A DNA stretch of 39,640 bases from Candidatus Yanofskybacteria bacterium (GCA_016181055.1 JACOZZ010000028.1:1-39640); one strand, 5' to 3'. Positions 1 through 39,640 are shown, counted from the stretch's first letter. Notes: generated by a model from the sequence alone, not told the origin. Translations and numbers: made by a program.

Positions 1-7331: not shown

Positions 7332-7983
7332 AATTTTTGAAATATTCAGGCCCGACCACGAGATGATGGCCGATTGAATCGGGAACAAAAAGATAAAGCA
7401 AAAGGGCGATTATCGCATGAGCCAAACCCAAAAAATATAAGTTTCTATGTTTCAAATATATTTTCGCGCAAACCCAGCCGCCAAAAAAAGTCACTGCCAT
7501 TAAAAACCAATTAGGCATATGGGCTAAAGCAAACAAACCGCCGGCGCCCCACTTAATTCCGGCATTGTTTTCATTTTCAAAAAATCCGGCCAATCTGTTA
7601 ACGAAAAATCCGTTCAAAATGCATTGCTGTAAGAATCCCCACATCACTCCGTAGCTCAAGTTCAATAAAATCAGCGACGGAGCAGTATATCTAACCGTGC
7701 CGAACCACAAACCCAAGAAGAAAATTAAACCTGCCAATATCAGCAGTTTCTTTCCGTATTCCAAAAAACAATTTTTAAAATTCTTGGGCCAAAATCCTAG
7801 TTTACGCAAACCATCACTGTAAAAACCGCTGAGTCCGGCCATGCCCATCAGAATCAAACCGTAAAACCAATCGTAATTGTGAATGTCGTAACCCCGCCAA
7901 ACACCGAACATAATAACGGCAAAAAAACATACGACCCAAAAAAGCTGCGCCCATGCCGATCTCTTCCTCGTACCCATAACCAT
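7330..7983 (-). CDS. CPBP (CAAX/Abi) family membrane protein, degenerate catalytic motifs
   Basis: 217 aa, polytopic. The motif-1 position reads GFLQQCILNGFF (QQ..N where the family has EE..R). FALAHMPN is retained. The last motif is LAHAIIA (HxxxA instead of HxxxN/D). Confidence 0.5.
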   Translation of the reverse strand: MVMGTRKRSAWAQLFWVVCFFAVIMFGVWRGYDIHNYDWFYGLILMGMAGLSGFYSDGLRKLGFWPKNFKNCFLEYGKKLLILAGLIFFLGLWFGTVRYTAPSLILLNLSYGVMWGFLQQCILNGFFVNRLAGFFENENNAGIKWGAGGLFALAHMPNWFLMAVTFFGGWVCAKIYLKHRNLYFLGLAHAIIALLLYLFVPDSIGHHLVVGPEYFKN

Positions 7984-7992
7984 TGCGCCCTC

Positions 7993-8898
7993 CTATACGA
8001 AAAAAAGATGCCTTATTGTGTTAACGGAAGCATGCAAGCCGGCAGAGGAAAAAATGCTGGACGACTTTTGGAATACTTTGCCGTAGATAAAACCGGCAAC
8101 TGTAGCCACGAACATATATCGCCAATTGGGCAATGCTTGCGGACCGTTATTTAAATGCGCAAGGCCGAAAATCAAGGCCGCGGCAAAAATGGTCATATTT
8201 GAAGCTCCGAATTTCTGCATTAACCAATTCTGTATCAATCCCCTGAACAAAATTTCTTCGGGAAGAGCGATTCCGATTATAATTCCGCCGAATATTTTGG
8301 CAGTTTTGATAAAAGACAAATCCGCCGGAATACGAAACGGACCGATGAATCCAAGCATGAGACCGAACGGAATCAATATCGCCGCGGCAGCAAGTAAACC
8401 GTAAAACGGCAGAATAAAATCCCTATGTCCGCGCGGCAAGTTATATTTCATCCCCGTCATTCCCCTAAATAATAAGAACAAGCAGAGAGCCAAAATTACC
8501 GCCGTTCCGGATGCGATGATATGCGCTAAATGGTGGAAATGCGCGCTAAGCCAACCGTTCCACATAGCATATTCTATCGGCAGCCACAGACAAAGCATCA
8601 CAAGAAATTCTATCCAGTGCGCTTCTTTTTGTTTAGGTAAATACCAACTGCCACTTTCATACAAGAGAAAAACCGGCAAAAAGATATAAATAGAGACCAG
8701 ACAAAACGCATTAATAAAGTCGGGAACGGATGTTGAATAATGCGCCGCAATAAGACAGGCGGATATTGTCAAAAGCCACGGCACCCCAAATATAGCCGTG
8801 GGATATTGGAAAAAACATCGCTTGAGTCGGTCCTGCACGGTAGTATTGAGAAGGACCAGTGTCACCAATAAAAATCCGGCACCAACCAAGATTTCCAT
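7993..8898 (-). CDS. CPBP (CAAX/Abi) family intramembrane glutamic protease
   Basis: 301 aa, polytopic. Canonical motifs LPEEILFRGLIQNWL, FGLAHLNN and GLHASVNT are present. Confidence 0.7.
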   Translation of the reverse strand: MEILVGAGFLLVTLVLLNTTVQDRLKRCFFQYPTAIFGVPWLLTISACLIAAHYSTSVPDFINAFCLVSIYIFLPVFLLYESGSWYLPKQKEAHWIEFLVMLCLWLPIEYAMWNGWLSAHFHHLAHIIASGTAVILALCLFLLFRGMTGMKYNLPRGHRDFILPFYGLLAAAAILIPFGLMLGFIGPFRIPADLSFIKTAKIFGGIIIGIALPEEILFRGLIQNWLMQKFGASNMTIFAAALIFGLAHLNNGPQALPNWRYMFVATVAGFIYGKVFQKSSSIFSSAGLHASVNTIRHLFFV

Positions 8899-8957
8899 AA
8901 AAACTCCTGTATTTAGTTTTTAAATGGCTATGGTCATTCTAAAACAAAAGTTGAAAT

Positions 8958-9923
8958 TTACAACCTCTCCGATTTTATTTTGTTCAGTATTTCTTTGACT
9001 CCAACCATACTCGCTTCATCATGTATTGATATCGCAACGGCATTTTTGTTTATTTTCTTTAGCGCGTCCAATTTATTTTTTAGATCTTCTTCAGAAACCA
9101 GATCACTTTTAGTCAAAAAAATGTGCTCTGACTTACCGGCTAGAGCTTGGCTGTAATATCCCAGCTCCTTTCTAATAACAGTATAATCGGCCGAGGGGTT
9201 ATCCGATTCTGCCGAAATTAGATGAAAAATTATTTTTGTCCGTTCAATATGCTTAAGAAATTTTATGCCCAAGCCCTTGCCCGCTGAAGCGCCCTCAATA
9301 AGACCGGGGATATCAGCCAAGATAAGTTCATAATAAACGCCCAAACTGGGCTCAAGCGTAGTAAATGGATAGTTCGCCACCTTGCTCTTGGCGTTAGTAA
9401 GTTCGTTAAGCAAGCTTGATTTACCGGCATTTGGCAAACCGACAAGACCAACGTCTGCTATCAATTTTAGTTCAAAGCTGATAGCAAATACGTCTCCGGC
9501 CTTGCCTTTTGTAAATTGCTTGGGACTGGTATTGGTGGCGGAGCGAAACTTAAAATTACCTATCCCGCCTCGGCCACCATGGGCTATCAATATTCTTTCG
9601 CCGATCTTAACTATTTCTCTCGCCAGTCCGGTTTCAACATTAGTAATTACCGTCCCTACCGGAATTTTAAGTATCAGATCTTTGCCGTCTGTTCCGTCTA
9701 CAGATTGACCTCTGCCGTTACCGCCATTTTCCGTCTTAACCTCCTTTTTATTTCTGAACTGGGCCAGCGCGCTCAAATCAGAGACTCCTTCACAATAAAC
9801 ATCGCCGCCGTTTCCGCCGTTTCCGCCAACCGGTCCAAGACTCATCATATTGCTATTAAAAGCGGCCTTGCCATCGCCGCCGTTTCCGGCCTTTACCTTA
9901 ATCGTAACATTATCTATTAGCAT
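8958..9923 (-). CDS. obg: GTPase Obg
   Basis: Glycine-rich Obg fold (KAGNGGDGKAAFNS, GGNGGNGGDV, HGGRGGIGN). G-domain motifs are GLPNAGKSSLL, DIPGLIEGAS and TKSD. Confidence 0.9.
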   Translation of the reverse strand: MLIDNVTIKVKAGNGGDGKAAFNSNMMSLGPVGGNGGNGGDVYCEGVSDLSALAQFRNKKEVKTENGGNGRGQSVDGTDGKDLILKIPVGTVITNVETGLAREIVKIGERILIAHGGRGGIGNFKFRSATNTSPKQFTKGKAGDVFAISFELKLIADVGLVGLPNAGKSSLLNELTNAKSKVANYPFTTLEPSLGVYYELILADIPGLIEGASAGKGLGIKFLKHIERTKIIFHLISAESDNPSADYTVIRKELGYYSQALAGKSEHIFLTKSDLVSEEDLKNKLDALKKINKNAVAISIHDEASMVGVKEILNKIKSERL

Positions 9924-9949
9924 ATTGTTTAAAGAGAAAAATCCTTATT

Positions 9950-10145
9950 AAACCTGAGGCGAATCCCCAGAGCGTAAGCTCGAGGGATGAAACCAAGCCC
10001 CGGAGCGAAGCCGAGCAAAGCTCGGCTGAGCGGAGGGGTTTAAGCTTCAAGCTCCGCGTCGCAATGATGCGGCTGAATAGCCGCTGTGCGGGTATCTCTG
10101 GCACCTTAGGTGCCAGAGATACCATGGGCGTAGGCCCATGGAGCT
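9950..10145. other. GC-rich multi-hairpin spacer between the helicase and obg (unassigned structured element)
   Basis: Hand-paired hairpins: GAGC-GTAA-GCTC 9970-9981; AGCCGAGC-AAA-GCTCGGCT 10009-10027; GCGGC-TGAATA-GCCGC 10069-10084; a perfect 15-bp stem GGTATCTCTGGCACC/GGTGCCAGAGATACC 10091-10123; CCATGGGC-GTAG-GCCCATGG 10122-10141. Confidence 0.45.
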
Positions 10146-10156
10146 TCATTTTAAAT

Positions 10157-11458
10157 TTATCTAAATCCTCTGCCGCGACCCGCATCGCGGCGAGAAAAGC
10201 TACTCCTGCGACGGCCCGGCTGATTATGCGAAGGCCTGCTTGGCCGATATTGCGGCATAGACCCGAACCGCGTAGCCGGAACCGGCACTATAGCCGGCCG
10301 GCCGGCCGGCGAAGCAGGCAGTTCGGGCAATTTGGACAACGGCAAACTCTTGCGAATAAGCCGCTCTATGGCGCGAACTTCTCTAAACTCTTCCGGCATG
10401 GCAAATGTAACCGCATGACCACTGGCTCCGGCACGCGCCGTCCGGCCGATGCGATGAACATAATCATTCGGGCTTGATGGCAGATCATAATTAACCACCA
10501 GCTCAATACCCCTTACGTCTATGCCCCGTGAAGCGATGTCGGTAGCAACCAGCGCCCGATATTTGCCGGACCTGAATCCTTCCAGCGCCTCGTGCCGTTG
10601 ATTAAGAGAACGGTTGGAATGTATCTCCGCGGCACTGATACCGACGGCCTTCAATTGGCGCATAACCTTCTTGGCGCCATACTTTGTCCTGGTAAATACG
10701 AGAGCTGAGCCAAGATAGCTCTCCAACAATTTATTTAAAAGAGGAGATTTCTGATGGCTGCCCACAATAAAGAGCTCCTGGGTAACACTTTCAACGGTCG
10801 TCCCCGCTGGCGACATTTCCACTCGTATCGGCAGTTTCATGTGGCCGGCCGCCATCCTCATAATCTCCGGTGGCATGGTCGCCGAAAAAAGCATGGTCTG
10901 CCGATCCCTGGGCAACACGCGAAAGATTTGGTTTATCTGGGGAGCGAACCCCATGTCTAGCATCCTATCGGCCTCATCCAAAACTACGATTTTAACATCG
11001 TTCAAATGTATATTCTTTTGCTGTAAGTGGTCTAATAAACGGCCTGGAGTAGCAACAATAACATGCGGCTTAGATGCAATGGCTCGCCTTTGAGGAGCAA
11101 GCGAGGCACCGCCGATCAAAACCGCCGTCCTCAATTTGATATCTCTACCTATTCTGACAAGAGCCTCATCCACCTGCAGTGCCAATTCTCGCGTAGGCAA
11201 AATCACCAACCCTTGCCCCTTGATCTGGGCCAAACGTTGAAGCATGGGAATGCCGAATGCCAAGGTCTTGCCGGTCCCGGTCTGGGCGATGCCGACTATA
11301 TCCTTGCCCTGTATCGCTACAGGAATCGCCTGAGACTGAATAGGCGTCGGCGACTTGAAACCAGACCTCTCCAGAATATCTAAAAGCCTGGGAGCGATAC
11401 CCAGGCCGTAAAAACTCGCTGTTTTTTCGTGCTTATGTTGTTCGATTTTATCAGTCAT
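10157..11458 (-). CDS. DEAD-box ATP-dependent RNA helicase with Arg/Gly-rich C-terminal tail
   Basis: Motifs AQTGTGKT, PTRELA, VLDEADRM, SAT and HRIGRTARAG. The C-terminal tail is RRRSSFSRRDAGRGRGFR. Confidence 0.9.
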   Translation of the reverse strand: MTDKIEQHKHEKTASFYGLGIAPRLLDILERSGFKSPTPIQSQAIPVAIQGKDIVGIAQTGTGKTLAFGIPMLQRLAQIKGQGLVILPTRELALQVDEALVRIGRDIKLRTAVLIGGASLAPQRRAIASKPHVIVATPGRLLDHLQQKNIHLNDVKIVVLDEADRMLDMGFAPQINQIFRVLPRDRQTMLFSATMPPEIMRMAAGHMKLPIRVEMSPAGTTVESVTQELFIVGSHQKSPLLNKLLESYLGSALVFTRTKYGAKKVMRQLKAVGISAAEIHSNRSLNQRHEALEGFRSGKYRALVATDIASRGIDVRGIELVVNYDLPSSPNDYVHRIGRTARAGASGHAVTFAMPEEFREVRAIERLIRKSLPLSKLPELPASPAGRPAIVPVPATRFGSMPQYRPSRPSHNQPGRRRSSFSRRDAGRGRGFR

Positions 11459-11516
11459 CAGTTAGCTACGCGTCTTTTCCTTTAAAAAGAGTTAGACCCA
11501 TATTTAGTCTGCTCAC

Positions 11517-11545
11517 ATCATACAATAAATAAACAAAAAAATCAA
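11517..11545 (-). promoter_or_regulatory. Putative sigma70-type promoter of the helicase gene
   Basis: Minus strand reads TTGATT (11545-11540), a 17-nt spacer, then TATGAT (11522-11517), about 58 nt upstream of the ATG. Confidence 0.4.
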
Positions 11546-11710
11546 GTTTTTGCTTGAAATTTTTTCTGCAACTTATTGCGAGCCGTAATAGACGTTAGAA
11601 CTTGGATTATGAATAATCGTAGCAATTTCTACTTGCCAGTTCTAGCGACGAAGTATATTAAAACGAAAGAGCCCCACACTGGAAGAGCGTGGTGCTCTCC
11701 GTGCAGGGCT

Positions 11711-11935
11711 TCAGACAGGGCTGAACTCGTCGAACATGTAGGCTCCCGTGCTGCCGTCGTTGTGGGTGACCCACCAAACATCGCCACCACGTCCAGGAAC
11801 ATATCCTGACACTTCGCCTTCCCTGTTGGGCTGGCGAGCGTCGAGATGCTTCTGGGCAATGAGCATGCCCGTAGTTTTGCCGAGCCGCTTACTTGTCTTC
11901 ACTTTCAATCCGACTTTCACTTTCTCCAGTTGCAT
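11711..11935 (-). CDS. Small hypothetical protein (74 aa)
   Basis: AAGGAG lies 7 nt upstream of the ATG. A hairpin (AGAGCCCCAC...GTGGTGCTCT, 11664-11700) plus a T-rich tract follows the stop. The segment is locally GC-rich and open in several frames. No family recognised. Confidence 0.5.
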   Translation of the reverse strand: MQLEKVKVGLKVKTSKRLGKTTGMLIAQKHLDARQPNREGEVSGYVPGRGGDVWWVTHNDGSTGAYMFDEFSPV

Positions 11936-12004
11936 GGCAGTCTCCTTTATCTCGAATCAAGATAATTTAATTATACCACATCTCTGTGGTTAATGCAAGT
12001 TTTG

Positions 12005-12075
12005 CTGCCGGGCTTGGATTCGAACCAAGATGACATGATTCAGAGTCATGTATCCTACCATTAGATGACCCGGCA
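12005..12075 (-). tRNA. tRNA-Gln (anticodon CTG)
   Basis: A 71-nt cloverleaf was folded by hand. The acceptor is TGCCGGG/CCCGGCA (U1:A72, typical of bacterial tRNA-Gln). The anticodon arm is CATGA-CTCTGAA-TCATG and the T arm is CTTGG-TTCGAAT-CCAAG. The discriminator is G and CCA is not encoded. Confidence 0.9.
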
Positions 12076-12079
12076 ATAA

Positions 12080-12322
12080 TTATTGCAATCTTCTTTTTAA
12101 GTACGCTCTTCCAAAACCTGTTTTCAGTTGTTTTTCTCTAGAAATAGCTCCCGTCTTTGATTTGCAAGCTTCGTAATATAACAAATCTAGCGGCATTCTA
12201 TACTTAGTCGCACCTACGCCTCCCCTATTGTGCATAATTACCCGCTTATTTAAATCAGTAGTCCAGCCAATATATAACTGCCCATCCTTTTGACTTTTTA
12301 AAACGTACGTATAGAAAAACAT
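12080..12322 (-). CDS. GIY-YIG (URI-domain) nuclease family protein
   Basis: 80 aa from the ATG at 12322. MFFYTYVLKSQKDGQLYIGWTTDLNKRVIMHN, then REKQLK, matches the small stand-alone GIY-YIG pattern. Its stop lies 4 nt from the 5' end of tRNA-Gln. Confidence 0.75.
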   Translation of the reverse strand: MFFYTYVLKSQKDGQLYIGWTTDLNKRVIMHNRGGVGATKYRMPLDLLYYEACKSKTGAISREKQLKTGFGRAYLKRRLQ

Positions 12323-12324
12323 GT

Positions 12325-12376
12325 TTAGATGACCTGCCCGCAATGCTACGCATAGCGTTGCAGGCGGGCCCGGCAA
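12325..12376 (-). repeat. Split duplicate of the tRNA-Gln 5' end interrupted by a 36-nt GC-rich hairpin
   Basis: Minus strand reads TTGCCGGG-[CCCGCCTGCAACGCTATGCGTAGCATTGCGGGCAGG]-TCATCTAA, and the GIY-YIG ATG follows 2 nt later. The intact tRNA begins (T)TGCCGGGTCATCTAA at 12076-12061. The insert folds as roughly a 6+7-bp hairpin. Confidence 0.6.
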
Positions 12377-12444
12377 ATCTAACAAATTCTACAATAAAAA
12401 AAGCGTTTTTACAACGCCTAAAATTAGCAAATAGAAAATAAAAA

Positions 12445-13353
12445 CTAAATCCTAAGGTGTCTCTTTATCGCTATTGCGCTTGAGACTACGCCGAGAAATA
12501 CGCCAAGCAGAACGACCATCACCACGACCTGCGGCACTCCGACAAGAAAGTAACCGAAAAAGTTGATGCCGGGTGCGAAAGCGGCAATTTTGTCTGAAGC
12601 AAAAAAGGCAATCGGGTAAAAAACAGCGAGCGCTATAACTGCGGCAAACAATCCGTATAATCCGCCTTCGGCCAAATATGGCCCGCGTATATGCCAGTTG
12701 GAAGCGCCGACGAGGCGCATTATCTCTATCTCCTGCTTCTGGCTGAAAATAGTAAGCCGGACAGTATTAAACGTGACCATAACCGCAATCAGGACAAGCA
12801 CCAGTGTTACTATCAGGCCCCAGCCCCTGATGCCGCGCGAAATGCTTTCTATTCGCTCAATTACCCCCTTGTTTTCATAAAAATTAATTTTATCAATTAC
12901 GCTACGGAGCGCGCTCGCCTCCAAAAATTCTGCAATTGCCGCGTACTGCGACGTATCTTTGGTTTTTATGTTCAGCGACGCCGCCAAAGGATTGCCGTCC
13001 AGCTGTTCCAAAGATTCCTGAATCAGCTCATCCTGCGCGTGGCGCGCCCTGAAATCAGCCAAGGCCTGTTCCTGGGAAATATAAGTTACATTGGCGACTT
13101 CCGGTAGAATTGAAAGGTCGGATTTGATCTTAAGCGCCTGTTCTTCGGTGGCATCCGCCTTGAAATAGGCGCTGATGTCAATTTTTTCCTGTAATGATGC
13201 GACTATCTGCGAGCTCAAAAACTGAAGCGATAAAAGCCCCAAAAACAATATCAAAACCAAAGCCATAATGCTGGTCGCGGCAAAACTCAGATAGCTGTTA
13301 CGCCTGAAATTCGTCCACCCGGAATCAATAATTTTTTTGAAATTTGTAGCCAT
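12445..13353 (-). CDS. ftsX: Cell-division ABC transporter permease FtsX
   Basis: 302 aa. The topology is an N-terminal TM, a periplasmic-type loop and 3 C-terminal TMs. It lies immediately downstream of ftsE, separated by 1 nt. Confidence 0.8.
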   Translation of the reverse strand: MATNFKKIIDSGWTNFRRNSYLSFAATSIMALVLILFLGLLSLQFLSSQIVASLQEKIDISAYFKADATEEQALKIKSDLSILPEVANVTYISQEQALADFRARHAQDELIQESLEQLDGNPLAASLNIKTKDTSQYAAIAEFLEASALRSVIDKINFYENKGVIERIESISRGIRGWGLIVTLVLVLIAVMVTFNTVRLTIFSQKQEIEIMRLVGASNWHIRGPYLAEGGLYGLFAAVIALAVFYPIAFFASDKIAAFAPGINFFGYFLVGVPQVVVMVVLLGVFLGVVSSAIAIKRHLRI

Positions 13354-13354
13354 A

Positions 13355-14038
13355 TTATATTACATATCTCCCATTGTGAGTTTGATCGCGGACTATTTTG
13401 CCCTTATCCATGCTCACCACCCTGCGCCCGATGGTATTTACAATGTTAGTATCATGCGAAGCCAAGACTACCGTCGTGCCAAGCTCATTTATCTTCAATA
13501 ATAATTTTACCACGTCATAGCTGTTTACCAAATCCAAGTTGCCGGTCGGCTCATCGGCCAGAAGTATCTTGGGCCGGTGTATCATGGCGCGCGCGATGGC
13601 CAGCCGCTGTTTCTCGCCGCCAGACAATTGTTCGGGAAAGCTCTCCAATTTATCTCTCAAGCCGACAATAGATAAAATCTGCGGCGCGTCTTTCTCTATC
13701 TCTTCGGCCGCGGCGCCGGACACCTCCATTGCAAAAGCCACATTCTCATAGGCATTTTTCTTAGACAATAATTTGAAGTCCTGATAAACGGTGCCGATCT
13801 TTCGGCGTAAATAAGGGATATCGCTGTCCTTAATATCGGCAAGGTCCACCCCCTCAATAAAAACATTGCCGGACGTCGGCCGCTCTTCTTTGGTTAACAT
13901 CTTGAGCAACGTTGATTTGCCCGCGCCAGACATCCCCACCAGACATACGAACTCTCCTGGCTTTATCTCCAGGTTAATATCGTTTAAGACGACATCGTGC
14001 GGCTCGTATATTTTTTTAACTTTCTGGAATTTAATCAA
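13355..14038 (-). CDS. ftsE: Cell-division ATP-binding protein FtsE
   Basis: Walker [13 protein letters not shown] signature LSGGEKQR and Walker [13 protein letters not shown]. Confidence 0.85.
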
Positions 14039-14118
14039 CGAATTAGAATCTAGAAGCTAGAAAATAGAATCTAGAATAAATTTGGTTCTTGGTTTCTATT
14101 TTCTACTTTCTACTTTCT
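14039..14118. repeat. TAGAA/ATTCTAG heptamer palindromic repeat element (family copy B, inverted orientation)
   Basis: The reverse complement of 14044-14077 contains ATTCTAGATTCTATTTTCTAGCTTCTA, matching 26/27 of the core. The partner arm TCTATTTTCTACTTTCTACTTTCTG (14094-14118) overlaps the last codons and TAG stop of prfB. Confidence 0.8.
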
Positions 14119-15181
14119 GTTTTCTTGTACCAGTTCCGCCTCAATAAACTCGTCTAATTCCCCCTCCAATACTTTATCCGGCTGACTTGATTCAATTCCG
14201 GTGCGGTGGTCTTTGACCTGTTTATAGGGATTGAGGACATAGGAACGTATTTGGCTTCCCCACTCTATTTCGCGTGATTCGGCACGCAACTGGGTCAACT
14301 CGGCAGTTTTTTGATCTTCCATCAATTTAGCCAGCCGCGACTTGAGAATCTGCATGGCTTTTTCTTTATTCTGCGCCTGCGAGCGCTCTGATTGCACGGC
14401 AACCGCTATATTTGTAGGAATATGCGTAACGCGCACAGCAGTTTCAAGCTTATTTACATTCTGGCCGCCCGGACCGGATGAACGAAATGTATCCACCCGC
14501 AGATCTTTGGTATCAATTTCTATTTTAGCATCCTCCAGCTCCGGCAAAATATCAACAAGCACAAACGAAGTATGGCGCAGCCCCTTAGCTGAAAATGGCG
14601 AAATCCTTACCAACCGGTGCACGCCGGACTCGCCCTTCAGATAACCATAGGCGAACCGCCCGCCGATTTCCGCAACTGCACTTTTGGTGCCGCTCTGTTC
14701 GCCAAGCGACTGGTCTAAGACTGTAAAATTCCAACCCCGGCCTTCCACGTATTTTTTATACATTTTCAAAAGCATAGACGCCCAATCCTGCGCATCTACC
14801 CCACCGGCACCTGAATAAATATAAAGAAGAGCATTGCCGCGATCATATTTACCGGACAAAAACACTTTTACATATTGCTTGCCAAAGTCAGACTTGAACT
14901 CCGCGATCTCTGAAGAATGTTCGGAGAGCTCAGAGTCGTTCATTTTCAAAAAATCTCCGATTTTTTTTTCAAAATCATACCAAAAGCCAATTTCTTCTTT
15001 TAAATCATTTAATTCTTTGGACAATCGGCCTGCTTTTTCATGGTCTTTCCAAAAATCCGGCGATTGCATCTGTAATTCAATATCGCCGGTTTTTAATTTT
15101 GCGCCATCCAGGTCAAAGCCGCCCTCTTACCGAGGGAAGTTTTTTCTGCATATCCTCAAGAATTTCTCGCGGATCTTGCAT
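14110..15181 (-). CDS. prfB: Peptide chain release factor 2, with programmed +1 frameshift
   Basis: Frame 0 gives ATG(15181) MQDPREILEDMQKKLPSVRGRL then CTT TGA C (15118-15112). The +1 frame continues DLDGAKLKTGDIELQMQSPDFW... into ORF 14110-15069. SPF (RISPFSA) and GGQ (SGPGGQNVNK) motifs are present. Confidence 0.92.
15112..15127 (-). promoter_or_regulatory. RF2 autoregulatory +1 frameshift site
   Basis: AGAGGG CGG CTT TGA C: an SD-like element sits 3 nt upstream of the slippery CUU UGA C, matching the conserved bacterial prfB arrangement. Confidence 0.85.
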
Positions 15182-15219
15182 TGTTCAATTATATCAAAAG
15201 CTGTAGAAAATTAAAACGG

Positions 15220-15292
15220 AGCCGGAGGTGAGATTCGAACTCACGACCTCTACTTTACGAAAGTATTGCTCTGCCAACTGAGCTACTCCGGC
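15220..15292 (-). tRNA. tRNA-Thr (anticodon CGT)
   Basis: 73 nt. The acceptor is GCCGGAG/CTCCGGC, the D arm is GCTC-AGTTGGCA-GAGC, the anticodon loop is TTCGTAA and the T arm is GTGAG-TTCGAAT-CTCAC. CCA is not encoded. Confidence 0.88.
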
Positions 15293-15385
15293 TTATTTTT
15301 TTTCAAGCCCGCATTATCGGCTCTTCTGTGTTTCCGCAGTATATGTTATCATATTTTTAGCAGTTTTAAAAGACGGAAAGGCATC

Positions 15386-15634
15386 ATGAAAAAATTAAAG
15401 CGTGTCATGAAAAGATCAGGAAGAAAAAGAGTTGATAACCCAGCGTCAAGATTAGCATACAAATTGATAACGGATGGAGCAAAAGTTCTACAGTTTCAAA
15501 AATTTTTAGGTGGCAAAAGGCAATCATACGAAACGGTACTTCAAATAGGAAACTACGGGGGCAAGGTTAAAATCTACCACAAAGCAGCATTTTACTTTGT
15601 AATTGAAGCTGACGGCTGGCCTTTTATCCCATAA
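15386..15634 (+). CDS. Small basic hypothetical protein (82 aa)
   Basis: The ATG at 15386 is preceded by GGAAAGG. The longer ORF-track start would overlap tRNA-Thr. A shared terminator follows. No family recognised. Confidence 0.4.
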   Translation: MKKLKRVMKRSGRKRVDNPASRLAYKLITDGAKVLQFQKFLGGKRQSYETVLQIGNYGGKVKIYHKAAFYFVIEADGWPFIP

Positions 15635-15642
15635 TTCCAAAT

Positions 15643-15673
15643 AAAAACCGCAAATTTATGCGGTTGTTTTTTT
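15643..15673. terminator. Bidirectional rho-independent terminator (small ORF / thiolase convergent pair)
   Basis: AAAAACCGCA-AATTTA-TGCGGTT followed by GTTTTTTT. An A-run on the other side serves the minus strand. Confidence 0.7.
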
Positions 15674-15690
15674 GACTGGCCGCTGTGCGG

Positions 15691-16881
15691 CTAATCCTCA
15701 AGCTGGAATATCCCGGCTGCACCCATGCCGCCGCCCACGCACATCGCCTCAAGGCCGAATTCCACGCCACGCCGGCGCATTTCATATATTAGCGTCGCGG
15801 CAATCCGGGCGCCAGAGCATCCCAGCGGATGGCCGAGTGCTATTGCTCCGCCATTCACATTTAAGTGACTTAGCGGCAACTCGCGCATTACCGCAAGCAT
15901 TTGCACCGCAAACGCTTCATTAAGTTCGATCAGGTCCATGTTTTTCAAATCAAGCGAAGCTCTTCGTAATACCTTTGGAATCGCAGCAACCGGTCCGATG
16001 CCAAAAAGTTTCGGCTCCAAAGCAGTAACCGCGTAATCAACCAGACGCGCCAGCGGTTTTATGCCGTGTCTCTTTGCGCGTACGCGGGACATAAGCATGA
16101 CCACCGCCGCTCCGTCGCTCATCTGCGAGGCATTGCCGGCTGTTACGGTTGAATCGGGGTCTTTGTCTTTTTCTATCGGCTCAAGTTTGGCCAGTTTTTC
16201 CAAAGAAGTGCTGCGCCTCGGTCCTTCATCGTTTTCAAATAAAATTTCCTTCATCCCTGCTTCTGCCGGTATTTTTAATTTTACCGGAACAATTTCTTCC
16301 ATAAATTTGCCGTCGTCTTGCGCCTGGATGGCTTTTTGATGGCTCCAAAGAGCAAACTCGTCCTGCTCCTGACGCGAAATCGCGTATAGCTTTCTTAAAA
16401 CTTCCGCGCCGCCGATGGTTGAAATATATGTTTGCGTTTCATTAAGAAGCATGGGGTGAGGTTCAAACTTGTTGCCCGTCATAGGTACCATACTCATGCT
16501 CTCCACGCCTCCGGCGATAATAACATCTGCTCCGCCGGCTTTAATCCTGTCGGTAGCAAAAGAAATGGCTTGCAGTCCGGATGAACAAAAACGATTGATG
16601 GTCATACCGGGAACGGTTATCGGCAATTCAGCTAAGAGCGAAATAATTCGCGCGACATTCATCCCCTGCTGCGCTTCGGGAAAAGCACAGCCGAATATAA
16701 CATCGTCAATAGTAAACGGGTTAAGCTGCGGGACTCTTTTCAAAAGCTCCCTTACGACAATCGCGCCCAAATCATCAGGGCGGGTTTGGCTCAACGCTCC
16801 GCGGAATTTACCCACCGGCGTACGGCACGCCGCCACAATTACCGCATCATCATCGGACTTGCGAGAACACTTATGGGACAT
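15691..16881 (-). CDS. Acetyl-CoA C-acyltransferase (canonical thiolase)
   Basis: All catalytic motifs are present: NRFCSSGLQAI (nucleophilic Cys), NVNGGAIALGHPLGCSGARI (His) and CVGGGMGAAGIF (acid/base Cys). AAGGAG lies 6 nt upstream of the ATG. Confidence 0.9.
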   Translation of the reverse strand: MSHKCSRKSDDDAVIVAACRTPVGKFRGALSQTRPDDLGAIVVRELLKRVPQLNPFTIDDVIFGCAFPEAQQGMNVARIISLLAELPITVPGMTINRFCSSGLQAISFATDRIKAGGADVIIAGGVESMSMVPMTGNKFEPHPMLLNETQTYISTIGGAEVLRKLYAISRQEQDEFALWSHQKAIQAQDDGKFMEEIVPVKLKIPAEAGMKEILFENDEGPRRSTSLEKLAKLEPIEKDKDPDSTVTAGNASQMSDGAAVVMLMSRVRAKRHGIKPLARLVDYAVTALEPKLFGIGPVAAIPKVLRRASLDLKNMDLIELNEAFAVQMLAVMRELPLSHLNVNGGAIALGHPLGCSGARIAATLIYEMRRRGVEFGLEAMCVGGGMGAAGIFQLED

Positions 16882-16923
16882 AGTTTTCTCCTTATGATTT
16901 TAACGAACCGATTTTGCGGCTTA

Positions 16924-16952
16924 AATATAGGTTGGAACGCCAAAAAAGTCAA
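16924..16952 (-). promoter_or_regulatory. Putative promoter of the thiolase gene
   Basis: Minus strand reads TTGACT (16952-16947), a 17-nt spacer, then TATATT (16929-16924). Confidence 0.4.
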
Positions 16953-16959
16953 CTTTTTC

Positions 16960-16987
16960 TTGACAGAAACCGTTTATATGCTAGTCT
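16960..16987 (+). promoter_or_regulatory. Putative promoter of the plus-strand acyl-CoA operon
   Basis: TTGACA (16960-16965), a 16-nt spacer, then TAGTCT (16982-16987). The perfect palindrome AAAAAGT-CA-ACTTTTT (16943-16958) lies between and over the two divergent -35 boxes. Confidence 0.35.
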
Positions 16988-17047
16988 ACCCTTGGTTATT
17001 TGGTACTTTTAAATATAACGGACAAATCGCAAAAAGGAGCGTCGTTT

Positions 17048-18247
17048 ATGGGACAACAGGTTGCAATAATCGGTTCGGGCATGACACAGTGCCGTTCACG
17101 CTGGACTGAGAAAACTTTCTGGGAACTGGCGCAAGAGGCGGTTGCTAACGCCGTAAAAGACGCGGGCATCCACATCAACGAAGTGAACGCCGGAGTTGTC
17201 GGAATATACAATGACATATTTGAATTCCAGGCAATTCCAGAATCGGGTCTTCAGGGCATTGTTGGTCTTGCCAATAAACCATTGATGCGCGTTTCAAGCG
17301 GCGGAGCAACGGGCGCTTACTCCATGCTCGCGGGCTACAACATGGTCGCAAGCGGCCAATATGACTTGGTTCTTGTCTTTGGCGTTGAAAAAGCGCTGGA
17401 CTGCTACGACTATGAAGCGCGAAGCGCTACACCCGCCGTAGTGCAGACCATCGGCTATTCATGGGACCCGTGGTTTGAGCGTCCGCTTGGCGCGCATGCG
17501 TCGGCAAGTTATGCCGCGGTGGTGCAGGCCTACATGGACGAACATCCGGGAGACCTTACCCCAATGGCACGAGCAAAAGTAGTAGAACTTTTGTGTCAGC
17601 ATGCGCAAAAAAATCCCTATGCCCAGCGCCTTGGGGAAAAAGTAACCGCTGACCAAGTTCTGAATTCTCGGTTCATCGTCCATCCTATTAGATCGCTTGA
17701 AACCTGCGTTTATACCGAAGGCGCCTGTGCGCTCATCTTCGCATCAGAAAAAGTAGCGCGGAGCATGGAACGCGTCGGACATGCACCAACATGGATATCG
17801 GGTGTTGGCGCTGCCAATGAACCGTATTTTGTCGGATGGGACATCAACCGCTACAAAGTTCTACATCGCATCTATTCCGACCACCTTGCTACCAAACGCG
17901 CCTTGGATATGGCGCACTTATCCATAAAAGACATCCAGGTCATTGAGCTGCATGATGCGTATATCCCGCAATTAATGATTACGCTAGCTGAAATGGGCGT
18001 AGTACCGCTTGGACGCGCAAACGACCTGGTGGAGGAAGGTATTATCATGCCAGGCGGGCGCATTTTGGTAAATCCGTCAGGAGGCCTTGTTTTTGGAGGA
18101 CATTTCGTGGGCGGCTCTAATATGATGTCTACATGGAGCGTAATGCGGGAATTCACGGAACAAAATCTTCAATTCGGCATGATCCATGGTACGGGAGCAT
18201 CCCTTTCCATGTACGGGTGTGTGTTTGTACTTGAAAGGAGGTCGTAA
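17048..18247 (+). CDS. SCPx/archaeal-type thiolase-fold protein apparently lacking the nucleophilic Cys
   Basis: The start MGQQVAIIGSGMTQ is preceded by AGGAG. The thiolase-fold blocks are PLMRVSSGGATGAYSMLAGYNMVASGQYDLVLVFGVEKA, IELHDAYIPQ and VNPSGGLVFGGHFVGGSN. The position normally C-A-S/T-G reads G-A-T-G. Confidence 0.7.
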   Translation: MGQQVAIIGSGMTQCRSRWTEKTFWELAQEAVANAVKDAGIHINEVNAGVVGIYNDIFEFQAIPESGLQGIVGLANKPLMRVSSGGATGAYSMLAGYNMVASGQYDLVLVFGVEKALDCYDYEARSATPAVVQTIGYSWDPWFERPLGAHASASYAAVVQAYMDEHPGDLTPMARAKVVELLCQHAQKNPYAQRLGEKVTADQVLNSRFIVHPIRSLETCVYTEGACALIFASEKVARSMERVGHAPTWISGVGAANEPYFVGWDINRYKVLHRIYSDHLATKRALDMAHLSIKDIQVIELHDAYIPQLMITLAEMGVVPLGRANDLVEEGIIMPGGRILVNPSGGLVFGGHFVGGSNMMSTWSVMREFTEQNLQFGMIHGTGASLSMYGCVFVLERRS

Positions 18248-18248
18248 C

Positions 18249-19292
18249 ATGGCGACCGAAAAAAAATTTGTAATTCCGCCGGCTATGCTGCCCGAAACGG
18301 GCATGCGCGAGGTTGCGGGGAATGACGGCAAAACCTACCTCGTCCGCAACGATGCGATGTTCACGGGCATGCAGCATGCCCAGGGAGAATTCTCAGAATT
18401 CTTTCTTGCGCTGCGTGATGAGTGCCGCATCTTCGGGCATCGCTGTCCCGGCTGCAATCACATCATCGTGCCGCCCTTTGAAAAACTGTGCCCTCCTTGT
18501 AATTTCAATAAAATGACCAAGGAATACGTGCTGGATATCGGGATAACGGTAGCAACGCCCGTCATTGTAGTCTTTGCCCCCGCGCGCTTCAAAGACGAAG
18601 TTCCCTTCGCACTCGGATACGTATACTTGGCCACAGCGGACAATAGCTTCACTGACTCAGCTTTATTCCTGCGCATGCGCACGACCCAAGGCGCCATCCG
18701 TCCGGGAATTTTCGGAAAAGAAACGCCGGTGAAAATCGTATTCCGCGACGTGCGGCGCGGCGAAATCCTAGACATCTTCGCGGTACCGCAATCGGAACTC
18801 ACCGCAGCGCAAATCGCCAAAACCCCGCTCTTAGAAAGCGACCTTGAATGGAATAGGGTTGAGACGCCGCATTGGACCGTTACTCCTGAACGCGCCGATG
18901 CGCTCAAAAAGGTCGTTCGTAGCTTTCAGCTTCTAGGAGAACGTATCGCAACAAGCCCGCGCGCAATAAAGGACCTTGCTAATTGGGAACGCAATGTTGA
19001 GGTTCGTACCGGAGGTGGAACATTCTGGTTCCGCATCCAAGACGGGACGCTGGAAGTCCACGACGGTCCCCATTCTGGTACCGCGAATCTTGTACTGACG
19101 ATAGAAGACCCGATGCCGTTGCTCCGTTGGGTCGAAAACACGCTCAATACAAGCGGAGAAAGCCTGACAAGCCCCCCGCTCACTGACTTTGTCATTGAGG
19201 GTCGGCTCCTGCTTAATAAAACCGAACTTGAAACAGTTACGCGGCTTGACCGCATTACCCGATCTCTTCGCCGTGATGCGAACGCAGGATAA
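18249..19292 (+). CDS. DUF35 (Zn-ribbon + OB-fold) protein fused to a C-terminal SCP2-like domain
   Basis: The ATG lies one base after the upstream TAA, with GGAGG 8 nt upstream. The CPGCNHIIVPPFEKLCPPCN zinc ribbon is followed by an OB-like segment (GITVATPVIVVFAP...PVKIVFRDV). The C-terminal 120 aa (GGTFWFRIQDGTLEVHDGPHSGTANLVLTIEDP...FVIEGRLLLNKTE) follow the SCP2 pattern. Confidence 0.65.
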   Translation: MATEKKFVIPPAMLPETGMREVAGNDGKTYLVRNDAMFTGMQHAQGEFSEFFLALRDECRIFGHRCPGCNHIIVPPFEKLCPPCNFNKMTKEYVLDIGITVATPVIVVFAPARFKDEVPFALGYVYLATADNSFTDSALFLRMRTTQGAIRPGIFGKETPVKIVFRDVRRGEILDIFAVPQSELTAAQIAKTPLLESDLEWNRVETPHWTVTPERADALKKVVRSFQLLGERIATSPRAIKDLANWERNVEVRTGGGTFWFRIQDGTLEVHDGPHSGTANLVLTIEDPMPLLRWVENTLNTSGESLTSPPLTDFVIEGRLLLNKTELETVTRLDRITRSLRRDANAG

Positions 19293-19297
19293 AAACA

Positions 19298-19513
19298 ATG
19301 ACGAAAAATAGAACAAGGGAGACAAACGTGGGCAAAAACAGAAAAACAAAACCGCCGGAAGGCATCGGCACATTGATAAACAGGCTAATTGACCTCAAGT
19401 TACGGCAGGGAAATAACAAAGATTTTGAGGCCGTTCTCTACGGCCATCAAAAAATAGGACAAATAGTACAGGAACTTAATTTACAACTCGCCGAAAAACG
19501 GCATAAAACATAA
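19298..19513 (+). CDS. Small basic hypothetical protein (71 aa)
   Basis: The ATG lies 5 nt after the upstream stop, with a weak AGGA upstream. It is followed directly by a strong terminator. No family recognised. Confidence 0.35.
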   Translation: MTKNRTRETNVGKNRKTKPPEGIGTLINRLIDLKLRQGNNKDFEAVLYGHQKIGQIVQELNLQLAEKRHKT

Positions 19514-19518
19514 AAAGC

Positions 19519-19546
19519 AATCCCGACATCATCGGGATTTTTATTT
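19519..19546 (+). terminator. Rho-independent terminator
   Basis: AATCCCGA-CATCA-TCGGGATT followed by TTTATTT. Confidence 0.7.
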
Positions 19547-19650
19547 GTCCCATCCTACAGCCGGCGGGCAATTGACTGATATATGCCGTGGTGTTAAAAC
19601 TATTACACAAAAAGCTCTTTTACATCTTTTACTGCTCCGGAGGGATATGT

Positions 19651-21648
19651 ATGCAAAATAAACAATTTGATTGGATGCCTACCGAAACGCATCTGCGTGA
19701 TTCGCGCATTGGACGTTTCATGCAAAAATACGGCATTTCAAGTTGCCAAGAACTTATAGAAAAGGCAAATACCGACTTGCATTGGTTTTGGAATGCCATA
19801 CTGGAAGACCTCGGATTTGAATGGCACACGCCATATGACAAGCTTCTTAACGACCAGCTTGGAATGCCTTGGGTAAAATGGTTTTCGGGAGGAAAGCTGA
19901 ATATCGTACATCATTGCCTGGATCGCCACGCCTATGGTCCCAAAGCGCAAAAAACGGCGCTTATCTGGGAGGGAGAGGACGGCCATATACGCAAAATAAC
20001 CTACGAAGAACTTTTATGCCTGACTGATAAACTTGCTTCAGCGATGACTCGTGCAAAAATTTCCAGAAGCGACGTCGTCGCAATGTGCATGAACCTGACC
20101 ATTGAAGCAGTTGCGGTTATGTTTGCTTCATTAAAGATAGGCGCGACGTGTCTTCAGGCCGGAACATGGCATGCTGCCGCAGAGCTCGCCAATATCCTTC
20201 AGCGTGGCGCTCCGAAAATGCTTTTTATCCATGACAGGCTACGGCGCGGCGGAGAAGAAATCAGTTTACGCGAAATAACAAAATACATCGCTTCAAGCAA
20301 TGAGACCCTGGGTACTATTGTTGCCCTGCCAAGACTTGGCGTTGAAGAACCGGACATAGATAGCATTACAGAAACGTATGACGGACGCATACAAAGTCTT
20401 GCGCATTTTTTGGAAACGGCAAGTTCCGATGTTCATCCCAAAACTCTTGCCTTAGACGCGGAGGAACGGTCGCTCATTCTCTTTTCCTCCGGAACTACCG
20501 GACGACCCAAAGCCATTGTTCATACCCATGCCGGGGCACTTGTCCAAACGGCCAAGGAAATCGGATATGCCTTTGATTGCCATGAGAATGACGTTTTTTG
20601 CTGGACGACAAGCATCGGCTGGATGATGGCGCCCTGGGAAATCATCGGCTCCATGTTTTTTGGAGCAACGCTAGTTCTCCTAGAAGGATCGCACATACAT
20701 CCTACCAAACACCGGCTCTTTGAGGTCATTGAGCGGCATCGCGTCTCCATTTTCGGAACCACGCCAGGTCATCTGCAAAAAATACGCGACGGCATAGAAA
20801 CATATTCCAACCACGACATTTCAAGTCTTAGAATTTTGGGATCCACCGGTAAAGTTCTTGATGCTGACCTCTGGTATTGGTTTTTCAAAGTATTTGGAAA
20901 CGGTAAACTTCCCATAATCAATATATTCGGCGGAACTGAAATTCTGGGATGTCTCGGGTCCCCTTTGCCGATTATGCCCCTTAGAGCCGGAACGGTCGGC
21001 ATGGCTTCTCTTGGAAGCGGAGCCGACGTATGCGATGAAAAGGATGATTCCGTGCGTGAACGGATCGGCAATGTTGTTTGCCGCAATCCTCTTCCGTCAA
21101 TGACAAAAGGGTTTCTTGATGATTCGCGGGGCTATCTGGACACGTATTTCTCAAATGGACCGAATTTGTGGCGGCACGGCGATCGCGCCCTGATTGACGA
21201 AGACGGCCTTTGGTTTCATTTGGGACGCGCTGACGATCTTATTATAAAAGACGGCATAAAGCACGACCCGGTAAAGATAGAAGATGCGCTTAAATTGTTT
21301 CCCGGTCCGCCGCATATTCTAGATGCTGCCGCCGTAGGAGTAACGGATGAAGAAAATCACGACCGTATTGTCTGCCTCGTAGTGCTTGATACGACATCCA
21401 TTGAAGATGGGAAAATATTTCAACGCGACGTAAGAAACCATGTAAAAATAACATATGGACCGCTGGGACAGCCAGATGACATTTATATCGTTAAGGAACT
21501 CCCGCTTAATCCGGCGAACAAAGTACCGCACAAGGTATTGAAATCTTTGTGCGAAGGTAATTCCGCATGCAATATAGCACTGCAGAATCCTTCAGTGATT
21601 GAAGATATAAAGAGAGTGCTTAGTCATTATAGACAAACCCGCTCATAG
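19651..21648 (+). CDS. AMP-forming acyl-CoA synthetase (acetyl-/acetoacetyl-CoA synthetase-like)
   Basis: The start MQNKQFDWMP is preceded by GGAGGG. The ACS/AACS-type N-terminus is W.P...FW...WF.GGKLN..HHCLDRH. The AMP-binding motif is FSSGTTGRPKAIVHTH. The C-terminal Lys region is divergent (LPLNPANKVPHKVL). A possible promoter is TTGACT-17-TAAAAC at 19572-19600. Confidence 0.8.
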   Translation: MQNKQFDWMPTETHLRDSRIGRFMQKYGISSCQELIEKANTDLHWFWNAILEDLGFEWHTPYDKLLNDQLGMPWVKWFSGGKLNIVHHCLDRHAYGPKAQKTALIWEGEDGHIRKITYEELLCLTDKLASAMTRAKISRSDVVAMCMNLTIEAVAVMFASLKIGATCLQAGTWHAAAELANILQRGAPKMLFIHDRLRRGGEEISLREITKYIASSNETLGTIVALPRLGVEEPDIDSITETYDGRIQSLAHFLETASSDVHPKTLALDAEERSLILFSSGTTGRPKAIVHTHAGALVQTAKEIGYAFDCHENDVFCWTTSIGWMMAPWEIIGSMFFGATLVLLEGSHIHPTKHRLFEVIERHRVSIFGTTPGHLQKIRDGIETYSNHDISSLRILGSTGKVLDADLWYWFFKVFGNGKLPIINIFGGTEILGCLGSPLPIMPLRAGTVGMASLGSGADVCDEKDDSVRERIGNVVCRNPLPSMTKGFLDDSRGYLDTYFSNGPNLWRHGDRALIDEDGLWFHLGRADDLIIKDGIKHDPVKIEDALKLFPGPPHILDAAAVGVTDEENHDRIVCLVVLDTTSIEDGKIFQRDVRNHVKITYGPLGQPDDIYIVKELPLNPANKVPHKVLKSLCEGNSACNIALQNPSVIEDIKRVLSHYRQTRS

Positions 21649-21665
21649 TTTGAACGGGTTTTTTG
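21636..21665 (+). terminator. Rho-independent terminator of the ligase gene
   Basis: AACCCGCTCA-TAGTT-TGAACGGGTT (10 bp, 1 mismatch) followed by TTTT. The stop codon lies in the loop. Confidence 0.65.
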
Positions 21666-21740
21666 ACACTTTACCTGGTATTTTAATTCAGAGTATCTTT
21701 ACGACTTCGCTCGAACTCACTGGTTGGTTTTTTATATTTG

Positions 21741-21811
21741 AGCGGGATACCAGAATTGAACTGGCGTCTCTTGCTTGGGAAGCAAGCGTACTACCACTGT
21801 ACTAATCCCGC
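21741..21811 (-). tRNA. tRNA-Gly (anticodon CCC)
   Basis: 71 nt. The acceptor is GCGGGAT/ATCCCGC, the anticodon arm is CTTGC-TTCCCAA-GCAAG and the T arm is GCCAG-TTCAATT-CTGGT. The discriminator is T and CCA is not encoded. Confidence 0.9.
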
Positions 21812-21813
21812 TT

Positions 21814-22212
21814 TTATTTATTTATCAAATACCCCCACCACGATTTTAAGTTCGCCATCAATTTACTTTCAAAAAATTTTTGTGCTTGCCCTACCGACAA
21901 ATCCGTCTGGGACAGAAGCATGGTTTCTCCAGTTTTACGATACACGAAAACAACTTTTTCGTCAGGTTTTTTATAATTAAGTTTCAGTCGCGCCTGCCGT
22001 TCCAAATACGCGTTGCTTTTCAGGTAATCGCTGAGCTCTTCCAATTCTAGACTGTTTTTTTCCGCTTCGTCAATTTTATGGTTAAGATTCCCCAGCTCTC
22101 TGCCTACCATTGCAAGCGGCGGCTTAAGTTTTATAACCGAAATTAAAAAAAAACCGAGCACAACCGAAATAACAGCCGTAAACCATTTTGATTGTAATAT
22201 GTCCCTAAACAT
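21814..22212 (-). CDS. Septum formation initiator family protein (FtsB/DivIC-like)
   Basis: 132 aa with an N-terminal TM and a coiled coil. YLERQARLKLNYKKPDEKVV is the typical FtsB/DivIC C-terminal block. Confidence 0.65.
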   Translation of the reverse strand: MFRDILQSKWFTAVISVVLGFFLISVIKLKPPLAMVGRELGNLNHKIDEAEKNSLELEELSDYLKSNAYLERQARLKLNYKKPDEKVVFVYRKTGETMLLSQTDLSVGQAQKFFESKLMANLKSWWGYLINK

Positions 22213-22630
22213 TAGGCCTTTGCCTGATTTTATTTATCAATTCCACGGTTTCGTCCGGATCGGCGATTTCTTCCAAAACAATTTTGTTATCCGCGGCAGT
22301 CATGATCTTTAGGTCTCCATAATCATAAAGTGACGCATTCATTCCGTGCTTGCTATAAGTAATCTCTACTATGTCCTGATACAACAACTCTGTTACTGCC
22401 TTAGAAAAAAATCCGTGCTGCTCATTTTCAACCACGCGTTGATTTGTTATGATCAAGGCATCATTTTTCCATATAAAACATTTCTGCAGTATAATAAAAG
22501 TGATAATTAGAGCGCCAAGAACTAGCGCCCAGTTCCAATAGCCAAAGAAGTCAAAATTCAGCAGGTATCTAACTAAAAATAGCCCTATAATAATTAGCGG
22601 CCAAGTAAAAAATACCGGCACTAAAAACAT
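22205..22630 (-). CDS. Membrane protein with bacterial PH (bPH_2/YdbS-like) domain
   Basis: Two N-terminal TM helices are followed by LIITNQRVVENEQHGFFSKAVTELLYQDIVEITYSKHG...GDLKI, the bPH_2 pattern. Confidence 0.6.
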   Translation of the reverse strand: MFLVPVFFTWPLIIIGLFLVRYLLNFDFFGYWNWALVLGALIITFIILQKCFIWKNDALIITNQRVVENEQHGFFSKAVTELLYQDIVEITYSKHGMNASLYDYGDLKIMTAADNKIVLEEIADPDETVELINKIRQRPNV

Positions 22631-22673
22631 CCAGTGTTTCCGTGCAACTTTGATTAATTCCTCATTTTGGCGT

Positions 22674-22764
22674 AGAATTATAGAAATAAAGAAAATGGAA
22701 AGTAGAAATTAGAAAATAGAATGGTAAATATTCTAGATTCTATTTTCTAGATTCTAAATTCTAG
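22674..22764. repeat. TAGAA/ATTCTAG heptamer palindromic repeat element (family copy C)
   Basis: Arm 1 is GGAAAGTAGAAATTAGAAAATAGAAT (22697-22722). The core ATTCTAGATTCTATTTTCTAGATTCTA at 22730-22756 is identical (27/27) to 37400-37426. Confidence 0.85.
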
Positions 22765-22892
22765 TCTGACGTGTTTTCCAAAAAAACCATAAAATACATG
22801 TCATTTGTCGTCGCCGTATTGACCATACTCTCCATGGTCGCCTTTTTGCTTGTTCCCCTTTTGAGATTCTAGATGAATTATAACCCTACGAT

Positions 22893-22926
22893 GTAAAAAA
22901 ATAAACCTAGTTTCTGCTAGGTTTAT
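22893..22926. terminator. Bidirectional rho-independent terminator (lepA 3' end)
   Basis: AAAAAAAT-AAACCTAG-TTTCTG-CTAGGTTT-ATTTTTTT. The stem overlaps the lepA stop by 2 nt. Confidence 0.7.
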
Positions 22927-24731
22927 TTTTTTAGCATCTCCAAGAACACCTTTTGCGGGATTTCTACGCGCCCCCTCTCTTTCATTTTGGCCTTACCGCG
23001 CTTTTGTTTTTCTAATAATTTCTTTTTGCGTGTTACGTCGCCGCCATACAGATAGCCGGTGACATCTTTGCGCAAAGCGGGAATAGTTTCCCGGGCAATG
23101 ATCTTGCCCCCGATAGCCGCCTGCAGAGACACCGTAAACCACTGCCGAGGCAATATCTTTTTTAATTTTTCAACAATTCGCCTGCCTTCGTAATACGCCT
23201 GTTCGCGCGGCACAATTTTGGAAAACGGCTCAACCCTTTCTTCTGCCACCAATATATCTAATCGCACCAAATCATAAACCTGATAGCCTGACGGCTCGTA
23301 GCTCATTGAAGCGTAACCGGAACTGACGCTTTTAAGCCGGTCGTAAAAATCAGTAATTATTTCGGATAAAGGCACTAGATATTTCAATATCGCCACCTCC
23401 TTGCTTAAATAATCAGTTGCTCTATATTGGCTCCGTAATTCCGCCAAAAGTTTCATTAACTGGCCCATATATGATACCGGACTCAGAATCTCCAGCTCAA
23501 CTATTGGTTCTTCTATACTTTCTATTATGCCGGGGTCAGGCAGGGCGGCAGCTGAACGTATCTTTAAAACCTCAACCCTTTTTGTAGCAACATGGTATTC
23601 CACCGATGGCGTGGAAACAATAAGAGCGAGACCGAATTCACGGCGCAAACGTTCGCTGACTATTTCAATGTGCAGCATGCCAAGAAATCCAAGACGGAAA
23701 CCGCGCCCCAGCGCCGGTGAAGATTCTGGTTCATAGACAAGCGAGGCATCAGTAAGTTTCAATTTGCCGAGCGCATCTTTGAGCGTATCGTAATCATCGC
23801 TAGATTCGGGATAAAAACTGGCGAACACCATCGGCTTAGGTTCCAGATAGCCATGCAACGCTTCGGCCAGTTCACCATCGCCAACTTTAAAGATCGTATC
23901 CCCGACACGAACTTGGCCGGGGTTTTTCAATCCGGTTGCAATGTAACCGATTTCCCCCGCTAATAATTGCTGTTCCTTTTTTAATCGCGGCATAAAACAG
24001 CCGACTTCTATGACGTCAGAACCGGCTTTTGAAGCAAAAAGTTTTATTCTCTCCCCCGCTTTTACCGAACCGTCAAAAACCCTGACATAGGCAATTACTC
24101 CTTTATAGATATCAAAGGAGGAGTCAAATATTAAAGCCCGAAGTGAATTGGTAACTGGTAATCGGTAGTTGGCAATTTGTGGCGCTGGAATCAATTTTAC
24201 AACTGATTCTAGCACTGCCGGCACTCCTTCGCCGGTTTTGGCGGAAATTTTTAAAACTAGCCCAACACCCTCTGTTTCCGGCAAAAGGTGTCGGATCTCT
24301 TCCTCAACTTCAGATACCTTGGCGTTCGGCAAATCAATTTTATTAATCACCGGGATAATTACCAGGCCCTGTTTTTGCGCCAAGTGCAAATTCGCCAGCG
24401 TCTGCGCCTGCACGCCCTTGGTCGCATCAACCAATAAAATCGCCCCCTCAACAGCGGCAAGCGAGCGCGACACTTCGTAGGAAAAGTCCACATGTCCCGG
24501 AGTATCAATCAGGTTCAGCGCATAGTGTTCGGCATGCAGCGCGTAGCTCATTCTAACTGGCTGTAATTTTATCGTAATCCCCCGCTCACGTTCCAATTCC
24601 ATCTGGTCAAGAAATTGTTCGTGCATCTTGCGTTTTTCCACCGTTCCCGTCAATTCCAAAAACCTGTCGGCCAATGTGGACTTACCGTGGTCAATGTGGG
24701 CGATAATACAGAAATTTCTGATATTTTGCAT
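22923..24731 (-). CDS. lepA: Translation elongation factor 4 (LepA)
   Basis: IIAHIDHGKSTLADR, DTPGHVDF and NKIDL G-motifs. 602 aa with the characteristic LepA C-terminus (GGDVTRKKKLLEKQKRGKAKMK). Confidence 0.93.
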   Translation of the reverse strand: MQNIRNFCIIAHIDHGKSTLADRFLELTGTVEKRKMHEQFLDQMELERERGITIKLQPVRMSYALHAEHYALNLIDTPGHVDFSYEVSRSLAAVEGAILLVDATKGVQAQTLANLHLAQKQGLVIIPVINKIDLPNAKVSEVEEEIRHLLPETEGVGLVLKISAKTGEGVPAVLESVVKLIPAPQIANYRLPVTNSLRALIFDSSFDIYKGVIAYVRVFDGSVKAGERIKLFASKAGSDVIEVGCFMPRLKKEQQLLAGEIGYIATGLKNPGQVRVGDTIFKVGDGELAEALHGYLEPKPMVFASFYPESSDDYDTLKDALGKLKLTDASLVYEPESSPALGRGFRLGFLGMLHIEIVSERLRREFGLALIVSTPSVEYHVATKRVEVLKIRSAAALPDPGIIESIEEPIVELEILSPVSYMGQLMKLLAELRSQYRATDYLSKEVAILKYLVPLSEIITDFYDRLKSVSSGYASMSYEPSGYQVYDLVRLDILVAEERVEPFSKIVPREQAYYEGRRIVEKLKKILPRQWFTVSLQAAIGGKIIARETIPALRKDVTGYLYGGDVTRKKKLLEKQKRGKAKMKERGRVEIPQKVFLEMLKK

Positions 24732-24761
24732 GCAATTAAAATATCATCATAAACACTTAAA

Positions 24762-24792
24762 CTCAAATAAAAAAAAACCGCTGTTGCGGTTT
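24762..24792 (-). terminator. Rho-independent terminator of the 24797-25051 gene
   Basis: Minus strand reads AAACCGC-AACA-GCGGTTT followed by TTTTTTATTT. Confidence 0.65.
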
Positions 24793-24796
24793 AAAG

Positions 24797-25051
24797 TTAT
24801 TCAGCGTTTGCTAAAAAAATCCAATATCTTCTATCACGAAAGTATACCGCCTTGCAAGAAACACACTGAATGGCAAATTCATGATGATCCCATTGGGGTG
24901 ACCAGAAAGAAAAAACACCATTGTTACAATCGCCACAAATAAGCCTATTCCCCTCTGCTATATTTTTATCTTGATTAACTTCAATAACTGCACCGCGTGG
25001 CCTTACCAGAGTAAAAGCACCGGTTACTTTTGTTATTTCCGAAACTTTCAT
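24797..25051 (-). CDS. Small 4-Cys (zinc-ribbon-like) hypothetical protein
   Basis: 84 aa with CGDC ... CVSC pairs about 27 residues apart. A GAGGGGTGG RBS-like element lies upstream of the ATG. Confidence 0.5.
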   Translation of the reverse strand: MKVSEITKVTGAFTLVRPRGAVIEVNQDKNIAEGNRLICGDCNNGVFSFWSPQWDHHEFAIQCVSCKAVYFRDRRYWIFLANAE

Positions 25052-25098
25052 TTTCCACCCCTCTTTTAACGATTAAATGAGCCAGGCTAAGCTTATTA

Positions 25099-27654
25099 CT
25101 ATCTAAAATCAATGTCAATTTCCCGGTCAACCGATAGATCAGAGTTCAAAACCAAGCTATCACCCATGGCTTGGAGTCTGGGACTTTGATTTATTACATT
25201 TTTTCCTTCGGGCAATTTAAGACTGAAGGCGATTCTATCATGGCCGGTACCGGATTGTTTCTGCCAAAGCAGATTGTATTCCCCGCCAACAGCAGAAACT
25301 GGGGTTCGGTATTTTAGAGTAACTGATTTGGTTTGTTTCGGCTTGGTAATCAGCCAAAATCCAAAAACGGTTTTACCGGATTCTTCAAAAACATCTACTC
25401 CGGCAACTGGCCTGGTCATACTTTCTTCAACCTGGGCAAGTTCAGGATCTTTTTTAAACCCAAAATCGCCATGACCGATAAGCGGGCTGAAATCGGTTAT
25501 TGATTGGCCTTGTATGCCCTCTAAAACTGAACCCGTGGGAACATAAACCTTGATGTACGCTGAATTATCACGGTTATAAAATCCATATTTAGAGTCGCCG
25601 CCGTTGTGCACGCGATTAATAGTCAGATTGTGATTTAACGTACCGCCATCCCCGATCCCAGCTTCAAAATCCATTGAGTTTTCGGTTACAAAATCTGTTT
25701 TTGAGCCCTTAACATTGGAAAATACGACCTGCAGGTAATCGCCAGCTTGTTGCTTCATCTCGCCGGCTAATCCGTTTTTAATCGCAACTTTTTCTAAATC
25801 TGAATTTTTAAAATATGCCAGCATGTGCTTCTGTTCTGCTGATTCTGATATAATTTTGAAAATCGCAAGCCATTGGTCCTTGTCCTGCCGGGCAAGCCGT
25901 TCAAAAAACTTGGGCTGAAGATCGGTAAGTATCTGCTTGGGCGCTGACCTGTCAGCCTCGTATTCAACCTCATTCTGGATTTCTGCCAAAAAATTACCGG
26001 CATTAAGCGTTAAACCGTATTCCGGCATCTCAATCGGGCCGATAACATCAAAAACCTTGGCAATAACATCCGGCGTAATCGTAAGCACGCCGTCTACCTC
26101 CGGGCCTCCATCCAACTTGTAAAATTCCATCACCTTGCGCGCTGAGAACGGAAAATCGGCGAACCAAGCTGCATCACGCATGCCCCAATTGGGCGTAATG
26201 TGCTGAAGCGGAATGGGCGGCATGATATTCTCCTTTAAATTGGCGTCCGCCCGATAAACATCCTCAACAAAAATTTTCTTTAATGAACCATTCTCAAAAG
26301 TTATCAATCCATATGTACCCGGAAAACCGCCAGTCGGCCTCAACTCACTGTTGTTTTGGAGCAAAACCAGATAGGTTTTAGTGCTATTGCTGCCGACAAA
26401 TTTCAGTAAAAAATCAGAATAATCCACCGCCTCGCTGATATATTTTTTAAATTCAGGTATTTTTTCTTTGAAATCCAGAAAAAGTTCCTGTTTATCAGTC
26501 GGGATAGCGGAAGCGTCAATATCAGCAAGCATATTGTCGGCATTTTTTATGTTTTTATCGGCAAAAATCAAAATATCTTTAAATTCAGTGAGTAATTTAG
26601 AAATTGAGACGCTACCGGCTGAACTGCCACTCTTAGTATCCAAAAAAGAGAGCAGATTAGTTTTATAAAGCGTTCCGAATGCCAGCGATAGATTCTCCCC
26701 TGCCTTTGATAAGCTTTGACCGGCCCCAACTAAATTACTAGCCGCCTTAACCTTATTAAGACCGGGCAGATTGCCAAACACAGAAAGGAAGGACGCGCCA
26801 AGCTGATTAAGCGTCCCCGATGCCTTATTGAGATCATCGTATGCCAGGGCAAAACTATCAGCCGCTTTAACGAAATTGAATCCCTCAAGTTCCTGCTTGG
26901 CGTTTTCAAAATTTGCCACGGCGTTATTACCGTTTTGGATAATATTGTTGCGAGCCCAGATGCCCTGATGGCGCACAAGGCCAAAAACTGCCGAACCCGA
27001 AATAGCCATGGCCCCGAAATACATCATCGCTTTTCGATTAAATCTGAACCACGATGACCATTTTGCCCGCCTAAGTTTTTTGACAGGCACCGAAGGTGCG
27101 ATTTTGCGAGGCAAGTCAAAAAACTTAGGCGGGCTTGGTGGTGACATTGCTTCACGGTTCTTTTGTAGATTCTCAAGCCAGATTTCAATCTCACGCGAAG
27201 CCGGGGAGTGTTGGTAGGCATCAACAATCAATTTAGGTTCAACTCCGACCGAGGTCCAGTTGTCGGTTTTTTTGCGGCTGGCAATTTTAGTTCTGGATCT
27301 TGCATCGCCAATTTTATAAACACGGCCGCCGATACGGGCTAATTCAACCATAACATCAACCGGCTCTGAAATTGTTTTTTCAAGTTCTTCTAATATCGCC
27401 CCCTTGCTGAAAGTTGTCAGTTCATATTTTTTTTTTTTTTCGTGACGCTGGGGCAGTCTTGCAATTAGCTCTTCCCAATAGTCGTCCGGGACGGCCGGCT
27501 TTTCAATTACCGTTTTGGGTTTCTTAACTTCTTCATTTAGCGACTTTTTGACGCGTAAGTTGAGCTCCTGCTTAATTTGTCCCAAAACTAAACTCGCCGA
27601 TTTACCTATCGGTCGGACATCAAACATTGCCAACAAGATATTTCTTTTTGGCAT
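25099..27654 (-). CDS. DUF4012 domain-containing large membrane/surface protein
   Basis: 851 aa with an internal TM (AMMYFGAMAISGSAVFGLV). The DUF4012 signature is LLQNNSELRPTGGFPGTYGLITFENGSL. An extended -10 (TGTATAAT, 27663-27670 on the minus strand) lies 8 nt upstream of the ATG. Confidence 0.8.
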   Translation of the reverse strand: MPKRNILLAMFDVRPIGKSASLVLGQIKQELNLRVKKSLNEEVKKPKTVIEKPAVPDDYWEELIARLPQRHEKKKKYELTTFSKGAILEELEKTISEPVDVMVELARIGGRVYKIGDARSRTKIASRKKTDNWTSVGVEPKLIVDAYQHSPASREIEIWLENLQKNREAMSPPSPPKFFDLPRKIAPSVPVKKLRRAKWSSWFRFNRKAMMYFGAMAISGSAVFGLVRHQGIWARNNIIQNGNNAVANFENAKQELEGFNFVKAADSFALAYDDLNKASGTLNQLGASFLSVFGNLPGLNKVKAASNLVGAGQSLSKAGENLSLAFGTLYKTNLLSFLDTKSGSSAGSVSISKLLTEFKDILIFADKNIKNADNMLADIDASAIPTDKQELFLDFKEKIPEFKKYISEAVDYSDFLLKFVGSNSTKTYLVLLQNNSELRPTGGFPGTYGLITFENGSLKKIFVEDVYRADANLKENIMPPIPLQHITPNWGMRDAAWFADFPFSARKVMEFYKLDGGPEVDGVLTITPDVIAKVFDVIGPIEMPEYGLTLNAGNFLAEIQNEVEYEADRSAPKQILTDLQPKFFERLARQDKDQWLAIFKIISESAEQKHMLAYFKNSDLEKVAIKNGLAGEMKQQAGDYLQVVFSNVKGSKTDFVTENSMDFEAGIGDGGTLNHNLTINRVHNGGDSKYGFYNRDNSAYIKVYVPTGSVLEGIQGQSITDFSPLIGHGDFGFKKDPELAQVEESMTRPVAGVDVFEESGKTVFGFWLITKPKQTKSVTLKYRTPVSAVGGEYNLLWQKQSGTGHDRIAFSLKLPEGKNVINQSPRLQAMGDSLVLNSDLSVDREIDIDFR

Positions 27655-27755
27655 CTCTTTTTATTATACAACTAATCTGGGTTTACTAGCTGTGGATTGT
27701 GAAGCTCTTTAAAAAATTACAAACTTCTAATAGCAAAAGATTTTCTACCGTCTAC

Positions 27756-27803
27756 GCGCGCGTGTTTTGCTGGCCCTTCGGGACAGGCGCAAAACGCGCG
27801 CGC
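27756..27803 (+). other. Extended GC-rich hairpin with cUUCGg apical loop (unassigned RNA element)
   Basis: A 15-bp continuous stem (27756-27770 with 27789-27803) includes one pair (T27763/G27796) that is G-U only on the plus strand. The apical CCC-TTCG-GGG is at 27774-27782. It is embedded in an AT-rich intergenic region. Confidence 0.4.
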
Positions 27804-27911
27804 CTCCGCCGGTAAACCCGCTGGGCTAGTGCTTTTCTTATCAATTTGCGAACGATAAAAACCGCTGATTGGTATCGGCTTGGGGTTTGTAATTTTTGTT
27901 GTGGTTTACTT

Positions 27912-27942
27912 AGGACAAATTAAAAGTGCCATTTGGCACTTT
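27912..27942 (-). terminator. Rho-independent terminator of the 27943-28260 gene
   Basis: Minus strand reads AAAGTGCC-AAAT-GGCACTTT followed by TAATTTGT. It starts directly after the TAG stop. Confidence 0.55.
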
Positions 27943-28260
27943 CTATGTAAAAACTGCTTTACCTGCTTTTTTCGTCTCTTTGTTTCTTATCAAGATCTGA
28001 TAGTTTTCTTGCAAGTCATCAGGAACACCATCGCAAATTTCGGCATCTGCCACACTGAAGGAATGGCCGCCAGCCCATCCAGGGTCTGGTCTTTCTGTAT
28101 AACCTCTGAAATTATTTGCAACTGTTTCATCGGTGGTTACAAAGAGGATCCTTGGTCCTCCAGAACCTGGAAATCCGCCCAAGCGTGTTATGAAAATAAT
28201 AAAACATTTTTTATTTTTTCCCGTGGTTTCTTGTTGTCCATTTGATGTTTTGGCATCCAT
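27943..28260 (-). CDS. Hypothetical protein (105 aa)
   Basis: The ATG at 28260 (MDAKTSNG...) has AGGAG 7 nt upstream. No family recognised. Confidence 0.5.
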   Translation of the reverse strand: MDAKTSNGQQETTGKNKKCFIIFITRLGGFPGSGGPRILFVTTDETVANNFRGYTERPDPGWAGGHSFSVADAEICDGVPDDLQENYQILIRNKETKKAGKAVFT

Positions 28261-28307
28261 TCTGAATCTCCTATTTGTAAAAGACAAGACTAGACTAGAT
28301 CATATTA

Positions 28308-29387
28308 TCACAAGGCATTAACCATGTCAACTATCTTGGTTTTGAATACCCCTTTATCAAACTTGAGGGCGTGGGTGCGGATGACTGAGGGGTCCCAATG
28401 AGTTTGATAATGCCGGCCTATGGCTTGGGCGAGGGAGATTTCGGTTTGGTCGTCAAAAAATATACCGGTTTGATTTTCTAAAATAGTTTCCAACGCTCCG
28501 CCGCCGCGGTAAGCAATCACAGGCCGGCCGGAGGACATTGACTCAAGCGGGACAATACCAAAGTCCTCCTCCTGCGGAAATATCACCGCCTGCGCGTGAG
28601 CGTAAAGTTCCGGCATTTTATAATCCGAAACTAGACCAAGAAATTCAATATTTGGTTTGGCTGTTTTTTCAAGCCGCTTATGCTCTGGTCCGTCGCCAAC
28701 GATTTTAAGCGGTTTCCCTATGGCATTGAATACTTTAACTGCCAGGTCAAAACGCTTATACGGCACCAACCGGCCAACCATCAAAAAATAATCTCCAACT
28801 TCGCTGCTTATATGGTATTTATGCGCGTCAACCGGCGGATAGATAACTTCAGCATCACCATCATAATATTTCTTTATCCTGGATTTTACAAAACTTGATA
28901 TCGCTACAAACTTATCAACGCGAAGAGCGGCTTCTTTGTCCCAAATGCGAAGATAGGTTATGAAAAACGGCACAAGTTTTTTAATCGGCCAAGGGTAGCG
29001 GAATTCCTCAATATAGCGATGGCTGTCATCCCAAAGAAATCTAGTAGGTGTCAGGCAGTAATTTATGTGCTTGGTCTGTGGTTTGGTAATGACACCTTTG
29101 GTAAAAGAGGCTGAGACGGATAAGACTACGTCAAAATATGACAGATCAAACTGCTCAACCGCAAGCGGCATCAAAAGAGGAAAAATCCGGTGGTGCCTGC
29201 GCGCAAACGGAAGCTTCTGCAAAAAAGAGGTGTGTATCTCACGGCCGTGGAAAACCCCGCCGGTCATTCGCTCATCATAAATCAGAGTATAGATAGGCGC
29301 ATCCGGAAAAATCTCGCACAAAACCTCCAGCACTCTCTCCGCCCCACCATATTGGTTTAAGTAATCATGTACTAAAGCGACTCTCAT
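28308..29387 (-). CDS. Glycosyltransferase family 4 (GT-B fold)
   Basis: MRVALVHDYLNQYGGAERV N-terminus and the C-terminal EDFGIVPLESMSSGRPVIA (E-x7-E-type) motif. Confidence 0.8.
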   Translation of the reverse strand: MRVALVHDYLNQYGGAERVLEVLCEIFPDAPIYTLIYDERMTGGVFHGREIHTSFLQKLPFARRHHRIFPLLMPLAVEQFDLSYFDVVLSVSASFTKGVITKPQTKHINYCLTPTRFLWDDSHRYIEEFRYPWPIKKLVPFFITYLRIWDKEAALRVDKFVAISSFVKSRIKKYYDGDAEVIYPPVDAHKYHISSEVGDYFLMVGRLVPYKRFDLAVKVFNAIGKPLKIVGDGPEHKRLEKTAKPNIEFLGLVSDYKMPELYAHAQAVIFPQEEDFGIVPLESMSSGRPVIAYRGGGALETILENQTGIFFDDQTEISLAQAIGRHYQTHWDPSVIRTHALKFDKGVFKTKIVDMVNAL

Positions 29388-29414
29388 ATCGTCAAAAGCG
29401 TATCAAATTCTAAG

Positions 29415-29443
29415 GTAAAAACAAAACCGGCTCATTGGCCGGT
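29415..29443 (-). terminator. Rho-independent terminator overlapping the EF-hand gene stop
   Basis: Minus strand reads ACCGGC-CAATGA-GCCGGT followed by TTTGTTTTT. Confidence 0.55.
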
Positions 29444-30010
29444 AGCATAACGTTGGAGTTCAGAACCATATGTAAGGTTCTGCACATTGAAAAAGATTTG
29501 AAATAGAAAACTTGATTGGCTGCTTGTCGGTCTTTGAGCAAGTAATCTAAGCGGACAAGATTCATCGGGATATGCCTCGTACAATTTACTAAGAGCGGCT
29601 GCGCCTTCTTCAAAGCTTAGCCTTCCATCTTTGTCGTTATCCACATCCACCAGCGCTCTTAAAAAATCCCACGAATTGAAGGGTTTAACCGGGTCAATCG
29701 TGAATTCCGCGATATAACTTTTATTATTATCTGTTTGTGCGAGTTTGGCAATCAGAATGGCTTGGTTCTCGTACGAACCAACTGTATGAAGCAATCTTTC
29801 GCCATCATAATCAAAACTTTTATAAACAGCCAGGACTTCCTCAATTTCCAGCTTGCCATTTCTATTTACATCGGCTTTTTCTTGGGCTTTCTTAATGTAT
29901 TTCTTTTCTTTATACCCGTTATAGGCAACGCCGAATAGAAAGTAAAATAAATAAATAAATAAAATAACAAGAATGGCACGCCCACGCCGATTCTTCTTCA
30001 TATTATTCAT
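29432..30010 (-). CDS. Membrane-anchored protein with two canonical EF-hand Ca-binding loops
   Basis: The N-terminus KKNRRGR plus TM (AILVILFIYLFYFLFGVAY) anchors the protein. The EF loops DVNRNGKLEIEE and DNDKDGRLSFEE fit D-x-[DN]-x-[DN]-G-x-[ILV]-x-x-x-E. Confidence 0.65.
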   Translation of the reverse strand: MNNMKKNRRGRAILVILFIYLFYFLFGVAYNGYKEKKYIKKAQEKADVNRNGKLEIEEVLAVYKSFDYDGERLLHTVGSYENQAILIAKLAQTDNNKSYIAEFTIDPVKPFNSWDFLRALVDVDNDKDGRLSFEEGAAALSKLYEAYPDESCPLRLLAQRPTSSQSSFLFQIFFNVQNLTYGSELQRYATGQ

Positions 30011-30084
30011 ATTATTTCTCCCTTTTGTAAAATAGCTAAACAGAAATTACCCTGGCAAGAGATTATCAAATAATTGGAAAAGTG

Positions 30085-31470
30085 TCAAGCCGCGGATTTA
30101 TCACGGAGGAGTTTTAGAATGGTAAGGATTAGGATTCTAGCATCCTGCCAGAGAGACCAATTTTCAATGTAAAATGTGTCCAGGGCGACTTCTTCTTCAA
30201 ACGGCAAATCTGAACTGCCTGAGATTTGAGCAAGACCCGTAATGCCGGCTTTGATCGCAAGTACTCGTCGGTGATGCTTCTCATATCCCTCTATCTCATC
30301 CGGCTGATGGGGGCGCGGGCCAACCAGAGAGATCTCTCCTTTCAGCACGTTCCAAAGCTGCGGAAATTCATCTAAACGATAGCGGCGTAAGAGACGGCCG
30401 GCTCTGGTTATGCGCGGATCGTTTTTTATTTTGAAAAGGGGGCTATCGGCACGCTCATTGAATGCGGCCAAATACGCCTTGTATCTTTCCGCGTCTTTTA
30501 TCATTGAACGAAATTTGTGTAATTTAAAACGCTTACTCCCGCTTACGCGTTCAAGATGAACAAAGACCGGCCCCTCCGTTTCCCACTTGACCGCAAAAGC
30601 GATAATTCCAAAAACTGGCGCCAATATCATCAGTCCGAACAGCGAACCAAGCATATCAATTATTCTTTTGGTAATTCTCCCCCACCCGTCCAGCGCCGTT
30701 CGCTTAAGCTCAACTAAAGGCACGCCAGCCAGCGCATCAAAAGCAAAATTTGCCGTCAAAGTCTGGTAAATATTAGGCACGAATCTAAAGGTCAGGTGGT
30801 TTTCATGGCAAAATTCAACTATCTCTATAACTTTATCGGCGGGATAATTGGGATTTGCCAATAAAACCTCATCAATGCCCGGATTACCGACGGCAGACTT
30901 AACTTCGGCTACTTCAGGATTGCTCAAATGCTTAACTATGCGATAACCGAAAGCCGGGTTGTCTCTGATATGCTGGACGATTTTTTGAGTTGTTTGGTCT
31001 CCGCCTATTATCATAACTTTATGGACGCCAAAATCACGCCTAGAAACAAGATATCTTTGGATACGACGCATCAATAATCGCCCCGACGAAACAAAAACAA
31101 TGGCAAAGAACCACGCGCCTAAAACTAAAAATCTTGAATCAAACAGTTCCTGCCTCAAGAAAATATATATGATTATCGCCATTATACCGGCCGATGAGGC
31201 AATTACGACTTTGGAAAATTCTTCAAGGGTCCGCCTGGTGCTGGCAAGCTGATAGAGGCCGGAAATGGCGTAGGAAATAATAAACACGGCCGACATGGCA
31301 ACAATCAAAATCAGGTATTTTTCAAAGGGCAAATTAAATTCAAAAAGCACTGGCCTGAATGACGACAATATTCGGGTACGCAAAAAGTAGGTGGCAATAC
31401 CCGCCGCCATCAGCATCATAAGATCAACCGGCAGAAGCAACACGCTGAATATGAGTTCGGAACGTTTCAT
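30085..31470 (-). CDS. Polyprenyl-phosphate glycosyl-1-phosphate transferase (WbaP/EpsL-type sugar transferase)
   Basis: 461 aa with 4-5 N-terminal TMs and a central Rossmann-like region. The C-terminal bacterial sugar transferase block is RPLFKIKNDPRITRAGRLLRRYRLDEFPQLWNVLKGEISLVGPRP. Confidence 0.85.
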   Translation of the reverse strand: MKRSELIFSVLLLPVDLMMLMAAGIATYFLRTRILSSFRPVLFEFNLPFEKYLILIVAMSAVFIISYAISGLYQLASTRRTLEEFSKVVIASSAGIMAIIIYIFLRQELFDSRFLVLGAWFFAIVFVSSGRLLMRRIQRYLVSRRDFGVHKVMIIGGDQTTQKIVQHIRDNPAFGYRIVKHLSNPEVAEVKSAVGNPGIDEVLLANPNYPADKVIEIVEFCHENHLTFRFVPNIYQTLTANFAFDALAGVPLVELKRTALDGWGRITKRIIDMLGSLFGLMILAPVFGIIAFAVKWETEGPVFVHLERVSGSKRFKLHKFRSMIKDAERYKAYLAAFNERADSPLFKIKNDPRITRAGRLLRRYRLDEFPQLWNVLKGEISLVGPRPHQPDEIEGYEKHHRRVLAIKAGITGLAQISGSSDLPFEEEVALDTFYIENWSLWQDARILILTILKLLRDKSAA

Positions 31471-31507
31471 ACGTTCACAATCTACACTAAACTCCAGCTA
31501 TTTTCAA

Positions 31508-31536
31508 CCAAAAATAAAACCGCCATTTTGGCGGCT
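31508..31536 (-). terminator. Rho-independent terminator of the 31557-31901 gene
   Basis: Minus strand reads CCGCC-AAAAT-GGCGG followed by TTTTATTTTT. Confidence 0.6.
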
Positions 31537-31556
31537 AGTTGACGGTAAATATTTAT

Positions 31557-31901
31557 CTAGATTAAAGCATATTTTAGTCTTATCCAACGGGTTGCTTCTT
31601 GATCATCTTTCCAATCTCTTGCCAAAGTAAAAGAGCGATAAATCTTTTTGCCGGTTCCATTTATTACCGTGAATAAAATAGTTTTTAGATCAATAATGGG
31701 ATTATCTAATCCGGCACGTGTCCCTATAACTAAAACATGGTTTTGACCCTCTTGAATTGATGAAATTTTGTCCAGCTTCTCCAAAGAAACATGCATAGGA
31801 ATAAAATGTTCCCATTCTCTGGATTCTACTAAAACAACATATTCGTCCTTAAATAACAGGGTTAGTTCACTCACCAGAAACTCAGCTTGTTCTCTATTCA
31901 C
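31557..31901 (-). CDS. Hypothetical protein (about 114 aa)
   Basis: The ORF runs to 31946, but that start is TTG without an RBS. The GTG at 31901 has AAGGGGG 5 nt upstream, and the first ATG is at residue 51. No family recognised. Confidence 0.4.
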   Translation of the reverse strand: MNREQAEFLVSELTLLFKDEYVVLVESREWEHFIPMHVSLEKLDKISSIQEGQNHVLVIGTRAGLDNPIIDLKTILFTVINGTGKKIYRSFTLARDWKDDQEATRWIRLKYALI

Positions 31902-31995
31902 AGGAACCCCCTTTTTAAAGTCCTCTGAATGCGCAGATAATAACAAAGGTACAGAAACTTGTCAAATACCACGCACCATGCTACAATTATAATGT

Positions 31996-32419
31996 CTTGG
32001 TAAATCGGGTGATTGCTGGCCGCTATAAAGCGGCTGGAGGAAAGTCCGAACACTGCTTCGCTAAAGCTATGCAGTGCGTAGCACCTTAGCAAAGTATTGG
32101 CAGTGGCTAACGGCCACCGGATATAAGTTCTGCAATTCTTCCTCTTAAGAGAAGAGCGGCAGAGCAAAATCTAGGGAAAGTGGCACAGAAACTATTCCGA
32201 GCTCTTTTGGCGTAAGTCAGAAGACTGCGGGTGAAAAGTTCCCGAACGGGATCGCCCCATGGTGACATGGGTGCGTGTTAAACCCTGCCTGGTGCAAGTA
32301 CAGCGTTGTAACACAGAAATGTGATACCTCGAAAAGTTCGTACGCTAGAGGTTGGCAGTAATGCCAATCCCAGATAAATAATCACACAAAAACAGAATTC
32401 GGCTTATAGATTTGCCAAG
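31996..32419 (+). ncRNA. rnpB: RNase P RNA (bacterial type A-like)
   Basis: The P4 5' strand is GGAGGAAAGTCCGAACAC (32035-) and the 3' strand is ACAGAATTCGGCTTATAG (32392-). P4 covaries relative to E. coli (CCGAA/TTCGG versus CCGGG/CCCGG). P1 pairs CTTGGTAAATC (31996-32006) with GATTTGCCAAG (32409-32419). TATAAT lies at 31988-31993. Confidence 0.9.
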
Positions 32420-32425
32420 ACAATC

Positions 32426-32455
32426 AAAAACCCCGCCTAAGTGGGGTTTTTGTTT
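32426..32455. terminator. Bidirectional terminator between rnpB and rnhA
   Basis: AAAAACCCCGC-CTAA-GTGGGGTTTTT. Confidence 0.7.
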
Positions 32456-32918
32456 ATAGCAACTTATTCAATTCCTTATCAAGCGCCGCGTTTACTAATC
32501 TGTCTGCGCCATGATTGTCCTCGCGAGGAATATGCTTATAAACCACATCGGCGAAATCTACTTTCAGATTCCAAAGCTCCACAAAATGCTTCTGTATATT
32601 TTTGTCCATGATTTTATAATGGCCGTTGAGTTGGCGCTCAAGAAGCTCGCTGTCAACATGAACTTCAACTATCGCTTCGCCGATCGTTTTCTTGCCGATT
32701 AAAAGTTTTAATTTTTTTAAAGCAAAAACTACGGCTTGGTACTCAGCGTCGTTGTTGGTAGTCTCACCGATGTATTCTCCGTATTCTTTCTTCCATTCAA
32801 GAACCGGCGACTTGCCCTGAACCTGCTGAAGTGCTTCAATCACTACGCCAATAGCCGACGGCCCCGGATTGCCGCGAGAACCGCCATCGGTATGAATAAT
32901 GTATTTATTTTTATCCAT
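32454..32918 (-). CDS. rnhA: Ribonuclease HI family protein
   Basis: IHTDGGSRGNPGPSAIGVVI (first catalytic Asp), NNDAEYQAV (Glu) and HIPREDNHGADRL (Asp) motifs. Confidence 0.8.
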   Translation of the reverse strand: MDKNKYIIHTDGGSRGNPGPSAIGVVIEALQQVQGKSPVLEWKKEYGEYIGETTNNDAEYQAVVFALKKLKLLIGKKTIGEAIVEVHVDSELLERQLNGHYKIMDKNIQKHFVELWNLKVDFADVVYKHIPREDNHGADRLVNAALDKELNKLL

Positions 32919-33801
32919 TTTTGTTTTGCTGAATCGGCCGCCAAGGAATATTCCTCAACGACGGTAAGCGAAATGCCGCCGAATCTTTATGTCCTCCGCC
33001 GCCATGTTTCTTGGCGATCAAAGAAAGATCTACCTTGCCAACGCCGCGCAGTGAAACCGATATTCGGCCGTCTTTATTTTCATTCCAAACGATAGCGAAT
33101 GGCGGAAGTAATCTCGCTAATTTTGCGCCGATTTCACTGATAAAAAAAGTTTCGTTAATAGCATAAACTTTATAGCCCTCAAATTCAACCAGTTTCGCGT
33201 TTTTATTGACATGACGCTCGACTACCTTCTCTTGGTATTTAAGAAGTATGTTGCCGCTATTTAATATTTTTTTTCTTTTTAATGGAATTTCAAAATCACG
33301 GATAAGCCGCGACCAAGTTTTAAAATTAAAATCAAGCAAATCTAAATAGGCATAGAGCACCTGGCTGTCGGGAAGTTTTTTGCGCCATAGATCCCAGTCT
33401 TCAACATTCAGTAAAAATTTAGGGGGCGCTTCTTTGGGGAAAAAATTCTTCCAAGCCAGCGTACTACCGGAATGATCAAGAGCAAAAACAGGATTGTCGG
33501 TCATAAGAGCTACCAGTTTCGTACTTATATGATGATCTATGGCCGTAACACTGATATTATCCCGCATAAGTCTCTTCGTAATTTTTTCAGGAAAAGTCAG
33601 GTCAAGAGTATAGATATGCTTGCCCCTGATTGCTGCCGGCTCATCCTCGTGGAAATGAGCGATAAATTCAGCACTATTGCCGAATTTTTTCCAGGCAACC
33701 CAGGCAGCAGTAAAACCGTCCGTGCAATCGGCATGATAAAAAACCACGATAGATTTTTTAGGGATTCTTGGTTTTTTTCTGTGTTCTAAGAATTTAGTCA
33801 T
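32911..33801 (-). CDS. DHH/DHHA1 family phosphoesterase (NrnA-like)
   Basis: HADCTDGFTAAW, AIDHHIS (DHH) and KKHGGGGHKDSAAF (the GGGH of DHHA1). It overlaps rnhA by 8 nt. Confidence 0.75.
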   Translation of the reverse strand: MTKFLEHRKKPRIPKKSIVVFYHADCTDGFTAAWVAWKKFGNSAEFIAHFHEDEPAAIRGKHIYTLDLTFPEKITKRLMRDNISVTAIDHHISTKLVALMTDNPVFALDHSGSTLAWKNFFPKEAPPKFLLNVEDWDLWRKKLPDSQVLYAYLDLLDFNFKTWSRLIRDFEIPLKRKKILNSGNILLKYQEKVVERHVNKNAKLVEFEGYKVYAINETFFISEIGAKLARLLPPFAIVWNENKDGRISVSLRGVGKVDLSLIAKKHGGGGHKDSAAFRLPSLRNIPWRPIQQNKNG

Positions 33802-33809
33802 CTTGTTAT

Positions 33810-34949
33810 TTAACCATAGTAACCGAGAGCTTCAAGTCCGGGCAATTTATTTCCTGCTAAAAATTCAAGCATCGCACCGCCCCCAGTAGAAACAAACTTG
33901 TAGCTGTCCAATAAGCCCAGCTTGTCAATCGCGGCAATGGTGTCTCCACCACCGACAATGGACCGTCCTACTGAAACTACGGCTTTGGCAATCAAGCGAG
34001 TTCCCTCTGCAAAAGTATCTATCTCGCTCAAACCCATCGGGCCGTTCCAAATGACCGTTTTCGCCTCTCTTATTATCTCTGCAAAATGTTTCGCCGTTTC
34101 CTGCCCTATATCAAGGATTAGTTGATTGGAAACAATGTCTTTTACCGGATACAGCTCCGCACCTGATTGGCCCGTCCTATCATCGGATATCATTAAATCT
34201 TCAGGCAGTATTAACTTATCGCTTTTGATATCAAGTATGGTTTCGCTATCAATCAGAGACGCACCGACATTTATTCCCTGCGCCTTGAAAAAGTTATTAG
34301 CAATCGCCCCGCCGATAAGAATTTTTTCCGCCTTATCCAAGAAATTTTTAATAACCGGGAGTTTGGTTGATATCTTGGCGCCGCCAAGCACCAGTATTTT
34401 ATCCCCAGCCGGAGCTTCTAGCGCCTGCAGTAAATTTTCTGTTTCTTTTTTTATTAAAAACCCGGCATACGACGGCAAATACTTTGTTATTGCCACAACA
34501 GATGCGTGATTGCGATGCATAACTGCGAAAGCGTCATTTACATAATAATCAAAACCTTCCGCCAATTCCCTGGCAAACCCCTCATCATTGTTAACTTCCC
34601 GGGAATCCTGGCGAATATTATCCAAAAGTAAAAGTGGGCTGGCTTTAAAAAGTTTATTTACTTCGTTCAATTCAGAATGAGGCACCAGCGTAAGCGTCTG
34701 CCCCAAAATCTCACCTAACTCTTCAATGATAGGATAGAAACTCGCATCCGAAACTTCGTGGCCTAAATGGCCGACCATTAAAACTCTGGCGCCGGCGCCA
34801 ATCAGATGGTCAATCGTTTCCTTCTGGGCTTTTATTCTAAAATCCTCAGTAATTTTGCCAGCGATAATCGGCACATCAAAATCCACGCGCAAAAGGATTT
34901 TTTTGCCATCAAGCTCTTCTTTTTTGGGTTCGTTAATATATTTGATCAT
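33810..34949 (-). CDS. pgk: Phosphoglycerate kinase
   Basis: RVDFDVP, MVGHLG, LDNIR, VLGGAKISTK and STGGGAMLEFL motifs. Confidence 0.92.
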   Translation of the reverse strand: MIKYINEPKKEELDGKKILLRVDFDVPIIAGKITEDFRIKAQKETIDHLIGAGARVLMVGHLGHEVSDASFYPIIEELGEILGQTLTLVPHSELNEVNKLFKASPLLLLDNIRQDSREVNNDEGFARELAEGFDYYVNDAFAVMHRNHASVVAITKYLPSYAGFLIKKETENLLQALEAPAGDKILVLGGAKISTKLPVIKNFLDKAEKILIGGAIANNFFKAQGINVGASLIDSETILDIKSDKLILPEDLMISDDRTGQSGAELYPVKDIVSNQLILDIGQETAKHFAEIIREAKTVIWNGPMGLSEIDTFAEGTRLIAKAVVSVGRSIVGGGDTIAAIDKLGLLDSYKFVSTGGGAMLEFLAGNKLPGLEALGYYG

Positions 34950-35710
34950 AAGTTAGAAACGATTTTTAAAATTTTCCCAAATTCATCTTTGCGCAAGCTA
35001 GCGCCGCCGATAACGGCACCGGAAATTTTGGGGTGTTGGAGGAAGTCGGCAACATTGTTGGCATTGACAGAGCCACCATAGAGATAGGCTTCAGGTGTTA
35101 GGTTGCGGGTGTTAGTCAGAAAATTATCAATTATTCTCATGGCTTCCAGAGAACTCTCGGGAGTGTCGGGTTGGGCGCCGAGAACAGTGCTTATCGCCCA
35201 GACAGGTTCATAGGCAATTAAAACTTTTGAAATTTGCTCCGCAGTTAAACCGGCTAAATCGGCATCAAGCTGTGCTTCAAGGATTTGCTTACGGTCGTCG
35301 CCGTGATTTTGCTCCCCCACCAAAAGCACGGGTACAATGCCGGCTTCAAACGCCGCTTTTATTTTTTTATTTATGACCTCGTCGGTTTCGCCGATTTTGT
35401 ACCGCCTGTCGGAATGGCCGATCAGCGCATGGGTTACGCTGAAGTTTTTGAGCATGTCAGTAGAAGTCTCACCGGTGTAGGGACCTGATTTCTCCCAAAA
35501 AATGTCCTGGGCACCCAATGAAATAGCTTCTGACTTCTGGTTTCTGGCTTTTAGTTTTTTTGATAATTCCTCTAAAAAAACAAACGGAGGGCAGATAATG
35601 AGCTGGATATTCTGATATTTGGATATCTCGGCTAAATAAAAATCAAAAAGCTCCATGGCTTCATCAAGGGTCGTAGGGTTAGCCTTCCAGTTGGCAATTA
35701 TTATATTCAT
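34946..35710 (-). CDS. tpiA: Triose-phosphate isomerase
   Basis: IIANWKAN, LIGHSDRR, IAYEPVWAI and YGGSV motifs. A 4-nt overlap with pgk. Confidence 0.9.
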   Translation of the reverse strand: MNIIIANWKANPTTLDEAMELFDFYLAEISKYQNIQLIICPPFVFLEELSKKLKARNQKSEAISLGAQDIFWEKSGPYTGETSTDMLKNFSVTHALIGHSDRRYKIGETDEVINKKIKAAFEAGIVPVLLVGEQNHGDDRKQILEAQLDADLAGLTAEQISKVLIAYEPVWAISTVLGAQPDTPESSLEAMRIIDNFLTNTRNLTPEAYLYGGSVNANNVADFLQHPKISGAVIGGASLRKDEFGKILKIVSNL

Positions 35711-35722
35711 ATTTAACCTTAC

Positions 35723-36349
35723 CTAACTACCAGGTTTGCGGCCATCTCTGCGCAAGTGTTTCCGAACAAAAACAACTGCCGCAATTAAAATTAAAATAAC
35801 AATAACCAGGTCAAATTTATGAAAATAGGGCCTCAATATATTCCAATTTTCTCCCATAATTAAGCCGATATAAGCCAGCGACAAATTCCAGATGAAAGAC
35901 CCGGATAGAGTGTATCCAAAAAAACTATTAAAGTTCAACCGTCCGACACCCAGGACCACCGAACTGAAAGTTCTAACGCCGGGCAATAGGCGCGACACAA
36001 ACGCCAGTTTCGCGCCGTATTTCCCTAGCCAGCGATCTAGCCTTGCTATATCGCCACGATGGATCAAGACGTACTTGCCGTACCTCTCAAGAACCGGCTG
36101 GCCGCCAAAAAATCCTATCCAATATAAGATTATGGAACCGGCTAGATTCGCCAAAGTTGCGACAAGCACAACCAGCCAAAAATTCAACTGGCCGGACGAA
36201 GCCAAAAAACCGCCGAAAGGCAGAACAACTTCTGAAGGAATGGGAATAGCGGCACTTTCCAGCATCATTGTAAAAAATATTCCGGCGTAACCGAATTTGC
36301 CGACTAAGCCCAATGCCCAAATTATTATTTGTTCAATGAAATTAAACAA
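35723..36349 (-). CDS. DedA/SNARE-associated (VTT) family membrane protein
   Basis: YAGIFFTMMLESAAIPIPSEVVLPFGGFL and RLLPGVRTFSSVVLGV, typical DedA blocks. Confidence 0.8.
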   Translation of the reverse strand: MFNFIEQIIIWALGLVGKFGYAGIFFTMMLESAAIPIPSEVVLPFGGFLASSGQLNFWLVVLVATLANLAGSIILYWIGFFGGQPVLERYGKYVLIHRGDIARLDRWLGKYGAKLAFVSRLLPGVRTFSSVVLGVGRLNFNSFFGYTLSGSFIWNLSLAYIGLIMGENWNILRPYFHKFDLVIVILILIAAVVFVRKHLRRDGRKPGS

Positions 36350-37354
36350 TTATACTGGAGTTTCTCTGAATAACCTCGCCGAATCGTCTGGGTCTGTTAT
36401 GTTAACATCAATACCGCTGCCCAATTCAAAGGCCCCAAATGTGGAAACCTTGGGCAGAACTTCAATATGCCAGGTGTAAAATTCGTGGGCATCAATGGAC
36501 GAACCCTCAAGCGGAGCGGTATGTATAAAGAAGTTATAATCAGGATTTTCAAGGGCCGATTGTATTTTTCTAAGAACCAGCAGCAAAATTTCACCGAGAT
36601 ACGGCAATTGCTCCTCCGGCATTTTTTCAAAATGGGCATGGCTTTCCTGGGGGAAAATCCTAATTTCATGAGGAGTTTTGGAAACAAAGGGACAGAAAGC
36701 GATAAAATACTTGTTCTCATAAACAATCCTTTTTTTCTCGCTCCGCTCCCAATCTATCATCACGTCATATATTCTCTTATTATGCTCGCGATAAAATTTT
36801 TCAGAACCATGAATACTTCTTTTTACATCGGGCGGCAAAACCGGAATAGACATGATCTGAGAGTGCGGGTGGGGCACGCTGGCTCCGGCACGAATACCAT
36901 GATTGTGAAAAATTAAGGCATATTTTCCATGCGTACCGCCATCCATCATAGTACGATATCTTTCCTGATAAACTCTTAACGTTTCCACCAGCTCTTCTTT
37001 TGAAAATTCATGCAAAAACCTGTCGTGTTCTCTAAATATGACGACTTCGTGTATGCCCTTGGCATTTTGAACATTGAACGGTCCGGTTTTTCGCGGCAAG
37101 CCGATGTCGCCCTCCAAAACCGCCGGATATTTATTCTTTACTACCTTAATAGCCCAATCACTCTGCTCTTTATTTAAATATTCGGCCACCACAACATTAC
37201 CGTATTTTTCGGGGTTCTCAAATGGACATTTGCTTTTTGGCGTCGTTTTTACCTTTGCCTTTTTTAACTTCGCCAGTTCTGGCCTCTGGGCACGACCAGT
37301 CGCGAACAAAACCCACTCGCCTGAAACTAAATCTTCACGAAATTCGTTCAACAC
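36350..37354 (-). CDS. galT: Galactose-1-phosphate uridylyltransferase family (HIT-like nucleotidyltransferase)
   Basis: The N-terminus is REDLVSGEWVLFATGRAQRP and the active site is GASVPHPHSQI (H-x-H-x-Q). The CPFE position lacks the second Cys of the usual CPFC. Confidence 0.75.
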   Translation of the reverse strand: MLNEFREDLVSGEWVLFATGRAQRPELAKLKKAKVKTTPKSKCPFENPEKYGNVVVAEYLNKEQSDWAIKVVKNKYPAVLEGDIGLPRKTGPFNVQNAKGIHEVVIFREHDRFLHEFSKEELVETLRVYQERYRTMMDGGTHGKYALIFHNHGIRAGASVPHPHSQIMSIPVLPPDVKRSIHGSEKFYREHNKRIYDVMIDWERSEKKRIVYENKYFIAFCPFVSKTPHEIRIFPQESHAHFEKMPEEQLPYLGEILLLVLRKIQSALENPDYNFFIHTAPLEGSSIDAHEFYTWHIEVLPKVSTFGAFELGSGIDVNITDPDDSARLFRETPV

Positions 37355-37355
37355 G

Positions 37356-37433
37356 TTAGAAAGTAGAAAATAGAAAGTAGAAAATAGAATTTTAGTTTAA
37401 TTCTAGATTCTATTTTCTAGATTCTAGATTCTG
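37356..37433. repeat. TAGAA/ATTCTAG heptamer palindromic repeat element (family copy D, most complete)
   Basis: Arm 1 is GAAAGTAGAAAATAGAAAGTAGAAAATAGAAT (37360-37390) and the loop is TTTAGTTTA. The core ATTCTAGATTCTATTTTCTAGATTCTA lies at 37400-37426. TAGAAAATAGAAT pairs with ATTCTATTTTCTA (13 bp). The 3' end supplies ...KYRI-TAG of the GT2 gene. Confidence 0.85.
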
Positions 37434-38143
37434 TATTTATTGGCCCACAAATTCCATCTAACCTGCAAAACCTCAAACAGCATTTTAATCATTCCGCTTA
37501 ATTTGACCTTACTTTCCGTATCATTTACCCATCGTATCGGCGCTTCTTTTATTTTAAAACCCAGTTTGCGGGCAATCGCCAGAATCTCCACGTCAAACGC
37601 CCAGCGGAATATTGTCTGCTTGGCAAAAACCGCCTCGGTTGCCTTGCGTGTAAACGCCTTGAATCCCGCCTGCGAGTCTTTGACTCTCAGCGGTACTAAA
37701 GTATGCACTATGAAGCGAAAAGCGCCACCCAAAAAATCTCTAGTCCAAGGCTGCTTAACCGCTATATCTGCTCCAACGGTTCTTCTTGAACCGATAACAA
37801 TATCATAGCCCTGCGAAAAAAATGGCAAAAATCCTTCAACTTGGTCTATGGTTGTGGAATTATCAGCATCCATAAACAACCTGTAATCACCCTGGGCTTC
37901 CAGCATCCCTCGTTGCACCGCCCATCCCTTGCCATGATTTTGCTTATTATCAATTATTTTTAGATTTTTGACTTGCGACGAGAGACTGGAAACTAAATCT
38001 ACCGTCTTATCTTTTGACCCGTCACTTACAACCAGAACCTCATAATCATAATTCTGCCGCGACAAATACGCATGCACGCTCAAAAGCGTCTTTTCAATAC
38101 GCTTTTCCTCATTATAGGCCGGGATGATAATAGATAAATACAT
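37424..38143 (-). CDS. Glycosyltransferase family 2 (dolichyl/polyprenyl-phosphate hexosyltransferase-like)
   Basis: LSIIIPAYNEEKRI, VVSDGSKDKT and FMDADNS (the DxD-type motif). Confidence 0.8.
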   Translation of the reverse strand: MYLSIIIPAYNEEKRIEKTLLSVHAYLSRQNYDYEVLVVSDGSKDKTVDLVSSLSSQVKNLKIIDNKQNHGKGWAVQRGMLEAQGDYRLFMDADNSTTIDQVEGFLPFFSQGYDIVIGSRRTVGADIAVKQPWTRDFLGGAFRFIVHTLVPLRVKDSQAGFKAFTRKATEAVFAKQTIFRWAFDVEILAIARKLGFKIKEAPIRWVNDTESKVKLSGMIKMLFEVLQVRWNLWANKYRI

Positions 38144-38161
38144 ATAACAATTATAACAGAA

Positions 38162-38938
38162 TCAAAGAGTAGTTAAAATTTGCGGCCCGTTTTTAGTAAT
38201 AGCCACCGTATGTTCAAAATGAGCCGCGGGAGAACCATCCGCAGTATTGTATGAGAAACCGTCTTTACCTTTAACTAAGCGCCAATTGCCGGCGACGACC
38301 ATCGGTTCAATAGCAATTACCATTCCTTCGACAAGCTCAGGACCAGCGTTAGCCGGACCATAGTTCGGTATCTGCGGCTCCTCGTGCAATTTACGGCCGA
38401 TGCCGTGACCGACTAAATCTCGGACGACATTGAAACCATTTCTTTCAACGACGGTTTGTATAGCATGGCCTATTTTACCTACACGATTGCCAACTTTAGC
38501 TTGCTTGGTTCCGGCATTTATAGCTTCCCTAGTCACCTCTAGCAACTTGCTCAGTTTTGGATAGGATGCCACCCATTGCATATGGTTTTGACCCGGCGCA
38601 AGCACGGGCACCGTTACCGCAGCGTCGGCGTTAAATCCTTGATAAATTATCCCCATATCCAAACTGATAATTTCTCCTTCTTTTAATTGGTGTTCTGAAG
38701 GTACGCAATGCACCACCTCATCGTTAACCGATGTACAAACCACAGCCGGATAACCACCGTAATCTAAAAAGGCGGGTTTAACTTTATAAAATAAAACAAG
38801 CTCGCGCGCGAGCCTATCAAGGTTTTGGGTGGTAATACCCGGCTTCACCGCTTCCGACAGTTTTTTCAAAATCTCGGCCAGAATTTTACCGCCATCTTTC
38901 ATAATATCTATCTCCTGTTGTGTTTTAATATGGATCAT
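38162..38938 (-). CDS. map: Type I methionine aminopeptidase
   Basis: VVHCVP, ISLDMG, DAAVT, GHGIG, IAIEPM and FEHTV metal-ligand blocks. Confidence 0.92.
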   Translation of the reverse strand: MIHIKTQQEIDIMKDGGKILAEILKKLSEAVKPGITTQNLDRLARELVLFYKVKPAFLDYGGYPAVVCTSVNDEVVHCVPSEHQLKEGEIISLDMGIIYQGFNADAAVTVPVLAPGQNHMQWVASYPKLSKLLEVTREAINAGTKQAKVGNRVGKIGHAIQTVVERNGFNVVRDLVGHGIGRKLHEEPQIPNYGPANAGPELVEGMVIAIEPMVVAGNWRLVKGKDGFSYNTADGSPAAHFEHTVAITKNGPQILTTL

Positions 38939-38998
38939 CTTAGCAAACCGGCCAGAGAATAAAGACCAGCTATAAAATTAAGAGCTCAAAATTTAAAT

Positions 38999-39640
38999 TT
39001 AGGTAATATGCTTAAGTATATCTTCCTGCGCTCTCCCGATCGGCTGTTCGCCATTTATAGTAATGACATTGAAATCACACAGCCTCAAATAATCAAGGAC
39101 GGGTTTTGTTTCAGACATATAAATCTGGTATCTTTCTTTCAAAAGTTCCGGCTTGTCCAGTTTTCTCTTGATAATCGGCGAACCATCCTCAGGACACGTG
39201 GTAAGATGCGCATAATTTGGAAAGTTAGGAATTGGATGCCTATTAAGCTGGCAAATCCTGCGGCTGGAATTACGCTTAATCGATTCTTTTTCACTAAGCG
39301 TAATGTTAAAAATTTTAATGTTTTCCCGGCCATATAATTTTTCTAATTCCGGCATTTCATTTTTCGCTTCATACAAAGTGCGTGGAGAACCGCTGAAAAC
39401 CACGCCGGATCCAGCCGCAGCTAATTCCCTTATCTTTTCCATGATCAGTTTAACGGTCCAGGGGGGCGGAAAGAGCTCGCCAGAGTCATATTTTTTTTTG
39501 GCTTCGGCGACTTCGGGATCATTTTTAACAAGTTCTGGGTCATTGATCTTAGCCTCTCCCAATTTGGATGTTTCAATGTGTTTAAATCCAAACCTTTTGG
39601 CGATCAACTCCGCCTGCGTTCCCTTGCCCGCCCCCGGCGG
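38999..39640 (-). CDS. adk: Adenylate kinase (5' end beyond the window)
   Basis: Translation to the window edge gives PPGAGKGTQAELIAKRFGFKHI (P-loop). The LID region is RRICQLNRHP...CPEDGSPIIKRKLD. The ORF-track start at 39607 is an internal TTG. Confidence 0.88.
   Translation of the reverse strand, partial: PPGAGKGTQAELIAKRFGFKHIETSKLGEAKINDPELVKNDPEVAEAKKKYDSGELFPPPWTVKLIMEKIRELAAAGSGVVFSGSPRTLYEAKNEMPELEKLYGRENIKIFNITLSEKESIKRNSSRRICQLNRHPIPNFPNYAHLTTCPEDGSPIIKRKLDKPELLKERYQIYMSETKPVLDYLRLCDFNVITINGEQPIGRAQEDILKHIT

Follow-up and report, generated by a model that had tools for sequence, protein, structure and literature searches.

Two adjacent genes in a genome of Candidatus Yanofskybacteria (GCA_016181055.1) may encode an uncharacterised two-subunit acyl-CoA carbon-carbon lyase that works by non-covalent chemistry, a reading to which we assign a probability of roughly 0.4. 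The product of the first gene (ORF1) has the thiolase-superfamily fold and is nearest to the archaeal DUF35-associated thiolases by both profile and fold. The product of the second gene (ORF2) is a DUF35 protein, consisting of a four-cysteine ribbon and an OB barrel, that is fused to an SCP2-fold domain. Together they represent a widespread branch, unusual in its combination of features, in which only the acyl-accepting cysteine has been lost and both histidine motifs are kept, and in which SCP2 is carried on the DUF35 adaptor. DUF35-SCP2 fusions as such were already known, SCP2 having been mentioned in passing among the domains fused to DUF35 homologues in the structure paper on SSO2064 (PMC2954200, 2010).

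Results

The window, i.e. the whole stretch of 39,640 nucleotides that was analysed, contains the features listed in Table 1. A single base (C at 18248) lies between the TAA of ORF1 and the ATG of ORF2, and ORF2 has its own GGAGG, exactly as the original prediction had stated; the two genes look translationally coupled. In current annotation, ORF1 is named 'thiolase family protein' or 'acetyl-CoA acetyltransferase' and ORF2 'hypothetical'.

Table 1. Coordinates of the gene pair, its motifs and domains, and flanking features in the window.
Feature	Coordinates	Strand	Basis or remarks
Classical Cys-bearing acetyl-CoA C-acyltransferase, divergently oriented	15691..16881	-	TIGR01930, 452 bits, above cutoff
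AGGAG ahead of ORF1	17035..17039	+	
ORF1, thiolase-fold subunit of the archaeal/SCP2-type branch, nucleophilic Cys gone	17048..18247	+	ATG 17048, TAA 18245-18247, 399 aa; Pfam, profile, AF2/Foldseek
GGATG, residues 85-89; Gly86 in the nucleophile-Cys column of the CxS motif	17300..17314	+	Alignments
HDAY (HDxF motif), residues 302-305; His kept, x = Ala, Cys in many SCP2-type thiolases	17951..17962	+	Alignments
NPSGGLVFGGH, GHx histidine block, residues 342-352, kept	18071..18103	+	Alignments; Asn342 and His352 invariant
GGAGG, RBS of ORF2	18237..18241	+	Within the 3' end of ORF1, 7 nt ahead of the ATG; sequence read
ORF2, DUF35-SCP2 fusion	18249..19292	+	ATG 18249, stop 19290-19292, 347 aa; 215 homologues of ~350 aa, family alignment, AF2
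DUF35 module (helix, 4-Cys zinc ribbon, OB barrel), residues ~45-180	18381..18788	+	Cys, Pfam family hits, Foldseek
SCP2-fold domain, residues 213-347	18885..19289	+	Foldseek; Pfam SCP2 in 28/53 relatives; order of secondary structure fits SCP2
Terminator-like hairpin followed by a T run, putative end of the ORF1-ORF2 transcript	19519..19539	+	Consensus match only
ACS/AACS-family acyl-CoA ligase, 665 aa from ATG 19651	19651..21648	+	Pfam ACAS_N, AMP-binding, AMP-binding_C

ORF1 contains the Pfam domains Thiolase_N, Thiolase_C and Thiolase_C_1, and it fell far under every cutoff of the NCBIfam models. Its best profile match in the PDB was 6esq_A (E 1.6e-39), the next figure for an archaeal thiolase being 5e-38; the zebrafish protein 6HSJ was matched at 6e-36, Ltp2 at 1.5e-20 and Sal at 1.6e-17. 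The AF2 model (pLDDT 87.6) gave 6et9_C, 6esq_A and 7yvy as top Foldseek matches, with a TM score of about 0.8. Four independent phmmer alignments, with 6esq_A (archaeal thiolase, rveaaCASG), 6hsj_A (zebrafish SCP2-thiolase, vnnnCSTG), 7yvy_A (P. furiosus thiolase) and 5m3k_C (PhlC, Cys88), placed Gly86 of ORF1 (rvssgGATG) in the cysteine column, and none of them gave a cysteine there. The glycine that had been read at the nucleophile position was thus borne out, and so was the retention of the histidine block near the C-terminus. The description of the protein as cysteine-less is right for the catalytic positions, where the cysteine of HDCF is also replaced by alanine, but not for the whole protein, which has six cysteines. 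Our definitions of the HDxF and GHx motifs and the role of the HDxF histidine were taken from PMC12960953, in which Glu116 of PhlC, the residue aligned with Glu114 of ORF1, is named the general base.

The motifs GGATG, H-D-A-[FY] and GGHFVGGSN were invariant in 120 of 120 ORF1 homologues among the matches listed, and they were near-invariant in a set of 176 sequences that includes a second subfamily (HDxF histidine in 174 of the 176). Conservation reaches 97% or more at about 90 positions in the family, and these are concentrated in the catalytic loops. The two subfamilies are only 50% identical, and His302, His352, Asn342 and Glu114, with the loops around them, are invariant in both. Across phyla, identity is 75-90% for ORF1 within each subfamily and only 45-83% for ORF2. 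The conservation of the motifs indicates that loss of the cysteine is a selected state. A sequencing error or a pseudogene as the source of Gly86 was ruled out by the 120 listed homologues and the 176 sequences.

Searched alone against Pfam, ORF2 remained below significance (zf-ChsH2, E 0.58; OB_ChsH2_C, E 0.24) and its C-terminus had no match. Among 53 members of its family, however, zf-ChsH2 was matched by 49 (best 8e-7) and SCP2 (PF02036) by 28 at E<=1, without the curated cutoff (best 6e-4), and the zinc-ribbon cysteines C66, C69, C81 and C84 (18444-18500) are invariant in all of them. The weak and remote profile matches of ORF2 were bona fide PF01796+PF12172 proteins. In the AF2 model, the pLDDT was 84.5 overall and about 90 over residues 213-347. 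Foldseek matched the N-terminal part to the DUF35 subunits of Sal-Shy (9MYR) and Ltp2-ChsH2 (6OK1), which were the best, and to PhlB, BbsA and the DUF35 chains of the archaeal thiolase/HMGCS complex (chains 9myr_B, 6ok1_B, 6esq_E-G, 5m3k_B and 7pxp_A); the matches to 9myr, 6ok1, 6esq, 3irb and 5m3k extended over about 140 columns. The C-terminal part was matched to SCP2 proteins, namely AF1534, T. thermophilus and human SCP2 and UbiJ-SCP2, to alkylsulfatase C-domains and to the SCP2L domain of MFE-2, with 3bn8, 2cx7, 8af2, 6h6p and 1ikt among the entries hit. Foldseek E-values ranged from 4.5e-6 to 1e-3 overall and from 1e-4 to 1e-3 for the SCP2 part, where the target-normalised TM was 0.55-0.67. 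The earlier assignment of DUF35 and SCP2 to ORF2 was upheld by the family-level Pfam hits and by AF2/Foldseek, although the SCP2-like tail is about 135 aa long rather than about 120.

An ORF1 relative lies directly upstream of an ORF2 relative on one strand in all 74 testable loci, and the gap is 1-7 nt in all gene-called loci. The hosts include CPR, Acidobacteriota, Nitrospinota, Bacillota, Dehalococcoidia and Desulfobacterota-type MAGs. The original prediction held the pair to be unexpected in a CPR-like genome, but Niyogibacteria and Nealsonbacteria carry it too. That the host belongs to the CPR is borne out by LepA, whose best named hits are from Yanofskybacteria at 85% identity. The architecture, which had not been recognised, also proved to be widespread in MAGs; our literature search found no paper characterising the pair, which therefore does not belong to an operon type with an established function.

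Across the 70+ loci, an acyl-CoA dehydrogenase was present in 19, often directly upstream and with an acryloyl-/butyryl-CoA-dehydrogenase-like best match, and for some of these the non-decarboxylating glutaryl-CoA dehydrogenase came up as a secondary match. An ACS-like ligase was found in 14 loci, Gct-like CoA-transferase A+B instead in 6, and a crotonase in 6; ETF was seen in L077, and loci from Dehalococcoidia contained BKACE and an AbfD/HpaB-like gene. Neither 3-hydroxyacyl-CoA dehydrogenase nor a true thiolase was a regular neighbour across these loci, no hydratase, carboxylase or dicarboxylate-specific gene was constant next to the pair, and no steroid-catabolic genes were close to it. 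The pair is solitary among housekeeping genes in Niyogibacteria and in a single genome of Nealsonbacteria, and thus a role within a multi-step catabolic pathway is not universal. Orthologues of the ligase downstream of our pair adjoin the pair in six loci (L001, L003, L006, L010, L018 and L077). This ligase stays below cutoff in the NCBIfam models of the acetate-, acetoacetate- and propionate-CoA ligases and is not an acetyl-CoA synthetase proper: Trp414 of Acs (S. enterica numbering) is replaced by Gly and Val386 by Thr, and with glycine at the tryptophan of the acetate pocket its substrate is larger than acetate. The classical thiolase upstream belongs to the local acyl-CoA block; it is absent beside the pair in other loci and is therefore not a conserved partner. 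There is some tension between the SCP2 domain, which points to a lipophilic ligand, and the neighbours, which point to short acyl chains.

Discussion

It is strongly suggested that ORF1 and ORF2 form a two-subunit complex, because they are adjacent in every testable locus with gaps of a few nucleotides and because DUF35 proteins dock on thiolase folds. To our knowledge, every characterised DUF35 protein has such a docking partner. The DUF35 module of ORF2 would make the contact with ORF1, as DUF35 does in every complex solved with it, and the SCP2 domain, a hydrophobic ligand pocket, would then sit by the substrate entrance of ORF1.

We know of no thiolase that does not carry the acyl-accepting cysteine at the position of Gly86. 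Without this residue, ping-pong acyl-enzyme thiolysis and Claisen condensation are impossible, and since the covalent route is lost, the pair most likely performs non-covalent, enolate-based carbon-carbon chemistry on acyl-CoA. His302 and His352 would polarise the CoA-thioester and stabilise the enolate, and Glu114 is kept as well. The likeliest reaction would be a retro-aldol-type split of a 3-hydroxyacyl-CoA that releases acetyl-/acyl-CoA together with an aldehyde or a ketone, or the same reaction run backwards. Activation of the acid would fall to the neighbouring ACS/AACS-like ligase or to a CoA-transferase, and in many genomes the short-chain acyl-CoA dehydrogenase would then desaturate it before it reaches the complex. 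There is precedent in Ltp2 and Sal, Cys-less thiolase-fold retro-aldolases that likewise have Gly in place of the nucleophile and work with a DUF35 partner (PMC12329534). Against the lyase, the catalytic Tyr of Ltp2/Sal is His in ORF1 and Cys304 of Sal is Ala; candidates for a general base or acid are Glu114 and family-specific acidic residues in the low-confidence loop 126-149, with no other obvious one, and further points against it are the lack of a constant hydratase beside the pair, the solitary pairs of some CPR genomes, and the tension between the SCP2 domain and the short-chain neighbours. The original prediction had suggested an acyl-CoA aldolase or carrier complex; its two subunits are now strongly suggested by the consistent pairing, and its aldolase survives as a proposal for the chemistry only, not as family membership. 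Overall, the domain make-up, the cysteine loss, the conservation, the pairing and the neighbourhood of the genes are solidly established, whereas the complex, its reaction and its substrate are inferred.

The closest known systems are the archaeal acetoacetyl-CoA thiolase/DUF35 pairs (M. thermolithotrophicus 6ESQ/6ET9; P. furiosus 7YVY; the S. acidocaldarius KT/DUF35 fatty-acid synthase core), in which the gene for the DUF35 protein likewise comes after that for the thiolase fold and which share HDxF, GHx and Glu114 with ORF1; 7YVY also has HDAF, like the HDA[FY] of the ORF1 family. However, the archaeal thiolases are active with a nucleophilic cysteine that ORF1 does not have, and their DUF35 proteins, of about 130 aa, have no SCP2 domain. 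As partners the archaeal systems bring in HMG-CoA synthase or reductase and a dehydratase (bioRxiv 10.1101/2024.07.05.601840), none of which is a neighbour of the pair here. Among eukaryotic proteins, SCPx/SCP2-thiolase type 1 (zebrafish 6HSJ), and with it the SCP2-like domain of MFE-2, come close, since SCP2 there shares one functional unit with a thiolase fold from this branch. In SCPx, SCP2 is fused C-terminally to an active, Cys-bearing HDCF thiolase, whereas here it is on a separate chain behind the DUF35 adaptor and ORF1 is without both cysteines. In the PhlABC/MucABC Friedel-Crafts acyltransferases and the BbsAB benzoylsuccinyl-CoA thiolase, DUF35 subunits (PhlB, the MucABC chain and BbsA) dock on SCP2-type thiolase-fold subunits. 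Unlike ORF1, PhlC, MucB and BbsB keep the catalytic cysteine, and Phl and Muc have a third, HMGCS-like subunit; PhlC and MucB have lost HDxF (PMC12960953), which is the opposite of the pattern in ORF1. The thiolase-like protein SLP of T. brucei (5AB4) has lost its nucleophile too, but it has YDCF and no DUF35 partner where ORF1 has HDAY and such a partner.

It is possible, but rather unlikely, that the pair is a non-catalytic acyl-CoA/lipid carrier, in which ORF1 is a pseudo-enzyme that binds a CoA thioester and SCP2 holds the lipid, so as to buffer or deliver substrates or to aid CPR that scavenge host lipids. The nucleophile is gone, SCP2 is a carrier fold, and in some minimal CPR genomes without fatty-acid pathways the pair stands alone; DUF35 proteins were moreover first proposed to deliver acyl-CoA (PMC2954200). 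M. smegmatis TLP1, another thiolase-like protein, shows no thiolase activity (PMC3406046); it is a monomer with a beta-barrel fused at its C-terminus, and none of its catalytic residues is left, whereas ORF1 keeps both histidine motifs. Binding alone can hardly explain the invariance of His302, His352, Asn342, Glu114 and their loops, and a carrier does not agree well with the far slower evolution of ORF1 compared to ORF2 or with the regular association with enzymes that form and oxidise acyl-CoA.

Improbable, and more so than a carrier, is a decarboxylase of carboxylated acyl-CoA (of the malonyl-, methylmalonyl-, 3-oxoglutaryl- or glutaconyl-CoA type), in which the two histidines would stabilise the enolate as in the Cys-to-Gln ketosynthase chain-length factors. 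Ketosynthases with a mutated cysteine turn into malonyl decarboxylases, and ORF1 likewise keeps the enolate-stabilising histidines without the cysteine. The Cys-poor, SCP2-thiolase-like TbSLP was crystallised with malonyl-CoA (5ab7, a Foldseek match), and the neighbours include glutaconate-CoA-transferase-like subunits and the dehydrogenases with the glutaryl-CoA-related secondary match. However, the question of malonyl-CoA decarboxylation has been treated for CtSal, which has the same Gly and shows no such activity (PMC12329534). The neighbouring ligase, in addition, is of the monocarboxylate ACS/AACS type, and a constant neighbour specific for carboxylation or dicarboxylates is missing.

We consider it very improbable that ORF1 is a working thiolase that relies on a different nucleophile, e.g. 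Cys220, or on free CoA attacking directly. In favour of this, 175 of the 176 sequences have Cys220, and thiolysis requires both HDxF and GHx, which ORF1 retains. However, Cys220 is found four residues ahead of the DGA-equivalent segment (LETCVYTEGA), which we take, by reference to the Zoogloea thiolase, to line the CoA/pantetheine groove and not the catalytic centre; the four alignments agree on Gly86, and no thiolase is known to us that works without the cysteine of the N-beta3/N-alpha3 turn. Least probable is true membership of the Ltp2/Sal family of steroid or bile-acid side-chain aldolases (6OK1, 9MYR): these share the fold, the glycine and an obligatory DUF35 partner domain, and an acyl-CoA dehydrogenase acts upstream in their pathway as one recurs beside the pair, but the motif test contradicts it, Y-D-[HC]-[FY] with the catalytic Tyr (YDHF/YDCY) being H-D-A-[FY] in ORF1, their DUF35 is fused to a MaoC hydratase instead of SCP2, they rank below the archaeal, SCP2, PhlC and BbsB thiolases by profile and 41-43 by fold, and neither the gene context nor the hosts (CPR, peat Acidobacteriota, strict anaerobes) point to steroids.

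Thiolase/DUF35 complexes are turning out to be a versatile platform, which underlies the archaeal mevalonate pathway and fatty-acid synthesis, the degradation of toluene, the aldolases for steroid side chains and the Friedel-Crafts acylases. In the fullest form of the lyase proposal, which we regard as doubtful, the pair would be a new enzyme class of cysteine-independent thiolase-fold lyases with SCP2 as substrate holder, interconverting 3-hydroxyacyl-CoA (or enoyl-CoA and water) with acetyl-CoA and an aldehyde or ketone. If true, this would be a dehydrogenase- and thiolase-free shortcut in short-/branched-chain acyl-CoA metabolism, used by peat Acidobacteriota and by syntrophic or sulfate-reducing anaerobes and retained even in minimal CPR genomes. 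The exceptional conservation of ORF1 across phyla and its survival in CPR genomes of about 0.8 Mb argue for a real and important function that is hidden by annotation. Judged from its sequence, ORF1 cannot perform the annotated acetyl-CoA acetyltransferase function as a thiolase. Once the function of the pair is solved, a systematic mis-annotation would be put right wherever the metabolism of CPR, Acidobacteriota and anaerobic degraders is reconstructed, and biocatalysis may gain a new carbon-carbon lyase.

Active site of the thiolase-fold protein

The thiolase-fold protein ORF1 matched Thiolase_N, Thiolase_C and Thiolase_C_1 in Pfam, and it scored far under the cutoff with all NCBIfam thiolase and 'lipid-transfer protein' models (best PRK06064, 208 bits vs 420). 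In phmmer alignments to four solved relatives, Gly86 (R-V-S-S-G-G-A-T-G) occupied the column of the nucleophilic Cys, in agreement with the original prediction. These relatives were the archaeal thiolase of the thiolase/HMGCS/DUF35 complex (6esq_A), zebrafish SCP2-thiolase (6hsj_A), P. furiosus thiolase (7yvy_A) and PhlC (5m3k_C, nucleophile Cys88). The description of the protein as Cys-less held for the nucleophile only, because ORF1 has six Cys elsewhere and Cys220 is invariant. Judging from the Zoogloea thiolase, we take Cys220 to lie in a segment lining the CoA groove and not in the catalytic centre.

The position of the HDCF motif is HDAY in ORF1, and the C-terminal NPSGGL..GH block is complete, so that the His block is retained, as first read. 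The Ala at x is not peculiar to ORF1, as the Cys-bearing P. furiosus thiolase has HDAF. In a 2026 study of HMGS/ACAT/DUF35 complexes, the ACAT motifs were named CxS, HDxF and GHx, and the His of HDxF was essential (PMC12960953). ORF1 therefore retains HDxF and GHx and loses only the Cys of CxS. Its Glu114 pairs in the alignment with Glu116 of PhlC, the general base of that enzyme (PMC12960953). The AF2 model (pLDDT 87.6) was confident except for a conserved loop at 126-149. In both the profile and the fold comparison, archaeal DUF35-associated thiolases came nearest among solved structures, followed by SCP2-thiolase, PhlC and BbsB; Ltp2 and Sal were further away (profile 1.5e-20 and 1.6e-17; Foldseek ranks 43 and 41, respectively).

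The motifs G-G-A-T-G, H-D-A-[FY] and G-G-H-F-V-G-G-S-N were present in all of the 120 best ORF1 homologues, and about 90 positions were at least 97% conserved in 176 sequences from two subfamilies, the second only about 50% identical to the first. As judged from these alignments, the loss of the Cys is a conserved state. Subfamily A comprises CPR lineages, Acidobacteriota, Nitrospinota, Tectomicrobia and Actinomycetota; subfamily B comprises Bacillota, Dehalococcoidia, Desulfomonilaceae and Myxococcales. Between phyla, ORF1 sequences of one subfamily share 75-90% identity, whereas the ORF2 sequences compared in the same way share only 45-83%. Identities in the ORF1 range link CPR to Acidobacteriota, or Bacillota to Myxococcales, with the partner protein at 45-69%. 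Such high cross-phylum identity may reflect either extreme constraint or repeated transfer.

A partner with DUF35 and SCP2 domains

When the ORF2 protein of the window was searched alone, Pfam and NCBIfam gave no significant match, and against the PDB the E-value to the DUF35 chain 6esq_E was only 0.028. Because the single-protein scans were not significant, the domain assignments rest on family-level scans and structure prediction. Four Cys (C66, C69, C81 and C84) are invariant in the family alignment, and among 53 relatives, 49 matched zf-ChsH2 and 28 matched SCP2 (PF02036) in Pfam. In the AF2 model (pLDDT 84.5), a ribbon and OB part is followed by an alpha/beta domain at the C-terminus (residues 213-347), with secondary-structure elements in the order of SCP2. 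Foldseek matched the N-terminal part to the DUF35 subunits of Sal-Shy, Ltp2-ChsH2, the archaeal complex, PhlB and BbsA and to the DUF35 chain of MucABC, and the C-terminal part to AF1534, T. thermophilus and human SCP2, UbiJ-SCP2, MFE-2 SCP2L and the C-domains of alkylsulfatases. The invariant Cys, the Pfam matches of the family and the model thus bear out the reading of ORF2 as DUF35 plus SCP2. Residues 1-55 of ORF2 are highly conserved yet poorly predicted, as are residues 126-149 of ORF1; going by the models, both segments may become ordered upon complex formation or substrate binding.

ORF2 begins one base past the ORF1 TAA and has its own GGAGG, as first read, and its start agrees with the N-termini of about 50 homologues in the alignment. 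A 71-codon ORF follows, for which no homologue was found in the loci examined; it may encode a small lineage-specific protein or be a spurious ORF of the 3' UTR. The hairpin and T run behind it stand between the ORF1-ORF2 pair and the gene of the ACS-family ligase.

Features of the pair and its surroundings in the window
Feature	Position	Strand	Remarks
tRNA-Thr(CGT)	15218-15292		borders acyl-CoA block
Four acyl-CoA genes	15691-21648	thiolase -; ORF1, ORF2, ligase +	between two tRNA genes
Acetyl-CoA C-acyltransferase, classical, Cys-bearing	15691-16881	-	TIGR01930, 452 bits; head-to-head with ORF1
ORF1 ribosome-binding site	17035-17039	+	AGGAG, read from sequence
ORF1	17048-18247	+	ATG 17048, TAA 18245-18247; 399 aa
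ORF2 ribosome-binding site	18237-18241	+	GGAGG, read from sequence
ORF2	18249-19292	+	ATG 18249; 347 aa
71-codon ORF	19298-19513	+	basic N-terminus; 6 nt past ORF2 stop
Strong hairpin and T run	19519-19539	+	directly after 71-codon ORF
Ligase, ACS family	19651-21648	+	likely start ATG 19651, GGAGGG ahead of it
tRNA-Gly(CCC)	21740-21811		borders acyl-CoA block
Bacterial class A RNase P RNA	31997-32422	+	155 bits

Distribution and gene pairing

The ORF2 profile was searched against 1.84 billion representatives. The family is compact, with 157 clusters at E<=1e-3 and roughly 16 full-length clusters at 50% identity, and its taxonomic range is wide: GTDB species representatives contain 69 such loci, and every one of these genomes is a MAG. 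Weak matches were ordinary DUF35 proteins of 130-170 aa and tandem DUF35 proteins, over profile positions 40-180; the longer remote matches were tandem DUF35 proteins as well and were rejected as further DUF35-SCP2 fusions. A survey of neighbourhoods across phyla had been suggested, and in all of the 74 testable loci an ORF1 relative lay directly upstream of the ORF2 relative on the same strand, with a gap of 1-7 nt in gene-called loci. Apparent ORF1-ORF2 fusions of 540-720 aa in high-GC loci were out-of-frame longest-ORF artefacts of ORF calling, and therefore there is no Rosetta-stone fusion.

Acyl-CoA dehydrogenase neighbours the pair in 19 loci, often immediately upstream, and its best match is acryloyl-/butyryl-CoA dehydrogenase-like, below threshold. 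An ACS/AACS-like ligase is a neighbour in 14 loci. Beside subfamily-A pairs (six distinct loci) the ligases share 48-67% identity with the window ligase, and in the other loci only 22-27%; in some Terriglobia, glutaconate-CoA-transferase-like A and B subunits replace the ligase. In the window ligase, Gly and Thr are aligned with Trp414, of the acetate pocket, and Val386 of S. enterica Acs, and the protein scores too low for the acetate-, acetoacetate- and propionate-CoA ligase models of NCBIfam. By comparison with ACS pocket mutants, the Gly presumably enlarges the pocket, and the aligned residues suggest that the enzyme probably acts on a larger acid or a 3-oxo acid.

Crotonase was near the pair in 6 loci. 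Two Dehalococcoidia loci point to C4 or beta-keto-acid metabolism: one has a beta-keto acid cleavage enzyme (BKACE) gene directly downstream (L038, 9168-10091), and in the other, genes for Gct-like CoA-transferase subunits and an HpaB/4-hydroxybutyryl-CoA-dehydratase (AbfD)-like gene come after the pair (L049, 8426-12135). Genes for hemerythrin-like, RidA, Nuo, MCP, MerR and molybdopterin proteins had no common theme and were dropped as meaningful partners.

In one Nealsonbacteria locus (L077, 1-7429, GCA_016188865.1), genes for a DUF2889 protein, an ACS-like ligase, a short MeaB-like GTPase and ETF beta/alpha lie behind the pair, an electron-transfer and acyl-CoA gene set that is unexpected in a CPR genome. 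The pair is solitary amid housekeeping genes in Niyogibacteria (837-kb genome) and in one Nealsonbacteria. Immediately upstream of the pair in the Niyogibacteria loci L079/L080 (3998-9318) are integrase, serine recombinase and HTH genes and a type I restriction-modification system. They are missing from the same place in the related genome L076, and the spot is therefore variable and rich in mobile elements.

The host and the local acyl-CoA block

The best named relatives of the window LepA were from Yanofskybacteria (85%), Paceibacterota and Patescibacteria, and thus the window belongs to a CPR genome. ORF1, ORF2 and the ligase are its only long genes on the + strand, the window being otherwise read on the - strand; the RNase P RNA is also opposite to nearly all protein genes. 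The closest relative has the three-gene block elsewhere, beside rpsL/rpsG. The acyl-CoA block (15218-21811) looks like an inserted island, and its position, strand and GC content fit horizontal acquisition, although they do not prove it; the difference in GC (0.47-0.54 vs 0.44 overall) is modest and only suggestive. Among the other loci with the pair, a classical thiolase like that beside ORF1 occurred at only one (L075, 37% identical), about 3 kb from an ORF2 match that is itself a weak partial DUF35 match. The thiolase and the AACS-like ligase of the window could form a route from acetoacetate to acetyl-CoA.

Possible function of the pair

By alignment, the thiolase-fold active site of ORF1 retains both of the His motifs and Glu114 but has no Cys; ORF1 comes with a DUF35-SCP2 partner in an obligate gene pairing, and the context is acyl-CoA-forming and -oxidising. 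ORF1 and ORF2 would bind each other, in line with every solved DUF35/thiolase-fold pair. Acyl-enzyme thiolysis and Claisen condensation would be excluded, and the chemistry left would be thioester polarisation and enolate stabilisation. The retro-aldol enzymes Ltp2 and Sal share the Gly at this position and likewise come with a DUF35 partner (PMC12329534), and their reaction is the best precedent. A cleavage bypassing 3-hydroxyacyl-CoA dehydrogenase and a true thiolase fits the loci, because neither is a regular neighbour of the pair.

The likeness to Ltp2 proposed originally stood for the Gly and the DUF35 partner and broke down at the catalytic Tyr of the aldolases, whose position is His in ORF1; the base or acid would therefore have to differ from that of Ltp2/Sal. 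Going by residue numbering alone, His352 of ORF1 is suggested to be equivalent to Ltp2 Tyr344 and Sal Gln352. Possible candidates for the base or acid are His302, Glu114 and the acidic residues in the loop at 126-149. The original prediction was a two-subunit acyl-CoA aldolase or a carrier complex. We give a lyase or aldolase-type function a probability of about 0.35-0.4; a non-catalytic carrier, a decarboxylase and other options share the remaining weight.

The DUF35-SCP2 architecture had seemed unrecognised, and in fact a single sentence of the paper on SSO2064 from 2010 already lists it (PMC2954200). In the literature we found no characterisation of a DUF35-SCP2 protein or of the gene pair, which agrees with the view that this is not an already characterised operon type. 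MsTLP1, considered as a thiolase-like protein with SCP2, was dropped as a precedent, its C-domain being a beta-barrel and not SCP2 (PMC3406046). The fold places the pair in the thiolase superfamily, and ORF1 has neither the Cys that defines thiolases nor the Tyr motif of the Ltp2/Sal aldolases. One may picture the pair as an SCPx split in two, with a DUF35 adaptor added and the nucleophile gone. Nothing in it overturns current concepts; it represents a well-defined, widespread and mis-annotated family with an unusual active-site state.
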